Source of the DNA: a phage
Length of the DNA stretch: 64,000 nt
Sequence record: PZ379075.1
Reading direction: 5' to 3' (one strand)
In this document: positions 1-64,000 of the stretch, one piece after another
Position numbering within the stretch: position 1 is the first letter of the stretch
How the letters are laid out: the number at the start of each line of letters is the position of its first letter
The notes under the pieces: generated by a model
The model's database searches: none
Told to the model about the DNA's origin: nothing
The model's input: the letters and a program-made list of their open reading frames with translations, nothing else
Position numbers and translations under genes: made by a program

Positions 1-425
1 TTGAAGAACTGAAAACCTACACTTGGTTGGCTTGGAGAGATAGCCGACGAGAGATGAATAAGTAATATCGTGAAGGATTCTTACGAGAGTCCTTTGAGAT
101 AGGACTTCAGATCTCCTATCAAACTAACATTCATGTAACTAGCCCATAAGGGCGTTACCCTTTAATAACCCAGCCCACTAAGGGGGCGGGAGTTTAGTGC
201 TGGATTAGCATAACGCTTATTCCTACAAAGGCAACCGATTGTTAGGTCTTACATGCAATATTAATTAATAGGATAAGGGAGGATTCGTCCCCTCCCCCTA
301 TTCATAAACTATTAGGAGAGTACATTAGCTGATTAGCTGTGGAAGGTAGGCCGATATCTACAGCGTGGCCCAGAGCTAGTGTACTCCCCAATAACTTTAG
401 GGTAAATGTGGAACAACCTTTTAAT

Positions 426-571
426 TACAGGTATAGCTTATGGGACTCAGTAATGCAGAGTCTACGGTAAAGCAGTCGCCCGTGGTCGAATGACCGTATG
501 CCCATTGGATGCATTCCTTTGGTGATGGCTAGGGAGTCCGAGCGTAGGTTCGAATCCTACACCTGTAACCA
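426..571 (+). ncRNA. tRNA-like element (unusual or intron-containing tRNA, or tRNA 3' fragment)
   Basis: Canonical T-arm gtagg-TTCGAAT-cctac at 544-560, 3' acceptor strand acctgta 561-567, discriminator A plus CCA 568-571. The only perfect 7-nt complement (tacaggt) is at 426-432, giving 146 nt rather than about 76. A gactc/gagtc stem at 444-462 could be an anticodon-like arm. I could not fold a canonical cloverleaf by hand. Confidence 0.3.
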
Positions 572-599
572 AATTGAATAATAGCTAATTGGAGGATGT

Positions 600-911
600 A
601 TGAAAGCACGAAGAACTATATGGACTCCGATGCAGATTGAAAATCTTCGGAGACTAATCAAAGAGTACTCGGTTCAAGAAGTTGCTCAGATTATGAATGT
701 AACGGAGAATGCAGTTAACGCAGCTTGTACTAAATTCGGAATATCAAGAGCTTCAATCCGAGTTAAATGGTCTGAAGAAGAAGACCAGTTCCTTATCCGT
801 AATGCTGGGTTCATGTCTATTCAGAGAATGGCTGACATGCTCGGTAGAAGTTATGCTGCTGTACAGAACAGAGCATGTATGCACCTTAACATTAGCCTCA
901 AACTTAAATAG
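600..911 (+). CDS. putative DNA-binding regulator with two helix-turn-helix-like repeats
   Basis: ORF with GGAGG Shine-Dalgarno 5-9 nt upstream; two similar segments (VQEVAQIMNVTENAVNAACTKFGI and SIQRMADMLGRSYAAVQNRAC) resemble HTH motifs. First gene of the + module. Confidence 0.45.
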   Translation: MKARRTIWTPMQIENLRRLIKEYSVQEVAQIMNVTENAVNAACTKFGISRASIRVKWSEEEDQFLIRNAGFMSIQRMADMLGRSYAAVQNRACMHLNISLKLK

Positions 912-919
912 GAATCAAT

Positions 920-1174
920 ATGAAAGTTAACGAATTGAACAAAACTATCAAGACTGTGAAACTCCACACTCTGAAGAAGGGCGATACCTTCCGGCTGGAA
1001 GAGAACGGTCCAATTCATATGGTCTGTACTGCGGCATCTACTAATTGGGTAGAAGTTGCACGAGATCGAGTCGTGTGTGTCAGACTGGAAGATGGACACT
1101 TAAGTGGCCCCGTTGAGGGCATCTCTGTTATTCCTGTTAAGGTTGAAGCTAACGTTATTAAGGATTCTAAATGA
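920..1174 (+). CDS. small hypothetical protein, paralog 1 of a 4-gene tandem array
   Basis: 84 aa; shares with the next three ORFs the pattern L..L..G..F ... RL.DG ... V.PV; start and stop codons overlap the neighbours. Confidence 0.6.
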   Translation: MKVNELNKTIKTVKLHTLKKGDTFRLEENGPIHMVCTAASTNWVEVARDRVVCVRLEDGHLSGPVEGISVIPVKVEANVIKDSK

Positions 1175-1422
1175 AGATTACCCACAAGAAAGAAGAAGTG
1201 ACCACGATTGATCTCAACTCCCTCCCCAGCGGAGCAGTGTTTAAATTCCCTGAGAGTGCTACTCTCTATGTTAAAGGGTCTGTGTCTGAAAGTCCTAATG
1301 TAACCGTTAACTCTGATCGAACAATTACTCTTCGTCTATCCGATGGTAACGTAACAGCACCTTCTATCTGGTGCCGAGTTGTTCCTGTATCAGCAGAACT
1401 TTTGGTGGATAATACGCAATGA
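1171..1422 (+). CDS. small hypothetical protein, paralog 2
   Basis: 83 aa; ATGA overlap with upstream gene; conserved RLSDG and VVPV motifs. Confidence 0.6.
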   Translation: MKITHKKEEVTTIDLNSLPSGAVFKFPESATLYVKGSVSESPNVTVNSDRTITLRLSDGNVTAPSIWCRVVPVSAELLVDNTQ

Positions 1423-1664
1423 AAATCATCCCAAAGAAAAAGGATAATACGGTACGATTGGAAACAATCATTCCCGGAAACCCTTTCGTGGTTCAGAACG
1501 GAAGTGCCTCTCCTCAGTATTACATGAGGGTTGAAAATGCTTCTGGTAACATCCGTATAGCCAGTGGTTGGGTTCCTGTGGTAAACCTTTCCACAGGTGT
1601 GTTATCTGTTAAAGGTCTTGATGATCAGGTAGAAATGATTCGTATGTCAGTGGTTCAGGAGTAG
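1419..1664 (+). CDS. small hypothetical protein, paralog 3
   Basis: 81 aa; same family pattern; overlapping start/stop. Confidence 0.6.
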   Translation: MKIIPKKKDNTVRLETIIPGNPFVVQNGSASPQYYMRVENASGNIRIASGWVPVVNLSTGVLSVKGLDDQVEMIRMSVVQE

Positions 1665-1669
1665 TGCAT

Positions 1670-1918
1670 ATGAGCATTATTAACATTAAAGTTAAAGACA
1701 AAGAGGAAAAAATCCTCCGCGTCAGAGATCTAAATATGTCAGATGTGTTCACTCTCCAAGAGTGCCAAAATCAAAAGGTTTATATGATGACAGCTAAAAG
1801 CAGGGGTTGTCAACCTGCTGGAGCTGTTAACCTAGGCACTGGAGAACTACGTGTCATCTCTGGTGATATGGTTGTTGGTGAGAAGTTTATTAAGGCTGAA
1901 ATCATCTTAACTTCGTAG
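1670..1918 (+). CDS. small hypothetical protein, paralog 4
   Basis: About 82 aa; I prefer the ATG at 1670 (AGGAG 8 nt upstream) over the GTG at 1664; more diverged copy of the same family. Confidence 0.5.
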   Translation: MSIINIKVKDKEEKILRVRDLNMSDVFTLQECQNQKVYMMTAKSRGCQPAGAVNLGTGELRVISGDMVVGEKFIKAEIILTS

Positions 1919-1927
1919 GGAAAACAA

Positions 1928-2044
1928 ATGAGACGTAAAGCATATTCTTATGACGATATGATTAACCAGAAAGGCTTCGGTCAACGACAGCCTGACGGTT
2001 CAATTATCTGGTTCGTAAACGGACAGAAAAAGGTAGCTAAATAA
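1928..2044 (+). CDS. possible small ORF (38 aa)
   Basis: ATG-initiated short ORF in an otherwise uncovered gap; weak RBS. Confidence 0.2.
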   Translation: MRRKAYSYDDMINQKGFGQRQPDGSIIWFVNGQKKVAK

Positions 2045-2150
2045 GCCCTCTTCTCTCCTCCTTTTAGTACTATGACGCCTCTCTGTGGGCGGCCCGATTT
2101 GCGTAGGGAATTCCCTCTACGCAGCCATAATTTTTTAAGGAATTTCCCCT

Positions 2151-2384
2151 ATGTCTAAAGTAAGCGCAATCGATGCAATCCGTCAACCGTTTCAGTTCCA
2201 ATCCAAATCAACCCAAACCTTCAGCGAACCTAAGCAAATTCGCTTGGGTGGTACAGAGAAGACTGTGTTTGATCTGGCTAAAAACAAGAGCGTTACCGTA
2301 GTTGATGGTGGCACTCTGGTTAACGTTTCTCATCGCATCCGCACTGGCAAAACTGCCAAAGATCGTGCTAAGAAAGGTGAGTGA
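2151..2384 (+). CDS. hypothetical protein
   Basis: 77-aa ORF with AAGGA upstream of ATG. Confidence 0.5.
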   Translation: MSKVSAIDAIRQPFQFQSKSTQTFSEPKQIRLGGTEKTVFDLAKNKSVTVVDGGTLVNVSHRIRTGKTAKDRAKKGE

Positions 2385-2599
2385 TGATAACACTTGTGTC
2401 TGTAGTTTACAGATTACACTATCGCCTAGATAAAGGAAAATCTTATAAATGCAAGAGTAAGACAGGGAATCTATGCTCTGTAGAGAACAACTCTGGTCAA
2501 TGGGTGAATGTTCCTTGTTGCTGGTTCAGGAAAGATTTGACTAGCAAAGAGATTGACGAAATTCTTAGTGATGATTTTGTAAAATCAGGTGATTTTTAG
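2381..2599 (+). CDS. hypothetical Cys-rich small protein
   Basis: 72-aa ORF overlapping the upstream stop; several Cys (CKSK...C...CC). Confidence 0.45.
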   Translation: MMITLVSVVYRLHYRLDKGKSYKCKSKTGNLCSVENNSGQWVNVPCCWFRKDLTSKEIDEILSDDFVKSGDF

Positions 2600-2613
2600 T
2601 TGTAGTAACGCCT

Positions 2614-2634
2614 ATAGCCTTCTTCGGAGGGCTA
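2614..2634 (+). promoter_or_regulatory. stem-loop with UUCG tetraloop, no U-tract
   Basis: atagcc-ttc-TTCG-gag-ggctat directly after the 2381-2599 stop; no T-run follows, so possibly a processing or stability element rather than a terminator. Confidence 0.3.
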
Positions 2635-2790
2635 TGTGAGTTATTCTGACTCAACTAACCTAATCTTAATATATTTCCCGTATGGGGCCGATGCTAGGGA
2701 GAGGAACATTCCTCGAACATCCGTCGGATAGATATTTTAAGAGCAGGTTATCCACAGATATTGGGTAATATCTTTTTGTATTTAAAGCTT

Positions 2791-2816
2791 GACTCTTTTC
2801 GGAGAGTCCTTTTTTA
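2791..2816 (+). terminator. intrinsic terminator (UUCG-loop hairpin plus U-tract)
   Basis: gactctt-TTCG-gagagtc followed by cTTTTTTaaatt. Confidence 0.55.
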
Positions 2817-2834
2817 AATTCAACGAGAGGAAAT

Positions 2835-2987
2835 ATGTCTAAATTAGATTTAAAACTGCTAGCAGCAGCGGTAGTGATTTGTGCACTAGCACTGGTAACG
2901 CAGAGAACATCTGGATTTATTCAGTGTTTCTTTTCTGGGCAATCCACTTATCAGTGGGTTATTGACGAGTGTAAACAACAGGAGTAA
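2835..2987 (+). CDS. small predicted membrane protein (50 aa)
   Basis: ATG with GAGAGGA RBS; hydrophobic stretch LLAAAVVICALALV; below the 60-aa ORF cutoff. Confidence 0.4.
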   Translation: MSKLDLKLLAAAVVICALALVTQRTSGFIQCFFSGQSTYQWVIDECKQQE

Positions 2988-2989
2988 GT

Positions 2990-3352
2990 ATGAATACACG
3001 TCCCATCAAGGGCAACGTTAATATTGAAACTCTGAACAAGGTTGCATCAAACCTCGGTGGTATGTCCAACGAAGAGCTTGAGCAAGAACTTGCTTGGATT
3101 GCAAATGGTATCAAGGTTGCTAAAGGTAAGATTGCTCGTGAGCAAAGTAACATGAAAGCTCATAAGTATCTAATCCATCGTGCAAACGTGTTACCGGATC
3201 GGGTTGTACATCTTGCCCGTAAAAACTACGCAGAAGCAAAGAAAGCTCTGGAAGAAGCTGAGTTCCAGAAGCATCAATTTATGAACAACTATCGAAACTT
3301 CCGAGATATTCTTTATATTCGTAAGTCGATTGAGTTGATTAAAAACCAATAG
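2990..3352 (+). CDS. hypothetical protein
   Basis: 120-aa ORF with AGGAG RBS. Confidence 0.55.
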   Translation: MNTRPIKGNVNIETLNKVASNLGGMSNEELEQELAWIANGIKVAKGKIAREQSNMKAHKYLIHRANVLPDRVVHLARKNYAEAKKALEEAEFQKHQFMNNYRNFRDILYIRKSIELIKNQ

Positions 3353-3363
3353 AGGTTGGTATA

Positions 3364-4563
3364 ATGTTTCCAGTAACATTAGAAGATACTGAAGGTAATA
3401 TTTTAACAGTCAACCCTCCTTGTTATGGGTTCCTTCAGCTTCGCAACTATAACGGTGGCGTTGATGAAGACGATGAAGAGTATGATGACTACTTCGACCC
3501 TAACATGTATGAGGCAACTCATGGATGGAATATGCACGTTCGAGTGTGGCATGAAGAAGCTAACGTTCGTAGTGCTGATGGGGAAGAGTTCCTGTTAAGC
3601 CGAGAGATGGATATGTGTAAAATCAAGCATATCTGGAACTCTGGAACTCATATGAAGATGTTAGGTTTTAGACGTTGGCGTGATGAAAAGCATGTAGCTG
3701 AAGCTTTAAGTTGGTGTTCGTATGAAGATGAAGACACGCCCCCTAAGAACAACATCGAACGTTGGAACGACAAAAACCCTGAGCATCGAACCACACCTCG
3801 TGCTGTACTGGAAGCTATGGAAGCATTTGTGGACAAAGATCGTCCCTCCTGTTTACGCTGGCACGATAAAGGTTTTATGGGGGTAGCAACTGAGAATATC
3901 CCTGCTGATCGTTGTCTGTTCTATTTGATGTTAGACCGAACCTTCTATTGTGAAGATGAAGAGAGTCAAGTTGAAACCTTCCTCCATAAATGGTTGGTTG
4001 AAGGCTGGACAATCCTTCAGGCTTATGTTTACTCACGAATGGTTAGCACTTACACTAACCTCTTGGGAGAAAAGAAAGCAACTCTGGTTGGTAACGATTG
4101 GGATGCTTGTATCTTCCCAGCGTCGCTATTTACAGTCGGCATGGCTGATAAATACGCTGAAGCATTTCAAGTGCCTTGGCGTCAACAGTCATATAGAGAT
4201 GGATGCGGTCATTTCCGTGATGAAGACTTTAAGTGGATTCATTACGAGAATGATGAAACAGCAGAATTACGAGTTAACAACTCAATGTTCTTGCCAGTGA
4301 TGCACCCCGATCTAGTAAAAGACGGGTCAGAGACACTTAAAGGTGATAATCTTTTGGTTAACTTTACCCGTCGCGTGTCTAAAAATGAGAAAACAGCTAA
4401 CAGGTTAATCTACGGCATTCGTGCCGAGGCTAAAGACCTGTTCAACATCTACAACATCATTCAGCGATTTAGTAGTGGAACTCTGGACCAAAGTTCGGAG
4501 TATTCAGTGATTCCGTCCTCTGAGTGGGATGGTATTATGAGCGGATTATTTTTAGGAAAATAA
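3364..4563 (+). CDS. hypothetical protein (first gene of the amidoligase-associated cluster)
   Basis: 399-aa ORF, tightly packed with downstream genes; acidic N-terminal region; no recognisable motif. Confidence 0.6.
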   Translation: MFPVTLEDTEGNILTVNPPCYGFLQLRNYNGGVDEDDEEYDDYFDPNMYEATHGWNMHVRVWHEEANVRSADGEEFLLSREMDMCKIKHIWNSGTHMKMLGFRRWRDEKHVAEALSWCSYEDEDTPPKNNIERWNDKNPEHRTTPRAVLEAMEAFVDKDRPSCLRWHDKGFMGVATENIPADRCLFYLMLDRTFYCEDEESQVETFLHKWLVEGWTILQAYVYSRMVSTYTNLLGEKKATLVGNDWDACIFPASLFTVGMADKYAEAFQVPWRQQSYRDGCGHFRDEDFKWIHYENDETAELRVNNSMFLPVMHPDLVKDGSETLKGDNLLVNFTRRVSKNEKTANRLIYGIRAEAKDLFNIYNIIQRFSSGTLDQSSEYSVIPSSEWDGIMSGLFLGK

Positions 4564-4573
4564 AAGGTTAGTT

Positions 4574-5545
4574 ATGTCAATCTCCACAACGATCGTACCT
4601 CTTAATCTTCAACAGGATTTAGGGGAACAGAAGTTCTTAGGTCGTGGGTGCTTCGGTATCCACAACTACATGCAAGGTCAAGTCGTATATGATGTTAATG
4701 ACGAATGTGTAATGGAAGATGGGCGCCATAAACGCTTCAACCGTGACATTAACTTGCAATTGGAGATGTTGAATTACTGGACCCACTCTTTTCATGGTCA
4801 TGTTCCATCTGATATTGAAAAGAACTTGATTGAAACAGCAGACATTATGAATTCTATGTCTTGCTATCGTGATGTATTTACTATCACTTCAGCGAACAGT
4901 GTTGCTGTCAATCTTCGTGAGCATCCAGCAGATCAGATCTTCACAGGACTTATGCTCTTCCGTAGTATTCTGGAAGGGCAATATCGTGGAATGGATTTCC
5001 TAGCAGAAGGAATTGAAGACAGGGAAGAGTGGCTGAAGCGTAAACGCATCGGCATCGCTCTAGTGTTAGCTGGGTTGGGTCGTGACTTCTTCGGTGGGTG
5101 GTCTCAACGAGGAAGAGCCAATGGGAGTAGCGAGAGCACCTCTATTGTTATTAACAACAATATGTCAGCAGCAGCTTTCCTTCCTTTGGTTGTAGACTCT
5201 GATGAATATACGAAGCAAGTATGGGTTCAAAACCCCTTCGGTGTTGGCGACAATGAGAATGGTTATGTTCGTAACCACAACCAAGATGCCTTACGAAGAT
5301 TTGCTCGTGCTAAAGATCAAGACCCAGACGAGTATGAAACAATGTCAGAGTGGTTAAGACTCTGGTCCAACTGTTATGGTCACAAACGTGAAGCAATAGA
5401 CGACAAGTTGGGAAACATTACGGTACAAAACTTTACATCCCGACTGATTCAAAGAACTGGAGCAGATTCCGGTCTTACTCTTGAAGAAGTTGGTAACACA
5501 ATCTCATCTCTCTTTTCTGAACTAGTGGAGTATTACAATGACTAA
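4574..5545 (+). CDS. hypothetical protein
   Basis: 323-aa ORF; its stop overlaps the start of the next gene. Confidence 0.6.
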   Translation: MSISTTIVPLNLQQDLGEQKFLGRGCFGIHNYMQGQVVYDVNDECVMEDGRHKRFNRDINLQLEMLNYWTHSFHGHVPSDIEKNLIETADIMNSMSCYRDVFTITSANSVAVNLREHPADQIFTGLMLFRSILEGQYRGMDFLAEGIEDREEWLKRKRIGIALVLAGLGRDFFGGWSQRGRANGSSESTSIVINNNMSAAAFLPLVVDSDEYTKQVWVQNPFGVGDNENGYVRNHNQDALRRFARAKDQDPDEYETMSEWLRLWSNCYGHKREAIDDKLGNITVQNFTSRLIQRTGADSGLTLEEVGNTISSLFSELVEYYND

Positions 5546-6344
5546 GCGCAAATTTCTCATCGGCTCTGACCCTGAAATGTTCGTTCGTACTAGTAATGGT
5601 ATCATCACTTCTGTAGCCGGTTTATTAGGCTGCTCTAAGGACGATAAGATCGCTCTGGCTAAGGATGTTCGTCTCCAAGAGGACAACGTACTGGCTGAGT
5701 TTGATATTGACCCACAGAGCGGTTTTGAAGCGTTTAACGATAACATGCAACGTGGTATTGATCTCACCAATAATGTCCTGAACAAACTGGACATGGAAAC
5801 AGCTCCGGGTGTTAGCTCTCACATCTTCACTGAAGAAGAGATGAAGACCTTTAACGAATCAGCGTTCATCTTCGGGTGCACTCCTGATTTCAACGCCTTC
5901 ACTGGTCAGAAAAACCCATCCCCGACTTCTCAGAATAAGGGACTTCGTACTGCCGGTGGTCACGTACATCTTGGCGTAGTTGGTGCTTTGGATATCACTC
6001 TGCAAACTCAGATGATGCTGGGTGTGTTGTGTGACTACTTCCTGTCTCTCCCAGCAGTAATTATGGACAAAGATACTCGCCGTAAAGAACTCTACGGTAA
6101 AGCATCTGCAATCCGTTATAAAGACTATGGTATTGAATACCGTTCTCTGTCTAACTTCTGGATTAGTGATCGTGAAAACCGTAAGTTTGTTTACGATCAG
6201 GTTGACAAGGTTGTTCAGCAGTGTGATATGTCCACCCTGATGGCATTGCACTCTCGCCTTCCGATTGAGAAGCTTCATGAAATCATTAACGGGAACAACG
6301 TTAAAGAAGCTGACCAGCAGATCAAACTCCTTCAGGTAGCATAA
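5538..6344 (+). CDS. putative amidoligase-like protein, paralog A
   Basis: 268 aa; motif spacing shared with 6968-8071: acidic N-terminal motif (GSDPEMF), GGHVHLG about residue 143, GIEYRSL about residue 190. Family assignment from motifs only. Confidence 0.35.
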   Translation: MTKRKFLIGSDPEMFVRTSNGIITSVAGLLGCSKDDKIALAKDVRLQEDNVLAEFDIDPQSGFEAFNDNMQRGIDLTNNVLNKLDMETAPGVSSHIFTEEEMKTFNESAFIFGCTPDFNAFTGQKNPSPTSQNKGLRTAGGHVHLGVVGALDITLQTQMMLGVLCDYFLSLPAVIMDKDTRRKELYGKASAIRYKDYGIEYRSLSNFWISDRENRKFVYDQVDKVVQQCDMSTLMALHSRLPIEKLHEIINGNNVKEADQQIKLLQVA

Positions 6345-6353
6345 GAGGTTATC

Positions 6354-6971
6354 GTGAGCTTAGTAGCTGATTTTTCTCATTACTATAATGGTACATGGAT
6401 TGCTAAACGAGCAGGCAATATCAACCTTCCGTGTTTTGTGATTGGTGTTGAGCAGAGCGGTAACTTCCGCAGCGATGACTTCTCGCATGAAGCAGAACAG
6501 GCTCTGTATTTTGTTGTAGAGCAGTGGTACAAGAACGAGCATGGGAATCTCCGAAACACTACGATGAATATTCCAGTGTTCGACCCAACCTTGATTCTTG
6601 AATCACCTGATGTTGGTTATCTGTTCCATAACGGTAACACTGTAAGCTGGACTCATATCAACCCTGTTCGTCAGAGAGCGAAGGGTTTGATGGGTAACAA
6701 GATTCGAAACGCTCCGGGAATTGGTCGTTCGATCTCTGGTGAAATGGTTTACAGTCTGTTCAATCCTGAATTTGATGGATTGGTTACTCGTTATATTTAC
6801 ATCAATCCTACAGATGGTAAAGTGCATTATAAAGGTGCACTGGTAGGTCAGGTAGATCTGGAAGCACCTCGTGACTCTTATGGTCAACAACCGATGCGAC
6901 TTCTGGAGCATTTTCATCACATCTCTGAAAACCTTAGCAATTATAATATTACGTTGGTGGATTCGTTATGA
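6354..6971 (+). CDS. hypothetical protein
   Basis: 205-aa ORF with GTG start preceded by AGAGG; 4-nt overlap with the next gene. Confidence 0.5.
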   Translation: MSLVADFSHYYNGTWIAKRAGNINLPCFVIGVEQSGNFRSDDFSHEAEQALYFVVEQWYKNEHGNLRNTTMNIPVFDPTLILESPDVGYLFHNGNTVSWTHINPVRQRAKGLMGNKIRNAPGIGRSISGEMVYSLFNPEFDGLVTRYIYINPTDGKVHYKGALVGQVDLEAPRDSYGQQPMRLLEHFHHISENLSNYNITLVDSL

Positions 6972-8071
6972 CAACTGTAGCGCAAACTTTTGGATATCGA
7001 GAAGGTCGTTTAACTGAGGCGCATAGTTCAATTGCACTTCAGTGCGGTGTCGGTATTGAACTTGAACTCGAAGGTTCTGAACATATCGAAGCAGATATGT
7101 GGGATTGCACAGAGGATGGTTCCCTGCGTAACGGTTGTGAAATGGTATGTTCACGACCTTACAACGGACAGGAGTTGTTAGACGCTATCAACAACCTGAG
7201 TGAAGCAGTAGCTGAATCGCACGCCGAGGGGACTTGGCGTTGCTCTACTCACGTTCATATGGATATGAGGGATGCTGATAGTAATATCCTCAAGAAGACC
7301 ATCCTTGCTTGGACCTTCTATGAAAAGATGCTGTTCAAGTGTTCAGGCTACCATCGTTACCGTAGCAATTTCTGCCCTGCGTTTGCAGTGGTACAAGCAC
7401 AGGTAATGAATGCCTCTGACGCATTTAACTACGATGGTGAAGAATTCTTCAACCGTCTGGTTCGTTCATGGGATAAATATACATCTCTGAACCTTCTGCC
7501 ACTTGCCCAATACGGTTCAATTGAGTTCCGTATCAGTGAGCCTAAGTGGAAACGTGGTCAACTTCTCAATCTGGTTAACCGCTTCTTGATGTTGAAGAAG
7601 CTGGCTTTAGATAACGCAGATATGAGCAATGATCAGTTTATTGAGCACTTAAATACTGTACGATTTGCCCCAATGCTTCCTTACCTTCCTCTGGATTACA
7701 ATCTGGATGAATCTGATTTGCATTCAGGATATTGTATGGCCCGTGATGTTTTGTATTGCCGTTCTCATGAAGTAGAACAGTCTGGTCGTATTCGTTTACG
7801 TCGAACCAACTCCAACGGAGAGGCTCTTGTTGACTTACGTCTTATGTCAGACTTCTATGGCTTCCTTGGGTATGTCCGAGGGAACGCTAACAACTTGTAC
7901 CAAGAGATTTTGGTTATGCTTCGTACAGCAGACCTATCTCAAGTAAGACACGCTCCAGAACAGCGTATCCGTGCTATTTTTGACTTACTACGTGAGTCAG
8001 GTCACAGTGATAGCAATATCACAGGGTACATTCCAGACCATCTGGAAAATCAGTTAGAGCAAGCGCTGTAA
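6968..8071 (+). CDS. putative amidoligase-like protein, paralog B
   Basis: 367 aa; GIELELEG (N-terminal), STHVHMD and SIEFRIS motifs in the same order and spacing as in 5538-6344. Confidence 0.35.
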   Translation: MTTVAQTFGYREGRLTEAHSSIALQCGVGIELELEGSEHIEADMWDCTEDGSLRNGCEMVCSRPYNGQELLDAINNLSEAVAESHAEGTWRCSTHVHMDMRDADSNILKKTILAWTFYEKMLFKCSGYHRYRSNFCPAFAVVQAQVMNASDAFNYDGEEFFNRLVRSWDKYTSLNLLPLAQYGSIEFRISEPKWKRGQLLNLVNRFLMLKKLALDNADMSNDQFIEHLNTVRFAPMLPYLPLDYNLDESDLHSGYCMARDVLYCRSHEVEQSGRIRLRRTNSNGEALVDLRLMSDFYGFLGYVRGNANNLYQEILVMLRTADLSQVRHAPEQRIRAIFDLLRESGHSDSNITGYIPDHLENQLEQAL

Positions 8072-8150
8072 TCAATGGGTGCCTCTGATAAAGGGGCACA
8101 ATTTAAAGGTTAATTAGATGAAAGGGTTTACCCTTCAGGTGGATTAGAAA

Positions 8151-17568: not shown

Positions 17569-17777
17569 TGAAAAAGATGTGGGCTATTCATGTTGTTTGG
17601 GATCTTGAGCAACACATGAGAAAAGATAACATCAAATTGTTTGACACTCGCAAAGAGGCTCGTATTGCTAAGAAACAGTTGAAGACTCTGGGCACAATAG
17701 TAAAAAGCGCTGACATACATCGCTGGTATGAAGACCCTAACACTGGTTCTTTTATGTCTAAAGTAATTTACTACTGA
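17568..17777 (+). CDS. small basic protein, paralog 3
   Basis: 69 aa; TAATG overlap; ends in YY. Confidence 0.55.
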   Translation: MKKMWAIHVVWDLEQHMRKDNIKLFDTRKEARIAKKQLKTLGTIVKSADIHRWYEDPNTGSFMSKVIYY

Positions 17778-17849
17778 TTGGTAGTAGATATGATAACTCT
17801 CAAATGTATATAGAGTACAATAAGAATTTGTATTTTACAGGAGAGAGTT

Positions 17850-18179
17850 ATGTTAGATTTGAGTAAAGTGGCCCCGCCCACTGAAGAGATTACAAAATCC
17901 AAGGTGATGCAACAGTTTTATCATCGTGATATGCTTGGTCGCTTTATCAAGAATCGTGATGTTGTTGCTTGGTCTATTGGTAATCAGGGATATCTGTTGA
18001 AGGTTCTTCAGGTTACAGGTTCAACTGCTAAGCGAGTTAAGGTGTATGACCCTGAAATGGGGCGTTCTAAGTCAGTAGACCCACAGAACTGCATCGTAAT
18101 TACCCAGCAGGTAATGGATAATATTGCACGTAACGTTGCTAACTCAGTTGAACTTGATGGAGAAAACCCAAATGCATAA
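17850..18179 (+). CDS. hypothetical protein
   Basis: 109-aa ORF. Confidence 0.5.
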   Translation: MLDLSKVAPPTEEITKSKVMQQFYHRDMLGRFIKNRDVVAWSIGNQGYLLKVLQVTGSTAKRVKVYDPEMGRSKSVDPQNCIVITQQVMDNIARNVANSVELDGENPNA

Positions 18180-18735
18180 GAATGTTTTTGATTTACCTGA
18201 GATTGGTCGTGACAGCTATAGCATGTTAGACCGGTCCGACCTATCAATCTCTCGCCTTGAAACAATGCAAGGCATGATTAGTGGAAACAGCCTAGAACAC
18301 ATCCTGAGCTGCTTACAAGCTAACATGGAACTCTTGCATATCAAAGCTAAAAACTACCACTGGAACGTCTCTGGTGCAGGATTTCAGGGTGTTCATGGTA
18401 TGTTTGATGAGCTGGAAGATTACGCACGACAGGTAGGAGATCGTATTGCTGAACGTATGCGTTACCACTGTGTTAAAGTGGATGCTACAGCAGCTAATTA
18501 TCTTTCTCATGCTTGGTTCTCAGAGGGGAATGCTGATCTAGACATGGACGGTATGCTCTCTGATATGTGCATGACCTTGATGTGTATTATTGAGAAGATG
18601 GATGAGTTTGATGGTGATTTAGCCTCCTACCCTGTCGATCAGAGTATGCTTCAAGAAATTAATGAAGGTCTTGGCAAGTATTGCTACTTCGTCAAGAGCA
18701 ACATGTCCCATTCAAGTGGTGACGTGTCTTACTAA
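18172..18735 (+). CDS. Dps-like ferritin-fold protein
   Basis: HIKAKNYHWNVSGAGFQGVHGMFDELEDYARQVGDRIAERM resembles the Dps ferroxidase-centre helices. Preferred start is the ATG at 18172 (GGAG upstream), not the track's 18124. Confidence 0.55.
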   Translation: MHKNVFDLPEIGRDSYSMLDRSDLSISRLETMQGMISGNSLEHILSCLQANMELLHIKAKNYHWNVSGAGFQGVHGMFDELEDYARQVGDRIAERMRYHCVKVDATAANYLSHAWFSEGNADLDMDGMLSDMCMTLMCIIEKMDEFDGDLASYPVDQSMLQEINEGLGKYCYFVKSNMSHSSGDVSY

Positions 18736-18795
18736 AACCTCCGCCCTGTCTCCTAACCCGAGGTGGGGCGAACTTATTTATAAGGATATAGATAT

Positions 18796-18975
18796 ATGTT
18801 ATCAGCAATCGTATGGGGTATTTGGGCTATCTTTATCGGTGGTGGTATTTATTGGGCTTCTGGTAAGCTTATTGAAGAAACTCCTGATAAGAAAGGTGAG
18901 ATTCAAACAGCATCAACCATCATGGTTATCGTAGCTGTTGTTATCCCATTCCTGCTTCACCTCCTGACTGCATAA
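18796..18975 (+). CDS. small predicted membrane protein (59 aa, two hydrophobic helices)
   Basis: ATG-initiated ORF in a gap; hydrophobic segments IVWGIWAIFIGGGIYWA and IMVIVAVVIPFLLHLL. Preferred over the overlapping track ORF 18662-18934, which runs into the Dps gene. Confidence 0.35.
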   Translation: MLSAIVWGIWAIFIGGGIYWASGKLIEETPDKKGEIQTASTIMVIVAVVIPFLLHLLTA

Positions 18976-18983
18976 GGATTTAC

Positions 18984-19259
18984 ATGTCTAAAGTAATTAA
19001 GTTTTATAGTGATCAGTGTGCTCCATGTAAAGCAATGGCTCCTACCTTTGAGAAGGTTGTTAAGGAGTTTGATGTAGAAGTGGAAGAGATTAACATCCTT
19101 GAAGGTGATGGTCGTGAACAAGCTGTTAAGTATGGTGTACGAAGCATCCCTGCTTTTGTTGTGCCTGACCGTAACAGTGGTGCACACTACAGCCTCTCCG
19201 GTATGCAGACTGAAGCAAACCTGAAAGCATTTTTGGACACAGCCCTGAGAAATAAGTAA
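18984..19259 (+). CDS. thioredoxin
   Basis: 91 aa with CAPC (CxxC) active-site motif in the expected position (FYSDQCAPCKAMAP). Confidence 0.7.
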   Translation: MSKVIKFYSDQCAPCKAMAPTFEKVVKEFDVEVEEINILEGDGREQAVKYGVRSIPAFVVPDRNSGAHYSLSGMQTEANLKAFLDTALRNK

Positions 19260-19274
19260 TAAGGATATTCACGG

Positions 19275-19931
19275 ATGAATGAACAACTACAAGCAACATT
19301 AATCGAAGCTATGGGAAGTGATCGTAGCGTAGTAAACGCAGCTCGAGTTTCCTTTGGCGTAACCCGTGAAGGTGATTTAAATGAACGTGATGAACGTCTC
19401 ATCAACTTCCTCGCAAGAGAGAAGCATGTTACCCCATTCCGACACCCGCAAGTCAGTTTCCGATGCAAAGCACCTATCGCAATTGCAAGACAGTTGGGCA
19501 AGCATCAGGTTGGATTCTCGTGGAACGAAATGTCCCGGCGGTATAAAGATGGAGCAGTTGAAGTCTTCATCCCTAAAGAGATTTTTGCGAGACCTTCGGA
19601 CCTCCATGCAGGTTCAGGGATTCAACTCATCGACGGAGAGCGAGCTGAAGCATTAATGTTAATTAACGATGCATATGAAGCTTCTCTAGCAGCATATGAC
19701 AAGTTGATTGAGTTTATTGCACCAGAGCAAGCTCGATTTGTTCTTCCTCAGGGGATGATCACTGAGTGGGTGTGGACCGGTTCTTTGTATGGCTGGTTTG
19801 AGTTGTGTCGTCAGCGACTCTCCTCTCACGCTCAATATGAAGTTCGAGTGTTTGCTAAATCTGTAGACGAAGAGATGTCTAAGATCTACCCAATCTCGTG
19901 GGCAGCTCTGAAGAAAACATTGGAGATTTAA
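19275..19931 (+). CDS. thyX: flavin-dependent thymidylate synthase
   Basis: ThyX signature RHPQVSF...S.NEMSRRY (RHR...S motif), 218 aa. Confidence 0.7.
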   Translation: MNEQLQATLIEAMGSDRSVVNAARVSFGVTREGDLNERDERLINFLAREKHVTPFRHPQVSFRCKAPIAIARQLGKHQVGFSWNEMSRRYKDGAVEVFIPKEIFARPSDLHAGSGIQLIDGERAEALMLINDAYEASLAAYDKLIEFIAPEQARFVLPQGMITEWVWTGSLYGWFELCRQRLSSHAQYEVRVFAKSVDEEMSKIYPISWAALKKTLEI

Positions 19932-20077
19932 TATTGGAAGAAGATGACGACGTGTTCTGTACCAAGTGCGGAATGACAGTGGATGATGCATATGACCCAA
20001 GTGTAGAAATTTGTCCATGTTGCGGGGTATGTGAGTATTGCTGTTCTCATAATCCAGAGGATTAGCAGGAATTTCTG

Positions 20078-20311
20078 ATGAAAATCAAACATATTACAGA
20101 TATTCAGGAGGCATTTAGGATGCTTCCTCGAAGAGAGAAGGATAAGATTAAAAAGCTTATTCAAGTTTATGGTCATACATCTAAAGATGATGTAGACTAT
20201 ATGCCTTCTACTTTCGTAGAGTGTGGGATTGCTCGCGGTTTCACATTCGACCATAAAGTATTTCAGCAATTCGTTGACCACTGGAGAAAAGATGGAAAAG
20301 AAAGTCTGTAG
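20078..20311 (+). CDS. hypothetical protein
   Basis: 77-aa ORF. Confidence 0.45.
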   Translation: MKIKHITDIQEAFRMLPRREKDKIKKLIQVYGHTSKDDVDYMPSTFVECGIARGFTFDHKVFQQFVDHWRKDGKESL

Positions 20312-20477
20312 CTTCTGTAAGAAAGAGAAACCTATCGCCAACTTCAAACCTAACCCTGTAACCGGTCTGACCCATGTCATGTGCCACTCTTGCAGGATAT
20401 ATCTTGAAACAAAGCACACTATCAATAGGTTGCACTATTATCACCCAACAACATTCAAATTTAAGGTTGTGAAATGA
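20292..20477 (+). CDS. small zinc-ribbon protein
   Basis: ATG at 20292 with GGAG upstream; CSFC...CHSC spacing typical of a zinc ribbon. Confidence 0.4.
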   Translation: MEKKVCSFCKKEKPIANFKPNPVTGLTHVMCHSCRIYLETKHTINRLHYYHPTTFKFKVVK

Positions 20478-20797
20478 TTGACAGTAATACATTTAGGACT
20501 TCAAATGGAAGTGAAATAAGTCCCGCTGAAGTAATCAATCGGCATAGAAGGCAATTGATCATCCATTCCTATTTGTATTACTGGTTGGATGACCCTATCT
20601 GGTCTGATGATAAATGGCAACAAGTTGCTAATGATCTAGTGGAGCTGCAAGCTCTGTATCCAGAACCTACTGGAGTCTTTGACAACGAGTTTAAAGATTG
20701 GGATGGTTCTACAGGTATGCATCTCCCACATAACGAAGCTGTTGCTTGTATGGCGACAGCTGTTTACAGACTTCATAAAGAGGTTAACGTCGCATGA
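20474..20797 (+). CDS. hypothetical protein
   Basis: 107-aa ORF. Confidence 0.5.
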   Translation: MIDSNTFRTSNGSEISPAEVINRHRRQLIIHSYLYYWLDDPIWSDDKWQQVANDLVELQALYPEPTGVFDNEFKDWDGSTGMHLPHNEAVACMATAVYRLHKEVNVA

Positions 20798-20994
20798 GCG
20801 TAGTTTATGTTCTAGAAAGATACGCTGAAGATCACAACAGTATTGTTGCCATATTTAAACATGCCCCGGATGTTGAGGACATTTTGAATGTGACTCACTT
20901 AACTGATGTTGATAAAATCAAAGACCTCATCAGGAATGACAATGCCCACATAGGTGACTCTCTGTGGTCTCTTACTGAATGGACATTGTGGTGA
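20794..20994 (+). CDS. hypothetical protein
   Basis: 66-aa ORF; start overlaps upstream stop. Confidence 0.4.
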   Translation: MSVVYVLERYAEDHNSIVAIFKHAPDVEDILNVTHLTDVDKIKDLIRNDNAHIGDSLWSLTEWTLW

Positions 20995-21176
20995 AGTGCT
21001 CTAAATGTGAAGGAACAAACCTTCATTTAAGTAACAAGGTTATCAGAGAGCTTGCTAAAGGCTCTCCAACCAAAGGGAAGAACAAACGATTTACTAACGT
21101 CAGGGTTTATACAGCAATCTGTAAAGACTGCTTAACTACTGAGTGTCATTACGAAGAAATTGGAGAGCGTAAATGA
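20979..21176 (+). CDS. small zinc-ribbon protein
   Basis: 65 aa; CSKCEG...CKDC. Confidence 0.4.
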   Translation: MDIVVKCSKCEGTNLHLSNKVIRELAKGSPTKGKNKRFTNVRVYTAICKDCLTTECHYEEIGERK

Positions 21177-21910
21177 GTCGTCGTCAATCACGGAAAGAAT
21201 CACGGAAAGACCTTCGTCGGGAAGCACTTGTTACTCGTAAAGGTAAGCGAGAGTATGAAGAGGTGGTTTTAGCAAAGCCTGTAGTCCCTCAGAACCAGTT
21301 TCAGTCTGAGCTACTCAATGCTATTAAGACTAAACAAGTTGTGTTCACAGACGCTCCTGCGGGCTGTGGTAAGACCTTTGTAATCACTTCCACAGTTATT
21401 GATGCACTGAAGAGCGGTAAGATTCAGAAGATCATTCTGAGTCGCCCTTCGGTTGGCATGGGCAACTCTCTTGGGTTACTTCCGGGAGGAATGCGTGAGA
21501 AGTTTGAACCATACCTGATGCCTATCATTGATGTTATTACTCAGCGATATGGTAAGGGATTCTATGAATGCCAAATCGGAAATGGTAACATTGAGTTTGT
21601 ACCTCTGGAATATCTCCGTGGTCGTTCTTTCAATGATGCTATTGTTATTGTTGATGAGTTCCAGAACACAACTAAGGATGAAGCCTTCTCCATCATGACT
21701 CGATTGGGAGAAACCTCTCAATTGTTCTGTATGGGTGATACAAACCAGCATGATATGCGTGGTCGCGAGAGTGGTCTAACTTGGGCTACTAACTTTATTG
21801 ATGAACACGATCTGTATGAGTTTGCTGAGATTGTAGATGGTGAATCAGATGATATTGTTCGTTCTGGTTTCTGTAAGGCGATTGTTAAAGCAATGGAAAA
21901 GAAAGCTTAA
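21173..21910 (+). CDS. phoH: PhoH-like ATPase
   Basis: Walker A in context FTDAPAGCGKTFV and overall PhoH-like layout; 245 aa. Confidence 0.7.
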   Translation: MSRRQSRKESRKDLRREALVTRKGKREYEEVVLAKPVVPQNQFQSELLNAIKTKQVVFTDAPAGCGKTFVITSTVIDALKSGKIQKIILSRPSVGMGNSLGLLPGGMREKFEPYLMPIIDVITQRYGKGFYECQIGNGNIEFVPLEYLRGRSFNDAIVIVDEFQNTTKDEAFSIMTRLGETSQLFCMGDTNQHDMRGRESGLTWATNFIDEHDLYEFAEIVDGESDDIVRSGFCKAIVKAMEKKA

Positions 21911-21919
21911 ACAGTAACT

Positions 21920-21946
21920 TATAATGTATACTCCTTAGTGTACACT
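21920..21946 (+). promoter_or_regulatory. promoter-like -10 element followed by a 10-bp perfect palindrome
   Basis: TATAAT at 21920-21925, then AGTGTACACT (perfect palindrome) at 21937-21946, then AAGGAG and ATG 21967. Confidence 0.3.
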
Positions 21947-21966
21947 GATATATTAAGGAGTTCTAA

Positions 21967-22281
21967 ATGGCAGATCATGTAGGAAAGAGAGATTATGCAC
22001 AAGAAAGACGTACCGCAATTGCCCGTGGTGAAACAGGCGTTGGGAGCAAGAGCGGAGATGCTCAGCGCCACCGTGCACGTCGCATCGTTGAAAAGCGCGA
22101 TGGAAAAGCTGCTGTCAGAGGTAAAGACGTTGGACACAAACGAGCTGTCAAGTCTGGAGGCTCTAATGCGTCAAGCAACTTACGTGTTGAATCAGTCAGC
22201 TCAAACCGTTCAAACGGCGGCAAAAGTGGTGATCGAGCTGGAAAAGCAGCTGGAGCACGCAAAGGAGCTTTAAGCTCATAA
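21967..22281 (+). CDS. hypothetical basic Gly/Lys/Arg-rich protein (frame ambiguous)
   Basis: 104-aa ORF with strong AAGGAG RBS; a second ORF (21995-22273, 92 aa, helical composition) is open in another frame, so the true coding frame is uncertain. Confidence 0.35.
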   Translation: MADHVGKRDYAQERRTAIARGETGVGSKSGDAQRHRARRIVEKRDGKAAVRGKDVGHKRAVKSGGSNASSNLRVESVSSNRSNGGKSGDRAGKAAGARKGALSS

Positions 22282-22291
22282 AGAGGTTATA

Positions 22292-22585
22292 GTGTCAGCA
22301 GAAACAAAAAGATGTACAATTCACACTTATTGTAAATTCTGTAAAGCAGAGGGTGTAAAAAGAGTTGCAACTTTAATGACCAAGTATTCTCCAAGTAGAG
22401 GATACAGGGACCACTATAAGCACTACTCTTGTAGTGATCACTCCTATCTATTAGAAGATACAGACCCGAATAGAACAAGGAGAGAGCATAACATTGACCT
22501 GAGAGCTACTCTCAAGGAAATGAAAAATAACTCTCGAAACAACCATTACACTGAAGCTGACTATCAAACTTGGCTTCGTCTCTAG
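22292..22585 (+). CDS. hypothetical Cys/His-rich protein
   Basis: 97-aa ORF, GTG start. Confidence 0.4.
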   Translation: MSAETKRCTIHTYCKFCKAEGVKRVATLMTKYSPSRGYRDHYKHYSCSDHSYLLEDTDPNRTRREHNIDLRATLKEMKNNSRNNHYTEADYQTWLRL

Positions 22586-22587
22586 AA

Positions 22588-22620
22588 CAAAGGCTGCCTA
22601 ATCAGGTGGCCTTTTCTTTT
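22588..22620 (+). terminator. intrinsic terminator
   Basis: aaaggctgcc-taatca-ggtggccttt (10-bp stem with two G-U pairs) followed by TCTTTTAT. Confidence 0.45.
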
Positions 22621-22654
22621 ATATAAACCAAATTAAACTTCTTAGGTAATAAAT

Positions 22655-22909
22655 ATGTCTATTGTAAAAATCGTAAATATCATTGATGTAACTCGTACCG
22701 GTAAAACTATCAGTTGGAAATTCACCAATAAGCATAGAGGTTCAGAGAACATCATTCGTTCTATGATTCAACAAAACCCAAATACAGCTCGCACTAACGT
22801 ACTCCTTCGAGGAGCTGATGGAAAATTTATCTCTTATAAGAATAAGAACGTAGAAAAATCTTTCCGTGTTGCAGTAGAAAATCTCATCCCATTCCCTAAA
22901 GGAGTTTAA
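22655..22909 (+). CDS. small hypothetical protein, paralog 1 of a pair
   Basis: 84 aa; shares TART.V.LR...GKFISY...PFP.G with the next ORF. Confidence 0.55.
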   Translation: MSIVKIVNIIDVTRTGKTISWKFTNKHRGSENIIRSMIQQNPNTARTNVLLRGADGKFISYKNKNVEKSFRVAVENLIPFPKGV

Positions 22910-22910
22910 T

Positions 22911-23195
22911 ATGAATAAGTTAGCTATGGTTCAAATTCGGGACACATACCCTAACCGCCCGGAGCAGAAACCGCGTACTTGGTCTTATCTGTTAGCTGAA
23001 AGTAAGACTATTGACAAATACGCTGTAGGGATTGATGCTATTCCAACTAGTATCACATTGCTCCCTCACAAAACAGCCAGAACCCATGTGATGTTACGTG
23101 ATAGCAAAGGTAAGTTTATCTCTTATCGTGATTCACGAATCAATAATGAGATTAAATCTGCTATGGAATTTTTGATGCCATTCCCAAGAGGTTGA
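22911..23195 (+). CDS. small hypothetical protein, paralog 2 of a pair
   Basis: 94 aa; same motif set. Confidence 0.55.
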   Translation: MNKLAMVQIRDTYPNRPEQKPRTWSYLLAESKTIDKYAVGIDAIPTSITLLPHKTARTHVMLRDSKGKFISYRDSRINNEIKSAMEFLMPFPRG

Positions 23196-23198
23196 GTG

Positions 23199-23357
23199 AT
23201 GAAAGAATACATTTACGTAGGACAGCGCTGGTTCGGCGATGAATGGGAAGGCGGATACAGCGTTGTGAAAGCTTTTAAGTCGGAAGAAGATGCCAAGTCA
23301 TGGGTCTTAAAAGACGATGTTGGCGAGAGAACTTACATTGAAGTAGAGGTGGAGTAG
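23199..23357 (+). CDS. possible small ORF (52 aa)
   Basis: ATG with AGAGG RBS filling a gap. Confidence 0.35.
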   Translation: MKEYIYVGQRWFGDEWEGGYSVVKAFKSEEDAKSWVLKDDVGERTYIEVEVE

Positions 23358-23358
23358 G

Positions 23359-23781
23359 ATGCCATTACCAGCTAGATATCCAAACCGTTTCTTAGTTCTC
23401 AAGTGGGATGATATCGAAATGAATCTCACTGAACATGAACTGGATTTGTTCCATGAATTATTATCAGAAATTCGCTCTGGTATTCCTGAACGTCAGTATG
23501 TGGTTATCAGTGATAAACACCCTCAAGAGTTTGAAGAGGCTTGGGGTATGAAGCTGGCTTATATTCAGAGAGCTATTCAAGAAAGAGAAGAAGTTGCCAA
23601 TCAGAGGGTTGTGGCTCATTTAGTACGAGAGCAACCTCGTGAAGCTAGGGCTAACCATGCACCACCTCCACCCCCTCCTTGGACAGTTGTCAACGGGACG
23701 GTTAGGGCTTATAGTGATGAAGCTACCATGTTGAATGTAGTAGAAGATAACCAAGCCTTTACAGATTTACTTTACCAATAA
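23359..23781 (+). CDS. hypothetical protein
   Basis: 140-aa ORF; proline run PPPPPP. Confidence 0.5.
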   Translation: MPLPARYPNRFLVLKWDDIEMNLTEHELDLFHELLSEIRSGIPERQYVVISDKHPQEFEEAWGMKLAYIQRAIQEREEVANQRVVAHLVREQPREARANHAPPPPPPWTVVNGTVRAYSDEATMLNVVEDNQAFTDLLYQ

Positions 23782-23797
23782 TTTAAAGGAGTATAAA

Positions 23798-25642
23798 GTG
23801 AGCAACCCGGACGCTCTTCCATTTTTGACAGAGATGACTGTCGCTGATATAATCTCTAAGCAAGCAAAGCACGGAGTGAGTTTCAACCGAAGAAATGCTC
23901 GGTGGTATGTTCACCTCCTTAAAGAGATTATTGTTAATATTGACAGAGAGTTGATTCCTCTCTTACCTAAGATGAGATTAGATGGCTCTACTTACATGAA
24001 GCCATTTAAGAAGTCTGGAGCTTTACAGAAGTGGCCTCAAGCCTATTGTGATAGGGTTGGGCTGAAAAGAGAAGATATTGGTGGAGCTTTCACCTGCGTC
24101 GAATACGTAGACTTTGACCCATCGAAAGATGCACGAGTTAAAGAAGCTCTTATGGATGAGGGTTTTCTTCCTCCAGAGTTTAACGTATCTAAGAAGCCTT
24201 GGAATACTTTCGAAATTAAGAAAGATATGCGAAAGTATGGAACATACCAAGCATGGTATACTGCTTGGATGCGAGGTAATGCTAAGCAAAAGCAGACAGC
24301 CGAGATGGTTGACGCTGATATTAAGAAGTTCTTAGAAAAGCATTTCAGGTTTAAAACTAAGAACTATATGAAGGCTTACGTATTTGGTTTGGGATTAAAC
24401 CCGAATCGCCGTAATCCTGTAACGTTTGATGAGATTAAGAAAGCACTAGCCACATCAAACAAGTGGCCTACAGCTCCTACAAACCTCGAGGAGACTCTTG
24501 AAGAAGGGTTAGGGGGTGAGCTAGGGAGTGTCGGAAGTTTGCTTAAGAGACGCGTTGTAGCGGCTCACAGGCTAGGTCTTATCAGTGGACTCATAGCAAA
24601 GGAACGCGAAGATGGTAAACTTTCGGCAGAAGCTAACAGCTGCGCTACGCCGACTTTTCGATTCAAACATCGTATCGTGGTTAATATTCCCTCCCGTGGT
24701 CTGTTTGGTCACGAGTGTCGCAGTTTGTTTGAGTCTGACTATAACTCAGACAGTGATCACTCTCGTCCTTTCGTTATTACTAACGTTGTTCCTGATGGTT
24801 GTTATATACGAAAAGGTACTAACGTAATTTACGAGAAAGGTAAGCCGGGGAAGAAAGATAAACCTATAGGTGCTTACAAATATTACATACCCGCTGGTAA
24901 AGAAGTATTCTTAGGGTATGATGGTTCTGGACTTGAACTTCGTATGCTCGCTCACTACCTCATTAAAGAGTGTAGGGATATGCTTGCTGAGGCAATTGAA
25001 GAGAACAACCCAGCTAAGAAAGCTCTGGCAGAACGTGGTTTAGCTTCTGCTATTATGTATCGTGATATTCTCCTTGAAGGTGATATCCACTCCCACAACC
25101 AGAAACTTGCTGGTCTTCCTACTCGTGACAACGCTAAGACGTTTATCTACGCATTCAACTATGGTGCTGGTGATGCTAAGCTTGGTTCAATTGTAGGTGG
25201 TGGGGCTGACGAAGGTTCAGTGATGCGAGCACGTTTCTTAGCAGAGAACCCATGTATTGCAATCCTCATTGATCGTATGACAGAGAAAGCTGCTCAAGGA
25301 TACTTGATTGGAGTTGATGGTCGTAAGATTACAATGAGACGGGATGCCACTGGTAAGGTTATGGTTCATAAAGCCCTTAACACACTCCTGCAATGTGCTG
25401 GTGCTGTTGTTATGAAATATGCTATGATGTTCCTTAACAAGTGGATTGAGAAAGATAAGGTTCGTTGTGCTAAGGTAATTGATATGCACGATGAAGGTCA
25501 ATTCTCAGTAAACCGTAATGATGTACAGAAACTCAAAGAGCACACCGAGCTTTGTGTTAAGAAAGCTGGCGAGTATCTGAATATGGAATGTCCTCTGGCA
25601 TCTGATTGTCAGATTGGACTTAACTGGATGCATACACACTAA
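23798..25642 (+). CDS. DNA polymerase, family A (polymerase domain only)
   Basis: Motif A DGSGLELR, motif B RDNAKTFIYAFNYGAGDAKLG, motif C VIDMHDEG; 614 aa; no exonuclease domain in this ORF. Confidence 0.8.
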   Translation: MSNPDALPFLTEMTVADIISKQAKHGVSFNRRNARWYVHLLKEIIVNIDRELIPLLPKMRLDGSTYMKPFKKSGALQKWPQAYCDRVGLKREDIGGAFTCVEYVDFDPSKDARVKEALMDEGFLPPEFNVSKKPWNTFEIKKDMRKYGTYQAWYTAWMRGNAKQKQTAEMVDADIKKFLEKHFRFKTKNYMKAYVFGLGLNPNRRNPVTFDEIKKALATSNKWPTAPTNLEETLEEGLGGELGSVGSLLKRRVVAAHRLGLISGLIAKEREDGKLSAEANSCATPTFRFKHRIVVNIPSRGLFGHECRSLFESDYNSDSDHSRPFVITNVVPDGCYIRKGTNVIYEKGKPGKKDKPIGAYKYYIPAGKEVFLGYDGSGLELRMLAHYLIKECRDMLAEAIEENNPAKKALAERGLASAIMYRDILLEGDIHSHNQKLAGLPTRDNAKTFIYAFNYGAGDAKLGSIVGGGADEGSVMRARFLAENPCIAILIDRMTEKAAQGYLIGVDGRKITMRRDATGKVMVHKALNTLLQCAGAVVMKYAMMFLNKWIEKDKVRCAKVIDMHDEGQFSVNRNDVQKLKEHTELCVKKAGEYLNMECPLASDCQIGLNWMHTH

Positions 25643-25706
25643 GGTGAGTGATGAAAGAAACCAATATCATCTACAGAACATTGAGATGTTTAGCTAAAGA
25701 GAGGGG

Positions 25707-26015
25707 ATGGAGGATTTCCTCCTCCAATATTATGAAATAGCTAAGACTGGAATTTATCCAAAATGGTTTAGTGAAGATCAAGGATTATGCTTCAACTTTC
25801 GCTGTTATAAGAGGTATTACTATTTCACAAAGCATTTAGATATTGACGACATGAAGAATATGTTTAATCAAGAAAAGTTTTTTGACCCAACATACCCATT
25901 CGGATGTGATCAATATTTTAGAGATAGGGAAAACGGGGCACATCATAAGAATCCAAAACGACGTGCTTGGATTAAAGATACACTGAAAACTCTATATAAT
26001 ATTGAGGTTGAGTGA
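25707..26015 (+). CDS. hypothetical protein
   Basis: 102-aa ORF. Confidence 0.45.
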   Translation: MEDFLLQYYEIAKTGIYPKWFSEDQGLCFNFRCYKRYYYFTKHLDIDDMKNMFNQEKFFDPTYPFGCDQYFRDRENGAHHKNPKRRAWIKDTLKTLYNIEVE

Positions 26016-26206
26016 TGAGTGTTCGTGGTTATTATGAATCTTGGGCCGTCTTCAGTGGTGGCTCCACTCTCGTAGCGTTAAATGGTCAACTGTGTATCTT
26101 TGAGACAGAGAACTTAGCAATAACCAAAGCAGCAGAGCTAGTTCGAAAGTTTCCAAACAAGACATTCACAGTTAAAATGATAGAAGTACCTGCATTGGTA
26201 GAGTGA
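26012..26206 (+). CDS. hypothetical protein
   Basis: 64-aa ORF. Confidence 0.4.
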   Translation: MMSVRGYYESWAVFSGGSTLVALNGQLCIFETENLAITKAAELVRKFPNKTFTVKMIEVPALVE

Positions 26207-26389
26207 ATAAATAAGACGAATGAACTATTCTTATTGATTGGTTCGTAACAAGGAGATTGAAGTGGAAGAGATGCCATCGGATTGGTGTTATCGTCAGAGC
26301 GCCATCTGTAATGAACAAGGTCGTCTTGATGAGGCTGAGTTCTATCTAGAGCTAGCCGAACTGTGGAAAGAACGAGAGGAGAAAGAGTG

Positions 26390-26557
26390 ATGGAAGGTAT
26401 TTACCGTAAACCGCCTCCAAAATATAACATCCTTTATACTGATGCAACAGGCGAGTTTAGAAGTGTGTTAGTTTACACGGATGAAGAACGAAACCAAATG
26501 GTTGCTGCTATTGAAGCCAATGGTGGTACAATCATGCGAATTTATAACATAACATAA
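26390..26557 (+). CDS. hypothetical small protein
   Basis: Internal ATG at 26390 preferred over the track start 26363. Confidence 0.35.
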   Translation: MEGIYRKPPPKYNILYTDATGEFRSVLVYTDEERNQMVAAIEANGGTIMRIYNIT

Positions 26558-26566
26558 GGAATATCA

Positions 26567-26743
26567 ATGACTGCTTCTGAATTAAAAGAAACCCTATCCA
26601 CTGAAGAAGGTAAAGCTTTCTTCTTATCTCAAGTACACTCTATGGGTAAAGATGCCCTTCGCCAAGCAGTCGTTGAGCTTACTGGTGTAGTGATTGACTT
26701 GAGTATTGAAAACGAAACACTTGAAGCTAAAGTGAACAGTTAA
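26567..26743 (+). CDS. hypothetical small protein (58 aa)
   Basis: ATG with AAGGA RBS; followed directly by a terminator. Confidence 0.4.
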   Translation: MTASELKETLSTEEGKAFFLSQVHSMGKDALRQAVVELTGVVIDLSIENETLEAKVNS

Positions 26744-26746
26744 ATA

Positions 26747-26776
26747 AGAAGCTGCCTTCGGGCGGCTTTTCTTGTC
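26747..26776 (+). terminator. intrinsic terminator (UUCG-loop hairpin plus U-tract)
   Basis: aagaagctgcc-TTCG-ggcggctttt then cttgtc. Confidence 0.5.
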
Positions 26777-26789
26777 TAAAGGATTTGAC

Positions 26790-27182
26790 ATGAATATTGG
26801 TTTAGATTACGATGACACTTACACCTCAGATAAAAAGCTGTGGCGCTCTGTGGTGGCATTAATGCAAGAAAAGGGCTACGATGTACGCTTTGTAACTTAT
26901 CGCTTTGCAGAGCCTAATGGGTACGATAACCACGACATTAAGATTGATGCAGAGTGTTTGCAGATTCCTATTATCTTTTGTAATGGTGTGCAGAAGGATG
27001 AGGTCTGTCGACAGCTAGGTTTCTTCGTCGATATCTGGATTGACGACTTCCCTGTTGGAATCCCCAAAAAGGACCACCTAGACGGTATGCTGAAGGGCGT
27101 AAGACTTAATGACCTTAGGGCAGCACCTCCTGTAGAAATAGCCGCTCCTGTGTACTCTGAAGAGCCTTTGGTGATTCGATGA
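26790..27182 (+). CDS. possible HAD-superfamily phosphatase (nucleotidase-like)
   Basis: N-terminal IGLDYDDTYT fits the HAD motif I pattern DxDxT; later FVDIWIDD. Weak assignment. Confidence 0.3.
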   Translation: MNIGLDYDDTYTSDKKLWRSVVALMQEKGYDVRFVTYRFAEPNGYDNHDIKIDAECLQIPIIFCNGVQKDEVCRQLGFFVDIWIDDFPVGIPKKDHLDGMLKGVRLNDLRAAPPVEIAAPVYSEEPLVIR

Positions 27183-27346
27183 AGAAATATAGTGTATGGA
27201 TTAACGAGGAAGAAGAAGGTTTTGATGAAGCTGGAGGGTGGGTGAATATCCTAAACACCGACGACATAGAAGAGGCCGAGAAGTGCGCCCTAAACTACAA
27301 CTCTGGGTATTATGAAAGAAATTGGGAATATGAGGAAGAAGTATGA
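27179..27346 (+). CDS. hypothetical small acidic protein (55 aa)
   Basis: ATG overlapping the upstream stop; ATGA overlap with the downstream start. Confidence 0.35.
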   Translation: MKKYSVWINEEEEGFDEAGGWVNILNTDDIEEAEKCALNYNSGYYERNWEYEEEV

Positions 27347-27564
27347 TTTGGGTTCACACTTATAGAATTGGGAAGAAAGGGCTTACTACTATTCACACAT
27401 CTGAAGATAGTGCTAAAGCATCTCAGGCTGTACTGAAAGGAAAGATCACACCTTATGTAGTCGCTGAAGAAAAGAAGAATCCTCCAGTTCTGGAATACTT
27501 AGGAACAGGTAAACCTTACACAGCACTGGATGTTATTAACAACAAACAAGGAGATGTGGCATAA
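27343..27564 (+). CDS. hypothetical protein
   Basis: 73-aa ORF. Confidence 0.45.
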   Translation: MIWVHTYRIGKKGLTTIHTSEDSAKASQAVLKGKITPYVVAEEKKNPPVLEYLGTGKPYTALDVINNKQGDVA

Positions 27565-27566
27565 AA

Positions 27567-27782
27567 ATGGAATACATTGATAAATACTCAAGTGAAGATT
27601 CAACAAACGCTGAAGTTTTATTTATACTAAAAACAGACTGTCTTGAACATGGTCAACTTATCAATTTCATTGAGTTAGCAAAACTTAAAGAAGAGATAGA
27701 TCAACTGTATAGCGATGAGCAGTCTCGTTTGTTATCACTGTCCCTTCTCGGAGATCTTACCTGTGATGGATGTACTATCTAA
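27567..27782 (+). CDS. hypothetical protein
   Basis: 71-aa ORF. Confidence 0.45.
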   Translation: MEYIDKYSSEDSTNAEVLFILKTDCLEHGQLINFIELAKLKEEIDQLYSDEQSRLLSLSLLGDLTCDGCTI

Positions 27783-27942
27783 CTCTGAGAAAAAGAAGAT
27801 CTCAGTATTTAAAGAACCTGTAGTTTATAAAGACTCTATCAGAGATCAATATAATGAGATGTTAAAGAAACAAGCTGATTCTAATCTTCGTTATCAGAGG
27901 ATAATAGAACAAACTAACTTTAAAGGTTTACTTGAATGGTAA

Positions 27943-28358
27943 CTTATATCCTTTACTTTTTAGCTTTCTTAGGAATAATCTTTTTATCTATTATTCTTGA
28001 ATTTGGTTTAAGTAGGTTAGTTAATTATTTAGGTAATAAGTAATTAATATTCTTTTAAATAGAGAATCAAAGTCCCTAGGAGTCCCTACAACCTAAATCA
28101 AGGATTCCTTAATTCTCTATTTTTATCTCGCAGGTGGCTCCTGCCCTTCGGTACTTGCAAGGGATTCTGTGAATTGCCCAATATACAAGCCTGCAATAAC
28201 TTTATCAGCTATACAATATATACATTACTAGTGTGTTATATCTACTACCAAAGATACTTATATTATATAGTACTCTTATCGGTATAAGCGTAATGTATAC
28301 TATACATAACCGCTCAAAGAGAGCAACAATCTTTCAAATTAAATAAGGAAATTAAAAT
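27943..28358 (+). promoter_or_regulatory. AT-rich structured intergenic region (candidate promoter cluster or replication origin)
   Basis: About 415 bp without ORFs; 11-bp inverted repeat aaatagagaat (28057-28067) / attctctattt (28112-28122) flanking a tandem direct repeat agtccctagg/agtccctaca (28071-28090); further short hairpins; AT-rich TATAC-type repeats 28190-28320. Confidence 0.4.
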
Positions 28359-29105
28359 ATGTCTATGATTCCAACTATCGCAACTGCTTCCCGTAAATCC
28401 AACTACGATGTAATCCCTGATGGTGAATACGAAGCACGTATCGTTCGTGTAGTAGGTTTGGGTGTTCACAATCGTGACCCTTGGATTGACCCGAAGACCA
28501 AAGCAGTAACTCCTAAGAATCCGGCTTTCCGTATGGATTTAGCTTTCGAGCTGATTGGTGTTGATGCTACTGGTAAAGATTCCGATGGTAAGGCATTAGA
28601 ACCACGTCCAGCTTGCCAGTTCAAGAGCTATGATGTAAACCCACGAGCTAAGAACTCTGGTATTCTTGATCTTTGCAAAATGATTGACCCAAGTATTCAA
28701 GCACTGAAAGGTGATCTGTCTTGGTTCAAGGATGTTCTGTTAGGTCAGCCTGTTAACATTCTGGTTAACTCTTATACTAACAAATCTGGTGAAGTTAAAA
28801 ACTCCATCAAGACCATTTCTCCAATCCCAACCAAATATCGTGCAGCAGTTGGTGAAGCTCGTAGTCCTCTGGTATTCTTCGAACCGTATGCTGAAACCGA
28901 TGAGAACGTAGCATCCTATCAACTGATGTTCCCGTTCCAGCGCAACCTGCTTACTCAAGCTAATGACGCTAAGAACATGCCTCTGGCTGGTCGTGAAATT
29001 ACTCGTGCTTCTGAAACAGAGCAGAAAGAAGCTACTCCTTCAATCCCTACGATTGATAAAGAGCCTGCTTCTACTTACGAAGACGACAACGATAGCCCAT
29101 TCTAA
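28359..29105 (+). CDS. putative single-stranded DNA-binding protein (acidic C-terminal tail)
   Basis: 248 aa, isolated between a long AT-rich upstream region and a strong terminator; C-terminus TYEDDNDSPF resembles the acidic, aromatic-terminated tails of bacterial and T7-type SSBs. Inference from the tail and context only. Confidence 0.4.
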   Translation: MSMIPTIATASRKSNYDVIPDGEYEARIVRVVGLGVHNRDPWIDPKTKAVTPKNPAFRMDLAFELIGVDATGKDSDGKALEPRPACQFKSYDVNPRAKNSGILDLCKMIDPSIQALKGDLSWFKDVLLGQPVNILVNSYTNKSGEVKNSIKTISPIPTKYRAAVGEARSPLVFFEPYAETDENVASYQLMFPFQRNLLTQANDAKNMPLAGREITRASETEQKEATPSIPTIDKEPASTYEDDNDSPF

Positions 29106-29126
29106 TAACTCTCCTTGTTATAGCTT

Positions 29127-29150
29127 AGCCACCTCCGGGTGGCTTTTTTC
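29127..29150 (+). terminator. intrinsic terminator
   Basis: agccacc-TCCG-ggtggct followed by TTTTTT. Confidence 0.6.
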
Positions 29151-29162
29151 GTTGGAGACAAC

Positions 29163-29513
29163 ATGCAAAACACATTAAGTGATAACTTAGGGTTTATCGT
29201 TTTCTCAGCTCTTGTATTCTTTGGTGGTATGAAGTTTAACGAATATCAAACAGACAGCAGTAATCTGGACAAAGAGAAGCACCAGCAAGAGTTAGAGATT
29301 GAAAGAAGTAGAGCAGCTGATGAAGTTGCTCAGAGAGTTCTTACCGGTTTATCTAACTGGAAGAAGAACACGGAAACCGTTTATAAAGAGATGCATTATG
29401 AGAAAACTAAACCAGTTTTTTATAATGTCTGCGCTAGTGATGAGTATGTCAGCTTGTTCAACGAGCGACAACAGCAGGCAATCAATGCCCTTACCAACAA
29501 ACCTAAAAGCTGA
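29163..29513 (+). CDS. putative i-spanin (Rz-like)
   Basis: N-terminal transmembrane helix (LGFIVFSALVFFGG) followed by a charged coiled-coil-like domain; contains the start of an out-of-frame lipoprotein gene. Confidence 0.45.
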   Translation: MQNTLSDNLGFIVFSALVFFGGMKFNEYQTDSSNLDKEKHQQELEIERSRAADEVAQRVLTGLSNWKKNTETVYKEMHYEKTKPVFYNVCASDEYVSLFNERQQQAINALTNKPKS

Positions 29514-29657
29514 ATGTAGGGTTGACCTGCCTCTTTTAGAAAGTGCTCAAGGAAAAGCATTAGCCACTACGTTGGAGTGGTATCAGGACCAGTACACAGA
29601 ATGTGCTGCCAATCACAATGGATTGTTAGAAGCTCTGAAAGAGCGTGGAATAGAATA

Positions 29658-29658
<1 letters not shown>
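29398..29658 (+). CDS. putative o-spanin (Rz1-like lipoprotein), overlapped with the i-spanin gene
   Basis: Starts inside 29163-29513 in another frame and extends beyond it; signal peptide plus lipobox-like MSAC then Pro-containing mature region. Confidence 0.45.
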
Positions 29659-31144
<1,486 letters not shown>

Positions 31145-31154
<10 letters not shown>

Positions 31155-31681
31155 ATAAGTTTAACCTTATGGAAGAAGAGATTGCTGATCTGTGTCACAA
31201 ATTAAGAGATAAGACCAGAACGATTTCTATGTTACGTGCAGTTATTGATAGCTATCGTAAATCTGTTGAAGAAATCTCTTCGTGTTCTGCTGATACAGAA
31301 ATTCGGTATGCAATGAAAAGGTTGATAGTAAAGCCGCCAGTAGGTGAAGAGTATCCAATTTATTCCTCTGTTCCTGTAGTCAGTTTTAAGCCTACAACTG
31401 AACAAACCAGCAAAAGAAGTCCAGCTTTAGACACTATGGTTGGGGGTGCACACTATAACCCTGAATCTAAAATCATTCAGCCTGTTGAGTTTTACCATGC
31501 AAACCCTCAGTTGAACTTCCAACAAACCAATATGATCAAATACGCTTATCGACACAAAGATAAGAATAAGGTTCAGGATTTGTTGAAGGTTGTTCACTAC
31601 GCCCTTCTTGAGTGTGGGTTTGAATACCCTGAAGAGTATGATAACTTCCGCAATGAAATCCGTAAGCTGTTAGGAGAATAA
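31145..31681 (+). CDS. hypothetical protein
   Basis: 178-aa ORF. Confidence 0.5.
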
Positions 31682-31682
31682 T

Positions 31683-32501
31683 ATGGAAGACGTTAAGCTC
31701 CCTGAGGTAGCTATAGTGGATGCTGACGTTCTTCGATATGAAGTGGGTGCTCTTACTCAGGAGCATCCCTTTCTTGACACAGGACGTGTTCCAGTTGATT
31801 ATAATTTCATGATTGAACGACTTCAGTACAAGATTGATACAATTATAGCTCGCTCAGGATGTAGTAAGGTTGTGTTCTACTTCAGCGAAGGTGGTAATTT
31901 CCGTTTCGATGTTGCTAAGCAGCAAGATTACAAAGCAAATAGACCTCCCGGAGAAAGACCTTTTCACTGGCAAAACGTTGGTGATTATATTAAAGGTAAG
32001 TATGAATACATAGATGTATTTGGGAGAGAGGCTGATGATGCACTAGCTGAAAGGCAACGTAGAGATAAGAATACTATCATCTGTACTAGAGACAAGGATT
32101 TGTTGATAACTCCCGGATGGCATTATCGTTGGGCTTGTGGAGAAAGACAGAAAGAGGTTCCTCCTCACTACGTATCTGATTTAGTTTCATGGCAAAATTT
32201 CTTCTATCAGATGCTGGTTGGAGATGGTACAGATAATATCCCCGGATGTGGAGAACGTAAAGAAGTTATGTGGGGTGGTAAGCTCCAGCTTCGACGTCAA
32301 GGAATAGGGAAGAAAGCAGCAGCTAAACTATTGGCTGGTGTTACAGATAAGTGGACCATGTATCATATAGTACGAATGGAATATTATAAGAAGTTCGATA
32401 CTGAAGATGAAGAGAAGATGCTTGAGAATGCTCGGCTGCTCTTTGTTGGTCAGACTCCGGAAGACCTGTTCGACTGGACATGGTTAGATAAATCTTGGTA
32501 A
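31683..32501 (+). CDS. 5'-3' exonuclease / flap endonuclease (FEN family)
   Basis: YKANRPP, EADDAL, TRDKDLL and GIGKKAAAKLL motifs match the PolI 5'-nuclease / T4 RNase H family. Confidence 0.7.
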   Translation: MEDVKLPEVAIVDADVLRYEVGALTQEHPFLDTGRVPVDYNFMIERLQYKIDTIIARSGCSKVVFYFSEGGNFRFDVAKQQDYKANRPPGERPFHWQNVGDYIKGKYEYIDVFGREADDALAERQRRDKNTIICTRDKDLLITPGWHYRWACGERQKEVPPHYVSDLVSWQNFFYQMLVGDGTDNIPGCGERKEVMWGGKLQLRRQGIGKKAAAKLLAGVTDKWTMYHIVRMEYYKKFDTEDEEKMLENARLLFVGQTPEDLFDWTWLDKSW

Positions 32502-32513
32502 TAAGGATATTAT

Positions 32514-32693
32514 AATGGGTAAATTTGATTATCGTTCATATGATGAAAACTCCTCCAACCGTGAATCTCGTAAAGACCAAAAGATTAAACATCAACTGTT
32601 TGATCAGAGAACTGGTCGTATTCCTCGTGAGGGTAAGGTGAGTCATCGTGTAAACAAACGAGTTTGGGAAGAAGCTGATTATGGCGAAGTCTG
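32514..32693 (+). CDS. possible small ORF (59 aa)
   Basis: ATG-initiated, basic; overlaps the start of the HNH gene. Confidence 0.3.
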
Positions 32694-33082
32694 AGAAGAC
32701 TCGCTGTAGTGGAATGTGGACTGAAGCTCGTTACAACTCTTTCATCAAGTCAGGGATTCGTTCTCTGACTAGAAAGTGGAAGCCTATGTTCGATGCACTA
32801 GCAGACGCCAAGACAGAGCAGAAGATTAATCCAAAGACAGGAAGACTGGCAATGCACTTTAAGTGTGCCATGTGTGGTTCTGACCACCCTGTAAAGGATA
32901 TGGCTATTGACCACATAGAGCCTATAGTTCCCTTAGATCATGAAGCAACTTGGGATGAAATCATCTCTCGTGCTCTGTGTGAGAAAGAAGGTTTTCAGGT
33001 TCTGTGTAAAGACCCTTGTCATAAGATTAAAACAAAAGAAGAGAATGATGCAAGAAAACAATTCAAAAAAGGAAATGAGTGA
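32681..33082 (+). CDS. HNH endonuclease
   Basis: CAMCG...AIDHIEPI...LCKDPCH: Cys4 zinc site plus HNH catalytic motif. Confidence 0.6.
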   Translation: MAKSEKTRCSGMWTEARYNSFIKSGIRSLTRKWKPMFDALADAKTEQKINPKTGRLAMHFKCAMCGSDHPVKDMAIDHIEPIVPLDHEATWDEIISRALCEKEGFQVLCKDPCHKIKTKEENDARKQFKKGNE

Positions 33083-33302
33083 TGATCAAAAATCTACGCA
33101 ACAAGTGCTTCGCTTTCGCTATCGCAATTGGAGAGGCGAGGTTGCTGACCGGTCCGTTATTCCACTCCGAACCTCCGTTGCTAGCTCCCGTTTTCATAAC
33201 GGTGGCAAACCTTGTTGGATTATGACAGCAATTGATGTAGAGAAAGATGAGATTCGAGAGTTCAAACTCTCTGACATTATTCAGTATTACGATTTAATCT
33301 AG
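33075..33302 (+). CDS. hypothetical protein
   Basis: 75 aa from the ATG at 33075, preferred over the track start 32940. Confidence 0.4.
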   Translation: MSDDQKSTQQVLRFRYRNWRGEVADRSVIPLRTSVASSRFHNGGKPCWIMTAIDVEKDEIREFKLSDIIQYYDLI

Positions 33303-33310
33303 GAACTGAC

Positions 33311-33472
33311 ATGATCACACAATCAGATAAAAATAAACTCTTCGACTTAATCCACGACCTATTAGAAGCTCAGAGCTTTATCGACAATGCCGATACTTGG
33401 GAGATGGAAGCAGCTGGAAAAGCTTTTGATGAAAGTGAAGAGAAACTTACTAATTTTATAAACACAATCTAG
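33311..33472 (+). CDS. possible small ORF (53 aa)
   Basis: ATG-initiated, acidic; last + strand ORF before the convergent terminator. Confidence 0.3.
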   Translation: MITQSDKNKLFDLIHDLLEAQSFIDNADTWEMEAAGKAFDESEEKLTNFINTI

Positions 33473-33627
33473 GGGGGTTATATGAATGAAGAAGTTGTTA
33501 TTCTTGGAAGTAAATCAGATTGGTTCTACGGAGGCATCTCAGGGTGCTTTGAAGATGAACGTCCAGACCTCTGAAGAAAATTGGGATGTATGACGAATTT
33601 GATGGTTTTTAAAACTTAGAAACAAAC

Positions 33628-33660
33628 AAAGCCCCTTCCTTTCGGTTGGGGCTTTTCTTT
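33628..33660. terminator. bidirectional intrinsic terminator at the convergence point of the two modules
   Basis: aaagcccc-ttcctttcggtt-ggggcttt with an A-run on the 5' side and TTTTCTTTTAT on the 3' side; sits between the last + ORF and the stop (33663) of the 1298-aa - strand gene. Confidence 0.6.
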
Positions 33661-33662
33661 TA

Positions 33663-36600
33663 TCACTCCTTAGGTCGAACTCTTACACGGAGTCTCGATT
33701 GACGCTTACTGCGTTCAAGCTTCTCTGACAATGAGCCACGTTTAATCTTCGGCTTCCCTTCGTCATTAAACTTCTCCAAGAACTGCAAGTACTCAGTACG
33801 ATTCGTTGTCTTGTAAGAAGGAATCTTAATATCAGGGTTCTCTTCAATTACACGTCTCATCTTCGCTACATCATCCCTACCAAGCAACTTACTCTTAGCC
33901 TGTTCAGCTGTAGAACCAAAGATCTTCTCCAGTGCTCTGGATTTGTTACCACCTGCGGAAGAAGCACCAAGTTTAGCAATGGCAGAGTAATCATCAGCAC
34001 TAAACCAAGCTACCGGATTATCACCATACTTCTTCTTGTTTTCAGCAGCAGTCTGCAATGCACGTACAAAGCGACGGTTGTTACCAGCCTTATCTGCACC
34101 ATGAACCCTGTCTAAAACTTCAGCCACACTAGCCAACTCATCCAAGCTCTTCCCACTCAAGAAAGCTTTCTCTACTTTATCAGCAAAAACCTCTTCCTGT
34201 TGTTTAATGCTTTCCAAGATATCAGAATTTGCTTGAGATCTTTCATCATCAGGCAGAGCAGAACGAATCTTCTCCATCTCCAACTCTTCCTCTTGCAGTT
34301 TCTTAATATCAGAGTCAACCTTCTGAGCCTCCTCAATAGCCTTCCTAGTATCCGCATCCAAGTTATCAAGTTTACCTTCAGTATCTCCAGTAACCTTAAC
34401 AATCTCTTTCTCGATAGGAGTCATTGATTCGTACTTCTTAGCGAACTTCTCAACATCAGCCTCAATACGAGAGCGAGCATTCTGATGTTCAGTTGGAGTC
34501 ATAGGCTTCTCGAGAAGTGCATAACGGTTATCCATATAGGAACCAGCAAACGCTTCAGCATCCTCTCTAGATATGCCCTTATCTTCCATAGTACGCATCA
34601 GGCGGCGATGAATATCATCACGTTGACGTTGTACTGCCATAAGATCATTCTCACGCTCTTGGGCCGCTTTAAGCTCTTCACTGCGCTTAACTCTCTTGTC
34701 CACATCAAACTTGCGGTTCATCTCTTCCGCTTGCTCATACATCTTGTTCCACTTAGCCTGACGAGCATCTTCCTCTGCATCAGTTAAACGACGCTGACGA
34801 TCAAGGTAGTCTGACTCGGCGTTATGGATACGTTCAATGTAACTACGGAACTTCTCTGGAGGAACTGGAGAGTTCTTATCGTGGTGAGCAGCCAACTGTT
34901 TCAGTGTACGAGATTCCTGAGCCTCACGAACAGGTTTAGGTAAACCTTCCATCATCTTCTCAATCTCACTCTTCTGAGCTGCAATAGCCTCTAGAGTTTT
35001 ACGTTCATTCTCAACAGCAGCTTTAGCATCCGAACGAGCCTGAGCCTTTTTCCTGAGTGTAGCAAGACGTTCTTCACGAGCCTGTAAATGCTTAGCAGCA
35101 GCTTCGTACTGAGAGTTCTTGTTAGCTTTGTTGAAGGCATTCACTTCTCTGTTATAGGTGTTAATAAACCCATCCCAAATATCCTTCATCTGACCAACTT
35201 CCAAAGCCTCTTCCCTACCAGCCTTCTCTGAAGATTTAAACTTTCCATCTACAAAGTCATTCATCAATTTACGCATAGCGTCTTTCTGAGCAGGACGTAA
35301 AGGTTCTGCATCAATCAAAGTATCAATCTCAGACTGAAGCTCTTTCTTCTGGTCAACCAGCTTAGGAGCATTCTTGTTATCGAAAGCTTTATTCTCTTCT
35401 AGAGCTTGTTGGTACAGTCTATCAAACTCATCTTCACGCTGCTTCTGATACAACCTTTCAGCACGACGTTTCAGACTATCCAAGTTAGTTACGTTCCCAC
35501 CTAAACCTTTCTCTTCAGCACGTAATGCCTTAGTAGCAATGTCTTCTGGCAGACCACGTTCTTTAACCCATTCAGCAAAGTTAGTTCGTACAGTGTTGTT
35601 CTTAGCAGTAGCAATACCTTGCTGAGAAGCCAGCTGGTTACGAGCCATTTCTTCATGACGTTCAGTGTTGATAGCATTATCTTCCTGACGAATACGACGC
35701 ATCAGTTCCTTAGGATCACCTTTATAGGCCAAGAAGTTTTCAGCAGTAGCTTTAGCTTTAGCAGCCTTAGAGTACAGAGAACGAGCAAAACGTTCTGCAC
35801 GATCTTTAGTAGCCTGACGAGCAGCACTAGACATAGCAGCTAAACGTTCTACACCACTTGCCGGTTTAACGTCCTGTACAGCTTCCTTAGGAGCTTTAGG
35901 AGCACGAGCAGGTAATGGCTCAGCTTTGACTGTTGGTTCCTCTACGGTTGGTTCTGGAGCCTGTGCGGCCTCTTCTTGAGCACGTTGCTGTTCCATTGCA
36001 CGACGCTCCTCTAGAGGGTTACGAGCAGGGAGAGGTTCAGCCTGTGGAGTTTGTTCGACCGGAGCTTCTTGAGCAGCCAATGCCTCTTCTTCAGCGCGAC
36101 GCTGTTCAGCCTGACGGATAGCGCGTCTTTGCGCAACTAAATCACGAGCTGTAAGAGGAGTTTCTTGAGGAGCAGAAGAAGGAAGATTTTCTTCCGTCAC
36201 AGTACTAGAAGAAGGCTCCCGAACCGGTTCGGTTTCCACGTCATTTTGCGTCTTAAATTTAATGTCATCAACAACTGGTTCTTCTTCCATTTTAGCACGA
36301 GCTTCATCAGCAGTAGATTTAGCACGAGCAACTTCCAAATCACCACGAGCAAGAGAGCGGATAGCTTCGCTGTTAGATTCTTGTTGCTTAACACGTTGAG
36401 AGCGAGCACGCTGAGAAGAGAAGCGATTCAGAGCATACTTAGCAGCACCAAGAGTGTTCATTACCAGACTAGGTGAAGAAGCCTCACGGAATCCATCATC
36501 AGTCAGGGAAGTCCAACCACGGTCTTGATTGCTCATGAACTTAGCTGTATTGTTCAGAGTGTAAGCATCTTGAATAGGATTAAAACCTTCAGGCATACCT

Positions 36601-37559
36601 TTCAGTTTCTTCAACCCACCAATAGCTTTCTTCATCTCTGGAGAAACATTATCAGCCATCTTCTGTAGTTCAGCAGCTTTCTCTACAAAGTTGTTAAAGT
36701 CTTCACCATCACGAGCTTTGAATCGATTTGCTTCATTATAGAAAGTCTTGTAAGCATCAATGAAGTCACGGTCGGCTTGTGTACGATTCTTAATATCAAT
36801 CGGACTACCAGTAAAATCACCAGAAGCTCGGAGAGAGGTTAATTCACGGTCTAGATTATCTAGAACATCTGTAAGAGCTTTCGTGTTGTCTTTGGTGTAG
36901 TCAGCCATTGCATCCTTCATAGCAACAGCCTGCTTCTGGTTGTGCTCGTTATCAGCGAATGCTTTACCACGAGTCTTAGCAGGAGAAGCTAAAGGGTTGA
37001 GGCCCGGAATGTTGGAATGTTCTTTCTGAACGGAAGCAGCTTTCTCAGCACGAGCTTGGTCAGTATTAAGAATACGCTGAGCGGCAGGAGAATCTACAGC
37101 AACAGCATCTGTAATACGGAATCCATTCTCATCCAGAAGGTTCAGAGCAGAAGCAGCGTTAGCAGTTTCAGCTTTAGAGTAAGCTTCTTTCAATTCATCA
37201 ATATTCTTAGCACTACGAATCAGTTCATCATCAGCAGCAATATCGGTCTTCGCATACTCTGGAGTGTTCTTGAAGACAGCAGAATCCGGACGGCTAATCA
37301 AACCATGAACCCCACCAACTGCACCACCGAATGCAGCACCCATAGCACCTTCTTCGATAGCACCCTCTAATACATTAGCAAAGGTTGTATCATCTCCATG
37401 CTTGTTCTGAGCTTCAGCAGCACCTACAAGAGCACCACCTTTAGCACCAGCCACTGCGTTAGTAGCAACGTTCTGACCAATACGTCCAAGTGTGGACTCA
37501 GCTGTACCAACAGCGCCCGGAAGGATTCTCTGAGCCGCATAGTTAGCACCACCAACCAA
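33663..37559 (-). CDS. large virion-associated protein (putative ejection/internal protein or tape-measure-like)
   Basis: 1298 aa; Gly/Ala-rich hydrophobic N-terminus, long highly charged coiled-coil-like body with EPLPAR repeats; last gene of the structural operon. Confidence 0.55.
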   Translation of the reverse strand: MVGGANYAAQRILPGAVGTAESTLGRIGQNVATNAVAGAKGGALVGAAEAQNKHGDDTTFANVLEGAIEEGAMGAAFGGAVGGVHGLISRPDSAVFKNTPEYAKTDIAADDELIRSAKNIDELKEAYSKAETANAASALNLLDENGFRITDAVAVDSPAAQRILNTDQARAEKAASVQKEHSNIPGLNPLASPAKTRGKAFADNEHNQKQAVAMKDAMADYTKDNTKALTDVLDNLDRELTSLRASGDFTGSPIDIKNRTQADRDFIDAYKTFYNEANRFKARDGEDFNNFVEKAAELQKMADNVSPEMKKAIGGLKKLKGMPEGFNPIQDAYTLNNTAKFMSNQDRGWTSLTDDGFREASSPSLVMNTLGAAKYALNRFSSQRARSQRVKQQESNSEAIRSLARGDLEVARAKSTADEARAKMEEEPVVDDIKFKTQNDVETEPVREPSSSTVTEENLPSSAPQETPLTARDLVAQRRAIRQAEQRRAEEEALAAQEAPVEQTPQAEPLPARNPLEERRAMEQQRAQEEAAQAPEPTVEEPTVKAEPLPARAPKAPKEAVQDVKPASGVERLAAMSSAARQATKDRAERFARSLYSKAAKAKATAENFLAYKGDPKELMRRIRQEDNAINTERHEEMARNQLASQQGIATAKNNTVRTNFAEWVKERGLPEDIATKALRAEEKGLGGNVTNLDSLKRRAERLYQKQREDEFDRLYQQALEENKAFDNKNAPKLVDQKKELQSEIDTLIDAEPLRPAQKDAMRKLMNDFVDGKFKSSEKAGREEALEVGQMKDIWDGFINTYNREVNAFNKANKNSQYEAAAKHLQAREERLATLRKKAQARSDAKAAVENERKTLEAIAAQKSEIEKMMEGLPKPVREAQESRTLKQLAAHHDKNSPVPPEKFRSYIERIHNAESDYLDRQRRLTDAEEDARQAKWNKMYEQAEEMNRKFDVDKRVKRSEELKAAQERENDLMAVQRQRDDIHRRLMRTMEDKGISREDAEAFAGSYMDNRYALLEKPMTPTEHQNARSRIEADVEKFAKKYESMTPIEKEIVKVTGDTEGKLDNLDADTRKAIEEAQKVDSDIKKLQEEELEMEKIRSALPDDERSQANSDILESIKQQEEVFADKVEKAFLSGKSLDELASVAEVLDRVHGADKAGNNRRFVRALQTAAENKKKYGDNPVAWFSADDYSAIAKLGASSAGGNKSRALEKIFGSTAEQAKSKLLGRDDVAKMRRVIEENPDIKIPSYKTTNRTEYLQFLEKFNDEGKPKIKRGSLSEKLERSKRQSRLRVRVRPKE

Positions 37560-37567
37560 GGCTGCAT

Positions 37568-38083
37568 CTAGAATAGATTTATCTTCCCCTCTTCAGGGGT
37601 TTGGTCTGCATATGCACGACCTGTCTCACGACCTGCGATGATAGCAGCAGCAGCCAATGGGTTAGCAACAGTCATACCAATATCACCAGCAACGCCAGCA
37701 TACTGACCTACAGTTTTACCAATCCCATCCTCAATCTTATCCATACGTTCTTTCAGAAGATTCTGAGAGTTCTCTTGGATACGCTTACCATAACTAGTTT
37801 GTGCTCCAGCTAGATTCTCACCAATCTCAACTAAACCACCAATACCTTTAGCAGCACTAGCTGCAATATTTGCACCACCAGATTGAAGAGCATTTGACAC
37901 ACCTTGAGCAAACTCACCTATAGCACCACGTTCTTCTTGTTGTGGTTGTGCTACTGGCTGTTCCTCAGGAATAGAGCCACCTGCTGCCTTATATTGTTCT
38001 CTCATTTGAGCTTGTTGCTCCGGAGAGGCATTCAGATACGCAGGAGCTTTGGAAGCTTCTTCCCACGGTTTAATGTTAGCCAT
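37568..38083 (-). CDS. hypothetical virion protein (Gly/Ala-rich)
   Basis: Start moved to the internal ATG at 38083, preceded by AAGGAG; glycine-zipper-like segments. Confidence 0.5.
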   Translation of the reverse strand: MANIKPWEEASKAPAYLNASPEQQAQMREQYKAAGGSIPEEQPVAQPQQEERGAIGEFAQGVSNALQSGGANIAASAAKGIGGLVEIGENLAGAQTSYGKRIQENSQNLLKERMDKIEDGIGKTVGQYAGVAGDIGMTVANPLAAAAIIAGRETGRAYADQTPEEGKINLF

Positions 38084-38150
38084 AACGTCTCCTTTTATAA
38101 ATAAAAATGTCCTACCCCCTATATACATTATAGAAGGCAGGACTTAGGTC

Positions 38151-39806
38151 TTATTGAGTGAACCAGCTCGTATCTTCAACAGCTGATAGAGCACCATTAA
38201 GCTTAGGATTGGTTGCTGCACCACCAACCGCTTCTTCTGCTTGTTCAGAGAAAACACCTAGAGGGTCATAGAAACCACCAGAAGGGATTGCACGGTTGAC
38301 CAATGCAGTAGCTCTCTTCTTATCCATACCAGAACCAATGTAAGCTTCAATCGTAGCTCTCTTAGCATCAGCAACACCTTTCATTGCAGAGGTATGACCA
38401 ACGTTAGCTTGCTTACGAGCATAAGCAAGAGCAGAATCAGTAGGACGCCATCCAGACTTCAGTGCAAACTTGTTGCCAACACGAACGAAGATTGACGGGT
38501 CTTCTGCAAAGTGCCCCAAGTCTTCTTCGGTAAGAGAACGAGTAGCACCGATTTCAGCCCTTGCGGAGTTCATGATAGCTTGCATGTAAGCAGAACGAGC
38601 TGTCTGATAGTCTTTATCCTTAACAGCCTTATCAGCCAAATCCAAGTCTTTATTAGACTGGTTAAACAGGCCACCTTTCTCTGCCCACTGCTTAGCAACC
38701 GTACCTTCAGCTGTATTCTGAGCAAGACGAACTTCTTTCGGGTTAAAGTTAAAACTCTGAGCAGCTTGTTCAGCACGTTCAGCCTTGACTTGATCACGAT
38801 ACCCAATCAACTCTTTCTGACGTTCAAAGTTCATATTAGCCCTTTCTTCAGCAGCACGACGAGTTTCCTCAGCACGCTCACGCATAGTCTGCTCTTGAAT
38901 CTGTTGACGTCTATCCCATTCAGCATTTTGTCGTTCTTCACGAGCAGCATACAGCGCTTCTTTCTGAGCAGGGTCTACAGCTCTCATCTTCAGTAGAGAC
39001 GGGTCTCCGTTAGCAATAGCAGCTGCAATCGAGTCTTGAGAGAAGCCTTGTTCAATCAGAGCATCACGGTTAGCTTCCAGTTGCTTCTTAGTCTCATCTT
39101 GATTAGCCATTCCCTGACCAATCTGGAAAGCTTCAATAGGAGACTTACCTGACATAATGGAAAGACCTACACCCATCAAACCTGTGTAGAAACTGGAGTT
39201 TTGGTAGAATGGTTCTTTCTGTAGTTTGTTCCAAGCTTCCGAAGGGTCTTTAGCTTTCGCAACTTGCAAGATATCGTTGTTAACACGTTCCTGATCTTTA
39301 GCACGAGTAGCAGCAGCCATTCCATCACCAGTGTCTTGTCCTTGAGCAAGAGTATTAATCACACCCTGTGCCTGTTCCACCTGAGAAGGAGTAAACTCCA
39401 TAGGACCAGCTTCTAGTGGTTTAGGAGGAGGTGTTACCGGAAGAGGGCCACTAGGCATAAGCCCAGCATCCTGTAAACCTTGATCAGTGGATAGGTTAGG
39501 ATTAGCTGATACAGGGGCCGGTGCTCCAATATCAATACCCTGAAGACTGGTAGGAGTTCCTTGATTCTGCTGTTCCATAAGACGTTGCTGGAATCCCGGA
39601 TTAACCATAGCATTCTGATCTTCCTCTGCCTGAGAGACAAGACCCGCAAGAGATGAAGGTACAGCAGGACGTTGATACATAGAAATATCTGCTGTCTGAG
39701 TAGGTCTAGCCATATAAGGAGAGGCCGAAGCCGCTCCCGGATTAACACCATAGAAAGTATTTCTCGGGTCACGACTTCTGACCTGAGCGTAAGTTGTCTG
39801 TTGCAT
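38151..39806 (-). CDS. hypothetical structural protein (Q-rich)
   Basis: 551-aa ORF. Confidence 0.55.
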   Translation of the reverse strand: MQQTTYAQVRSRDPRNTFYGVNPGAASASPYMARPTQTADISMYQRPAVPSSLAGLVSQAEEDQNAMVNPGFQQRLMEQQNQGTPTSLQGIDIGAPAPVSANPNLSTDQGLQDAGLMPSGPLPVTPPPKPLEAGPMEFTPSQVEQAQGVINTLAQGQDTGDGMAAATRAKDQERVNNDILQVAKAKDPSEAWNKLQKEPFYQNSSFYTGLMGVGLSIMSGKSPIEAFQIGQGMANQDETKKQLEANRDALIEQGFSQDSIAAAIANGDPSLLKMRAVDPAQKEALYAAREERQNAEWDRRQQIQEQTMRERAEETRRAAEERANMNFERQKELIGYRDQVKAERAEQAAQSFNFNPKEVRLAQNTAEGTVAKQWAEKGGLFNQSNKDLDLADKAVKDKDYQTARSAYMQAIMNSARAEIGATRSLTEEDLGHFAEDPSIFVRVGNKFALKSGWRPTDSALAYARKQANVGHTSAMKGVADAKRATIEAYIGSGMDKKRATALVNRAIPSGGFYDPLGVFSEQAEEAVGGAATNPKLNGALSAVEDTSWFTQ

Positions 39807-39819
39807 ATTTATCTCCTAA

Positions 39820-40788
39820 TTAAGTACTAGCCAACCCACCGATTACACCCCCAGCTAATGCACCCCAAGGTCCAAAGGAAGAGCCACCTGCTGCACCACT
39901 CATAGCTCCACCAAGGAAACCACCTTTGCCACCAGATGTTTTAGTAGTTGTAGTTTGTCCGAGAGCACCGTTAAGTACACCTGCTGCACCGAGTTGGTTA
40001 TTGATATCTTGCCATCCCCAATTAGCTGCGTTCTGAGCATTCTGGTAGGCATTATCATATTCATTCTGTTGTTGCTGTTGTTGCTGCAACCCTGCATTCC
40101 ATTGATTCATTATTTGCTGTTGAGACAAATTAGCACCCTGCTGACCTAGGTTAGAAAGGTTAGAACCAATATTAGAAAGACCAGAGAGAGCAGCTGCCTG
40201 ATTCTGTCTATTACCAGAGAGGATGCTTTCAGCTTGGCTGATAGCCGAGTTATATGCACTATTGGTAATATCTGTTGCTTGCCCTTGCATCTGATTCAGA
40301 GCATCACCTTGGGCAAAAGATTTAGCCATACGAGCACCTGAACCCTGCTGACCAGCATACTGTTGAGCTAACTGAGGAAGAGCATTACGTGCCAAGTTCT
40401 GTTGAACCTGTTCATTATTAGCTGTAATGGCTGCTTGCACAGCGTCATCATCATACAGTTGACCAGCGAGAGCACCAATCTGTTCTCCAGTAATCCCACC
40501 TTGTCCAGAGAGGCTCTGATAGCCTTTATAGGCATTATCCAGATACCCTAACCCTTGACCTGCTGCATCCATGTATTGCTGTGAGAGAGTGCCCAAAGCG
40601 CCAGATTGTGCTAGGTTATTAAGTGCCTCTGTCTGATTGTTATTAAACCCTACATTGTCACGATAGACATAATCCCCTGAACTAGTATTACCAATCTGTT
40701 GGTTAAGCTGGTCAATATACTGTTGAATGTATTCAGGGCGAATCATTTGGGAAGTAGTTTTACTACCCCCGCCTCCGAAAAGTCCCAT
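39820..40788 (-). CDS. Q/N-rich low-complexity virion protein, paralog 1 (C-terminal glycine zipper)
   Basis: 322 aa; N-terminal MGLFGGGG, QQQQQQ run, NQWNAG...WGWQDINNQLG shared with 40801-41853; C-terminal GGFLGGAMSGAAGG. Confidence 0.5.
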   Translation of the reverse strand: MGLFGGGGSKTTSQMIRPEYIQQYIDQLNQQIGNTSSGDYVYRDNVGFNNNQTEALNNLAQSGALGTLSQQYMDAAGQGLGYLDNAYKGYQSLSGQGGITGEQIGALAGQLYDDDAVQAAITANNEQVQQNLARNALPQLAQQYAGQQGSGARMAKSFAQGDALNQMQGQATDITNSAYNSAISQAESILSGNRQNQAAALSGLSNIGSNLSNLGQQGANLSQQQIMNQWNAGLQQQQQQQNEYDNAYQNAQNAANWGWQDINNQLGAAGVLNGALGQTTTTKTSGGKGGFLGGAMSGAAGGSSFGPWGALAGGVIGGLAST

Positions 40789-40800
40789 ATCAAATCTCCT

Positions 40801-41853
40801 TTAGTTTGCTCCAAATGCCCCTAAGACACCACCTAAGATATTACTACCTGCTGTGGATAACCAGTTAGACTGACCTCTCTGTTGAGAAAGATTAGAACCA
40901 CCAATCATAGGACCAGCCATTCCAGATTGCCCACCTGAGTTGTTATAGGAACTCCAAGCATTCTGAGTCTGTTGATTAGGAGAGAAAGCACCCATACGAC
41001 CTGCAATACCTAATCCAGTGATACCAGCACCTAGGAGCTGTTGTCCAGTATTAACCCCCGGAGCAGCATTCTTAATCGTGTACCCAGCCATTGGGCTTAC
41101 ACTATTTAATACATTAAGTTGGTTGTTAAGCTGATTCCACCCATACTGTTGAGAGCCAATAGCGTTCTGCCAATTAATATCAGCTTGAGCTTGGGCTTGT
41201 TGCTGTTGTAGATTACCAGCCATGAGTTGATTCTGGATAGCTTGTTGAGTTGCCTGAACACCTTGAGCACCAAGATTGAGATTCTGTCCAGCCAATCCTG
41301 ACTGAGCACCAAGTAAGCCCCTCTGGAAGTTTTGGTCTTGTTGAAGAGCACTGATTCCCATATTCTTGCCACTGATAGTACGAGCTAAGTTTGTATTAGC
41401 ACTGTTCAGAGCAGCACCTTGAGCAGCAGCTCTACGGAGAGAGCCTGAATCAGAACCATTTCCGAGGGATACATTGGAAGCTGCCTTACTAGTCGCTTGA
41501 GCAAGAGCTGAGTTATTCAATCCTTTACTAAAGTTATTAACACCATCAGCAGTTAGACCACCACCATTGACAATATTCTGATACTGCTGTGCAAGAGAAT
41601 TTAATTGGTCCAACCCTTGCTGTGTACGAGGCGTGTACATATCAGCCAATTGCTTCTGAGTAGTAGAAGCTGCTAAGTTGTTCAGAGCACCCTGTTGGTT
41701 GCCATTAAACCCAGCCAGTTGTTGGGAGATGAATCCCGGATCGTTGTTCTGCATATTCTGAGCATTAGCAACAATCTGCTTCAGCAGGGCATCAACCTGA
41801 GAGGAAGGGGCCACTGTGGTTTTGCTAGAAGCTGATTTTCCAAATAAAGACAT
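40801..41853 (-). CDS. Q/N-rich low-complexity virion protein, paralog 2
   Basis: 350 aa; N-terminal MSLFGK, NLQQQQAQAQADINWQNA...YGWNQLNNQLN. Confidence 0.5.
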   Translation of the reverse strand: MSLFGKSASSKTTVAPSSQVDALLKQIVANAQNMQNNDPGFISQQLAGFNGNQQGALNNLAASTTQKQLADMYTPRTQQGLDQLNSLAQQYQNIVNGGGLTADGVNNFSKGLNNSALAQATSKAASNVSLGNGSDSGSLRRAAAQGAALNSANTNLARTISGKNMGISALQQDQNFQRGLLGAQSGLAGQNLNLGAQGVQATQQAIQNQLMAGNLQQQQAQAQADINWQNAIGSQQYGWNQLNNQLNVLNSVSPMAGYTIKNAAPGVNTGQQLLGAGITGLGIAGRMGAFSPNQQTQNAWSSYNNSGGQSGMAGPMIGGSNLSQQRGQSNWLSTAGSNILGGVLGAFGAN

Positions 41854-41872
41854 AAGTCCTCCTTAAAGATTA

Positions 41873-42655
41873 TTACTTTACACCAATGCTAGCCAAACGT
41901 CTGAGCACTGCTTGTGTTTGTGGACTGTACTGAGAACCTGCTGCATGTGGTGCACTTGCCCTCTGAACTGTTTGAGAAGTCGGAGGTTTACCAGCAAGCA
42001 TAGCAGCTACACCTAATACTGCATTACCAAAGTTCTGTTGAGGCTTCTGATCTTCCCCTTCCTGCACTTCATCAGAGTAAAACTCTACTGGATTTCCTCC
42101 TAAAGCACCTGTCTTAGAAGCAGTAATGTCTGCCTGAGTTGGAGCTTGTGCGGCTTTCTCTCTATCTAACAAGTCAGGACTAAACTGATTGACTGGTTGA
42201 ACAGCTTGCAAAGCTCCAACAGGGTTAGCAATCTGAGAAGCTGCATCACCATAGAAAGGAAGAAAGTGTTTATTGTTCATGGAGTCAAGAGCTTGTGGAG
42301 TAAATCCCTTTTTACCAGCGAACATTTGCTTAGCACCACCGATACCTTCTGAGTAACCAACCATTGCTTTCTTAACATCACCATTAAAAGCCTTTAAGTT
42401 ATCTCGAATATAACGAGCACCCATATCAATATTCTTTGCTGGGTCAAGTCTGTCTTCTAGTTTGTAGCCGTAGTCTTTAGCCAACCCTTTACTGATCTGC
42501 ATTAAACCTACAGGACCAGTTCCAGAAGCCACTGTAGGACGACCACTAGACTCCCTTTGGATTACAGCATGAATCAAAGCAGCAGGAATCCCATACTTCT
42601 TTGAAGCCTGTTGAACCATTGGGTCTAGTTCTTCAATACCCATCTTAATTGCCAT
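41873..42655 (-). CDS. lytic transglycosylase (SLT domain) protein
   Basis: GLMQISKGLAKDYGY and overall SLT-like N-terminal domain with catalytic-Glu context (QRESSG). Confidence 0.6.
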   Translation of the reverse strand: MAIKMGIEELDPMVQQASKKYGIPAALIHAVIQRESSGRPTVASGTGPVGLMQISKGLAKDYGYKLEDRLDPAKNIDMGARYIRDNLKAFNGDVKKAMVGYSEGIGGAKQMFAGKKGFTPQALDSMNNKHFLPFYGDAASQIANPVGALQAVQPVNQFSPDLLDREKAAQAPTQADITASKTGALGGNPVEFYSDEVQEGEDQKPQQNFGNAVLGVAAMLAGKPPTSQTVQRASAPHAAGSQYSPQTQAVLRRLASIGVK

Positions 42656-42667
42656 AATATCTCCTTG

Positions 42668-43699
42668 TTATAGTCCAGCAAAAACCTTAGCTGCATTTAT
42701 TACAGGAACTGATAAATTAACTACAGTATCAGCTCCTAGGTCGTAATTTTGATCCCACTGAAACAGATATCTTCCATAGCCAGTTCCTATGCTAGAGCCA
42801 CTCATTGTGTGAGATCTCATTTGCTGATATCTCCACCCACTACCTCGACCTTTTATTGCACCTATTCCAGAAGTAAGAGGTATCATAGGATATGCCATAC
42901 CAGTGTTGCCCCCTCCCGAACCAATAAAATTGTCTACAGTGAAAGGTGTTCTATTAGTAGAGAAGACACATTGAGTTGTCCCAGGAGAATATATGTTTAA
43001 CCCACCATTATGCTCAGGAACACCAGCTCCGTTACAGAACACAGCGACTCTAACAAAGACAGAACCACCTTCGTTAGTGTTACCATTGACATAAGGCCTA
43101 TTCTGATAGACTCGAATAACCCTATCATCAGATGTGTAAGATAAACCGATCCCTCCATCAGACCAATTAGCAAACACAACAGCATTGGTCATATTGAACC
43201 CACCAATATTTGGTATCTGAAGGGAGTTGTTTATGGTCCCCTGCCAAGCCCAAATACATTGACCAACAACCCCACTATCAGAGATTGAGAAATAATCTGC
43301 TGTATTTGAGAAAGTGATTCCATAGTTTCTGTCAGCTCTAGGCCATATTTGGTATACGTTGAACCCACAGTCAAATAGTGGGTTACTACCGGGATTCTGG
43401 TTCAGAGTCACCCTAAAAGATGAGTTATTTTCTACATAGATGTTATTTACACAATAAACATCAGGGACTAAGTTAGGAGGGACTTCCCATTGCCAGCATA
43501 GAGAACCAGTAGGAACAATAACTATCTGACCGCTACCATCCCATCCACTAATAGGGAAAGATCTCCCTGCTCCGTTAAAGTTAAAACTCCCTCTTATACT
43601 ATTTTTGAACTGAGGGAAAGTGCTTCCACTGTCTATAAAAAGAGGGGCTGGTGTAGCTGGTCCCGGCCCTACTGGTTGTGTCCAAATTCCATATGCCAT
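42668..43699 (-). CDS. hypothetical structural protein (possible receptor-binding or tail protein)
   Basis: 343-aa ORF, Gly/Asn/Ser-rich beta-type composition. Confidence 0.45.
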   Translation of the reverse strand: MAYGIWTQPVGPGPATPAPLFIDSGSTFPQFKNSIRGSFNFNGAGRSFPISGWDGSGQIVIVPTGSLCWQWEVPPNLVPDVYCVNNIYVENNSSFRVTLNQNPGSNPLFDCGFNVYQIWPRADRNYGITFSNTADYFSISDSGVVGQCIWAWQGTINNSLQIPNIGGFNMTNAVVFANWSDGGIGLSYTSDDRVIRVYQNRPYVNGNTNEGGSVFVRVAVFCNGAGVPEHNGGLNIYSPGTTQCVFSTNRTPFTVDNFIGSGGGNTGMAYPMIPLTSGIGAIKGRGSGWRYQQMRSHTMSGSSIGTGYGRYLFQWDQNYDLGADTVVNLSVPVINAAKVFAGL

Positions 43700-43700
43700 A

Positions 43701-44669
43701 TCACCAACTCCCTATCCTAATTCTCAGAGCACCACTTCCATCGTAGAAGTCTATCCTGTTTCCATTCATCCACAACTGTGCCCCACCTGTACCACCCATA
43801 ACAAAATCACCACCAACAGTAAGTCTCCAGTTAGAACCCCACATAGAACCAGCAGTAATCTTATCCGCTGATAAGTTCTGAATCTGAGCATTGGAGATAG
43901 ATACGTTATCAATCTGTGCCCATTGGATTCTAGCGTTAGCAATCTGGGCTGTTGTGATGTTGACGTTCTTTATGTCAGCGAATTCCATCCTAGCTCTACC
44001 ACCCTCAAACACAAAAGGTGTGTTACCAGAGTTGCCATCACCAACAATAAACTTGTTAGCTGTTACTTGGAATTGACTGTTTGTTCCGTTGTTAGTTAAC
44101 TTGACCCCAGCATATCTTCCGTTTACTGTAGAGTTAACTCCCCATGTAGCTTCATACTCAGAAAGCTTCATATACTGAGAGAGGCTTCCGTTAATATTTT
44201 GAATCTCTGTCTGAACTAAAGCAATCTCTTGACCTTGGTCGTTGACAATACCTTCTACCGTTTGAATCTTAGTTGTGTTACCCTCAATACTTGTTTTAAA
44301 GCCAGATACAGTGCTTTCTAATTTTACAGGAGGTTGAACAGAATTATCCCAAATATCTTCAGTGGAGAGATTCCCCATCTGTGTTTGGATATCGGCAATA
44401 GCTGTCTCTATCTCTGTAGTAATTCTATTCTCAAGCTCATCAAATTGTAAGTTCATCGCATGAAGAGCTTTGATACGAACATCAATCTCATCGTGAATCT
44501 CATCAATAGCTTGGAACATTTGGTTAGTAGCTGTGCTGACTTTCTGTAGCTCGTCATATACGGCTACGTTATATGTTTCTGTGTCCTGTACATTATTGAG
44601 AAACCCAACGTTGTACGGGAGTGTGGTGTTATTACGACCAGTGTTCTTACGAAAACCACCTGCACCCAT
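43701..44669 (-). CDS. tail fiber-like protein
   Basis: Start moved to the ATG at 44669 (GGAGGA RBS); N-terminal coiled-coil region, C-terminal repetitive N.SI.NAQIQ segments. Confidence 0.45.
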   Translation of the reverse strand: MGAGGFRKNTGRNNTTLPYNVGFLNNVQDTETYNVAVYDELQKVSTATNQMFQAIDEIHDEIDVRIKALHAMNLQFDELENRITTEIETAIADIQTQMGNLSTEDIWDNSVQPPVKLESTVSGFKTSIEGNTTKIQTVEGIVNDQGQEIALVQTEIQNINGSLSQYMKLSEYEATWGVNSTVNGRYAGVKLTNNGTNSQFQVTANKFIVGDGNSGNTPFVFEGGRARMEFADIKNVNITTAQIANARIQWAQIDNVSISNAQIQNLSADKITAGSMWGSNWRLTVGGDFVMGGTGGAQLWMNGNRIDFYDGSGALRIRIGSW

Positions 44670-44680
44670 AAGTTCCTCCA

Positions 44681-44706
44681 AAACAATAAAAGGGGCACGA
44701 AGCCCC
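44681..44706 (-). terminator. intrinsic terminator on the - strand
   Basis: + strand reads aaacaataaa-aggggc-acgaa-gcccc; on the - strand the hairpin is followed by UUUUAUUGUUUU. Confidence 0.45.
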
Positions 44707-44712
44707 TTGTTG

Positions 44713-47700
44713 TTATCTCCGTCCGCCAACAGCAAACTCTATCGTTAACCCATTGATAGCAGCATTACTGTTAACATCATTATCTATAACATTATAGAAA
44801 AGGTATGGATGGTTCAGTCTCACTGAGACATGCCTGTCAACACCAATCGTATAAGTCTTAGACGTGTGTGGGTGTCCATATTCATTTGAGAATTGACTAC
44901 CTCCAGCTTCAAAGGTATAAGTACCTGAGCCAGTTGTCTGAGGACGGAATCTGTTAATATGCTTCTGATTCCACTCATTCGTCACATTATCAAAATCTAT
45001 ACCAGTCCTCTCCAATCTCATCTCCAGAGGTTTCTCTATAACAGTATCATTTAGCCTGTCATAGAAATAATCAAGAGCCCCTACATCCACTTGATAGAAT
45101 CCCCTCAAGAACGAGCCTACTATCGTAACCCTCTGCCTAAAGTTTGTTGCATCCTTTCTCCAAACAAGTTCTTTGATAGATGGGTCATCCCAAGTGATCT
45201 CTTGGAAGTCAGACCAGATTGGACCTCTCTCTAAAACAGGAGGGTCAACCAGACCGATACACTGAGCATAAGGGATAGTACGGAAAGACCAAGTATCAAA
45301 CTCATAATTCCATACAGCAGCTTTAGTACAAGCGAAGCTTTCTTTCGGCTCTCCCGGACCTACATAGAGAACCCAAACTTCTTTCTTATCCTGATGCAAG
45401 TGTACTCGAGTTGCTAGAGGGTTAACCAGACACACCTCGTTAATCAGCATGTTCTTGACACGGTTAGATGCAATTGACTTCTTGGTTGCACCATTGTGTA
45501 AGATTACATCGTTCTGAGTAACTACGAAGTGACTGCCTTCTACTTCAACCACACACTCAGGAGCAAGGATACCAGAGTCGTTAAAGAGCTTCTTGAACAT
45601 TAGAGGTTGGTACGTGTTATTAGTCGGAGAACCAATATACGTTTCAAACTCTGTATAAACAAACAAGTAATCTTTAAGAGGTAGGATATCAATCAAGCTG
45701 CCGTTAGAGTCAGCTAAATCAATGTAACCAGCATATCCGTTCTCTAGAGCCTGAGTCTGCCCTACAATGTTAGAAGCCAAGTCCGAAGACACAACTCTAT
45801 CATAGGCAAAGTCATCCCACAGTGTAGGAGCTTTGTTCTCGTTGGCAAAGTTAGACCAACGAAGACGAAGTGGATAGTTAGTGGTAACACCAGAAGCATT
45901 AGCCTCTCTCATATTCAGAGCAAAAAGACGGTTGTTAAAAGATCTCACTCTTTCACATTTCCAGTTAAACTTCTTGACTGAAGGGTTTCCATCATTATCA
46001 ACAACTGTTTGCTCACCCCATCCCGGAAGGTCTACAAAGTATTCTGATTCGAATTCTTTTACCTGAGGAGTTTCATAGTGAGTTGTAGCAACTGCACAGT
46101 TAGAGATAACAGCGTGATACCAAGGGTAGTCATCAAAAGCATCGTAATCCTTCTGAGTCATTTGGCTGACAGTACATGTTACAGTAATCTCCCCTTTACG
46201 AAGAGCAACCAGTTTGATAGATTTACCAGTAACTGAAGTTGTAGAAACATAACCAGTCTTATCAACAGACCACTGATAAGAATAATCACCTTCTGGGGAA
46301 GCTGTAGCTGTAATAACTATTTCCTCACCAACATCAAGAGAAGCGCTGACAACATCTAAGGTTACGGATGACAAAGGAGTTGCGAACAAAGAAGCTCTTG
46401 CAAAACCCTCAATATCATTTACGTTAGAATAGTCGTAAAAGCTGTTACCTTCGTACATACCAGATGTGTCAATACCAGACATAGGCTCAGCAAAATAAAC
46501 CGTCTCTTCACTTTCAGAAGGAGTTACTACTTCTTCCTCTTGTGATTCAATTGGTTCTGATGCAGGTGCAGCAAATGCCATAGCACTTGTTCTCATCGCC
46601 CTTCCAGCTAAATCTACTCGTACAGTACAGACAGCAACCCTATTACCTTCTTCAGTGGTAGCTGTAATCTCAGTAAACCCAGCGAGTAGAGCGTTGACCG
46701 TCCCTTGTGTACTGGTCCCTGATACTGTTGCAATATTTGGATTAGAAGAGGTCCAAGTAATGTTTTGATTAGGGGCGTTAGCGGGAGAAAGGGTAGCAGT
46801 TAAGATGTATTGAGAACCTCTACTAACTATCACATCTGACTGACTTAAAGTGATACTGTCAATCTGAGGAATGGAAACAACCTCACAAGAAGCAGTCTTC
46901 GTTCCATTATCAGCAGTGATTGTTACATTGCCCTCACCATTAGCAGTAATAACAGCAGTTAGGGAATTAGCGTTAGGGGTTACGGATACAATAGAAGCAT
47001 TATTGCTGGACCAAGTTACAGGGGTTTTACCAGTAACAGCTGTAAGAGTGGTAGTCCCTCCTTTACGGATAGTAACAGCATCTTGACTCAAGAAGATGCC
47101 TGAATCGCCATCTATAATGTTAACAGCAATCTGAGCCACTACAGAATCATCAGCAGTAGATATGGTTACTACAAGATTACCCTCTCTCTCAAAAGATGTT
47201 AGAGTAGCAAGTTTAGAATCACTAGGGTCTACTGTAACACTCCCATAGGTTGAATTACTAACCTCCCAAACAAGATCGGTATTGTTAGCATCAGCAGGAA
47301 GAAGAGAAACTTCTAGATTCTTAGTCTGATTGAAGTTCATTGAGATAGTTGATTCTTTAGGAACGATTTGAGAAACGACTGGATAAATCTTAATTGAGGC
47401 AGAAGCCTTTTTAGTGACTGTAGCAACCTTACGGCTAATATCAGTCAAGCTTTCATCTGTCAGTTTATATAACTTCTTATCTGTACCTACAATAAGAAAG
47501 CTATTACCTGCGCTATAATAATCGAAAGGCATAGAAACGAAAGACAGAGGGGTTAAATCCTTATCTTCATCTACATAAGAAAGAGGGGCATTGCCCCCCG
47601 TCTTAAATACTCTCTGCTCAACAAATCGAGCATTTATAGCATTAGTGAAAGCATTAGGAGCTAAGTCTGTCGGAGCCTGATCAGCGATAACGCCTACAGC

Positions 47701-47730
47701 ACCTAACGACTTTATTGGATACAGCGCCAT
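44713..47730 (-). CDS. large structural protein with bacterial Ig-like (Big_2-type) domains
   Basis: 1005 aa; repeated about 80-aa beta-sandwich-like segments (e.g. VTISTADDSVVAQIAVNII, TITADNGTKTASCEVV) in the N-terminal half. Confidence 0.55.
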   Translation of the reverse strand: MALYPIKSLGAVGVIADQAPTDLAPNAFTNAINARFVEQRVFKTGGNAPLSYVDEDKDLTPLSFVSMPFDYYSAGNSFLIVGTDKKLYKLTDESLTDISRKVATVTKKASASIKIYPVVSQIVPKESTISMNFNQTKNLEVSLLPADANNTDLVWEVSNSTYGSVTVDPSDSKLATLTSFEREGNLVVTISTADDSVVAQIAVNIIDGDSGIFLSQDAVTIRKGGTTTLTAVTGKTPVTWSSNNASIVSVTPNANSLTAVITANGEGNVTITADNGTKTASCEVVSIPQIDSITLSQSDVIVSRGSQYILTATLSPANAPNQNITWTSSNPNIATVSGTSTQGTVNALLAGFTEITATTEEGNRVAVCTVRVDLAGRAMRTSAMAFAAPASEPIESQEEEVVTPSESEETVYFAEPMSGIDTSGMYEGNSFYDYSNVNDIEGFARASLFATPLSSVTLDVVSASLDVGEEIVITATASPEGDYSYQWSVDKTGYVSTTSVTGKSIKLVALRKGEITVTCTVSQMTQKDYDAFDDYPWYHAVISNCAVATTHYETPQVKEFESEYFVDLPGWGEQTVVDNDGNPSVKKFNWKCERVRSFNNRLFALNMREANASGVTTNYPLRLRWSNFANENKAPTLWDDFAYDRVVSSDLASNIVGQTQALENGYAGYIDLADSNGSLIDILPLKDYLFVYTEFETYIGSPTNNTYQPLMFKKLFNDSGILAPECVVEVEGSHFVVTQNDVILHNGATKKSIASNRVKNMLINEVCLVNPLATRVHLHQDKKEVWVLYVGPGEPKESFACTKAAVWNYEFDTWSFRTIPYAQCIGLVDPPVLERGPIWSDFQEITWDDPSIKELVWRKDATNFRQRVTIVGSFLRGFYQVDVGALDYFYDRLNDTVIEKPLEMRLERTGIDFDNVTNEWNQKHINRFRPQTTGSGTYTFEAGGSQFSNEYGHPHTSKTYTIGVDRHVSVRLNHPYLFYNVIDNDVNSNAAINGLTIEFAVGGRR

Positions 47731-47739
47731 AATTCCTCC

Positions 47740-48543
47740 TTAGCTAATACGTCTCCAAATGTGAGCCGCTCTGAATGGTGGCAAAGTATTAATAGGTTGA
47801 CGAGAGATATCATCACGACCAAGACTTACACTACCAGAGATTGTATGAGTGTGAGTATCATTATCAGTTCTCTGACTATATCCACCACCCGGACTATACC
47901 AGTTTGGCGAGCTGTTATGACCACTAGCATCTCCACGACCAAATACCATATTGTGACTGTGAGTATTACTGGATAGAGAGAAGCTGGAGCCATTAACTGT
48001 CATCAAAGGTACGTTCTCAGTTCGAATAGTATTGAAGACACGACCACCAGTACCACCTGCTTGGAACTCAACTCTCTGAGCATTAGGAACAGAGCCATCG
48101 GGGTTTACTACACCAGTACCCATAATGACACCAGTCACTTTAGCCCAAGAACCAAATCCTAAGGAGATAGAATCACCGGGGTTAATGTCTTCTTCAGTGA
48201 TATAGTAAGAACCAATTCGATAGAGCTTATTCTCCATCCAGTTCTTCATGAACGCTTCCATCTGACCTTTAGTAACAACATCCTTGTCACCAGTCCCCGG
48301 AGTGACGTTCTTAATCATTAGACCACCAACATCCATTGCATCGCCAGTAAACTTAAGCTTCTCTGACATAATCTTAAAGGTGTCAGAATCTATATCAACT
48401 GGCTCTGTAACATTGGGGAATGTGTTCTGTAGTGTTTGTTTAATGAGGCGGATTTGAGCCGCCCCTTCGTAGATGTAATCTCTATCTCTAGGATAGAGTG
48501 GGTTTAAATCGGTAATAACTACCGCATTAGTTTCGATAGCCAA
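47740..48543 (-). CDS. tail fiber or baseplate-like protein
   Basis: 267-aa ORF; Gly-rich C-terminal region. Confidence 0.4.
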   Translation of the reverse strand: MAIETNAVVITDLNPLYPRDRDYIYEGAAQIRLIKQTLQNTFPNVTEPVDIDSDTFKIMSEKLKFTGDAMDVGGLMIKNVTPGTGDKDVVTKGQMEAFMKNWMENKLYRIGSYYITEEDINPGDSISLGFGSWAKVTGVIMGTGVVNPDGSVPNAQRVEFQAGGTGGRVFNTIRTENVPLMTVNGSSFSLSSNTHSHNMVFGRGDASGHNSSPNWYSPGGGYSQRTDNDTHTHTISGSVSLGRDDISRQPINTLPPFRAAHIWRRIS

Positions 48544-48555
48544 ACGGCACCTCCA

Positions 48556-49047
48556 TTAATATTTACCTTCGGTATAAAGATTAGCTTCTGCAACTCTTCT
48601 GTTATGAAGACCCTGACTTCTCTGCTTCTCTCCCTTGACCGTTATTTTATCCCAACGAAGAAATTCGGAATAAACATCCCCCTTAACATCTCCATTGATT
48701 ACTTTCCTTAACTTAGATGTGCTCAAAGCACCACTGCCAACGTTGAAGTTGAAAGAAGTGAGTGCATCAAACTCATGAACTAGCAAAGGAACCTTTATGT
48801 TCTTCTGAGTAGCACGAACAGAGTCTTGTGTGTCTCTATCTAGCAGAGCTAGACAATCCTCTATAGAATACGTTAATCCTTGTCTAACCGGATAACCATT
48901 CATATCACGCGTAGCCCCTACACATATAGTCCAGATACCTGCGGAATCTTTATAAGCCTTGGTTCTCATACCCTCATGCTTCATGATGAATTCCATTCCA
49001 GCTGGGCTTAAGTTTAGTTGTACAGGTGGCAATGCGGCGTTATCCAT
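48556..49047 (-). CDS. lysozyme (glycoside hydrolase family 24-like endolysin)
   Basis: MKHEGMRTKAYKDSAGIWTICVGAT matches the E-(8)-D/C-(5)-T catalytic region of T4/lambda-type lysozymes. Confidence 0.65.
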   Translation of the reverse strand: MDNAALPPVQLNLSPAGMEFIMKHEGMRTKAYKDSAGIWTICVGATRDMNGYPVRQGLTYSIEDCLALLDRDTQDSVRATQKNIKVPLLVHEFDALTSFNFNVGSGALSTSKLRKVINGDVKGDVYSEFLRWDKITVKGEKQRSQGLHNRRVAEANLYTEGKY

Positions 49048-49076
49048 TTCTAACCTCCTTTTGTGGTCCCTTTAAA

Positions 49077-49295
49077 TTAAGGTAGTATCTTTCTCAGAGC
49101 GTTAGATTCAGCATCAGGACAAATAACAACTAGATTATTTTGAATGGTTCGCTGCTTACATTGAGAACTAAGTTTCTCTACTGGAGCAGGTGCTGTAACT
49201 AATGGATGAACTGCGCTTACAGGGATTGCAGTAGATACCACGACTCCTGCACCTAAACAAACTAAACCATATACAGCTTGTTTCATCATTTTCAT
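49077..49295 (-). CDS. small membrane or secreted protein (possible holin-like)
   Basis: 72 aa; N-terminal hydrophobic segment AVYGLVCLGAGVVVSTAIPV; directly upstream of the lysozyme gene. Confidence 0.35.
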   Translation of the reverse strand: MKMMKQAVYGLVCLGAGVVVSTAIPVSAVHPLVTAPAPVEKLSSQCKQRTIQNNLVVICPDAESNALRKILP

Positions 49296-49352
49296 TTGAG
49301 TGTCTCCTATAAATTAACCTCTTGGGATATATTAGTTTCATTACCTATTCAC

Positions 49353-49374
49353 TAGTTTAACTTCTAAAAGCCCC
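49353..49374 (-). terminator. intrinsic terminator on the - strand (UUCG loop)
   Basis: + strand aaaag-ccccc-gaa-ggggc; - strand RNA gcccc-UUCG-ggggc followed by UUUUAG. Confidence 0.5.
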
Positions 49375-49389
49375 CGAAGGGGCAATCCT

Positions 49390-50409
49390 TTACTTAGCAG
49401 CCAGTTGAGCTTCTAACTCTTCTACACGCTTCAGCAAATTCTGAACAACCTGCATAGTGTCAAGTAGCATAGGAGTTGTGTCTAACTCTTTCTGCTCTTT
49501 CATAGAATCGCCGTTTCCAGTTCCGGGATACTTACGAGTCTTGACATACAGAGGTTCTACCGTCTCTGCCTGCTGTGCAATGATACCACGACGAGATCGA
49601 TTCTTCTCATCATCGTTGTAAACAAAGGATTTGAACTTCAGTCCTTTTATTACTTCAATAGCTCTTTCTGCATCAATATCAACAATGTTATGTTTCAGGT
49701 TTTCATCCGAGACGCCACTCTTTGTAGGACCACCAGAACCGCCACCACTGTTACGAAGCTGTCTCAAAGTAACTGCATCGTAATCTCCAACTGCATCAGG
49801 AACAGTTACAGGTTGAGAGAAAGTCACCTTCTGAGTAAGCTGTTTGATATCAGAGTTAATCCCTGTACGAGTAACCCCAACAGTACGTCCCTTAGAATCT
49901 TTGACATAAGAACCAATTGCAGCGAAAGGCAAATCCTCAATCTCTGGACGATACCGTTTAGAATAAACTGGATACTTAGTTTCTACTCCAGAGTCGTTCT
50001 GGTCTACTACTTGAAGACGACCAGCAGAGTGAATCTCTACCCCCTGAACGGAAGAAGCATAGCTACCAATCTTGATTGAGTTATCAGGAGTAACCTTCAT
50101 CATATCCACAGACTCTACACCATTAGCCCCAGCAGAACGGAAAGGGATGTTATTATCTACAAAAGGGTCTGCTTTGAATAAAGCACCCTCCATGATAGGC
50201 TGTATTGAATCTAAAACATAATCCTTAGATGCACCTTCTGTTTTAGTCTGATATGTAGCAGCCGCATCGGTTTTCTGTAAATACTTATCAGTCAGGTTCA
50301 CAGCTCCTGCCTGACCATCTACTGTAGAAACACCAACAACTGCCGCATCTCTAGTCACAACTACGTGAGGCATCATTATGCCAGATTTGGGCATTAATTC
50401 TCTAGACAT
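49390..50409 (-). CDS. tail fiber/spike protein with C-terminal intramolecular chaperone (peptidase S74-like) domain
   Basis: C-terminal SDENLKHNIVDIDAERAIEVIKGLKFKSFVYNDDEKNRSRRGIIAQQAETV matches the auto-cleaving chaperone domain of endosialidase/L-shaped tail fibers. Confidence 0.6.
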   Translation of the reverse strand: MSRELMPKSGIMMPHVVVTRDAAVVGVSTVDGQAGAVNLTDKYLQKTDAAATYQTKTEGASKDYVLDSIQPIMEGALFKADPFVDNNIPFRSAGANGVESVDMMKVTPDNSIKIGSYASSVQGVEIHSAGRLQVVDQNDSGVETKYPVYSKRYRPEIEDLPFAAIGSYVKDSKGRTVGVTRTGINSDIKQLTQKVTFSQPVTVPDAVGDYDAVTLRQLRNSGGGSGGPTKSGVSDENLKHNIVDIDAERAIEVIKGLKFKSFVYNDDEKNRSRRGIIAQQAETVEPLYVKTRKYPGTGNGDSMKEQKELDTTPMLLDTMQVVQNLLKRVEELEAQLAAK

Positions 50410-50420
50410 TTATTTCTCCT

Positions 50421-50440
50421 TAAAGCTCCCCGAAGGGAGC
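50421..50440 (-). terminator. hairpin (UUCG loop) after the tail fiber gene; weak U-tract
   Basis: + strand gctccc-cgaa-gggagc; on the - strand followed by UUUAAGGAG (the RBS of the next gene). Confidence 0.3.
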
Positions 50441-50449
50441 GTATATTAT

Positions 50450-53011
50450 TTACTTAACTGGCATCTCTACACGAACTGAGATAAAAGCATCACTTGGAAT
50501 ATCAATAGGATCTCCATCAGAAAAACCTTCTATCTCATTTCTAGCAAAAACTGGAGAGGTCGGGTGAGTTCTGTGATAGGTTTTAACTAAAATAGAACCA
50601 TCCTCTTTAACCTTATAATCTAACCAAATTCTAGGCTGCTTGTTGCGGTCTACAGGGATTTCAAACCCACCATCCACCCCACCCCAACTAGCGTCTACGT
50701 TTAAACCAAGGCAACCAGTAATCAAATATTCACCAATACCTTGCCGAATGACACTAACCCCCTCAGACTCATCATTCGTTTCATATCGACCGTCAGAGTA
50801 AACTTTAACTATCGGAGATGCCGCTTTGATGAATCCATTTACATCAACAGTGGTATTTTTGTCTGTGAGACACTGAACATATTTTGTTGTCCCATCTGCA
50901 ACTTTTATCGCGTAAATTACACGACCATACCCTGAGGCCGCACCACCAACCCCTGCGTATGACACAGCGTGAGCAATCCAGAAGTTAGTATCCTCTGGCT
51001 GCATATACCAATAGCAGTTAAACATGTCTACAGTAAACATGCCATTCCCGGCGACGTGCTGGACTCGAGCACCAGTACCACCTGTACCTGTATTTGCTGG
51101 AGTGTTGCTCAATGCTCCAATATTTCTCAGAGCACCATCAGCATCTGTTGCCCCGGTTCCCCCTCTTCCAACTGACAAAGCTACATCACCAGCTAATCCA
51201 GATATGGTACGGTAACACCCCCATCCGTTATTATCGACAAACATGTAAGTTTCTTTATTCGGAGAAAAGATTTTAGTCTCCACAGAACTTTGTTCTACTC
51301 TGTCTACTCCTAAATTAGACTTAGCACCCGCAGCAGTGCTAGCACCTGTACCGCCATTTGCCACTGGAATATTATCTAGTGTAGAAACAGAACCAAGTCC
51401 TAAATTAGATCTGGCGTCACTGGCATTCTTCGCCCCTGTACCGCCATTTGCCACTGGAATATTATCTAGTGTAGAAACAGAACCAAGTCCTAAATTAGAT
51501 CTGGCGTCACTGGCATTCTTCGCCCCTGTTCCACCCTGAGTAACAGACAGTGCTGTCGTAAGTCCAGTCATAGATGTTATATCAGAGTTTGCACCAGCAG
51601 CAGCAGCACCTAATATAGACCTGGAGATATTGACGTTACCTGTAGTTTCATCAGGAGCTTGGTTGTTTACAGTGACTACATAAGGAACCTGAGACTGAAC
51701 CCCACCTTTGTAATTAGCATCTTTACTAGAATCAGGGGAGCGAATAGCCTCACCACCTGTCCAATCTGGAAGACGTATATTAATGAAGTTAGTGGCATCC
51801 GCATCAGTTACACCATCAGTGAGTTTACCCCAAGAGAAATACTGACGAGCACCAGCTTGCCACTCTGTTTCAGAGACCACAGGAAGCTGACCACTGACTA
51901 GAGATGGGCCTAAGTCTAGAGCAGACTCTTTTGACACCAAACGACCATCGGCAGGAAGAACCCCCGGATATGAGATATTCTTCGTTGGGTCGTAAGGAAA
52001 CATTACCATCTCGCCAAGATACAGAGATGGGTTTCCTGTTGGAATGGTAATGTCAATGTTACCACTAGAGTCTGGAGAACGGGAGTTAACGGTAAGGATT
52101 CTACCTTCAGTTTTAACAGGAGTTAGTGTTTTGTTAGCAGCAACCGTATAGAATTCATACTTAGTAGCTTCCCAAACTAAGACCTGCTCTCCAACTTGAC
52201 GGTACTGAGCATCAGCATCAGCTTCTGCTTTTGATTGGTATGTCTTGGTAGTTTTGTCAAACTTGTCATTAATCTCTTGACGGCTGTATTGAGCAACGTT
52301 CAGAACATTCCCTAAACCTACTGTCTCTTTGTTAAACGTTAGAGCAACCTCTCCATCAAGAGCTGGACCCCCATTAACAGAAACAGAACGAACAACAGAT
52401 GGGATTAAGTTAGCAATGTTCTCTAGAGTGGTTTTGTGGACAGTATTGTCATCTTTGTCAACATAGAAACCTAAGTCACCTAACTCTGGAACACCGGTAG
52501 GTGCTGTATCTAAATCCTTAACAGAACCATCCTTTCCGGGATCACCTTCTGGAATACCTAAAGAGATTACACCAGTGGTCGGATTAAAAGAACCAGTAGC
52601 CGGAGTTCCCGGAGGAAGTGTAGTTACGTCAACGGACATTCCTAACAGAATATCAAGCTGATTCTGAACTTCAATAAGTTTCTGATTAATGAGAGCAACA
52701 GCATTGTTAGCATCAGAGACTGCTGCGTTAGTTTGAGCAATCAAGCTCATCAGACGAGCATCTTGATCTATAAAATCCTGCTTAAGATCTTCGATATCCT
52801 GCTTCATCAGAATACCTTGTTGATACAGACGTTCTACTTCAGCAATCAAATCATCAATCGTACCAAACTTAGACTCCGCTAGCAGTGCCCAATATTTGGA
52901 GTCAGCTGCGTATTCTGCTGCTTGCTTATAAGCTCCGATAGAGCCTTCAGTAGCACCAAACTGCCCAACGTTATTCACTGCATCAGGTGCTTGGTTATTA
53001 TAAACGATCAT
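50450..53011 (-). CDS. tail fiber protein with phage-fiber repeats
   Basis: 853 aa; N-terminal coiled coil; repeated GGTGAKNASDARSNLGLGS units typical of phage tail fiber repeat motifs. Confidence 0.7.
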   Translation of the reverse strand: MIVYNNQAPDAVNNVGQFGATEGSIGAYKQAAEYAADSKYWALLAESKFGTIDDLIAEVERLYQQGILMKQDIEDLKQDFIDQDARLMSLIAQTNAAVSDANNAVALINQKLIEVQNQLDILLGMSVDVTTLPPGTPATGSFNPTTGVISLGIPEGDPGKDGSVKDLDTAPTGVPELGDLGFYVDKDDNTVHKTTLENIANLIPSVVRSVSVNGGPALDGEVALTFNKETVGLGNVLNVAQYSRQEINDKFDKTTKTYQSKAEADADAQYRQVGEQVLVWEATKYEFYTVAANKTLTPVKTEGRILTVNSRSPDSSGNIDITIPTGNPSLYLGEMVMFPYDPTKNISYPGVLPADGRLVSKESALDLGPSLVSGQLPVVSETEWQAGARQYFSWGKLTDGVTDADATNFINIRLPDWTGGEAIRSPDSSKDANYKGGVQSQVPYVVTVNNQAPDETTGNVNISRSILGAAAAGANSDITSMTGLTTALSVTQGGTGAKNASDARSNLGLGSVSTLDNIPVANGGTGAKNASDARSNLGLGSVSTLDNIPVANGGTGASTAAGAKSNLGVDRVEQSSVETKIFSPNKETYMFVDNNGWGCYRTISGLAGDVALSVGRGGTGATDADGALRNIGALSNTPANTGTGGTGARVQHVAGNGMFTVDMFNCYWYMQPEDTNFWIAHAVSYAGVGGAASGYGRVIYAIKVADGTTKYVQCLTDKNTTVDVNGFIKAASPIVKVYSDGRYETNDESEGVSVIRQGIGEYLITGCLGLNVDASWGGVDGGFEIPVDRNKQPRIWLDYKVKEDGSILVKTYHRTHPTSPVFARNEIEGFSDGDPIDIPSDAFISVRVEMPVK
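51345..51524 (-). repeat. perfect 90-bp tandem duplication (2 copies) inside the tail fiber gene
   Basis: Identical 90-nt unit at 51345-51434 and 51435-51524, encoding the 30-aa repeat GAKNASDARSNLGLGSVSTLDNIPVANGGT twice; a third, diverged copy follows. Confidence 0.85.
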
Positions 53012-53020
53012 ATTATCTCC

Positions 53021-53770
53021 TTATACACGAGAAGTACGAATACCATAAATATCAGGCAGGCTGCTCTGAAGTCGAGTCATGTTATTCGGAATTGCGATAG
53101 GTGAACCTGAGTACTCTTGTTTCTTATTCTGCTCTACCATTTCATCAAGGATAGCTTTTCCTAATGCTGACCATTTCTGAACACCATTATCATCTTGAAC
53201 AAACAAGCAAGCATGACGTAGTGTGAAGTACAGAAGAAGTTCTGGTGCGATAGTAAGAATAGCACTAGTGTCTGTATCTTCGTGGAATTCCGGTGGATCT
53301 GCATAATAACTGAGAATCACTGAGTTTTCTGCTGGAATCAAAGGGCTTCCATCATCAGGATAAACAGGAGTATCTGCTTCAATACTAGGGTAGAAAATGA
53401 AACGACTCCCGAAACGAGCAAAGTTAACAGGTTGGTTATTCCAGTGAGATGGATTAACTGTTCCATGCTGTCTACGATAGCTAATCTCTTCAGGAGATGT
53501 TACTTGGAAGATTGCACCATCTTTGGCTCTCATCATCCATTGAGCTTCTAAGTAATCAGGAGGAATATAAGCCACTCCATCTTTGATATCTAAATACACT
53601 TCTTTTTCCAGAGGAGGGATTCGTAAGTTACGATAAATCTCTTTCTCTGCAAAGTTAATAAAGTTTGGAATTTGATTAACAAATTCATCATCGTCCCTAT
53701 CTGCCCAGAGGGCCACGGCCTTCTTTAGCCACCCATAGGTATTGATGGGGTATTGAACTTCAGGCAACAT
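53021..53770 (-). CDS. hypothetical structural protein
   Basis: Start moved to the internal ATG at 53770, preceded by GGAGGT; the track start 53797 lacks an RBS. Confidence 0.5.
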   Translation of the reverse strand: MLPEVQYPINTYGWLKKAVALWADRDDDEFVNQIPNFINFAEKEIYRNLRIPPLEKEVYLDIKDGVAYIPPDYLEAQWMMRAKDGAIFQVTSPEEISYRRQHGTVNPSHWNNQPVNFARFGSRFIFYPSIEADTPVYPDDGSPLIPAENSVILSYYADPPEFHEDTDTSAILTIAPELLLYFTLRHACLFVQDDNGVQKWSALGKAILDEMVEQNKKQEYSGSPIAIPNNMTRLQSSLPDIYGIRTSRV

Positions 53771-54272
53771 AGGATACCTCCTTCCAGTTTGTGCCATTGA
53801 TTATTAGGCTTATTGTGCTTGAAGAGACTCCAAACTTCCTAGCTAAAGCTCTAGCTCCGAACTGTCTGTCCCTCGGTTTATAGTTCTCTAAACAGAAAAG
53901 AACTTGTTCTTTAGTAAGTTTGGAATTAGGATTATCCTCAAGATTTCTTGGTGTTGAGAGTTTTGTTTCATAAGCATGTACACAGTTTTCTTGTTGAGTA
54001 CACCACTCTAGATTCTCAATCCTGTTATCATCTTTTATTCCATTCTTATGGTTGACATAATCCTTCCCTTCTACCTTAGGAAGAAAAAGTTCAGCTATGA
54101 CCCTATGCTCTAAATATGATTTCTTTTTAAAAGTCACTTTACGATAACCTCTGTCGCCAATACACCCGGCACGTTGTCCTTTCTGCTTATTAAAGATGTT
54201 ACTCATAGACCAGAAAAGATGCCCTGTATTTGGATCATAGGTAAAAGCTTCTCTGAAATCAGGCATTGCCAT
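53760..54272 (-). CDS. HNH homing endonuclease
   Basis: YVNHKNGIKDDNRIENLEWCTQQENCVHA (HNH_3-type motif) plus C-terminal HTH-like region; AGGAGG RBS; free-standing between structural genes. Confidence 0.65.
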   Translation of the reverse strand: MAMPDFREAFTYDPNTGHLFWSMSNIFNKQKGQRAGCIGDRGYRKVTFKKKSYLEHRVIAELFLPKVEGKDYVNHKNGIKDDNRIENLEWCTQQENCVHAYETKLSTPRNLEDNPNSKLTKEQVLFCLENYKPRDRQFGARALARKFGVSSSTISLIINGTNWKEVSYVA

Positions 54273-54340
54273 AGTGTGTCCTCCTAGTTATGTATAGACA
54301 AAGAGAATACATTACATTTCTCCTTATAAGGGTCTTAAAC

Positions 54341-54365
54341 GAGAAAACCCCGCCCGAAGGCAGGG
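54341..54365 (-). terminator. intrinsic terminator on the - strand (UUCG loop)
   Basis: - strand RNA ccctgcc-UUCG-ggcgggg followed by UUUUCUCGUUU; directly after the stop of the Ig-like gene. Confidence 0.55.
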
Positions 54366-54374
54366 TAAGGGTTA

Positions 54375-55400
54375 TTACGGCTTAGGTGTTACATTGGTTA
54401 AATTGAAAGTAGAAGTAACAGAGGTTTTAATTTTGTGAGTAGCTTTAATAGTTACAGCACCACTGGCTGTGTCAGCCAAGGTCAGTAACCCAGAAGTATT
54501 CACTGTACCAGCTTCTGTCGGAGTGACTACAAAGTTGTAATCAGATGCCGCAGAGTTAGTTACTGTAAACATATCAGCAAACGCGAGTGTATCACCGCCC
54601 ACTTTGTCCGCAACGGTAGCTTTAGCCACGATGGTTGGAAGAGGGGTTACGCCATTAATATTAGCAGTTGCAGTAACAGAGGTTACCGTCTTGTGAGTAG
54701 CTTTAACAGTTACGTTACCGCTAGCCGTACCAGCTAAAGTGAGCTGACCAGCAGCATTCACTGTACCAGCAGCAGATGGAGTTACTACAAAATTATAGTC
54801 ACTAGCAGCTGAGCGTTGAACAGTAAACATATCTGTAAAAGCGACACTGTCTCCACCAGATTTTCCAGTAATAGCAGCTTTAGCTACAATAGTTGGAGGC
54901 TGAGGGTTGACAACAATATTAATCACTTTAGTGACAGAAGGTTTAGTAGAGGATTTAACTGTAAGAGTAGTGCTACCTGCTGCAACAGCAGTTACACGAC
55001 CAGCAGCTGTTACCGTAGCCTTAGTCTGATCTGCAATTTCCCAGGTAACACCTTGAGGTGCACCAGCAGGAGATACAGAAGCAGTCAGGTTGGTAGCATC
55101 TGGAACAGTTATGGTGAGAGTATCACCAGTTAGACCACCACCAGTTACAGCAATGGAAGCTGGGTCAGGGATTGGAGCTTTAATTTCCGAGATAACGGCA
55201 GTGCCTGATACACCTTTAAGAGTAGCAGTCACTGTAATATCAGCGGTTTGAGGCGAACCCGGAGCAGTGAACAGCCCAGAAACAGAAATAGCCCCACCAC
55301 CGGCTACTGACCAATCGAAGCCTGTAGTAGATGTGGAGCCATCGCTTAGTTCTGCTTCAGCTGTAAACTGTTGGGTAGCCCCGGTCAGCAGACTTGCCAC
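54375..55400 (-). CDS. Ig-like domain structural protein (putative capsid decoration or head fiber)
   Basis: 341 aa; two internal repeats of about 85 aa (PTIVAKA...DMFTV..SAASDYNFVVTP...VTVKATHK); directly downstream of the major capsid gene and followed by a terminator. Confidence 0.5.
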   Translation of the reverse strand: MASLLTGATQQFTAEAELSDGSTSTTGFDWSVAGGGAISVSGLFTAPGSPQTADITVTATLKGVSGTAVISEIKAPIPDPASIAVTGGGLTGDTLTITVPDATNLTASVSPAGAPQGVTWEIADQTKATVTAAGRVTAVAAGSTTLTVKSSTKPSVTKVINIVVNPQPPTIVAKAAITGKSGGDSVAFTDMFTVQRSAASDYNFVVTPSAAGTVNAAGQLTLAGTASGNVTVKATHKTVTSVTATANINGVTPLPTIVAKATVADKVGGDTLAFADMFTVTNSAASDYNFVVTPTEAGTVNTSGLLTLADTASGAVTIKATHKIKTSVTSTFNLTNVTPKP

Positions 55401-55432
55401 TGACGCAGGACTAACAGTTACGCTGTCAACTG

Positions 55433-56491
55433 TTACGCCCCCGCCTTTCCCGCAGCGGTGAACAGTACACCAGAAGCATACGGGTTGCGGTGACGCAGAC
55501 CAACTTCCATTTCAATCATCCACTTCTCGTAAGAACCATCTTTTGCTAGTTCAGTACGTTTCGGAGCACGCAGAACCATCTGAGTCCAGTCAGCGCTACG
55601 GAAGAAGTAAACTGCATCGGTAGGCATCCAACGGTTAACGATGATTTTGTAGCTCTGGCCCAGCGGGTCAGTGATGCTATTAACTTCGTAGATGAACTGC
55701 TTGGTGTTCTCAAAGATACGCTTACGTGAACCCTGAGTATTTTCTTGCAGACCAGCGAAGATCTTAGCATGAGCCGGGTTAATCATGATGATATCTGCTT
55801 CAGAACCAGCGGTATACAGTTGCAGAGTCATATCAAAGATATCAGCTTCGTCGAAACCAATGTTAGTGGTCGGGTTAGAAGCATTCTGTGCAACTTTAAC
55901 AGTCACTGCACCAGTATCCGGGTCAGCAGGACCATTCTTGGTCTTGTCAACAACGCCACCAGCCAGACCACCGTGAGCACACAGGAACTGGAATGCACCA
56001 GTCTTACGAGCTGCATGGGTGTCATTCAGACCAACAACAGCAGGATCAGTTGCAGAGTTAGTCAGATACTGGTCAGCCAGAACGTCGGTACGAGCCTGAC
56101 CGGACAGAAGGATTTTCTCGAGGTCACGCTTGATCTCTTTACCTTTCTTCTCCAGCTGATACATCAGTTCACGACCACGACCGTAGTTAGCGGTGGTGTT
56201 AGCAGTATCAGAAACACGAACAACCTTACGCAGAATCTGAGTAACGTTAGATTTGATAACAGTCGGTTTCATTTCACCGTCTTCAGCACGAGAGCCTTCG
56301 ACGTGTGCGTTATTACCGTCAACGCTTGCCAGTGCATCGGTCTGCCAGCTAAAGATAGTCTGGTTGATAGACTCTTTACCGGTCATAGATACGAACGGGG
56401 TATCCTGAGGGGACAGAACAGAAATCCAGTTAGCAAAAGAAAGTTTTTTACCATTCTGGTCATACGATACAAATAAAGTTGGATTAGCCAT
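55433..56491 (-). CDS. major capsid protein
   Basis: 352 aa, positioned after the scaffold gene; composition and size typical of HK97-fold coat proteins. Confidence 0.65.
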   Translation of the reverse strand: MANPTLFVSYDQNGKKLSFANWISVLSPQDTPFVSMTGKESINQTIFSWQTDALASVDGNNAHVEGSRAEDGEMKPTVIKSNVTQILRKVVRVSDTANTTANYGRGRELMYQLEKKGKEIKRDLEKILLSGQARTDVLADQYLTNSATDPAVVGLNDTHAARKTGAFQFLCAHGGLAGGVVDKTKNGPADPDTGAVTVKVAQNASNPTTNIGFDEADIFDMTLQLYTAGSEADIIMINPAHAKIFAGLQENTQGSRKRIFENTKQFIYEVNSITDPLGQSYKIIVNRWMPTDAVYFFRSADWTQMVLRAPKRTELAKDGSYEKWMIEMEVGLRHRNPYASGVLFTAAGKAGA

Positions 56492-56531
56492 GTTATGTTA
56501 GCTCCTATACTATTAATAATTAATTTGTCGA

Positions 56532-57608
56532 TTAATCTACGAGGAATTTGAATGCGTCTTCGTGACTAACGCGACCCTCTGCGAATGCCTTGGCAACCTT
56601 AGCGTTGTCGGGCTTATTGGAAGTGCGAGACTTTGCAGCATCAGACTTCACAACCTTGCGTGGAGCACCGGGACGTTTAATCTTAGCCATCACCTGTTGC
56701 TTACCTTTATCAAATTGGTATGCTTTATGGAGAGCTAGGAAAATAGACGGACGGTTTTCCTTCAATACTTCTTCTTCAGTAGCACCTAAGTCAATTGCGT
56801 ATTGCATTAAGTTTTGATATAAGTTTTCATCCCAATTTGGAATCTCGCGTTTCAGAATATTAACACATTCAATACTCTTGGCTTGGAAAGCTTCCTGCTC
56901 TTTAGCTGCTGCTTCCTGCTTAATACGGACCTGAGCCTGTTCAAGCTGTTGACGGCGAGCTGTGTACTTCTCTAGGAAACGTTTGTTTTCAACATATGCT
57001 TGAGGATCTTCTACTGCAAGCTTGTCCCAATCAAAACCGTTATAATCTTCAATTACTCGGTCTGCTTCTAAAGACGCTAGTTCTAATACATCCTTCAAAC
57101 CTACTACACGTTCCTCGAATGCTTCCATATGACGCTGAAGAGTTGATTCTCGTTCTGTCATATCAGCACCAGTAAGATAGCCATTAGAAAGTTCTTCAAT
57201 AGTCATCTCACGTCCATCAGGAAGGGTGATAACGGTTTCGTAGTCTACATCAAAGACTTCACCTTCACCGTCAGCAGAATCATCTTCATACTCTGCATCG
57301 CTTGAATCTTCTTCCTCTTGTTCTTCTGCTTCAGAGGATTCGTCTTCATCTTCTTCGACTTCGCCTTCCTCTTCACGATCTTCCCAACCATCTTCATCTT
57401 CGAACTTAAGCTCATCGCTTTCACCGAGAAGGTCGGTATCAAAGTCGAAATCGTCACCGTCTTTTTCCGGGAACTCATCGTCAATGTCCACTTCTGGTTC
57501 TTGTTCAGATTCTAATCGACCGAGTTCTTCTTTGAAAGAACCTTTCAGGTCATCCAGTTGGAGGAAAGATTTAAAATCGTTCGGGTCAATATAATTATCT
57601 TGTGGCAT
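56532..57608 (-). CDS. scaffolding protein
   Basis: 358 aa, extremely acidic N-terminal half (EEEGEVEEDEDESSEAEEQEEEDSSD) and helical C-terminal half; between portal and capsid. Confidence 0.6.
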   Translation of the reverse strand: MPQDNYIDPNDFKSFLQLDDLKGSFKEELGRLESEQEPEVDIDDEFPEKDGDDFDFDTDLLGESDELKFEDEDGWEDREEEGEVEEDEDESSEAEEQEEEDSSDAEYEDDSADGEGEVFDVDYETVITLPDGREMTIEELSNGYLTGADMTERESTLQRHMEAFEERVVGLKDVLELASLEADRVIEDYNGFDWDKLAVEDPQAYVENKRFLEKYTARRQQLEQAQVRIKQEAAAKEQEAFQAKSIECVNILKREIPNWDENLYQNLMQYAIDLGATEEEVLKENRPSIFLALHKAYQFDKGKQQVMAKIKRPGAPRKVVKSDAAKSRTSNKPDNAKVAKAFAEGRVSHEDAFKFLVD

Positions 57609-57844
57609 TATGAAACATCTCCTGCACTATTGATAGCAGCTTTTATGACCTCTTTTAAGCTACCAACCATTTTATACTTTTGATAACAATCTTCGCGTTT
57701 CTTATTCTCATGAGGTTCTGTTTGAACTATCTCTGTCATGAGTCTTTCTTTCAATGCCTCTAATGCTGCGTCAAGACTGCCGTTAAGGTTGAGAGCCGCC
57801 AAAGCGGCGGCGTGCTCTTTATTAAATTGATGTCTAATGTTCAT
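57608..57844 (-). CDS. hypothetical protein
   Basis: 78-aa ORF between portal and scaffold genes. Confidence 0.45.
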   Translation of the reverse strand: MNIRHQFNKEHAAALAALNLNGSLDAALEALKERLMTEIVQTEPHENKKREDCYQKYKMVGSLKEVIKAAINSAGDVS

Positions 57845-57853
57845 TCGACGTCC

Positions 57854-60097
57854 TTAGTTTTTACTTCCAAGACGTTTGCCTGGAATCCGTGAATCTTTGA
57901 GAGAAGCTTGTTGCTCTTTCTTAGTTACATTAGCTTCTTTCTTTTGGAGTTCCAAAGTTTTATCCTGAACACGAGCTTGCTGAACAATCTTCTCTTGGTC
58001 TACCTGATGAGACATAACCATCTGCAATTCTTTCAGTACAGATTCATACTGACGGACCTGCTGTTGCATAAGAGCTAACTTGTGCTTAGCTTGTTCCAGA
58101 GTAGCATTGTTATCTTCTTTACGGTTTTCCAGAGTCATTGCATCTGCTGCATTTTCTTGCTTGAATTGCAACTCTTCCTGACGTAGACTTAATTCATCCG
58201 CAGCTTTCTGCTGTTCGAATGTAGTACGTTCACGTTGGTCGAATGCATCAGCAATCATCTTCTGAGAAGAAGCCTGTACGTTCTCAACCTGTGCTTTAGT
58301 CATCTCGAGCTGGAGGATTTCCATCGGAGAAGGTTCTGGAGGCTGATACTGTTCCAGAGGCAGAAGATATTTATGAGTATCTTTAATACCCATCAACTCA
58401 AAGATCTGTGCAGTCATGTAACGGTCTTGCTCCAAACCAAAGAGAGGTGCTAACTGTGCATCTGCTGCAATCAGCTGTTTCAAGCTAATCAGTTTCTGTG
58501 CACGTTCTGCTTTCTCGTTAGGAGAGATAGCTACAACAACTTGAAGATTGTGACGAGCTGGTAATTGTTTTGGATTTACCTGAATCATACCACGAGGGGT
58601 TTGTACCTCGATAGGAACTTCACCATTTTCTCTGATAAGGTTGTAAATACCACGCATCAATTCAACCATACCATTGTGAGCAATGTTACGACATACCATA
58701 CGGAGACGGTTCTGTGCAGCATTCATCATCAAGCCTACGGTTGCATAAGCGTTATCATTCTTAAACACATCAGGGTTGATACCCATGCCTAGTTTGGTTA
58801 CACCTGTACGTGTCTCTTTAAGCTCCTCAGACATGCCTAGGAGGCCGTCAATACCTTGAGGTAGGTTATGGTATGGGAACAGGTCAATAGCGTCCTGACG
58901 TTCCATTTCAACCACTCCACCGGGACGGTTATCAAGCAGAGAGCGACGGTCGTATGCACCAACAAGAGCCTTGTATCGACCATAGTTAGCATTGTTGACG
59001 TTATCAATATAACCACGAACTAACGCGGTACGTAAATCTTGAATATCTTTCGTAATGTCATAGACCGATTGACCATAGAAGGAACCCGGAATCGGATACG
59101 GGCAGAAGGTTACAAACGGAATGTGAGTTACTTCTTCAGTGTGAAGGATATGCTCACCAGCTTGAATAACCTGATAGAGTTTAGACTCTTTATTCTTATC
59201 TAGAACACCAGTACGAATATAGTGCTCATAAACCCAAACCATAGAAGCGATATCTTCGGTATCTGTACCAATATCAGCATCAATATCCTGACGCCAGTCA
59301 GTACGAGACCAAGCAACTGTAGATTGAGTGGTATCCATTGTATCTGTCCAGTCGTTAAATGCTTCAATCTCATCTTTAGGGAATCCCATAGCAACCAGAT
59401 CTTCTTTAGAACGACGTACACGATGACAGAAGTATTGTGCATCTGCAAAAGAGGTAGCATGTTCGTCAACAAAGATTTGCTCTGAAGGAACATATTCAAC
59501 TTTCACACGTTTAACGGTTTGTTCGTAAGTAACTTTAACATCTACTGTACCATCTTCATTTTCTTCAGTGAAGATTTCCAGATTCTTGAGTCCACCAGCT
59601 TCTAATCCCTGAACATATGCAGCCAATGCTTCCGGTGGTACACCTTCAGCTTCTTCAGTTTGAGTAGAAGTTTGTTCATCCCAATAATACTTGATAAAAG
59701 AGTTACGAGTAACCAGACATTCTTGTGCAGCAGAAGAGATAATATTGTATCCCGGATTATCACGCAGAAGAATTTGGTTAACTAATTTAGTTGCTACGTC
59801 AGCAGCATCAGAATCCTGTTGGTTGTCAGCTACGAAAGTAACTGCTTCATCACCAGAACAGAATACGTTAATAATATCTTGCAATGTACCGTTAACAGAT
59901 TCCCAAACAGTACGATCTACCCAACTAGAGCTGCCAGCAGTTACTGGTGCAGGTAAGTTACCATAGAAATATTCCCAAGCTTCACGAGCATAGCCCTTAA
60001 CAGCCATGTCCACGTAGCCTTGAGCATAATTAAAACGACGTTGAAGGTCAACACGTAACTCGTCCAACACCTCTTCACTATATTTTTGCTTAGCCAT
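57854..60097 (-). CDS. portal protein
   Basis: 747 aa immediately downstream of the large terminase; C-terminal coiled-coil-rich tail; GAGGGA RBS. Confidence 0.7.
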   Translation of the reverse strand: MAKQKYSEEVLDELRVDLQRRFNYAQGYVDMAVKGYAREAWEYFYGNLPAPVTAGSSSWVDRTVWESVNGTLQDIINVFCSGDEAVTFVADNQQDSDAADVATKLVNQILLRDNPGYNIISSAAQECLVTRNSFIKYYWDEQTSTQTEEAEGVPPEALAAYVQGLEAGGLKNLEIFTEENEDGTVDVKVTYEQTVKRVKVEYVPSEQIFVDEHATSFADAQYFCHRVRRSKEDLVAMGFPKDEIEAFNDWTDTMDTTQSTVAWSRTDWRQDIDADIGTDTEDIASMVWVYEHYIRTGVLDKNKESKLYQVIQAGEHILHTEEVTHIPFVTFCPYPIPGSFYGQSVYDITKDIQDLRTALVRGYIDNVNNANYGRYKALVGAYDRRSLLDNRPGGVVEMERQDAIDLFPYHNLPQGIDGLLGMSEELKETRTGVTKLGMGINPDVFKNDNAYATVGLMMNAAQNRLRMVCRNIAHNGMVELMRGIYNLIRENGEVPIEVQTPRGMIQVNPKQLPARHNLQVVVAISPNEKAERAQKLISLKQLIAADAQLAPLFGLEQDRYMTAQIFELMGIKDTHKYLLPLEQYQPPEPSPMEILQLEMTKAQVENVQASSQKMIADAFDQRERTTFEQQKAADELSLRQEELQFKQENAADAMTLENRKEDNNATLEQAKHKLALMQQQVRQYESVLKELQMVMSHQVDQEKIVQQARVQDKTLELQKKEANVTKKEQQASLKDSRIPGKRLGSKN

Positions 60098-60120
60098 CGA
60101 TTCTCTCCCTCGGTTGATAG

Positions 60121-60152
60121 CTTAAATAAAAGAAGGGAGGACAAACCTCCCC
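60121..60152 (-). terminator. hairpin plus U-tract between large terminase and portal genes
   Basis: - strand gggagg-uuugu-ccuccc followed by UUCUUUUAUUU. Confidence 0.45.
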
Positions 60153-60158
60153 CTTACT

Positions 60159-61700
60159 TTAGTAACTCTGATTCCATCTGCTTACGTTTGCCTCATACAG
60201 AGAAGCACTTCCGTAGCTAACGTCATGTTTAGAGCGACCACGATGTGTAACAGAGCACGCTGAATAGCGCATTGCATCCATTAAGTCATCATGTTCTTTA
60301 ATAATCTTACCAACCTTACGGTGATATCTAGCTTTCTCTTCGAATAGCTTAGCGTTAGCAGCTGTGTTAAAGATTTTAAAGCGTCCACTCATCATTCTTT
60401 CTCGGATATCTGTGATTCCGGGTTCTACAAAGAAGTTCTTTTTACCATCCATTCCAATTTTGTTGTAGAAGGTCTCACTCTGTACGTTAACTCCTGCATT
60501 CTTATAGAATTGAGCAACAGATGAACCACTACCTTTCTCAGTATTGTCCGCATCATGCGGTAGGATGACAGGAATCCACTGACCACGACCATTAATAGCT
60601 GGAGCATGATACACTGGAGTAAAGCCACCTTCTTTATATGAGTCGTAAACATAGATAGTATCCGTGTTTGCGTCGTAAGCTGTCCAAACAGCAGCAGTTG
60701 GGTGATCAATACCAATATCAATTGCACAGACACGTTTCCACGTATCAGGAATTTCGAATGGTTCACATTTAATTGTGTCATCCGATACATCATAAATCAA
60801 ACCACTTCCTAACAATGGCATACCTTTTGAACGCATCTCTAACTGCCACGCTGGAATACCTTCAGTCATATCTTTTATATCTTGGTCAGTGATGTGTCCA
60901 CCTAGGTCTGCATGAGCATCCCACCAAGAAGCATTCTGGAAATATAGAGAACCTGTGCTCTCATCCCCTTCACCTTTCATAAATTTATCTACCAGTTCAG
61001 TTAAACCGTTCTCTGGTGTAGCTGTAATTGTAACTAGACCTTTAGTTGTGAGTGTACGTGTGACGCACTGTGCGAATATAGCCATAGACTCGTATGGATC
61101 TTCTTCGTCTAACCAAATGTAGTCAACTGTTGCACCCATTAATGTGTGTTCACCCTGTTGGGTTGAACGGAATTCTAATGTACTTAAACCGTCAAACTCT
61201 CCTCTCTCATTTTGATGTTTGATTTGTACGATTTGAAGTTTGTTACCATCTCGTTCTATCGTATCAATGACGATAGCATCACGAGGAATGACACCTGTCC
61301 CTAATAAATTTGTATCCTTTCCGATAGGTGTACCAAACAATTCCTTTTGCAATACTTTCCTTGTGGAATCCCCTGTAATACCAACTGCCCATGCTAAGAT
61401 AGGTCTTTTAAATTTATATCCTGTCCACCAAGTTGGGTAGCGACCTGTGACATGACAAGCAAACTCGTATGCCTCGCTATAAGATTTACCAACACGGTTC
61501 GCTGCACACAAAAATCTAAAGCGATGCTTCAATCCTGCTGCATAAAATTTCTTTTGGAAGTCATACGCCTTGAAAGACAAAATCCTATTATACTTCCTCC
61601 ATTGGTCACGCTCTTTCAACATATTCAATAGTGCTTTCTTTTCGTCTACACTAAGATTGTTACCAGTTAGAGCTTCGTAAATTTGCTTATCTAATGACAT
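60159..61700 (-). CDS. terminase large subunit
   Basis: 513 aa; Walker A-like GKSYSEAYEFACH context in the N-terminal ATPase region and acidic nuclease-type C-terminal half; GGAGG RBS; adjacent to portal. Confidence 0.75.
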   Translation of the reverse strand: MSLDKQIYEALTGNNLSVDEKKALLNMLKERDQWRKYNRILSFKAYDFQKKFYAAGLKHRFRFLCAANRVGKSYSEAYEFACHVTGRYPTWWTGYKFKRPILAWAVGITGDSTRKVLQKELFGTPIGKDTNLLGTGVIPRDAIVIDTIERDGNKLQIVQIKHQNERGEFDGLSTLEFRSTQQGEHTLMGATVDYIWLDEEDPYESMAIFAQCVTRTLTTKGLVTITATPENGLTELVDKFMKGEGDESTGSLYFQNASWWDAHADLGGHITDQDIKDMTEGIPAWQLEMRSKGMPLLGSGLIYDVSDDTIKCEPFEIPDTWKRVCAIDIGIDHPTAAVWTAYDANTDTIYVYDSYKEGGFTPVYHAPAINGRGQWIPVILPHDADNTEKGSGSSVAQFYKNAGVNVQSETFYNKIGMDGKKNFFVEPGITDIRERMMSGRFKIFNTAANAKLFEEKARYHRKVGKIIKEHDDLMDAMRYSACSVTHRGRSKHDVSYGSASLYEANVSRWNQSY

Positions 61701-61710
61701 ACTTCCTCCA

Positions 61711-61740
61711 GTTTAAAAATAGAAAAGGGAAAGTCCCTTC
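61711..61740 (-). promoter_or_regulatory. short hairpin plus U-rich tract between small and large terminase genes
   Basis: - strand aaggga-cuu-ucccuu followed by UUCUAUUUUUAAAC, just upstream of the large-terminase RBS. Confidence 0.3.
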
Positions 61741-61836
61741 GTCAAAGAACCTCCCCTTCTTTCCTTTAATTAACTCTTGAATAAATGAAATCTCCTCTAT
61801 CACTTCTAAGGTTTGTTAGTTTAACGAGAGGATTCC

Positions 61837-62310
61837 TTAAACCTGCTCATCTTGACTATTCGTTTCATTTTCTTCAGAGTCATCTTCTTCTGGAGGCATA
61901 ACGTCGATACCAAGTGCTCCAGTCAAGAAGTCCTTGATTTGTGCATTCAATGATTCTTCGTTAATTACATTCTCTTCCTCAATCTTAACTTCAACAGAGG
62001 CCGCCTTAGGATATACCAGATCTGCAACTTTTGATGCAGCCTTGAATCTAAGATCAGGTGGAATATTAGGATCTTCGTAAATTTGAATTAACACTTCATC
62101 AGGAGACAAATGACTTGCAGCAACACGGTCCAACATTAATTGTGTCAGTTTACCTCTACTACCTCTGGGTCGTCCGAATTTATTTCCCTTTTGAAACTTC
62201 CCATTGCTTGGGTTCATACCACGGCCTTCAAGTTCTTCCGTTACTCCGGGTAATCTTCCTGCAATCTCAGCTACCTGTGCAGGCGTGAGTTCTCCGTTTT
62301 CTCCAAACAT
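61837..62310 (-). CDS. putative terminase small subunit
   Basis: 157 aa directly upstream of the large terminase; basic GRPRGSRGK segment and acidic C-terminus; assignment by position and composition. Confidence 0.45.
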   Translation of the reverse strand: MFGENGELTPAQVAEIAGRLPGVTEELEGRGMNPSNGKFQKGNKFGRPRGSRGKLTQLMLDRVAASHLSPDEVLIQIYEDPNIPPDLRFKAASKVADLVYPKAASVEVKIEEENVINEESLNAQIKDFLTGALGIDVMPPEEDDSEENETNSQDEQV

Positions 62311-62332
62311 TTTATACTCCTTCTACATTATC

Positions 62333-62361
62333 AACAACACAAAAAGCCTCCCAAGGGAGGC
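62333..62361 (-). terminator. intrinsic terminator on the - strand (CUUG loop)
   Basis: - strand gccucc-CUUG-ggaggc followed by UUUUUGUGUUGUUG. Confidence 0.5.
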
Positions 62362-62366
62362 AAACA

Positions 62367-62999
62367 TTACTTACAATTACTGACGGACAGGTTAAACATC
62401 TTACCTAAAGTAACTATCTCACCCTCCCACGGAAGTTCTACACCCTTCTCTTCCTCTAAAAGAATAGAGCCGTCGACCAAAAATTTTTCGTAGTCTCGCA
62501 GTGCGTCGTCTACTAACTCACTCTTGTGAATCCACGTAATTGTTTCTGTACCATCTTCTTCGATTCGAACATCACGATGCCATTCGTCTTTAGAGGTAAT
62601 GTAATCATGGAGCATTTCATATTCAGCTTCTTCAATCATCTCAATCATTGCACGAGCATAGTCAGGGAGGTGATCATGTTTAGTAGATTCGTATTCAACT
62701 ACTTCCAGAGTAGATGGTTGTGTTTTAGTTTTAGAATTAGGGCGAGTAGTATGAATCAAATCTAACATGTTTTTGTTCTCCGTAATATTTGGTTTAAGAA
62801 TACTTCCACTATACAAATCTTGTACAGCCAATCCTGAGATGTTTCCCATAGTTTCTAAATGTTGTAAGCTACAGCCAGAACGACACAGCTGTGAATTGTA
62901 ATCGTTAAGGTCCATTGCTTTAGTGTGGAAAGGAGAACCAGAAGGGAAACTACCTCCATAAACACCTTCCATGTTAACTGCGATTATTTGATTATTCAT
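62367..62999 (-). CDS. hypothetical protein
   Basis: 210-aa ORF. Confidence 0.5.
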   Translation of the reverse strand: MNNQIIAVNMEGVYGGSFPSGSPFHTKAMDLNDYNSQLCRSGCSLQHLETMGNISGLAVQDLYSGSILKPNITENKNMLDLIHTTRPNSKTKTQPSTLEVVEYESTKHDHLPDYARAMIEMIEEAEYEMLHDYITSKDEWHRDVRIEEDGTETITWIHKSELVDDALRDYEKFLVDGSILLEEEKGVELPWEGEIVTLGKMFNLSVSNCK

Positions 63000-63246
63000 C
63001 TGTCTCTCCCTTGCTGTAATCTTTATACGTTTCTACTTTGTAAGTGCGGAATGCTCTGAAGAAGAGCCAACCTAAGCTACTCACATCAATTGTAATATCG
63101 AAATCTGTTTCATCATCTAAATCAACAAGACGCCCTAGGCACGTAGCTTCCATCCCATCTTCAGAGTCACTGTTGATTACGAAAGCATATGTCTCCGTTC
63201 TGAACCGAGGCACTATCTCTGATAAAAAGTCTAATACTAAATTCAT
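62992..63246 (-). CDS. hypothetical acidic protein (first gene of the - strand module)
   Basis: 84 aa; GGAGAAG RBS. Confidence 0.45.
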   Translation of the reverse strand: MNLVLDFLSEIVPRFRTETYAFVINSDSEDGMEATCLGRLVDLDDETDFDITIDVSSLGWLFFRAFRTYKVETYKDYSKGETDE

Positions 63247-64000
63247 AATACTTCTCCTCTGAATAAGAGTATAAAGGGCACATCATAAGACCTACCCGTA
63301 AAGGCCACCCCACATTAACACCCGTGAGAGTACCTGTATTCATTTTCGTAGTCTTCTTCAGAGAAGCTACCGTATTCATCTTCTGTCATACATCCCTCTG
63401 ATAAAGTTAAGACATAAAGGGGACTTCACATTAAGGCACTATCATGTTAAGGCCATGTCATTAGTCATACTTGATACATCTTGCTATAGAGAAGCAGATG
63501 AATAAACAGAAGACTATTACTAACCAGAATACCCATTCCATCAAGGCCTATCCACCCACGTACTGAATCTCAACTTACCACATCCCTTACACTTCCATGT
63601 TGATAGGTACAAACCATGTATTCTTTCATCCCCGTAAGCTTTACGAAGAAGATAGTAATTGTGCTTACACTTCATCCGTCTAAATACTTTAATTAGATTC
63701 ATTCCATCTCCACATACTTATATATAAGAGTTTAAAATTCTGATTTGACCGAGTGGGGCTAGCCGCTCGCCGCGCGTTTCCTAAAAAGGGGGAGTCCTCA
63801 TTTAAAAAAGGGTTATTGGCAATGCCTTTACACCTCCTTCCACGTTCCAGCGTTTCCCCGTGCCTACTCCCCGTTATTCTTCCCCGTGAAGCGGCGCACG
63901 AAAACGCGAAAGCGTTTCACGATAAATGCGAAAACTAGGGAAACACGATAGAATCCGAAGGTTAAACACCCAAATTGCAACTGAACGAAGCAGCCAAGAA

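Follow-up and report, generated by a model that had tools for sequence, protein, structure and literature searches.

A predicted leftward gp36-type promoter and a nearly invariant non-coding element upstream of gene 40 in phiEco32-like phages

The window analysed here is the whole 64,000-nt stretch taken from record PZ379075.1. BLAST of positions 27600-29200 placed it in a phiEco32-like Kuravirus (Gordonclarkvirinae) and returned 104 related phage records, with 99.9% identity to Shigella phage ShigP1 over this segment, compared with 98.4% for phiEco32 itself. The phiEco32 counterpart of the segment is found on the opposite strand of NC_010324 at 35731-37331, and the stretch that a first-pass annotation of the window had flagged is equivalent to the spacer separating phi32_41 and phi32_40.

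The first-pass annotation had described this stretch as 415 bp of non-coding DNA and as the longest ORF-free stretch of its gene module. The left end, however, is occupied by gene 41, a conserved gene whose start overlaps the preceding stop codon (ATGgTAA) and whose 35-aa product matched PHROG 24970 with E = 8e-24; the gene is missing from ECBP2, Paul and XT18-type relatives. The real non-coding spacer is thus 28044-28358, or 315 bp. The term ORF-free had therefore to be given up for the part that contains gene 41, while the 315-bp remainder is indeed the largest annotated gap among phiEco32 genes 53-33. The AT-richness reported for the region is real and extreme, with 27911-28073 containing the AT-richest 100-150 bp of the 64-kb window (GC 18-21%) and 28210-28309 standing about third in the same ranking. 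The features of the region are listed in Table 1.

Table 1. Features of the region from gene 41 to the terminator of gene 40, with positions in the window
Feature	Position	Strand	Basis or details
Gene 41 (phi32_41 homolog), 35-aa hydrophobic peptide	27936-28043	+	Sequence, annotation of phiEco32 and relatives, PHROG
Block A, nearly invariant non-coding element, ~95 bp	28057-28149		Alignment of relatives
Direct repeat, two copies of AGTCCCTA spaced 10 bp, within the block A hairpin	28071-28088		Repeat search
Hairpin 2, GCAGG-TGGCT-CCTGC	28130-28144		-6.8 and -6.3 kcal/mol on the two strands
Exchangeable module, separating block A from the 5' hairpin	28150-28192	-	Alignments of relatives
P1 hairpin, AUAGC-UGAUAAA-GUUAU, +1 to +17 of the predicted leftward transcript	28196-28212	-	Eight pairing versions
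Pminus, predicted leftward gp36-type promoter	28217-28251	-	TTGGTAGTAGATAT-N10-TAATGTATATA; predicted start ~28212
P40, gp36-dependent middle promoter	28267-28306	+	TAATGTATA 28291-28299; -35-like ATAGTA 28267-28272; predicted start ~28306
Gene 40 5' UTR	28306-28358	+	Hairpin GCUC-AAAGA-GAGC 28312-28324; AU-rich leader; Shine-Dalgarno AAGGA 28345-28349
Gene 40 (phi32_40), 248-aa OB-fold SSB-like protein with acidic C-terminal tail	28359-29105	+	Annotation, PHROG, structure model
Intrinsic terminator closing the P40-gene 40 cassette	29127-29150	+	Terminator scan; annotated terminator in relatives

On the rightward strand, the suggestion that the spacer holds a strong regulated promoter was correct and describes a site already known from the literature, as the plus-strand copy of TAATGTATA is the published middle promoter P40 of gene 40, which depends on the phage sigma factor gp36. 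P40 is among the six gp36 promoters of phiEco32 that have been detected experimentally, namely P6, P13, P26, P40, P58 and P68 (PMC4331800; PMC8948821), a set that originates from Pavlova et al. 2012, as cited in PMC4331800, PMC8948821 and PMC12276001. The S2 table for SU10 lists a P40 sequence identical to that of the window. Transcription from promoters of the gp36-holoenzyme, P40 included, is reported to start 6-8 bp downstream of the element (PMC4331800, PMC8948821), and we placed the start of P40 at ~28306 because the G of the element was set as -11 (PMC12276001). The promoter was invariant across the alignment of relatives. Its -35 region, ATAGTA, keeps the A at -34 and has A at -37.

The 53-nt leader of gene 40 was also nearly invariant, with a diversity of 0.055-0.086. 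Its hairpin has a fold energy of -5.2 kcal/mol, and diverged relatives carry the compensatory variants GUUC/GAAC and GUUCA/UGAAC. The protein encoded downstream had been called SSB-like, a designation that sequence libraries did not show, since gene 40 had no Pfam hit and no PDB sequence hit and its PHROG is one of unknown function. The designation is reasonable by structure model. The AlphaFold model (pLDDT 82.5) gave an OB-fold SSB, PrgE, RPA and PriB as top Foldseek matches, the best with E = 5e-4 and all with low TM-scores, and the family consensus of the C-terminus is DDDxPF. The modelled protein would thus combine an OB fold with an acidic tail ending in PF, as is looked for in an OB-fold SSB. 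The terminator reported after this gene was found, with a stem at 29127-29144 followed by a T-run.

Exact copies of TAATGTATA occur at four sites in the 64-kb window. Two of these lie where P58 and P26 are expected, an assignment by position and strand only, and a third is P40. The fourth, at 28227-28219, is a minus-strand site that faces away from P40 across a distance of 63 bp. The TATAC-type repeats of the first-pass annotation are accounted for in the same way, being the gp36 promoter motif TAATGTATA and near-palindromic copies of it. The minus-strand copy is part of a -10 element, TAATGTATATA (28227-28217), which is separated by a 10-nt spacer from a -35 box, TTGGTAGTAGATAT (28251-28238). 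We refer to this arrangement as Pminus; its predicted start at ~28212 lies 94 bp from that of P40 and corresponds to about nt 36719 of NC_010324, where the transcript would run rightward.

The 14-mer TTGGTAGTAGATAT was found at just two sites in the window, P68 and Pminus, and in P68 (17778-17812) the same box stands at the same 10-nt distance from its -10 element, AAATGTATATA. In the cryo-EM structure of the gp36/gp79 open complex on P68, the C-terminal domain of gp36 reads -37G and -34A, and mutation of these two positions abolishes transcription (PMC12276001). The TTGGTA of Pminus at -39 to -34 is identical to that of P68 and holds both bases, the A at -34 being common to all seven gp36-type sites compared. 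The -10-like element of Pminus is likewise an exact match to tAATGTAtA (AATGTA centred at -11.5), as is that of P40, and both are nearly invariant in relatives. Judged by its sequence, Pminus thus has the two recognition elements that a proven promoter has, arranged with the same geometry.

Pminus was surveyed in 27 distinct variants, for which phage genomes, IMG/VR, metagenomes and Logan assemblies were the sources. Both TGGTAGT and AATG(T/A)A were kept, while the spacer between the boxes occurred in more than 10 sequence versions with its length constant to within 1 nt. The distance from the -35 box to P40 ranged from 52 to 183 bp among the variants, which assigns the box to the minus-strand motif and not to P40. 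Kept boxes joined by a spacer of variable sequence and fixed length are the signature expected of a selected bipartite promoter on the minus strand. Four diverged lineages had a spacer 1 nt shorter, three of them reading AATGAA instead of AATGTA, and one metagenome contig carried a G(-11)A change in the motif; both observations count against Pminus. Co-variation of the P68 and Pminus -35 boxes across phages was not seen, P68 remaining constant where Pminus reads ATGGTAGTATAT. Scans for sigma-70 promoters and for terminators returned nothing in the spacer above the shuffled expectation.

Pminus shares with the phiEco32 gp36 promoters the tAATGTATAtA element and, with P68, the -35 box and its spacing. 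It differs from the six in being a prediction, in pointing against the direction of the middle genes, and in being absent both from the six-promoter lists (PMC4331800, PMC8948821) and from the accessible literature on phiEco32 promoters. It would also be the first gp36 promoter lacking a gene, since no minus-strand ORF of at least 40 aa was present downstream of it in 27943-28212. We regard Pminus as new and, as a prediction, well supported: it would be the seventh promoter of the gp36 type and a twin of P68, driving, or at least facing, an unusually conserved structured element. We infer that it fires in vivo.

Transcripts predicted to start at Pminus would cross the most conserved part of the spacer, designated block A. 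It consists of an inverted-repeat hairpin (28057-28122), a T5/A5 linker (28120-28129), hairpin 2 and the sequence CCCTTC. Pairwise diversity in block A was 0.02-0.10, compared with 0.2-0.5 for the upstream genes, and its conservation, which equals or exceeds that of the best-conserved coding DNA nearby, stops at the base of the hairpin. This conservation is family-wide. Block A was nearly unchanged in relatives where the protein identity of gene 40 is only 71-82% and where the promoters, the leader and the neighbouring genes have diverged, and 99 phage records contained one copy each. The stretch is unannotated in all but a few of the GenBank records listed. In the sister group of 7-11-like phages a homolog of block A was absent and an unrelated leader is found instead.

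The inverted repeat and hairpins that the first-pass annotation had listed are real. The finding as a whole was partly mis-described, and the annotation missed gene 41, the minus-strand promoter and the union of inverted repeat and hairpins in this single ultra-conserved block. The 11-bp perfect inverted repeat, AAATAGAGAAT at 28057-67 and ATTCTCTATTT at 28112-22, extends to 14 nt at 93%, and when the region was simulated 300 times with a first-order Markov model, 5 runs produced an inverted repeat of at least 11 bp. The tandem direct repeat was likewise recovered as two copies of AGTCCCTA, at 28071 and 28081, which in ECBP2-type phages are altered jointly to AGTCCT. The hairpins placed near 28130-28175 correspond to hairpin 2 and to CCCTT...AAGGG (28144-28163).

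Several possible identities of block A were examined. A blastn search found no match to it among 5,426 E. coli genomes, which ruled out a host-derived or host-mimicking element, and a protein-coding role was ruled out by stops in all frames together with indels of 1-2 nt. Rfam gave no hit in the window at the gathering threshold, and for 27900-28400 only chance-level matches (E > 1, with E up to 10 searched). Scans for tRNA and tmRNA (ARAGORN for tRNA) found nothing, and 11-mer matches of the predicted RNA elsewhere in the window were at chance level. A weak Rfam hit to DUF2815-RNA was only the AU-rich ribosome-binding region.

The predicted leftward transcript begins with a small hairpin, P1, which occupies +1 in every lineage and takes up the first 14-18 nt. 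Eight pairing versions of its stem were collected: AUAGC/GCUAU, AUAGC/GUUAU, AUAGA/UCUAU, AUAGU/ACUAU, AGAGUUA/UAACUCU, AUCUCU/AGAGGU, AUCUCU/AGAGAU and ACAUC/GAUGU. The covariation score of P1 was higher than those of all 500 shuffles, and two pairs change on both sides. In the window and in seven other variants the stem includes a G.U pair, which corresponds to an A.C mismatch on the plus strand, and because of this pair P1 folds on the minus strand only (-2.9 versus 0.0 kcal/mol). A hairpin at this position fits a real gp36 transcript, since transcripts from P40 too begin with a small covarying hairpin.

P1 is followed by the exchangeable module, 42-68 bp long among relatives, of which there are at least three unrelated versions, each with a hairpin of its own (the third version was found in lineages L047 and L051). 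In hairpin 2, variation is confined to the loop (G/T), save for a compensatory GCTGG/CCAGC change (A-U to U-A) in lineage L050. RNAalifold had proposed a long-range helix, UUGCAGG/CCUGCGA, closing the variable module; this was rejected, as L050 breaks that helix and compensates the local GCAGG/CCTGC pairing.

In 15 of 15 variants the minus strand gave the more stable fold, by 3-10 kcal/mol, with z-scores of -2.0 for the window and -3.4 for MN05. The long hairpin reaches 16 bp through G.U pairs on the minus strand only, giving -22.5 kcal/mol compared with -17.7 on the plus strand. Predicted loops or bulges contain all of the block A indels. Single substitutions in block A were divided two against two, those in TH42 and L027 fitting an inner helix of the plus strand and those in XT18 and L034 fitting the minus strand. 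Covariation does not prove the structure of block A, because no helix varies except P1 and one pair of hairpin 2. On the present evidence, block A most likely gives a small structured non-coding RNA.

The two flanks of the long hairpin differ. An invariant T5 tract follows it on the plus-strand side, whereas the opposite flank varies and the minus-strand hairpin is followed only by UAUUUAAAA; terminator scans found no canonical terminator on the minus strand. This asymmetry is as a plus-strand terminator would predict, and in addition, or as an alternative, the hairpin may thus end or process transcripts that run rightward.

We favour, with a little more than even confidence, an arrangement in which two divergent gp36 promoters produce gene 40 mRNA rightwards and a structured non-coding RNA of ~155-165 nt leftwards, with a shared hairpin that also acts on rightward transcripts. 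From ~28306, P40 would make a short, self-contained mRNA comprising the 5' hairpin, the AU-rich leader, gene 40 and the terminator. From ~28212, Pminus would drive a leftward non-coding RNA consisting, in order, of P1, the exchangeable module, hairpin 2, an A-rich linker and the long inverted-repeat hairpin. The length of this RNA assumes that its 3' end lies at or just past the base of the hairpin (~28050), where conservation ends. On the plus strand, the hairpin and the invariant UAUUUUUAUC would probably also end or process rightward transcripts of the upstream genes, and so insulate the gene 40 cassette. We infer both the 3' end of the leftward RNA and its role. A primary sequence conserved almost absolutely suggests that the RNA contacts a partner, protein or RNA, which is itself invariant; candidates could be host RNA polymerase, a host RNase, Hfq or a conserved phage protein.

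Certain aspects of the predicted RNA resemble known phage systems. The lambda oop and P22 sar RNAs are short, untranslated intergenic transcripts with their own promoter, which converge on an upstream operon by the replication genes. The predicted Pminus RNA is similar in having a dedicated intergenic promoter facing the end of an operon near replication genes. It differs in that its conserved body is intergenic and not antisense, that it would depend on a phage sigma factor, and that it has no sequence or Rfam similarity to these RNAs. The put RNAs of HK022 are cis-acting antiterminators that bind host RNA polymerase. They bring to mind the Pminus RNA in having two stem-loops soon after the promoter, in a phage reliant on host RNA polymerase. 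By analogy, the extreme constancy of the predicted RNA would fit an invariant host partner. The likeness is one of description, and the leftward transcript is not known to meet a terminator that it would have to override.

More ambitiously, and as a tentative and rather unlikely proposal, the transcript might be a new phage-sigma-driven non-coding RNA whose near-invariant 95-nt 3' domain acts on an invariant partner, through reprogramming of RNA polymerase (put-like antitermination), sequestration of a host RNA-binding protein or RNase, or priming of replication at a Kuravirus origin. PhiEco32 serves as a model of the redirection of host RNA polymerase by a phage, which here employs a sigma factor of its own, gp36, together with the co-factor gp79. 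The gp36 promoter set of phiEco32 has stood at six since 2012, all of them driving protein genes; a seventh without a gene would, if true, add a layer of regulatory RNA or a replication primer to a well-studied system. The same would hold for the RNA-sized element, which is more conserved than the neighbouring proteins across ~100 sequenced coliphages that are therapeutic candidates. The prediction should be cheap to test, since the holoenzyme, gp79 and assay templates exist.

The plus-strand evidence given above could also be taken by itself. Block A would then act on the plus strand only, its hairpin, invariant U-tract and hairpin 2 forming a terminator, an attenuator or an RNase III/E site that ends the upstream operon and insulates the cassette of P40, gene 40 and terminator, with Pminus a silent or incidental look-alike. 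This we consider unlikely, while giving it real weight. The plus-strand tail UAUUUUUAUC is invariant, whereas variation is seen in the left arm of the hairpin and its flank, which read AAATAGAG, AAAAGAG or AATTAGAG, and the plus-strand inner helix AGGAGUCC/GGAUUCCU is the only helix compatible with two of the natural substitutions. Genes 58 and 40 share the look of a promoter-gene-terminator cassette. In a classic RNase E site two hairpins flank an AU-rich single strand, an appearance with which the plus strand of block A may be compared. Block A, as a candidate, also resembles the RNase III sites of T7 and bidirectional intrinsic terminators in being a long, irregular hairpin with an internal loop and A- or U-tract flanks, placed between cassettes. 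It differs from these in its AU-rich stem and 44-nt interior, an intrinsic terminator having a G+C-rich stem of 5-14 bp, a loop of 3-8 nt and a following U-tract, and the terminator scan called the hairpin on neither strand. The plus-strand fold is, moreover, the weaker of the two, and 95 invariant bases exceed any requirement of a terminator. A reading confined to the plus strand leaves unexplained both the fixed geometry of Pminus and the covariation of the G.U-bearing P1. Termination or processing is in any case compatible with a non-coding RNA, and the favoured arrangement of divergent promoters already includes a plus-strand role.

The first-pass annotation had also raised a replication origin at the spacer, for which our analysis gave no direct support. 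Promoter-primed origins are known from T7 (phi1.1A/B and an AT-rich region), T4 (oriF and oriG) and ColE1 (RNA II). The spacer resembles these in its succession of a promoter, a structured, G-rich transcript region and very AT-rich DNA. Here, transcription from Pminus would continue through block A and into the AT-richest DNA, leaving a persistent RNA-DNA hybrid that would prime a leftward leading strand next to the SSB gene. We judge this quite improbable, though a live rival. Consistent with it, a conserved promoter is directed towards 27911-28060 (GC 0.21), which no other 150 bp of the 64-kb window exceeds in AT content, and the AT-rich left flank of block A was kept (GC 0.19-0.29) in 17 of 17 lineages checked, whatever gene is present there. 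Within block A the leftward RNA strand is rich in G (plus-strand GC skew of -0.30 at 28050-28149), the site lies within the replication-gene module and adjoins the SSB-like gene, and strict conservation of primary sequence is typical of origins.

Against an origin, coding sequence (of gene 41 or, at its 3' end, the phosphoesterase gene) takes up most of the AT-rich tract, a difference from the T7, T4 and ColE1 origins, and no primase or initiator sites were identified here. The only direct repeats in question were two of 8 bp, below an iteron array of three or more, inspection by eye found no array of DnaA boxes or other initiator sites, and the 7-11 group keeps the gene and lacks the element. 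Cumulative GC skew, which the first-pass annotation had named as a check, showed its only turn, a peak, at ~33-34 kb, the point of convergence between the plus and minus gene modules. The missing inflection at 28 kb is uninformative and not negative, because the skew follows the direction of transcription and is thus silent about 28 kb. We found no literature on a Kuravirus replication origin; if the element were one, it would fill a gap, as none is known for the subfamily.

The strict conservation of block A could reflect protein binding to double-stranded DNA. As an operator or architectural element, block A would in that case be an array of sites for a conserved DNA-binding protein of phage or host that controls both flanking promoters, a reading to which we attach very little probability. 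The candidate sites are the two copies of AGTCCCTA, two of AATCAA(A/G)G and the palindrome AAGGA-T-TCCTT. The copies of AGTCCCTA are spaced one helical turn apart and change together, as mentioned above, the primary sequence is conserved beyond pairing alone, and the palindrome TACTAC-N6-GTAGTA of P68 hints at a protein operator in this promoter class. The position of block A argues against such control, since it is found downstream of the Pminus start, at 60-155 bp, and upstream of P40, at a distance of more than 155 bp, with the 42-68-bp module shifting its distance to the promoters. Insertions occur at the centre of the AAGGATTCCTT palindrome, which would be tolerable for a hairpin loop and not for a dimer site, and no candidate for the binding protein was identified.

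Finally, toxin/antisense pairs such as par (Fst/RNA II) and TxpA/RatA share a bidirectional terminator, and a type I toxin-antitoxin-like system could be envisaged in which gene 41 encodes a membrane toxin checked by a convergent antisense RNA from Pminus; the hydrophobic, single-helix 35-aa peptide and a convergent promoter beyond the 3' end of gene 41, with a shared hairpin and direct-repeat pair, would agree with it. This idea is extremely improbable and was largely refuted, as gene 41 lies outside the conserved part of the RNA and the element persists without the gene, block A and Pminus being fully conserved in at least seven phages that lack it (ECBP2, TH42, NC-B, XT18, Paul, Bas86 and Bas88).

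The leader of gene 40, which encodes the OB-fold SSB-like protein, occupies window positions 28306-28358 and is nearly invariant, with a 5' hairpin that carries compensatory variants and an AU-rich stretch ahead of the Shine-Dalgarno sequence. The SSB of phage T4, the product of gene 32, is autoregulated via a translational operator, and by analogy the gene 40 leader may act as a translational operator for SSB autoregulation. The Rfam motif DUF2815 RNA, which describes leaders of gp2.5-like SSB genes, matched the gene 40 leader below threshold (15 bits, gathering score 41) and in the ribosome-binding region only. The 7-11-like relatives, sister phages with a gene-40 homologue, have an unrelated but conserved 150-bp leader 5' of that homologue, marked by repeats of TAGCTTAGCTTAGCTTTG and by AGCATAT/ATATGCT, which forms a 7-bp hairpin.

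Around gene 40 lies a hot spot for recombination and insertion, with invariant non-coding blocks on its flanks. HNH homing-endonuclease genes were found there in several relatives (see table), and the phosphoesterase module upstream of gene 40 is present or absent depending on the relative. Gene 41 overlaps the end of the preceding ORF at ATGgTAA, which couples the two translationally; it is kept in some lineages, while ECBP2, Paul, XT18, Bas86 and Bas88 carry a longer phosphoesterase gene instead.

Coordinates of features in the window and in relatives (L-numbers, own coordinates)
Feature	Location	Strand	Description
P68 palindrome	window 17771-17788		TACTAC-N6-GTAGTA; right half is the P68 -35 box
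Terminator	window 22589-22614	+	strong
Sigma-70 promoter	window 23825-23853		perfect consensus TTGACA-17-TATAAT with upstream TG; start of 614-aa ORF 23798-25642
Gene 41	window 27936-28043		35-aa hydrophobic peptide, single-helix
146-bp insertion	L008 and L009 1125-1307; also L016, L025-L034, L056		
HNH homing-endonuclease genes	L002 3499-3912; L014 1-220; L054 1982-2407		inserted near or directly after gene 40
7-11-like leader	L021-L023 about 1345-1500; L054 1045-1200		upstream of gene-40 homologue

At P68, another promoter of the phage sigma factor gp36, the -35 box forms part of a palindrome that is kept in SU7, EcM-vB1 and KBNP1711 and that resembles the operator of a dimeric protein. Its left half is missing at Pminus, the predicted leftward gp36-type promoter divergent from that of gene 40. 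In myPSH2311/EcM-vB1-type phages the 146-bp insertion sits exactly between these two divergent promoters; it contains a 47-aa ORF, and the ATG of this ORF overlaps the -35 box of Pminus. In one metagenomic phage contig (ERZ1034915 NODE-75) Pminus reads TAATATATATA as against TAATGTATATA, a G-11 to A change explained either by natural variation that weakens the promoter or by faulty assembly of the contig.

Elsewhere in the window, the gp36 promoter P58 (21922) and the strong terminator downstream make up a cassette of promoter, gene and terminator, as at gene 40, and the segment that ranks second in AT content across the window follows this terminator (region 22589-22712). Cumulative GC skew reached its maximum at window 33000-34000, the point at which the early/middle gene module on the plus strand runs into the late module on the minus strand; GC skew in this phage follows the direction of transcription.

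Follow-up and report, generated by a model that had tools for sequence, protein, structure and literature searches.

The locus at 29163-29658 on the plus strand of the 64-kb stretch of phage DNA analysed here (the window) is very probably the two-component spanin of a phiEco32-like podophage (Kuravirus). It consists of two overlapping open reading frames, found where the original prediction had placed them: 29163-29513, which encodes the inner-membrane subunit (i-spanin), and 29398-29658, in the +1 frame, which encodes the outer-membrane subunit (o-spanin), with an overlap of 116 nt. They are the counterparts of phiEco32 genes 39 (i-spanin gp39) and 38 (o-spanin gp38), and are predicted to serve this phage of E. 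coli or Shigella in disrupting the outer membrane of its host at lysis. The reading of these frames as a spanin pair, also put forward in the original prediction, is supported by the transmembrane segment (TMD), the lipobox, the overlap, the cysteines, selection on both frames, a match to the profile phrog_1152, homologues in lysis cassettes and the published curation of phiEco32.

Shigella phage ShigP1 (PQ818763.1; Kuravirus, Gordonclarkvirinae) has the same sequence over 28300-31200 (100% identity), and Escherichia phage phiEco32 matches it at about 98%; at least 80% of this region is covered in 69 phage records. Gene 39 is labelled 'Rz-like spanin' in both the ShigP1 record and the phiEco32 RefSeq entry, and gene 38 is an 'o-spanin' in ShigP1 and a 'hypothetical protein' in phiEco32. 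PhiEco32 appears among the 'overlapped' two-component spanins of Kongari et al. (2018; PMC6139136), whose Table S4 contains the entry 'Phieco32 ovl', with the i-spanin at 35417-35768, the o-spanin at 35272-35533 and an overlap of 116. In the same work the phiEco32 i-spanin is placed in family JH2, together with Felix O1 and its relatives, and the o-spanin in the four-member family NJ01 (NJ01, ECBP2, KBNP1711 and phiEco32). The paper on Kuravirus ZCEC16 used DeepTMHMM and SignalP 6 and reported an N-terminal TMD in the i-spanin and a lipobox in the o-spanin. In the paper on Kuravirus vAPECPW12, the holin and endolysin map to about 2.2-2.9 kb, and the o-spanin maps to about 21.8 kb of the complementary strand. 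The pair is therefore already known, having been catalogued in 2018 and annotated in newer records, and for this reason it is an ordinary pair without novelty. We found no experiments on the phiEco32 gp39/gp38 spanin family in the literature searched. Compared with phiEco32 gp39/gp38 and the equivalents in NJ01, KBNP1711 and ECBP2, the pair in the window is the same, with products of 116 and 86 residues, equal starts and the same 116-nt overlap in the +1 frame. It differs from phiEco32 by one i-spanin residue (S49N) and one o-spanin residue (T22M). There is no difference of substance, and the window represents another isolate, identical here to ShigP1.

The i-spanin gene, homologous to that of phiEco32 gp39, runs from ATG 29163 to TGA 29513 and is preceded by a Shine-Dalgarno sequence, GGAG, at 29154-29157. 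The protein was expected to be membrane-anchored, and it has one hydrophobic segment, LGFIVFSALVFFGGM, at residues 9-23 (29187-29231), which is the sole hydrophobic stretch of the 116 residues. On the Kyte-Doolittle scale it averages 2.23 over 15 residues and 1.55 over 19. With 15 residues the hydrophobic core is short, and a hydrophobic N-terminal segment is found in all eight aligned i-spanin homologues. Net positive charge is absent from the N-terminus, as Kongari et al. (PMC6139136) also remark, so that the positive-inside rule does not fix the topology, and the orientation of the protein is presumed. The profile phrog_1152, 'Rz-like spanin', is matched with an E value of 2.7e-37 (residues 3-116 on positions 6-127 of 127). 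The single cysteine, Cys90, belongs to the residues that are invariant in an eight-phage alignment (K81, N88, C90, Y95, N100 and E101), all of which lie in the block EKTKPVFYNVC.SDEYV.LFNE.

A single-sequence AF2 model of low confidence (pLDDT 56), which we take as weak support for helicity only, places helices at residues 3-25, 36-76, 79-91 and 93-111. In the tables of Kongari et al. (PMC6139136), Jpred assigns 54 of 88 residues to helix, and Pepcoil predicts 0 coils for phiEco32 and 1 for the near-identical NJ01. These data lend weak support to a mostly helical periplasmic domain. The original description of a coiled-coil protein is confirmed in part only: the low-confidence model gives helices, and a coiled coil is not robustly predicted.

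The o-spanin gene (phiEco32 gp38 with its start corrected) runs from ATG 29398 to TAA 29658 and encodes 86 residues. Its N-terminus, MRKLNQFFIMSALVMSMSAC followed by STS, has a charged start, a hydrophobic core and the lipobox MSAC, which occupies residues 17-20 (29446-29457) and includes Cys20, the predicted lipid-attachment site. The anticipated signal peptide and lipobox of the inner frame are therefore present: MRKLNQFFIMSALVMSMSA followed by C fits the classical lipoprotein pattern (PROSITE PS00013 form), with two K/R within the first seven residues. The predicted layout is a 19-residue signal of the SPII type and a mature lipoprotein of 67 residues beginning with CST. Position +2 holds Ser and not Asp, as in lipoproteins sorted to the outer membrane, and it is S or T in all eight o-spanin homologues. 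Further cysteines occur at positions 40 and 69. Profile matches were obtained with phrog_2425 (E 3.5e-27) and with phrog_456, 'Rz-like spanin' (E 1.3e-3). The residues invariant in the eight-phage alignment are C20 (the lipid Cys), T22, G52, C69, N74 and L76, and the conserved block reads LEWYQD.Y..CA.NHNGL. The tetrapeptide MSAC is invariant in all seven Kuravirus loci, and phage SU7 has LMAC; more distant relatives have MSGC, ASC, SAC or AGC. The lipoprotein pattern is rare in the 64-kb window: of 1169 six-frame start sites that open at least 50 codons, 4 match it. Of these four, only the o-spanin frame overlaps a membrane-protein gene at its 3' end; the other three all lack a clean N-terminus of the signal-peptide kind.

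The start codon deserves attention. An AAGAG motif resembling a Shine-Dalgarno sequence lies at 29386-29390, 7 nt upstream of ATG 29398, and Kongari et al. (PMC6139136) marked AAGAG likewise for NJ01, ECBP2 and KBNP1711. Their Tables S1 and S4 give the equal o-spanin start for NJ01, KBNP1711 and phiEco32, a start that the curators had moved upstream; for lipoprotein signals they relied on LipoP. The database coding sequence corresponds to 29485-29658 (174 nt, 57 residues, beginning MPLPTN), and in it both the signal peptide and the lipobox are lost. This short form is annotated in phiEco32 gp38, ShigP1_00076, SU10, EC.W2-6 and 101114BS3; Bas88 carries a still shorter version and HC-25922 none. 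A start equivalent to 29485 is misannotated and too late. By stripping the signal and the lipobox, it leads pipelines to call the gene 'hypothetical' or to predict a soluble protein. We also considered starts further upstream, ATG 29320 and TTG 29299, and rejected them: stops close the frame within a few codons 5' of ATG 29398 in the diverged Kuravirus group. A start at ATG 29425 (MSALVMSMSAC...) would have neither the charged N-terminus nor the Shine-Dalgarno motif and is less likely.

The overlap itself provides evidence on both genes. It spans 29398-29513 and encodes residues 79-116 of the i-spanin in frame 0 and residues 1-39 of the o-spanin in frame +1. Codon positions were compared over seven Kuravirus loci, namely the window, phiEco32, EC.W2-6, TH43, 101114BS3, Bas88 and HC-25922, the last four being the diverged group, which is about 80% identical. 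In the part that encodes the i-spanin only, 73 of 235 columns are variable, distributed 24/11/38 over the first, second and third positions of the i frame. The overlap has 21 variable columns out of 116, mostly at the third position of the i frame, which is the second position of the o frame and lies inside the substitution-tolerant signal peptide. Past the i-spanin stop, variation tracks the third position of the o frame, at 15/6/34 (55 of 145 columns in the part that encodes the o-spanin only). Judged by codon position, both frames are coding and under purifying selection. A lipobox-bearing frame in this position is more than chance.

These counts bear on the possibility that only the outer frame is a gene and that the +1 frame is either a chance frame or a 57-residue soluble protein without a signal, starting at 29485. 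The GenBank and RefSeq records, including phiEco32 gp38, ShigP1_00076 and many others, do carry the 174-nt version. We nevertheless find this explanation scarcely credible. ATG 29398, the signal and MSAC are conserved in all seven Kuravirus loci examined, with the upstream frame closed by stops in the diverged group, and the lipid Cys is invariant in eight phages. The third-position variation after the i-spanin stop is that of the o frame, Kongari et al. (2018; PMC6139136) explicitly moved the start upstream in compiling their catalogue of spanins, and phage SU7 has exchanged its signal for another one that also bears a lipobox. The codon positions, the invariance of the Cys and the case of SU7 together refute a chance frame or a short 57-residue product.

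In Escherichia phage SU7 (Suseptimavirus; NC_070980.1), the equivalent of 29163-29658 (688-1725 of the extracted stretch) carries an HNH endonuclease gene (phrog_99, E 2.5e-48) inside the former spanin overlap. Relative to phage 101114BS3, which is 98% identical, SU7 has an insertion of about 514 nt, with one copy of a duplicated 31-nt piece of the overlap on each side. The left copy has been recoded at third positions of the i frame and still encodes FNERQQQAA, after which the tail of the i-spanin is new. In the right copy the o-spanin reading, ACSTSDNSRQ, is preserved. The N-terminus of the SU7 o-spanin is a different signal peptide, MLTKKKQKSCLVIFLASSLMAC, in which the lipobox LMAC is retained, and the 3' end of the HNH gene encodes MLTKKKQKSCLVIFLASSLMAC in a different frame. 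The overlapped pair has thus been made a separated one in which both genes and the lipoprotein signal persist. Because both genes and the lipobox survived the disruption of the overlap, the SU7 case argues strongly that each gene is needed and that lipidation is the property under selection. The SU7 genome paper makes no mention of this split by an endonuclease. A second, independent HNH insertion is present in phage SU10 (1016-1429 of the extracted stretch), in the gap that separates gene 40 from the terminator upstream of the i-spanin gene, at a site equivalent to about 29106-29110 of the window. The independent insertions in SU7 and SU10 suggest that homing endonucleases have a hot spot here.

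Relatives of the pair are widespread. By tblastn, the i-spanin is found in 435 phage records and the o-spanin in 254. Relatives at about 28-43% identity occur in Felixounavirus and Kolesnikvirus (Ounavirinae), Nonanavirus, Sashavirus, and Proteus and Klebsiella phages. We looked closely at seven further phages, and in every one the two genes lie next to each other; in six (the exception being SU7) the o-spanin gene, in the +1 frame, shares 107-179 nt with the 3' end of the i-spanin gene. Homologous pairs (31-43% identity) in Sergei, SP069 and Proteus phage ZX7 are located directly 3' of holin and endolysin genes, and the curators of the Sergei record noted a TMD and an SPII site at residues 19-20. 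These three lysis cassettes are the best available contextual evidence for a role in lysis.

The pair of Felix O1 and other Ounavirinae (Felix01p014/p015; Erwinia phage phiEa104 gp014 with an under-annotated o-spanin) is homologous in both subunits, at about 28-33% identity. It shares with the window a +1-frame overlap (107-137 nt) and a common motif and Cys. As in the window, it lies apart from the endolysin. Its neighbours are early-type genes, which in Felix O1 and phiEa104 include a polynucleotide kinase and a macro-domain 'phosphatase', away from a lysis cassette. The difference is that these phages are myoviruses. The o-spanin similarity is weak, and for this reason the window type and the Felix O1 type fall into separate o-spanin families in Kongari et al. 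(PMC6139136). In phiEa104, as in the window, a macro-domain gene is located directly 3' of the pair. The gene in the window (29658-30098, plus strand; PF01661, E 8.2e-11) starts on the o-spanin stop (TAATG), and phiEa104 gp016, the macro-domain 'phosphatase' (1998-2780 of the extracted stretch), is weakly similar to it (26% identity, E 3e-6). Given this arrangement in both genomes, the spanin pair and the macro-domain gene may travel together. The diverged Kuravirus group has a 74-residue gene in place of the macro-domain gene.

We infer the lysis function of the pair from its architecture and context, which leaves room for another explanation, namely that the two are envelope proteins with a role outside lysis, for example a lipoprotein that excludes superinfection or masks a receptor, as T5 Llp or Cor does, together with a membrane partner. 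The position of the pair among middle-class replication and regulation genes, beside the phage sigma factor and not beside the holin and endolysin, would agree with such a role, as would an i-spanin with no coiled coil predicted by Pepcoil in phiEco32. Against this stand the homologues of both subunits in the holin-endolysin-spanin cassettes of Sergei, SP069 and ZX7, and the combination of obligate pairing, +1-frame overlap and conserved periplasmic cysteines, which are hallmarks of spanins. The T4 spanins are likewise unlinked from e and t, and the lipobox-pattern scan of the 64-kb window yielded no other plausible lipoprotein frame or spanin candidate. We therefore consider a role outside lysis very improbable and retain the assignment as a spanin.

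The pair resembles lambda Rz/Rz1 in its predicted functional class and topology, in that a type II inner-membrane protein and an outer-membrane lipoprotein are encoded in the same DNA, the latter in the +1 frame, and in that both proteins have periplasmic cysteines. In contrast, Rz1 is fully embedded and belongs to the late S-R-Rz/Rz1 cassette, whereas the genes in the window are overlapped and unlinked. The original wording 'embedded/overlapped' is thus correct in its second half only, the o-spanin gene running on to 29658. Neither spanin in the window has a Pfam match to lambda Rz (PF03245) or Rz1 (PF06085) at E <= 0.1, and sequence searches of Pfam, NCBIfam and the PDB with both proteins returned no informative match. 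Weak matches to DUF3290, Mfa1 and others were far below the cut-offs and were disregarded. The label 'Rz/Rz1-type' accordingly holds for the architecture and does not extend to the sequence: the pair is an analogue of Rz/Rz1 by architecture, not a detectable homologue. The T4 pair PseT.3/PseT.2 is similar in being unlinked from the other lysis genes (e and t), and differs in that its genes are separated, not overlapped, with no sequence relationship seen.

The proposed split of the lysis functions over two modules is confirmed by the positions of the remaining genes. The endolysin (GH24/phage lysozyme; PF00959, E 3.6e-32; phrog_7 endolysin, E 3.9e-46; annotated in ShigP1) is encoded at 48556-49047 on the minus strand, and a small hydrophobic protein at 49077-49295, also on the minus strand. 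The two lie among tail genes on the strand opposite to that of the spanins, 18.9-19.4 kb away. The small protein has 72 residues and one N-terminal hydrophobic segment, and we refer to it as a putative holin on the strength of its annotation (phrog_11161 'holin', E 2.2e-47; ShigP1). Its N-terminus, MKMMK...AIPVSA followed by V, fits a cleavable Sec signal peptide equally well, and DeepTMHMM predicted a signal peptide and no TMD for the homologue in the 2026 Kuravirus ZCEC16 paper. The adjacent endolysin has no hydrophobic N-terminus (maximum 19-residue hydropathy 0.82). With the annotated holin doubtful and the endolysin of this kind, a true holin is still needed. Several small membrane-protein frames on the early/middle strand could be alternative holin-like candidates; one of them, a 59-residue frame at 18796-18975 (plus strand), has two strongly hydrophobic segments, MLSAIVWGIWAIFIGGGIYW and, further on, IMVIVAVVIPFLLHLL. 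Spanin genes unlinked from the holin and endolysin are an established arrangement. In T4, pseT.3 and pseT.2 are located away from t and e, and in Proteus phage Privateer the spanins are about 12 kb from the endolysin.

The original prediction had assigned the pair to an early-strand module, which disagrees with the literature on phiEco32 and SU10: genes 25-68 of phiEco32 belong to the middle class, as cited second-hand in the SU10 and gp79 papers (PMC4281155, PMC12276001). According to the same papers, the phage sigma factor gp36 recognises middle and late promoters through the motif tAATGTAtA. A match to this motif, TAATGTATA, was found by motif search at 28291-28299 on the plus strand, upstream of gene 40, and would be the nearest candidate promoter for a transcript reading through into the spanin genes. 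It lies in a 315-bp intergenic region (28044-28358) that contains TAATGTATA on both strands, at 28291 (+) and 28227 (-). The copy on the minus strand would drive antisense transcription into genes 41 and 42. Gene 40 itself (28359-29105, plus strand) encodes 248 residues and matches phrog_6599, with no Pfam or PDB match; its acidic tail, ...STYEDDNDSPF, is reminiscent of the tails of ssDNA-binding proteins (T7 gp2.5, bacterial SSB).

Between gene 40 and the i-spanin gene, a terminator scan identified a strong hairpin of the intrinsic-terminator type, AGCCACC-TCCG-GGTGGCT followed by T6, at 29127-29149 on the plus strand. Its folding energy is -17.3 kcal/mol (z -3.2); it ends 13 nt 5' of the i-spanin start codon, and the GGAG sequence comes next. 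The stem, the T-run and the Shine-Dalgarno sequence are invariant in nine Kuravirus and Suseptimavirus genomes, with one loop change only, whereas the coding flanks differ by about 20%. Such an invariant terminator directly upstream suggests that read-through supplies the transcripts of the spanins and of the macro-domain gene behind them, starting in the middle phase. A sigma-70-like match at 29398-29426 and a terminator-like match at 29516-29530, both within the genes, are attributed to chance, the scan having given fewer promoter-like sites than shuffled sequences. Further downstream, a near-consensus sigma-70 promoter (30070-30099, plus strand; TGGACA, an 18-nt spacer and TATAAT, 11/12 matches) lies just 5' of the phage sigma-factor gene (30118-30765), in agreement with the SU10 paper. 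After the GTP-binding-domain gene, the window has a 531-nt gene (31151-31681, plus strand) that is also present in ShigP1 ('hypothetical protein'); at this position phiEco32 carries a dNMP-kinase/ATPase gene of 894 nt (gp34).

By the Rz/Rz1 paradigm, we propose that the i-spanin gp39 would be held in the inner membrane by its anchor, the helical domain projecting into the periplasm, and that the o-spanin gp38 would be lipidated on Cys20 and sorted by the Lol system to the inner leaflet of the outer membrane. The C-terminal parts of both would then bind across the periplasm, through the peptidoglycan mesh. Candidate contact blocks are the two conserved ones described above, that of the i-spanin ending in LFNE and that of the o-spanin ending in NHNGL. 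The conserved Cys90 and Cys69 probably give homotypic disulfides that stabilise the complex. As long as the wall is whole, the complexes would be kept inert. Release of the late-expressed endolysin (48556-49047) and the resulting degradation of the wall would let them collapse and fuse the inner and outer membranes, completing lysis.

In lambda, spanin complexes are inert until the endolysin removes the peptidoglycan mesh. Because the complexes are inert until the wall is degraded, early synthesis of spanins would be harmless and late timing unneeded. A place in a middle operon, behind a conserved terminator and 19 kb from the holin and endolysin, would therefore fit. Going further, we offer as a tentative and rather doubtful idea that the Kuravirus pair is deliberately uncoupled from the other lysis genes and pre-loaded at a low level, and that an HNH insertion of the SU7 type is a route between spanin architectures. 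The terminator would limit read-through, giving a low level of complex from the middle phase that is pre-loaded into the envelope. In SU7, a homing endonuclease would have turned an overlapped pair into a separated one and supplied a new lipoprotein signal from its own 3' end.

For the biology of spanins, the pair adds nothing new to the concept. Its practical value lies mostly in annotation, as the o-spanin start can be corrected in many Kuravirus records. The split in SU7 and the invariant terminator are small by-products of possible interest to lysis specialists, and the SU7 case, if true, would provide a concrete route between spanin gene architectures.

Follow-up and report, generated by a model that had tools for sequence, protein, structure and literature searches.

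A probable Kuravirus ejection-protein cassette with two amide-rich paralogues and a large gene split by one base

On its minus strand, the block 33663–41853 of the window (the whole 64,000-nt stretch of phage DNA analysed here, record PZ379075.1) encodes proteins of unusual composition, rich in glycine, glutamine and asparagine, beside a gene for an SLT transglycosylase. The original prediction took them for five ejection proteins that form a channel across the cell envelope. Are they ejection proteins, how many of them are there, and what could their composition be good for?

Identity of the block and its place in the operon

All five minus-strand ORFs of the prediction were found in place. 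The reading frames are real, but the true count is four proteins, since one gene, gp24, is split into two ORFs by a frameshift. Sequence comparison identified the source of the window as a Kuravirus, a phiEco32/SU10-like coliphage. By megablast, 93 Kuravirus records matched the block with at least 80% coverage (top match 98.7%), and the gp20–gp24 proteins of the window are 95.5–99.4% identical over their full length to gp20–gp24 of SU10. The features are as follows:

33620..33656, minus strand: terminator-type hairpin (AAGCCCC ... GGGGCTT with a GAAA loop, then TTTGTTTGTTT), end of the late operon, read from the sequence
33663..38083, minus strand: gp24 orthologue, ~1473 codons, present here as two ORFs (37568–38083 and 33663–37559), assigned by identity to SU10 gp24; phrog_14629
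37586..37589, minus strand: one-base deletion, a G run of four bases against five (GGGGG or GGGAG) in relatives, from the Bas90/ShigP1 alignment
38151..39806, minus strand: gp23 orthologue, 551 aa, 95.5% identical to SU10 gp23; phrog_12130
39820..40788, minus strand: gp22 orthologue, 322 aa, paralogue 'b' of phrog_4287, 99.4% identical to SU10 gp22
40801..41853, minus strand: gp21 orthologue, 350 aa, paralogue 'a' of phrog_4287, 97.1% identical to SU10 gp21
41873..42655, minus strand: gp20 orthologue, ejected lytic transglycosylase, 260 aa, Pfam PF01464, 98.1% identical to SU10 gp20

The order gp17–gp24 is the same in the window and in the SU10 record, downstream of the tail needle gene. The original prediction had put the block at the 3′ end of the virion operon on the minus strand; it is the last part of the late operon there, and a terminator-type hairpin and T-tract come after the stop codon. 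In the SU10 record a terminator is annotated immediately 3′ of gp24, at the same place as the hairpin of the window; a consensus terminator scan did not flag the hairpin at 33620..33656.

The first gene of the cassette, gp20, lies just outside the 33663–41853 block. The 260-aa ORF had been called an SLT transglycosylase, and a match to Pfam PF01464 confirmed this: the domain covers residues 13–116 (E 1.3e-23, 83.2 bits versus a cutoff of 21.3), and the translation carries the motifs RE35S36SG and G50-L-M-Q53, including the catalytic Glu-Ser. For gp21–gp24, a Pfam search yielded no family at E ≤ 0.1 and no enzymatic domain, and single-sequence PDB searches with gp21, gp22, gp23 and intact gp24 yielded nothing below E 0.4.

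The ejection-protein status of this cassette is already known, having been published for SU10 in 2014 and 2022. All of gp20–24 were detected in purified SU10 virions by mass spectrometry (Mirzaei et al. 2014; PMC4281155), and SU10 genome-release intermediates lack gp20–24 (Siborova et al. 2022; PMC9509320). In SU10 the five proteins are carried inside the DNA-filled head and exit the particle upon loss of the tail needle and release of the genome. In the YF01 paper, too, the syntenic genes are taken for ejection proteins. A near-identical phage has thus already been put to the test that the original prediction had chosen for its own refutation, virion proteomics, with a favourable result. We assume that virion presence and loss on genome release can be carried over from SU10 at 95–99% identity; the only difference in kind between the two sets of proteins is a one-base deletion, private to the window, that splits gp24. 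Given this identity and the SU10 virion and release data, the block is very probably the ejection-protein cassette of a Kuravirus, composed of gp21–gp24 and the adjacent gp20, with the gp24 ORF pair explained by the deletion. New here is that the cassette of five genes is conserved in distant relatives: relatives at 43–54% identity keep the order SLT, ~320–335 aa, ~322 aa, ~500–570 aa and ~1110–1360 aa.

The broken gp24 gene and its neighbour gp23

The last two ORFs had been described as separate proteins of 172 aa (actually 171 aa) and 1298 aa. This description did not hold up, and the two are best read as a single 1473-aa gene broken by one missing base. Where the window reads GAGGGGAAG, relatives read GAGGGGGAAG or GAGGGAGAAG, and the span across the break measures 102 nt in 59 of 59 related phage records versus 101 nt in the window. 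The two halves are 99.4% (residues 1–167) and 98.2% (residues 176–1473) identical to SU10 gp24. In SU10, Bas90, ShigP1 and distant relatives the gene is a single ORF of 1113–1473 aa, continuous and conserved across the break, and phrog_14629 matches intact gp24 over its full length. In SU10, gp24 is a 163-kDa virion protein represented by 116 peptides (PMC4281155).

Could the split be biological? As it stands, the window reads four Gs, followed eight codons on by an in-frame TAG, so the phage might make separate proteins of 171 aa and ~1298 aa, although the downstream piece needs a TTG start and leaves no spacing for a ribosome-binding site of its own. A ribosome slipping by −1 on G_GGG_A might also restore the full-length protein. 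To judge from the sequence, tRNA-Gly in the P site could move by −1 from GGG to the overlapping GGG with perfect re-pairing, and the peptide would then be exactly that of the wild type. A canonical X_XXY_YYZ slippery site is lacking. Another deposited Kuravirus record has a split gp23 (WFI101126). However, the deletion occurs in 0 of the 59 relatives, and the frame is interrupted within the most conserved domain of the protein, a domain that runs through unbroken in homologues at only 23–29% identity; furthermore, homopolymer-length errors are common in assemblies. We consider a biological split unlikely. Because it is absent from all 59 relatives, the deletion most probably arose as an error of sequencing or assembly, and the annotation of gp24 here should show a single gene carrying a probable homopolymer error rather than two hypothetical proteins.

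The intact protein has a conserved Gly/Ala-rich N-terminal domain of ~270 aa, a variable Pro/Glu-rich linker and a long, highly charged body that is predicted to be helical (33–34% charged residues). A homologue search with the N-terminal 339 residues gave 2 matches; we suspect that low-complexity words saturated the candidate filter.

The adjacent gp23 had been called Q-rich, which overstates its composition: with 8.7% Q and 14.0% Q+N, less than 1 sd from the window mean, the 551-aa protein is only mildly so. A disordered Q/P-rich N-terminal third is followed by a Gly-rich hydrophobic segment and a C-terminal half of long helices. The segment, PFYQNSSFYTGLMGVGLSIMSG at residues ~199–220, is invariant in homologue alignments, and AF2 gave a pLDDT of 83–93 over residues ~280–520, including a 72-residue helix. 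A PDB fold search for gp23 returned no significant match. Its BFVD relatives include a 'virion-associated protein' of Privateer; ejection proteins are not discussed in the paper on that phage. From the gp23 profile came only weak matches, to ubiquitin, which we treated as chance because AF2 models this region as helical; single ubiquitin reached E ~0.6, and the polyubiquitin E-values are inflated by repeats.

Composition and fold of gp21 and gp22

The phrog_4287 HMM ('DNA ejection protein') matches both gp21 (E 1.4e-117) and gp22 (E 3.4e-109) over their full length, and ten distant matches of the gp21/22 profile were assigned to the same family. That the two are paralogues was confirmed by 33.8% identity over ~296 aligned residues. 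The N-terminal M(G/S)LFG is likewise present, as MSLFG in the 350-aa and MGLFG in the 322-aa protein. In distant relatives, the gp21 type and the gp22 type each make up an orthologous group of their own. New here is that, by these comparisons, the two are paralogues of ancient origin; every relative examined has kept both.

Their Q/N richness was also found as predicted: Q+N amounts to 26.6% in gp21 and 25.2% in gp22 versus a window mean of 10.5 ± 4.1, and charged residues to 6.6% and 8.7% versus 23.4 ± 6.4, with the 43 window ORFs of at least 150 aa as background. The Q/N/G/A-rich gp21 is almost uncharged and contains no Glu at all. The only tandem repeat array is the 21-nt CTGTTGTTG, coding for the poly-Q run of gp22.

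Glycine-zipper segments had been predicted at both C-termini. The 322-aa protein indeed has a long [G/A/S]xxx[G/A/S] chain, whereas the 350-aa protein has a looser Gly/Gln/Asn-rich end. The glycine-zipper-like tail of gp22 (residues ~285–322) is nearly invariant, and no other part of the 31-sequence alignment is conserved as well. [GAS]xxx[GAS] chains occur in segments of gp21, gp22 and gp24 with Kyte-Doolittle maxima below 1.6, the value for classical transmembrane hydrophobicity, which no segment of gp21–gp24 reached in 19-residue averages (maxima: gp24 1.49, gp21 1.16, gp22 0.93, gp23 0.85). No Pfam glycine-zipper family matched gp21–gp24 at E ≤ 0.1.

The original prediction saw prion-like low complexity in this composition. 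In its strong form, this would mean that gp21 and gp22 are disordered and that Q/N drives aggregation or condensation, for example with DNA in the head, with no defined fold. A Q+N content of 25–27%, QQQQQQQ-type runs, stretches of 46–48 residues without charge and a very low AF2 monomer confidence are consistent with such behaviour. The AF2 model of gp22 (31 sequences) has helices across residues 19–275 at low confidence, pLDDT 38; low monomer values are, however, expected where folding needs oligomers, and the gp56 model of phage Pa223 gave a channel only as a nonamer. Conservation in gp22 is position-specific: on average 64% of the homologues keep Q/N per column, and 27 Q/N columns reach at least 80%, as counted over the 30 gp22-type sequences among the 31 aligned, with identities down to 35%. 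In 4 of 5 predicted helices of gp22, hydrophobicity shows a significant alpha-helical periodicity of 3.45–3.8 residues that beats shuffled sequences. The gp21/22 profile search found 390 full-length-type relatives of similar size; a PDB search with the same profile found nothing. We regard prion-like disorder as highly improbable, and the label of prion-like low complexity is not supported for a protein with conserved Q/N positions and amphipathic helices of helical periodicity.

Related ejection systems and a possible conduit

Outside its own family, the gp21/22 profile matched LUZ24 gp53 over 210 columns (hhalign probability 92%, E 6.4e-7). The score of 53.5 compares with 19.3 ± 4.0 (maximum 32.9) for 20-residue block shuffles, and phmmer gave transitive support, with LUZ24 gp53 matching intermediates from the gp21/22 profile search down to E 2.8e-14. 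LUZ24 gp53, a protein of 313 aa, is rich in Q, N and G, and at its end TTSSGGGG leads into a Gly-rich tail resembling that of gp22. Judged by profile comparison, the gp21/gp22 family is distantly homologous to LUZ24 gp53, beyond composition, which is also new here. A relationship between the LUZ24 and phiEco32 lineages has been proposed (PMC10386132).

We assume that LUZ24 gp53 corresponds to Pa223 gp56, since the two proteins, from phages of one genus, are equal in length and in the position of their genes. Pa223 gp56 (313 aa), gp54 (505 aa) and gp53 (1055 aa) are the putative outer-membrane channel, periplasmic tunnel and inner-membrane complex; these roles are predictions, in that gp54 alone was seen, around the portal, and the gp56 channel is an AF3 nonamer (bioRxiv 10.1101/2025.06.11.659172). 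As in Bruynoghevirus, a small, a medium and a large gene end the structural operon, if Pa223 gp56/gp54/gp53 are taken as LUZ24 gp53/gp51/gp50. In contrast to Bruynoghevirus, Kuraviruses have two small-protein paralogues and a separate SLT gene. Comparison of the partner genes by hhalign gave probabilities of 0.15% for gp23 with LUZ24 gp51 and 2.7% for gp24 with LUZ24 gp50. The homology of gp21/22 ties together two poorly understood ejectosomes, and work on Kuraviruses, among them several candidates for therapy, can draw on results from Pa223 or LUZ24.

The gp14/gp15/gp16 proteins of T7 are similar in being packaged in the head, ejected before the DNA, encoded in a size-ordered operon and accompanied by lytic transglycosylase activity within the set. 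The SLT domain forms the N-terminus of gp16 in T7 but belongs to a separate 260-aa protein in the window, and SU10 has no resolved core stack comparable to the T7 internal core (PMC9509320). We found no match to the T7 proteins by hhalign (probabilities of 0.07%, 0.37% and 0.42% in the three comparisons, which paired gp21/22 with gp14 and gp23 and gp24 with gp15 and gp16). Among the ejection proteins compared, from LUZ24 and T7, gp23 and gp24 thus match none by profile. A further likeness is to P22, also a tail-needle phage, whose ejection proteins gp7, gp20 and gp16 do not show up in reconstructions of the virion. They belong to different families (PHROGs 598, 917 and 770 versus 4287, 12130 and 14629 for the cassette); gp21/22 matched P22 gp7 weakly (hhalign probability 31%, 49 columns) and P22 gp20 at a probability of 0.3%.

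How might the cassette work? Once the tail needle is lost and the nozzle forms, the head-packaged gp20–gp24 would pass through the tail channel, and gp20 would cut the peptidoglycan. In gp21 and gp22, amphipathic helices that are rich in amides and nearly free of charge could then oligomerise, with the Gly-rich C-termini engaging the outer membrane. The two would thereby take the role proposed for Pa223 gp56, via their resemblance to its assumed LUZ24 counterpart gp53. The medium-class gp23, with its Gly-rich hydrophobic segment and helices of >100 Å, and gp24, of the large size class with its conserved Gly/Ala-rich N-terminal domain and long charged body, may extend the conduit over the periplasm and the inner membrane. 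The trans-envelope channel and the layer assigned to each protein are what we infer from these likenesses.

Alternatively, the proteins may leave the head with the DNA and build no conduit, serving as a DNA-organising or pressure-buffering core or as effectors in the host cytoplasm. The SU10 data comprise virion presence and absence after release; channel formation is a proposal there, called 'putative', with no density resolved for the ejection proteins (PMC9509320). The long charged body of gp24 has no recognisable membrane or channel domain, and the large protein that N4-like phages eject is an enzyme, the vRNAP; Pfam, however, detected nothing enzymatic in gp21–24. A conserved Gly-rich, weakly hydrophobic segment is kept in all four proteins gp21–gp24, the genes are co-transcribed with an ejected transglycosylase, and their small/medium/large order parallels the ejectosomes of T7, DEV and Pa223. 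A cassette that builds no conduit appears very unlikely to us.

For the conduit itself we put forward a more specific and tentative model, which we hold to be rather doubtful: gp21 and gp22 may co-assemble into a hetero-oligomeric alpha-helical tube with a Gln/Asn-lined lumen and Gly-rich C-termini in the outer membrane, a DNA conduit convergent with the phiX174 H tube and shared across the LUZ24/phiEco32 podoviruses. If so, the lack of charge (0% Glu in gp21) would be an adaptation for passage through the tail channel and spontaneous membrane insertion. Amide-rich, nearly uncharged helical proteins of this kind bear on the structure of the prolate-podophage ejectosome and are good structural targets. 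The phiX174 H protein has a Gly-rich end and a Q/N-lined tube, and we use it as an analogy only. The hhalign probability of gp21/22 with phiX174 H was 0.65%, and H belongs to another PHROG, 1471. H forms a decameric coiled-coil DNA tube, and its lumen is lined by amide and guanidinium side chains (PMC7354561). What H shares with gp21 and gp22 is a Gly-rich, membrane-active end combined with Q/N-rich helices; the Gly-rich segment sits at the N-terminus of H but at the C-terminus of gp21 and gp22.

Identity of the phage and of the cassette

To place the block at 33663-41853 (minus strand), we compared it with phage genomes by megablast. It matched 99 records, all of them Kuravirus/Gordonclarkvirinae podophages of the phiEco32/SU10 type. 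In 93 of these the match extended over 80% or more of the block, and the best was Shigella phage ShigP1 (98.7%). The gene order of SU10 genes 5 to 24 is the same as that of the window's minus-strand operon. The ORFs of the block are present where the original prediction had placed them, and we name them after their SU10 orthologues.

ORFs of the cassette and their SU10 counterparts
41873-42655, minus strand: 260-aa SLT transglycosylase ORF; gp20, 98.1% identity
40801-41853, minus strand: 350-aa ORF; gp21, 97.1% identity
39820-40788, minus strand: 322-aa ORF; gp22, 99.4% identity
38151-39806, minus strand: 551-aa ORF; gp23, 95.5% identity
37568-38083, minus strand: 171-aa ORF; gp24 residues 1-167, 99.4% identity
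33663-37559, minus strand: 1298-aa ORF; gp24 residues 176-1473, 98.2% identity

The late operon ends with the block: reading the sequence 3′ of the gp24 stop codon we found a hairpin and T-tract, which a simple consensus terminator scan missed, and a terminator is annotated at the matching position in SU10. Virion mass spectrometry of SU10 detected all five proteins, with masses of 27.5 (gp20), 35.9 (gp21), 33.3 (gp22), 60 (gp23) and 163 kDa (gp24; 116 peptides, 73% coverage) (PMC4281155). As the window proteins are 95-99% identical to these, the proposal that they are ejection proteins is upheld, and both this interpretation and the virion proteomics suggested as its test are already published for SU10. 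According to a further SU10 study, in which density for gp20-gp24 was not resolved, the head carries these proteins and they leave it when the tail needle is lost; the authors propose that they lengthen the nozzle into a channel for translocation, with gp20 breaking down peptidoglycan (PMC9509320). The cassette and its interpretation are thus known. Our additions are modest: we diagnose a frameshift in gp24, recognize the gp21/gp22 duplication as ancient, find the cassette conserved in distant as well as chromosomal relatives, and detect homology to the small ejection protein of Bruynoghevirus. The original description of the block is confirmed in part: it holds four genes rather than five, one of them frameshifted.

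A one-base deletion in gp24, and the architecture of gp23 and gp24

The Gly/Ala-rich 172-aa protein and the 1298-aa protein had been regarded as separate, but relatives carry a single gp24 ORF across the break: it has 1473 codons in SU10, Bas90, ShigP1 and KBNP1711-type phages, and 1113-1362 codons in relatives at only 23-29% identity. The alignment with distant relatives is unbroken and conserved across the break (motif RETGxAYADQTPGE..VGGANYAAN.ILPGAGG). Therefore the 172-aa protein and the Gly-rich N-terminus of the 1298-aa protein constitute one N-terminal domain of ~270 aa. In the alignment GAGGGGAAG of the window stands against GAGGGGGAAG in ShigP1 and GAGGGAGAAG in Bas90; the base is missing from a G run (37586-37589, minus strand), and as a consequence the reading frame meets a TAG eight codons on. 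The span at 37540-37640 measures 102 nt in 59/59 related records compared with 101 in the window, and none of the 59 matched it at 100%. A homopolymer sequencing or assembly error is the most likely cause. Less probably, the deletion is a true private mutation. A hypothetical -1 P-site slip on G_GGG_A would restore the exact wild-type peptide: in the post-deletion GAG GGG AAG, P-site tRNA-Gly could re-pair perfectly at -1, from GGG onto the overlapping GGG. In the deposited record of another Kuravirus, Escherichia phage vB_EcoP_WFI101126 (MK373770 / NC_070991), the gp23 orthologue is divided into proteins of 363 and 226 aa, and the alignment to the block falls into two pieces that hold five CDSs. 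Split ejection-protein genes are therefore also present in other database records, probably as a result of indel errors.

In gp24 a Pro/Glu-rich linker, variable in length, joins the conserved Gly/Ala-rich N-terminal domain to a charged body with lineage-specific indels; from residue 601 on, 30-47% of each 100-residue block is charged. In gp23, residues 1-136 are Q/P-rich and predicted to be disordered, an invariant hydrophobic Gly-rich segment lies at about 199-220, and long helices (pLDDT 83-93, one of 72 residues) are confidently predicted in the C-terminal half. It has relatives in BFVD from ECBP2 and GAP52, and another is the Privateer "virion-associated protein". The gp23 family profile (positions 438-496) also gave weak matches to PDB ubiquitin repeats (polyubiquitin E 2.9e-5, single ubiquitin only E about 0.6); as the region is helical in the AF2 model, we consider them fortuitous, with E-values exaggerated by the repeats. 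None of the Gly-rich segments reached the classical transmembrane threshold (19-residue Kyte-Doolittle maxima 0.85-1.49), so that membrane insertion is something we infer. Such low hydrophobicity is compatible with proteins that need to be soluble in the head.

The Q/N-rich paralogues gp21 and gp22

The suggested paralogy of the 350-aa and 322-aa proteins was confirmed by 33.8% identity over ~296 aligned residues, and both are members of phrog_4287, "DNA ejection protein". An alignment of 31 family members has three parts, with a Q/N-rich middle separating the conserved N-terminus (MGLFGGG..TT.S..RP.Y) from an almost invariant C-terminus (TTTxKTSGGG-GxLGGAMSGAAAGSAFGPWGALAGGVIGG). Searching 1.84 billion representatives with the profile yielded 390 relatives at E <= 1e-3 (75 at E <= 1e-10), mostly of 300-430 aa; all ten that were sampled fall into phrog_4287. 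The isolated phages with a member of this family are all either Gordonclarkvirinae or phages of Cronobacter, Aeromonas and Proteus, of which some at least are prolate podophages, and the five-gene cassette (gp20-gp24) is kept in distant relatives. The gp21 and gp22 types form distinct orthologous groups (38-74% identity within the gp21 type, 44-80% within the gp22 type, 28-38% between them), which indicates that the duplication is old and both copies were retained.

A chromosomal relative of the cassette lies at 204317-225285 of the 389-kb contig DAHCAP010000002.1 of E. coli GCA_023211535.1 (SLT of 291 aa, then proteins of 334, 322, 498 and 1113 aa). The contig also encodes an SU10-type major capsid protein, a terminase and an SU10-type portal, and its gp22-like protein is 43% identical to gp22 of the window; the locus resembles a prophage related to the Kuraviruses, which are strictly lytic. 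Two further gp22 homologues were found on large contigs of Enterobacter cloacae (317 kb) and E. coli (132 kb).

Against the 43 window ORFs of at least 150 aa, the reported Q/N richness is evident: Q+N amounts to 26.6% in gp21 and 25.2% in gp22 (10.5 ± 4.1 in the ORFs), with 6.6% and 8.7% charged residues (23.4 ± 6.4). The 551-aa gp23, described as Q-rich, is mildly enriched, its Q+N being just 14.0%. A prion-like character, also raised originally, does not agree with the conservation of the Q/N columns and the helical periodicity of hydrophobicity. On average 64% of homologues keep Q/N in the same gp22 column, and 27 columns carry Q/N in at least 80% of them. The alignment-averaged hydrophobicity of gp22 has a 3.45-3.8-residue periodicity, above shuffles in 4/5 predicted helices (observed value reached by 0.2-4% of 500 shuffles), and the AF2 model places helices across residues 19-275 with a pLDDT of only 38. 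This pattern fits conserved amphipathic helices, not disordered low complexity; the helices probably fold only as an oligomer. The sole tandem DNA repeat in the block, (CTGTTGTTG) x 2.3 at 40066-40086 (plus strand), codes for the QQQQQQQ stretch at residues ~235-241 of gp22; the columns of this stretch vary among homologues.

Comparison with other ejectosomes and neighboring genes

We compared the family profiles with known ejection proteins using hhalign.

Profile comparisons (hhalign)
gp21/22 with LUZ24 gp53: 92%, E 6.4e-7, 210 columns
gp21/22 with P22 gp7: 31%, 49 columns
gp21/22 with P22 gp20: 0.3%
gp21/22 with T7 gp14: 0.07%
gp21/22 with phiX174 H: 0.65%
gp23 with LUZ24 gp51: 0.15%
gp23 with T7 gp15: 0.37%
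gp24 with LUZ24 gp50: 2.7%
gp24 with T7 gp16: 0.42%

The LUZ24 gp53 match clearly exceeds composition controls: it scored 53.5, compared with 13.8 ± 2.7 for global shuffles, 19.3 ± 4.0 (maximum 32.9) for 20-residue block shuffles and 23.2 for the reversed sequence. LUZ24 gp53 likewise ends in TTSSGGGGGGG and a Gly-rich tail, and matches intermediates of the gp21/22 profile search with E down to 2.8e-14. It shares length and gene position with, and is assumed to be the counterpart of, gp56 of the Bruynoghevirus Pa223, a proposed outer-membrane channel; in the same phage gp54 (505 aa), bound around the portal, is proposed to form the periplasmic tunnel and gp53 (1055 aa) the inner-membrane complex (bioRxiv 10.1101/2025.06.11.659172). 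An independent study assigned the structural modules of LUZ24 and phiEco32 to one lineage (PMC10386132). The P22 ejection proteins belong to PHROGs other than those of the Kuravirus set. From these comparisons the Kuravirus set would work like a small/medium/large podovirus ejectosome; homology to another family appears limited to its small subunit, and the role of that family is itself predicted.

The ejection proteins would pass through the nozzle and gp20 would cleave peptidoglycan. gp21 and gp22 could oligomerize into an amide-lined helical assembly whose Gly-rich C-termini engage the outer membrane, and gp23 and gp24 may carry the conduit on across the periplasm and inner membrane by means of long helices and of the Gly-rich segments conserved in them. 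The phiX174 H tube, whose lumen is lined with amide and guanidinium side chains (PMC7354561), is a useful analogy for a Q/N-rich DNA conduit, not a homologue.

Between the tail needle and SLT genes lies the orthologue of SU10 gp19, a 343-aa ORF (42668-43699, minus strand) assigned to Pfam DUF6453 (E 1.7e-25) and to phrog_1265, 'membrane protein / moron'. Its content of charged residues (10.2%) is the third-lowest in the window, and gp19 is missing from the SU10 virion mass-spectrometry table. A 178-aa ORF (31145-31681, plus strand) lies between the GTP-binding-protein and exonuclease genes; ShigP1 has a CDS of similar size (531 nt) there, and SU10 and Bas90 carry an 894-nt kinase / ATP-binding gene instead. 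Within the early/middle region, this position seems to hold exchangeable genes.

Follow-up and report, generated by a model that had tools for sequence, protein, structure and literature searches.

Probable recent duplication, in tandem and in frame, of a 30-residue shaft unit in a coliphage proximal long tail fiber gene of Kuravirus-like type

The fiber locus

The 64,000-nucleotide stretch of phage DNA analyzed here as a whole (the window) belongs to a Kuravirus-like coliphage. TH38 and ShigP1, the nearest genomes in GenBank, are ~94% identical to it over 24 kb. The tail fiber region features three neighboring genes, all on the minus strand:

53021..53797, minus strand: SU10-type adaptor gene, the docking partner of the fiber, upstream (PF24175 SU10_adaptor, E = 4.5e-29)
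50450..53011, minus strand: proximal long tail fiber gene, homolog of SU10 gp12, with an intact 853-aa open reading frame (phmmer, PHROG, and Pfam)
50459..50857, minus strand: C-terminal domain PF25670 (Phage_tail_C_2) of the proximal fiber, aa 719–851 (Pfam E = 7.1e-60)
49390..50409, minus strand: distal long tail fiber gene in a short 339-aa form, downstream (Peptidase_S74 chaperone domain, PF13884)

The order of adaptor, proximal fiber, and distal fiber is the same in ten relatives, including SU10, SGF2, and Bas92. PHROG matches are in agreement with the assignments of the adaptor and the distal fiber. By phmmer, the 853-aa protein aligns with PDB chain 7z47_D—the "putative tail fiber" of SU10—over aa 1–546 and 717–853 (E = 0) and is near-identical to it over aa 1–546; it also matches the PHROG tail fiber family phrog_10305 (E = 0). 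An earlier note on this DNA had assigned the gene to a tail fiber. This assignment holds and is sharpened by the phmmer and PHROG matches to a proximal long tail fiber of the SU10 gp12 type as found in Gordonclarkvirinae, with the N-terminal homology in the adaptor-binding region and coiled coil, the gene position, and the C-terminal PF25670 domain all present. In SU10, gp12 is the proximal long tail fiber protein and docks as a trimer on the adaptor; the first 90 residues are all of gp12 that is resolved in the cryo-EM structure, and in micrographs the trimer makes up the proximal half of an elbowed fiber of ~700 Å (PMC9509320).

A perfect period-90 array

Within the fiber gene, Tandem Repeats Finder reports a period-90 array of 2.1 copies at 51345–51529, with 100% matches, 0 indels, and a score of 370. 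Direct comparison at an offset of 90 gives an exact match of 95 nt, with 51345–51439 identical to 51435–51529:

51345..51529, minus strand: perfect period-90 tandem array of 2.06 copies (51345–51434, 51435–51524, and 5 further nt)

The copies lie head-to-tail in the same orientation and without a spacer. The interval 51345–51524, for which the duplication had been described, is exactly two units, and the identity extends 5 nt beyond it. Other 90-mers of the same gene match the repeat unit at 23 ± 4.7 of 90 positions with a maximum of 45 (ungapped identity), so the 90/90 identity of the copies is far beyond chance. Among direct-repeat families of at least 40 nt, the array stands alone in the 64-kb window. 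Since 90 nt are 30 codons, gain or loss of a unit is always in frame; with a unit of 30 codons and only two copies, the array is not a phase-variable (contingency) locus. Two further candidates were rejected. A third copy on the plus-strand side, at 51525–51614, reaches 26/90 in-register matches, which is chance level, and a plus-strand role for the repeat comes down to a 67-aa open reading frame at 51336–51539, a mere antisense of the conserved coding region.

Unit architecture of the shaft

The pieces of the shaft were defined by cutting the protein at every GGTG. From ~aa 490 to the C-terminal domain, the shaft consists of units that each open with GGTGA:

51536..51619, minus strand: pre-unit, aa 465–492, SILGAAAAGANSDITSMTGLTTALSVTQ, ending in ALSVTQ; family-conserved and ahead of the first GGTGA
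51446..51535, minus strand: 30-aa unit 1, aa 493–522, GGTGAKNASDARSNLGLGSVSTLDNIPVAN (translation and GGTG-delimited parsing)
51356..51445, minus strand: 30-aa unit 2, aa 523–552, protein identical to unit 1 (adjacent-unit identity 1.0)
51164..51355, minus strand: 64-aa module, aa 553–616, with the unit-like start GGTGAstAAgAkSNLG (GGTGASTAAGAKSNLG) and then a beta-rich insert
51083..51163, minus strand: 27-aa terminal short unit, aa 617–643, whose GGTGA start coincides with a mosaic boundary

The C-terminal part comes after the 27-aa short unit. The two identical 30-aa repeats that had been proposed for the fiber are, hence, seen in translation as units 1 and 2, whose first two Gly codons read GGT GGA in unit 1 versus GGC GGT in unit 2. 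A diverged third copy had been proposed as well, and this stands for its beginning only: The first ~17 aa of the unit from aa 553 onward are alike, and ~37 nt at 51308–51344 show partial DNA similarity, whereas the rest is the different 64-aa module. This partial copy lies below 51356, i.e., after the units in the coding direction.

Pfam and NCBIfam scans of aa 465–650 returned no curated repeat model, just sub-threshold chance matches. The unit motif recurs in the PDB fiber 8vbx gp47 (E = 4e-6), to which the pre-unit motif aligns too, and in the T5-like L-shaped fiber 8hqz and several tail-fiber PHROGs; a match to 6cl5, another tail fiber protein, is below significance (E = 0.21).

The AF2 monomer model of the full protein is poor (mean pLDDT 56 and pTM 0.27 from a 47-sequence alignment), its best-modelled part being the C-terminal domain. 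Low-confidence monomer models of trimeric fibers yield meaningless fold-search matches, and the secondary-structure pattern is the sole thing taken from the model. The repeat region has a pLDDT of 54–73 and features a seven-residue helix on A-x-x-A-R-x-N in every unit, with coil after it. The 64-aa module features the same helix, at residues 560–566, and then five strands at 571–609, at moderate pLDDT. What we take from this predicted pattern is that each unit may be a small self-contained element.

Single-copy relatives and gene mosaicism

An identity profile resolves the gene into a three-part mosaic. From aa 1 to ~390, the closest relative is SGF2 (96% over gene nt 1–1379); for aa ~395–613, it is an allele from the Logan contig SRR32069470_636 (L012; protein P0016); and aa ~616–853 are just 80 to 90% identical to anything. 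The middle part, which carries the array, corresponds to one segment:

51167..51822, minus strand: L012-like segment, gene nt 1190–1845, 96.5% identical to Logan contig SRR32069470_636

In a sliding profile, the donor switches at aa ~613–625, and the right-hand boundary of the segment falls on the GGTGA motif at aa 617–624.

Both nearest relatives of this segment carry a single unit. Over 566 aligned nt, L012 shows 20 mismatches; a single 90-nt gap lies at gene nt 1483–1572, and the duplication is the sole length difference between L012 and the segment. Bas92 (Escherichia phage JacquesWildberger, PQ850610) is ~91.5% identical over gene nt 1567–1873 and fits the 401-nt query 51250–51650 into 311 nt at 90% identity. 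In a three-way alignment, the 90-nt gap lies exactly on the unit boundaries. L012 and Bas92 share the pre-unit with the window; in each, the unit occurs exactly once and the same 64-aa module comes next. They differ from the window in their N-terminal and C-terminal mosaic partners. As both nearest relatives have one copy and the same 64-aa module, a duplication on the window's own lineage is the simplest reading. A very recent duplication, as proposed at the outset from the identity of the copies, is supported by these single-copy alleles and their clean gap. The zero differences date it weakly, being counted over just 90 nt: Copies as old as the split between the window and L012 (~3.5% divergence) would be expected to show about 3.

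Duplication junction and mechanism

On the coding strand, copy 1 starts at ACTCAGGGTGGA / ACAGGGGCGAAG (the slash marks the boundary), the two copies meet at GCAAATGGCGGT / ACAGGGGCGAAG, and copy 2 ends at GCAAATGGCGGT / ACAGGTGCTAGC. The string spanning the junction is AATGGCGGTACAGGGGCGAAG. The boundaries bear a microhomology, ACAGG, common to GGTGGAACAGGGGCG and GGCGGTACAGGTGCT, two strings that code for GGTGA and are similar in their other letters as well.

51428..51448, minus strand: copy–copy junction, AATGGCGGT / ACAGGGGCGAAG, in the duplicated allele only

Head-to-tail copies, single-copy relatives with a clean indel, and short homology at the boundaries are all found here. Very probably, a 30-residue shaft unit in the proximal fiber of this Kuravirus-like coliphage was recently duplicated in tandem and in frame. 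In the single-copy ancestor, neighboring GGTGA-coding motifs would have stood 90 nt apart, as GGTGGA-ACAGGGGCG and GGCGGT-ACAGGTGCT. These motifs may have misaligned, either by replication slippage or by unequal recombination between sister or concatemeric genomes. This would have inserted exactly one extra unit while keeping the reading frame and the unit register. Each chain of the trimer would then gain one module, lengthening or loosening the proximal half-fiber, and the extra unit would probably be tolerated or mildly adaptive rather than harmful.

Because the right-hand mosaic boundary also falls on GGTGA, the DNA coding for this motif suggests itself as a preferred crossover point for the shuffling of modules—as judged by one mosaic boundary in one gene. 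A comparable role is known from other fiber systems: In the distal fiber and adhesin genes of T-even phages, with conserved motifs in gp37 and glycine-rich ones in gp38, short conserved coding motifs flanking variable segments serve as crossover points at which modules are swapped or resized. The likeness lies in GGTGA, which in the window is present at one mosaic boundary as well as where the duplicated copies begin and end. The differences are that gp37 and gp38 belong to other protein families, that the site in the window is in the proximal shaft and not in an adhesin tip, and that its role in recombination is read from the mosaic of a single gene. More broadly, and as a tentative proposal that we hold to be doubtful rather than likely, the GGTGA-coding motif could be a built-in recombination linker in Gordonclarkvirinae and other phages bearing the motif. 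Shaft modules would be added, deleted, and reordered through it at appreciable frequency, tuning the length or flexibility of the proximal fiber to the thickness of the O-antigen or capsule, and the window would be an event just caught.

Unit number across the family

The earlier note had called for a comparison of repeat number among isolates. Unit number was counted in 131 family proteins; the comparison drew on ten GenBank relatives and 120 proteins from a large protein collection. The number of 30-aa units ranges from zero to three: None is found in 85/131 proteins, one in 9/131, two in 32/131, and three in 5/131. Modules of 60 to 68 aa are present or absent in the relatives and stand before or after the units. 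The architecture varies as follows (aa per piece, in order along the shaft):

SU10: 30
KM01: 30, 27
Bas90: 30, 64, 30, 27
NJ01: 64, 30, 30, 27
Bas92: 30, 64, 30, 30
Window: 30, 30, 64, 27

The last of these is unique to the window among the 131 proteins. The feature is, hence, real but ordinary, since the relatives already differ in unit number: The allele of the window is new, and its kind of variation is already known and expected in a highly mosaic gene. Family proteins with shared termini span 730 to 956 aa, and changes in shaft content are, as this natural spread shows, tolerated.

A second 90-bp array occurs in the orthologous shaft region of Escherichia virus TH34 (MT446407), with 2.6 copies at 99% identity. 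Its unit, GGTGATNAAGARTNLGLGNISTLNNVPVAS, differs in sequence from that of the window, and it is therefore an independent event. The array is found in both copies of the 530-bp terminal redundancy of MT446407, which contains a 1-nt indel, and the record is flagged UNVERIFIED; for these reasons, TH34 lends weak support to recurrence. At the level of the family, the suggestion that such fibers change by gain and loss of units is borne out by the range of zero to three units and by the array of TH34.

A different origin of the two identical copies would be that two older, diverged neighbors were homogenized by gene conversion, i.e., by concerted evolution without the addition of a unit. Traces of partial homogenization do exist in TH42 and TH34, in which the last unit and the one before it agree over their first 19 aa. 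However, both nearest alleles (at 96.5% and ~92% identity) show a clean 90-nt gap and a single unit at this position; two units in front of the 64-aa module are found in no other member of the family; and units generally follow their orthologs in other phages, not their neighbors, which together make gene conversion very improbable. Adjacent 30-aa units in the relatives are 53 to 87% identical, and the nearest match of a family unit is, as a rule, its counterpart in another phage. A better match within the same protein was found for 2/79 units, both of them those of the window; the two identical units of TH34 tie with an identical unit of TH42, and one unit of TH42 ties too. Concerted evolution as a general process of the family was rejected on this account, and ongoing homogenization, which had been named as an alternative to recent duplication, is disfavored. 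With older neighbors diverged and units tracking their orthologs, the family appears to evolve by occasional gain, loss, and reshuffling, not by steady homogenization. Duplication of a single unit remains the preferred origin of the array.

Copy number in the assembly

Many de Bruijn k values and common assembler k-mer sizes are shorter than the 95 nt of the repeated stretch, and the copy number in a short-read graph, hence, rests on coverage or read pairs. The two copies could, in principle, be an artifact of assembly or consensus, with the phage stock having one copy, three or more, or a mixture. The way in which the TH34 record was handled near its own array—sloppily, as judged by the flag, the redundancy, and the indel described above—fits such a reading. 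Against it, no k-mer of at least 13 nt that crosses the junction is present in the single-copy alleles L012 and L001, and each is found a single time in the window. Some reads must, thus, contain two or more copies, which makes a minimum of two copies real and excludes that the array arose purely by expansion of a single-copy template. In addition, the whole array is 185 nt long and can be spanned by 250-nt reads or by read pairs, and the duplication lies exactly in the frame and register of the native 30-aa unit, as it would in a viable allele. An artifact is, on balance, improbable; within that reading, the stock may be mixed or may have more than two copies that collapsed into two. Searches for the exact 853-aa protein in a public gene-position index and for the junction string in IMG/VR and JGI metagenome contigs gave no match. 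The absence of the junction carries little weight since control strings from within the unit had no IMG/VR matches either. The perfect repeat of 185 nt is one that short-read pipelines may miscount.

Known parallels and functional implications

A close counterpart is gp12 of SU10 (PDB 7Z47/7Z4A/7Z4B/7Z4F; PMC9509320), which resembles the protein of the window in the homologous terminal parts, the gene position, and the GGTGA-initiated units. It differs in that it has a single 30-aa unit, lacks the 64-aa module, and carries another domain ahead of the C-terminal one (786 aa in total), whereas the protein of the window features two identical units, the 64-aa module, and the 27-aa unit. The SU10 structure leaves the repeat region unresolved.

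An evolutionary parallel is the tail fiber gene of EfV12-phi1, in which coevolution with a resistant host repeatedly gave rise to in-frame tandem duplications, which were selected under coevolution only (PMC6365445). Like the array of the window, these duplications run head-to-tail and in frame within a long tail fiber gene, ahead of its binding domain, and their copy number varies. Their unit, however, is 1.8 kb long and arose under observed selection (PMC6365445), whereas that of the window has 90 bp and corresponds to one native structural repeat.

As read from the sequence, with one more unit per chain, the trimeric proximal half-fiber should become longer or more flexible. Selection for the duplication is plausible by analogy. 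A stronger version of this is that the allele is a variant of laboratory passage or host adaptation in which selection favored a longer proximal fiber because it adsorbs better through a given layer of O-antigen or capsule, the allele being adaptive and not neutral. Consistent with it, isolates of Gordonclarkvirinae in the BASEL collection depend on O-antigen and make first contact through their long fibers (PMC11990801), as the long fibers of SU10 do with the cell (PMC9509320); the duplications of EfV12-phi1 were favored in coevolution; and the unit content of the shaft varies widely among natural isolates. On the other hand, the receptor-binding parts are thought to be in the distal protein, not in the proximal shaft, and a change of 30 aa in a chain of 853 aa may be neutral. 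This adaptive reading is considered unlikely. The two-unit allele of the window and the 96.5%-identical one-unit allele form a clean natural pair for relating the shaft length of a podovirus to adsorption and host range, and the question of shaft length bears on fiber engineering for phage therapy.

Proximal long tail fiber gene

The proximal long tail fiber gene (window 50450–53011, minus strand), a homolog of SU10 gp12, is a three-part mosaic. For its first part, aa 1 to ~390, the nearest relative is SGF2, with 96% identity over nt 1–1379 of the gene. The second part, aa ~395–613, matches the Logan contig L012 (SRR32069470) at 96.5% identity, and the third, aa ~616–853, reaches an identity of only 80–90% to any relative. 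The right-hand boundary of the second part coincides with the motif GGTGA, which opens each shaft unit of this fiber.

The perfect period-90 array of the gene is also covered by an open reading frame on the opposite strand:

51336–51539, plus strand: 67-aa ORF with an internal repeat

This ORF was rejected as a gene, being the antisense of conserved fiber coding sequence and bearing no gene-like signs.

The record of Escherichia virus TH34 (MT446407) features a terminal redundancy of ~530 bp—positions 1–530 of its stretch L011 and 1015–1545 of its stretch L013—with an identity of 99.8% and one 1-nt indel. TH34's own 90-bp fiber array of 2.6 copies lies inside this redundancy. The redundant copy with which the record opens carries the indel, which shortens the predicted TH34 fiber protein (P0079, 585 aa).

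Distal long tail fiber gene

49390–50409, minus strand: distal long tail fiber gene, short form, 339 aa, with a Peptidase_S74 chaperone domain

The short distal fiber shares 87% identity over aa 1–235 with the 708-aa distal fiber of L012. This part is followed directly by the chaperone domain, and the receptor-binding middle part is absent. Short distal forms also occur in LAMP, EK010, E20-1, PAS59, and IMEP8. In those checked—LAMP, PAS59, and IMEP8—the short form accompanies a proximal fiber of 900–1100 aa bearing its own S74 domain, whereas in the window it is coupled with a PF25670-type proximal fiber.

Region upstream of the adaptor gene

53760–54272, minus strand: HNH_3 endonuclease ORF, 170 aa (HNH_3 match, E = 4.5e-13)
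54375–55400: Ig-like gene

Flanked by the Ig-like gene on one side and the adaptor gene on the other, the HNH_3 ORF overlaps with the beginning of the adaptor ORF. Since SU10 and SGF2 carry no gene at this site, it is probably a homing-endonuclease insertion.

Follow-up and report, generated by a model that had tools for sequence, protein, structure and literature searches.

Why should a gene for an HNH endonuclease stand in the late structural operon of a coliphage, directly behind a capsid decoration gene and ahead of the gene for the head-to-tail adaptor? The question is raised by a 64,000 nt stretch of phage DNA (record PZ379075.1, here called the window), which comes from a phiEco32/SU10-like coliphage (Gordonclarkvirinae) and in which an HNH gene (53760-54272) is flanked by a Big_2 Ig-like gene and an SU10_adaptor gene (Table 1). 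A first-pass annotation had taken it for the insertion of a mobile homing endonuclease, and had allowed that this gene, or a second HNH gene elsewhere in the window, might instead serve in DNA packaging. The evidence assembled here favours the former reading, and we consider it highly probable that the gene is a free-standing, promoter-less I-HmuI-like HNH_3 homing endonuclease gene (HEG) that has established itself at the 5' end of the adaptor gene. A literature search for the Ig/HNH/adaptor locus found no paper describing it.

Table 1. Features of the window that bear on the HNH insertion, in order of position.
Feature	Position	Strand	Basis or remark
Core gene, putative HNH superfamily (CxxC...DH...CxxCH), 133 aa	32681-33082	+	PHROG 3106 'HNH endonuclease', 5.9e-40
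Head-to-tail adaptor gene (SU10_adaptor)	53021-53770	-	Pfam SU10_adaptor 4.5e-29; PHROG 2941
Segment found in HNH+ phages and missing from empty alleles, 499 bp	53759-54257	-	Alignment of window and IME267 against phiEco32 and Bas88
HNH ORF	53760-54272	-	Intact, 170 aa
New adaptor RBS GGAGG, within HNH 3' coding end	53777-53781	-	6 nt before ATG at 53770
Breakpoint inside HNH gene, about codon 71, between N-terminal domain and HNH core	54058-54061	-	Informative sites
Captured start ATGGCAATGCCTGAT, ancestral ATG of the adaptor with its opening five codons (MAMPD)	54258-54272	-	Empty-allele comparison
AGGAGG RBS, adaptor-ancestral, now serving HNH	54280-54285	-	7 nt upstream of HNH ATG
Late-promoter motif TAATGTAT, phage sigma-factor (gp36-type), in Ig/adaptor spacer	54307-54314	-	Motif position
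Intrinsic terminator 3' of Ig-like gene, hairpin ACCCTGCCTTCGGGCGGGGT and T-tract	54337-54366	-	Terminator scan
Ig-like (Big_2) decoration gene	54375-55400	-	Pfam
Large terminase gene	60159-61700		

The family assignment made in the first-pass annotation is borne out by profile searches, in which the protein matches Pfam HNH_3 with 49 bits (E 4.5e-13, against a curated cut-off of 24.8 bits) and PHROG 59 'HNH endonuclease' with an E of 5e-39. Its sole PDB sequence match at E < 0.001 is I-HmuI (1u3e), which is also the top fold match of its AF2 model (pLDDT 88.5) in Foldseek (166 columns, E 3.4e-6, probability 1.00). Model and fold match predict an N-terminal beta domain, an HNH core and a C-terminal helix-turn-helix, and helix-turn-helix profiles match residues 135-162, all below threshold. 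Residues H75, N83, N87 and N96 are invariant among 55 homologues, and H75, N87 and N96 align with the general-base His, structural Asn and metal-binding Asn that carry the same numbers in I-HmuI. Position 74 is Asp in I-HmuI and Asn in the window; we rejected this difference as a mark of inactivity, since at least 90% of the homologues likewise have Asn74. By sequence, the product is an I-HmuI-like HNH_3 nuclease whose active-site residues are intact. The reading frame is kept in each of the ten alleles from GenBank, which diverge by up to 30% in nucleotide sequence, and synonymous change between alleles A and B lies far above non-synonymous change (dN/dS 0.11). The gene is thus under purifying selection, which together with the invariant catalytic residues argues for a working nuclease. 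The HNH motif is altered in one relative, MLP3 (N87K), and some copies may therefore be decaying.

The manner of insertion is evident from junctions compared in ten filled and eight empty alleles. The boundaries of the 499-bp segment are ambiguous inside a direct repeat (TGCCTGA), and the element follows codon 5 of the adaptor. The neighbours named in the first-pass annotation, Ig-like and structural genes, are correct, but the element interrupts the adaptor gene in its first codons and does not lie in the spacer between genes. Across the junction the empty alleles read ATGGCAATGCC(A/T)GA(T/C/A)GTTCAATA, the empty site of phiEco32, SU10 and EK010 contains …AGGAGGACAACCTATGGCAATGCCAGATGTTCAATACCCC…, and the ancestral adaptor start is ATGGCAATGCCWGAT, its MAMP conserved down to relatives of 51-54% identity. 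The same ancestral MAMPD now forms the N-terminus of the HNH protein. Nor is the strong RBS that had been credited to the HNH gene its own, as the AGGAGG is conserved in position in the HNH-less phages phiEco32, SU10, EK010, TH42, Bas87/88 and SGF2 and is, like the promoter motif, the ATG and the five codons, an inheritance from the adaptor. Apart from the late-promoter motif, no promoter-like signal was found ahead of the HNH gene, and no sigma-70-like promoter inside or before the element in 53600-54600; in SU10 a late promoter, tAATGTAt, is assigned to the interval between CDS10 (Ig) and CDS11 (adaptor) (PMC4281155). The terminator that had been placed at 54341-54365 was recovered close to that position, and it is annotated as such in SU10 and present in the empty alleles too.

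At its other end the element gives the adaptor a new start. The new RBS within the HNH coding sequence is kept throughout the filled alleles, metagenomic ones included, with GGAGG or AGGAG as its sequence, and the adaptor start that it serves has been re-created as MLPEVQYP, one residue shorter than the MAMPD... form, the adaptor ORF overlapping the HNH stop by 11 nt. Adaptors accordingly start M(L/M)P(D/E)VQ in HNH+ phages as against MAMP(D/E)VQ in HNH- phages. An Rfam search of 52800-55000 detected no intron or other significant RNA family, and we reject the group I intron reading given in the MLP3 record (note 'Phage intron'), as the junctions are those of an ORF fusion and restart, not of splicing: the HNH ORF takes its ATG from the host gene, which itself restarts from a separate RBS and ATG.

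Synteny among relatives supports a mobile element. The gene is carried by 12 of the roughly 100 phiEco32-like records with a closely related adaptor in the phage collection, and the remaining records (~88, or ~88%) show an uninterrupted empty site in otherwise conserved flanks. All eight relatives yielded by a scan of IMG/VR are likewise empty, a number that carries little weight for an estimate of frequency. Universal presence at this position, which the first-pass annotation had named as evidence against mobility, is therefore not what is found. Where present, the gene is always at the adaptor site; orthologues in IME267 (gp011), MLP3 (UEN68515), XT18 and Bas86 (Bas86_0007) are all 170 aa long, being 70-93% identical in nucleotide sequence and, by the search tables, 84-97% in protein, and four metagenomic loci (three alleles, 70-79% amino acid identity) have an HNH at the same place. 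By profile searches of the six-frame translation, each HNH type occurs only once in the window, in which tblastn and profile search gave no further paralogous copies.

As read from the alignments, the HNH gene and its flanks have had separate histories. PAS59 is equivalent to the HNH-less EK010 on both sides of a ~1.2-kb patch made up of Ig-like gene, spacer and HNH. The patch matches IME267 at 99-100% identity, and its right breakpoint lies within ~10 nt of where the element ends. Compared with IME267, the PAS59 HNH is 99-100% identical and its adaptor 77%, whereas compared with Bas86 its adaptor is 96.6% identical and its HNH 69-71%; the Ig-like gene was co-transferred with the HNH. The HNH gene of the window is itself, judged by its informative sites, a recombinant of alleles A and B in a locally mosaic region. 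Its 5' part is allele B (1-6af/FH3-like), with 32 of 32 sites upstream of the breakpoint B-type, and its 3' part is allele A (IME267-like), in which one site fits neither allele and 46 of the 48 that follow are A-type, running into the adaptor gene; no record is identical to this copy. Two marks of a mobile HEG, presence or absence at one conserved site and incongruence between HEG and flanks with co-conversion, are seen here. The mosaics of PAS59/EK010 and of the window could stem from ordinary homologous recombination, the region being variable: the Ig-like gene is hypervariable even among HNH-less phages, ranging from 327 to 1581 nt among relatives, and the window's copy is of EK010/TH43/Bas88 type set in a capsid module of phiEco32 type.

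If the element is a homing endonuclease gene, as we think, the enzyme would in a mixed infection nick or cut genomes that lack the HNH gene, at the uninterrupted ATGGCAATGCCWGAYGTTCAATACCCC or close to it, and the break would be repaired off the HNH+ genome, by which the recipient would gain the HNH gene and frequently its Ig-like neighbour as well. HNH+ genomes would be immune, since the insertion has split and recoded their target sequence. Enzymes of the I-HmuI type are nickases that are also able to cut their own genome, and immunity on this model is therefore not assured. Simple deletion of the element would remove the one start from which the adaptor can now be translated; it would be lethal, and retention would be helped. 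Difficulty of precise loss, with the adaptor RBS and ATG inside the HNH 3' end, suits a different account, in which an old insertion has been domesticated or retained and no longer homes, being kept for the adaptor start signals or for competition in co-infection and spread only by ordinary recombination of the variable Ig/adaptor region. That the adjoining Ig-like gene is a general recombination hot spot agrees with it, as does the long residence implied by three alleles, up to 30% diverged, at one site. We nonetheless judge loss of homing unlikely, given the signs of a working nuclease noted above, a PAS59 breakpoint lying where homing into an empty site predicts it, and the large majority of relatives that manage without the gene.

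A packaging function, in which either HNH gene would aid the terminase in the manner of HK97 gp74, is very improbable. HNH proteins are widespread in phage packaging machines, according to the passage of PMC9965538 that cites Kala et al. 2014, and the first HNH gene does lie within the late structural operon. But it is absent from most close relatives, which package DNA normally, and so lacks group-wide conservation (~12% of relatives); it stands ~6 kb from the large terminase gene instead of adjacent to it, and its modular architecture is the sequence-specific one of I-HmuI. The second HNH gene, an ORF that had been correctly located on the first pass, is a fixed, non-mobile core gene that is weakly recognisable as HNH by Pfam, scoring 15.1 bits for HNH, below the 21.4 cut-off, with no significant Pfam match, though several homologues have a precomputed PF01844 match. 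In its product C62, C65, H78, C109 and H114 are invariant, and D77 and C113 are kept in at least 90% of relatives; the best fold matches, to HNH nucleases (Cap5, Gme HNH), are non-significant (E 0.3-0.4), and a PDB sequence search gave nothing meaningful. Found in 186 phage records and possessed by all relatives, this gene does have the group-wide conservation expected of a packaging component, and several relatives' records label it small terminase. Against this, it ends the replication/middle module, adjoins a 5'-3' exonuclease gene and lies ~27 kb from the terminase gene, and the label is rejected as an error by the Kuravirus comparative paper, which otherwise says of HNH domains only that they are numerous. 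Least credible is a functionless first HNH gene, whether decaying pseudogene or annotation artefact, as the N87K of MLP3 and the dispensability of the gene in most relatives weigh little against a frame intact and of equal length in ten divergent alleles, an excess of synonymous change and a confident structure model.

The core HNH gene is relevant in another respect, as it is itself a target of insertion. In phiEco32 and TH34 a different HEG (HNH_3+AP2; phi32_31 in phiEco32) is fused to its first 10 codons, and the window has an empty allele here, with the first ~36 nt forming an unoccupied site for a phi32_31-type HEG. One layout is seen at two independent sites and in two HEG subfamilies (adaptor/HNH-HTH in the window, core HNH/phi32_31 HNH-AP2 in phiEco32 and TH34), which suggests a rule rather than an accident. 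We tentatively propose that the HNH_3 homing endonucleases of this phage group may share a distinct 'start-capture' route into essential genes, with the target's translation-initiation region as recognition site, a recoded copy of it as the source of immunity, and an arrangement that would make the element undeletable. In this layout the element lies a few codons into the target gene, whose RBS, ATG and first 5-10 codons are joined to the ORF of the element (at the adaptor site the upstream late-promoter motif has passed to the element as well), and the recoded copy of the initiation region at its 3' end restarts the target.

We take the locus to be a clear but fairly ordinary mobile homing endonuclease of a well-known kind, and its recognition has practical consequences. 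In annotation the gene should be described as a selfish mobile element, neither a packaging nor a structural component, and the adaptor should start at 53770, not at the longer-ORF start of 53797. EK010 and PAS59 make a natural, near-isogenic HNH-/HNH+ pair, and a defined empty site is on hand for work on homing and co-conversion in a coliphage group relevant to therapy. The neighbouring capsid-decoration allele may be carried along by the homing endonuclease, and in phage engineering a deletion of the HNH gene would probably be fatal to the phage unless the RBS and ATG of the adaptor were restored.

Among known systems, the 'homing endonuclease' entries for HNH proteins of Kuravirus and Suseptimavirus are database labels only. 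The closest enzyme, I-HmuI of Bacillus phage SPO1 (PDB 1U3E), is an intron-encoded HNH nicking endonuclease, and the window HNH is predicted to share with it the N-terminal beta domain, beta-beta-alpha-metal core, linker helices and C-terminal helix-turn-helix. Identity between the two is only ~21%, with the difference at position 74 already described, and I-HmuI lies inside a group I intron whereas the window HNH is free-standing. In genetic organisation there is a parallel with the free-standing HEGs of T4 (SegF, SegG, MobE), cassettes that lack a promoter and depend on a phage promoter lying upstream, hold in their own coding sequence the expression signals of a downstream essential gene, overlap neighbouring ORFs and co-convert flanking markers, in 'intronless homing' with marker exclusion (PMC2988022). 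The Ig-like gene that travelled with the HNH in PAS59 recalls this co-conversion. The T4 elements, several of them GIY-YIG, nevertheless lie between genes, while the window element is within its neighbour's first codons and fused to its start, replacing the neighbour's RBS and ATG and not the promoter alone. Expression of the T4 HEGs is also tightly limited, and the placing of the window HNH under the strong late promoter and RBS of a structural gene counts against the homing reading. The same insertion logic, applied to another target, is found in phi32_31 of phiEco32, which is missing from the window: it starts with the core HNH's MAKSEKTRCS and is followed by a recoded core HNH restart, again with an 11-nt overlap, but it is 30% identical to the window HNH and has an AP2-like DNA-binding module in place of the helix-turn-helix.

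Around the first HNH gene the window is 80-95% identical in nucleotide sequence to phiEco32/SU10-like coliphages (Gordonclarkvirinae: Kuravirus, Suseptimavirus), and the database comparison found no record identical to this region. The HNH_3-type ORF is intact, scoring 49 bits against Pfam HNH_3 (cut-off 24.8) and 5e-39 against PHROG 59, and the terminator placed before it in the first-pass annotation is real. That annotation also set the gene between the Ig-like and downstream structural genes, with a strong RBS of its own. The gene order holds, but the element actually interrupts the adaptor gene, behind its fifth codon, and the AGGAGG 7 nt before the ATG is the adaptor's RBS, kept in empty alleles.

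Features of the late operon and the second HNH gene
Feature	Coordinates	Strand	Remark
Large terminase	60159-61700	-	
Portal		-	between large terminase and scaffold in operon order
Scaffold	56532-57608	-	
SU10-type major capsid protein	55433-56491	-	
Big_2 Ig-like protein	54375-55400	-	341 aa
Terminator	54337-66	-	hairpin ACCCTGCCTTCGGGCGGGGT + T-tract, between Ig-like gene and HNH ORF
HNH ORF	53760-54272	-	170 aa
SU10-type adaptor	53021-53770	-	
Tail fibre	50450-53011	-	
Second HNH, core gene	32681-33082	+	133 aa; PHROG 3106 'HNH endonuclease', 5.9e-40

In empty alleles, where the adaptor gene is uninterrupted, the terminator is followed by an TAATGTAT(A/T) motif, AGGAGG, 7 nt and the adaptor ATG, the gene opening ATG GCA ATG CC(A/T) GA(T/C/A) GTT CAA TAC CCC and the protein MAMP(D/E)VQYP, of which MAMP is kept even in relatives with 51-54% identity. 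In the window the shared spacer, RBS and ATGGCAATGCCTGAT (54258-54272) are joined directly to HNH-specific TTCAGAGAA…, and the HNH 3' end reads …GGAAGGAGGTATCCT ATG TTG CCT GA-A GTT CAA TAC CCC. The 499-bp insert (53759-54257) has a short repeat at its borders, TGCCTGA (for alleles B and C, ATGCCTGAY), and the HNH gene has captured the adaptor's RBS together with its ATG and first five codons. Just 5' of the captured start is the late-promoter motif of the Ig/adaptor spacer, the TAATGTAT motif at 54307-54314, in agreement with the gp36-sigma late-promoter motif found in SU10 between CDS10 (Ig) and CDS11 (adaptor) (PMC4281155); no sigma-70-like promoter was found in 53600-54600. From a new GGAGG (53777-53781) and ATG (53770) within the HNH coding end the adaptor restarts as MLPEVQYP, with an 11-nt overlap with the HNH stop. 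A mechanical ORF call starts the adaptor at 53797 (MAQTGRRYPMLPEV…); the relatives and the GGAGG show that it is ATG 53770, and we therefore rejected the longer start, whose extra 9 codons (53770-53797) fall within HNH coding sequence read in a different frame. One metagenomic allele (L021; AAGGAGTTAAAT ATG AGC ATG CCA GAA) retains the initiation region in a more complete copy. In another metagenomic locus (L020, LEMO22-1 scaffold_148, 2440-3000) an 83-aa ORF with its own terminator has taken the adaptor promoter, RBS and ATGGCA; behind it come a second TAATGTATA motif with an RBS and an HNH allele starting MTQFRD, not MAMPD. The arrangement suggests a nested insertion at this one hot spot.

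Among solved structures, the HNH sequence reaches E below 0.001 with I-HmuI alone (1U3E, E 2e-4), and the AlphaFold model (55 homologues as input, pLDDT 88.5) matches the I-HmuI fold over 166 columns (E 3.4e-6, probability 1.00), with I-PpoI next at E 0.1. The predicted architecture runs from an N-terminal β domain through the HNH core and linker helices to a C-terminal helix-turn-helix, with sub-threshold HTH profiles at residues 135-162; many homologues also carry NUMOD4. Across the family H75, N83, N87 and N96 do not vary. Position 74 is Asp in I-HmuI but Asn in the window and in at least 90% of homologues, and we therefore do not regard it as a defect. Only the phage MLP3 allele changes the invariant Asn87, to Lys (N87K; ENLEW to EKLEW), and this copy may be decaying or inactive. 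The MLP3 record's note 'Phage intron' is unsupported, as the window's first HNH locus contains neither a group I intron nor any other RNA family.

Presence of the gene is polymorphic. With duplicate RefSeq/GenBank records included in the counts, the phage collection holds 12 records with a full HNH gene at the adaptor site (XT32, XT18, IME267 in two records, MLP3, TH38, TH06, PAS59, 1-6af, 1-6bf, FH3 and the diverged Bas86) among about 100 encoding an adaptor at least 78% identical; phiEco32, SU10, Bas87/88, EK010, TH42/43, SGF2 and myPSH1131 have none, nor have 8/8 IMG/VR relatives, so that the gene lacks the universal presence which would have spoken against a mobile insertion. Four metagenomic loci carry three alleles (70-79% protein identity), all at the same adaptor site. 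Phage alleles fall into A (IME267, MLP3, PAS59, XT32, TH06, TH38), B (1-6af, FH3; about 85% identical to A) and C (Bas86; about 70%). The 170-aa frame is kept in 10/10 GenBank alleles, and the comparison of A with B gives a dN/dS of 0.11 (adaptor 0.045).

The HNH gene and its adaptor have distinct relationships. Against IME267, PAS59 has 99-100% identity in the HNH and only 77% in the adaptor, whereas against Bas86 the adaptor is 96.6% and the HNH 69-71% identical. Over 6.5 kb PAS59 matches HNH-less EK010 at 96-100% in the scaffold/capsid genes, 99-100% in the adaptor and mostly 88-100% in the tail-fibre gene, except for a ~1.2-kb patch of short Ig allele, spacer and HNH that is 99-100% IME267/MLP3-like, with its right breakpoint at most about 10 nt from the element's end. 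Such a pattern would be expected if the element had homed into an empty site of EK010 type and co-converted sequence to its left, although general recombination in this hypervariable region could give similar mosaics. Together with the filled/empty polymorphism, the PAS59 mismatch agrees with the mobile insertion first proposed, homing itself being the probable route. The window's HNH is a clean recombinant of alleles B and A: upstream of about 54061 32/32 informative sites are B, then, after one site matching neither, 46/48 are A, into the adaptor gene, the switch falling at about codon 71 between N-terminal domain and HNH core. The window is also locally mosaic: its capsid genes and adaptor are of the phiEco32 type, the Ig-like gene of the EK010/TH43/Bas88 type, the spacer of the TH42 type and the tail fibre of the SGF2 type.

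The Ig-like gene is itself hypervariable (327 to 1581 nt) and mosaic in relatives, and the window protein has two ~90-aa internal repeats (…TIVAKA…SAASDYNFVVTP…). The tail-fibre protein, 97-100% SGF2-like in its N-terminal part, contains a ~30-aa unit perfectly duplicated in tandem (GGTGAKNASDARSNLGLGSVSTLDNIPVAN); the adjacent adaptor is equally close, at about 95%, to phiEco32, SU10, SGF2 and IME267.

The second HNH gene is of another kind. Its ORF is present and its PHROG match is in line with the earlier nuclease call, but Pfam HNH stays below cut-off (15.1 bits vs 21.4), and its model (pLDDT 93.7) has Cap5 HNH domain and Gme HNH as top fold matches, below significance. Among 31 relatives C62, C65, H78, C109 and H114 are invariant, and D77 and C113 occur in at least 90%. 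It is a fixed core gene, found in 186 phage records that range from essentially all phiEco32-like phages to less closely related podophages of Vibrio, Pseudomonas, Aeromonas and Salinivibrio. It ends the plus-strand middle/replication module, shortly after the 5'-3' exonuclease gene and about 27 kb from the terminase. Several GenBank records label homologues 'terminase small subunit', a label explained and rejected in a Kuravirus comparative paper (PMC9965538).

This core gene is itself a target in two relatives. The 'HNH endonuclease' label in phiEco32 belongs to a different ORF, phi32_31 (150 aa, HNH_3 plus AP2-like domain), only 30% identical to the window's first HNH and inserted just before the core gene (L031, the phiEco32 locus, 2056-2540). 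Its N-terminus, MAKSEKTRCS, coincides exactly with what codons 1-10 of the uninterrupted core gene encode in the window, and the phiEco32 core gene restarts at MKANKTRCSNQW… with an 11-nt overlap. TH34 (L033, 401-900) has the same arrangement, and the element is confined to these two phages. Between window (32675-32725) and phiEco32, identity in the core gene is 58% over its opening 36 nt and 97-98% over the following 200 nt. Since phi32_31 is fused to the core gene in phiEco32 and TH34 and the window's copy is uninterrupted, the window, filled at the adaptor site, is empty here. Both elements share one layout, start capture with a recoded restart.

Much of this has precedent. GenBank already labels orthologues of the first HNH as HNH or homing endonucleases. 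Free-standing homing endonuclease genes of phages are well documented as promoter-less cassettes that use host promoters, contain the signals of an essential gene downstream, overlap adjacent ORFs and bring flanking markers along by co-conversion, as with SegF, SegG and MobE of T4 (PMC2988022). Such genes are also known from boundaries of genetic exchange, beside or inside structural genes that are essential (PMC10448857), and Skunavirus phages differ in how many I-HmuI-like HNH genes they have and where (PMC12724721). The less familiar feature, as read from these junctions, is that the element enters the first codons of its target and is translationally fused to the target's own start, an arrangement seen twice in this phage group.
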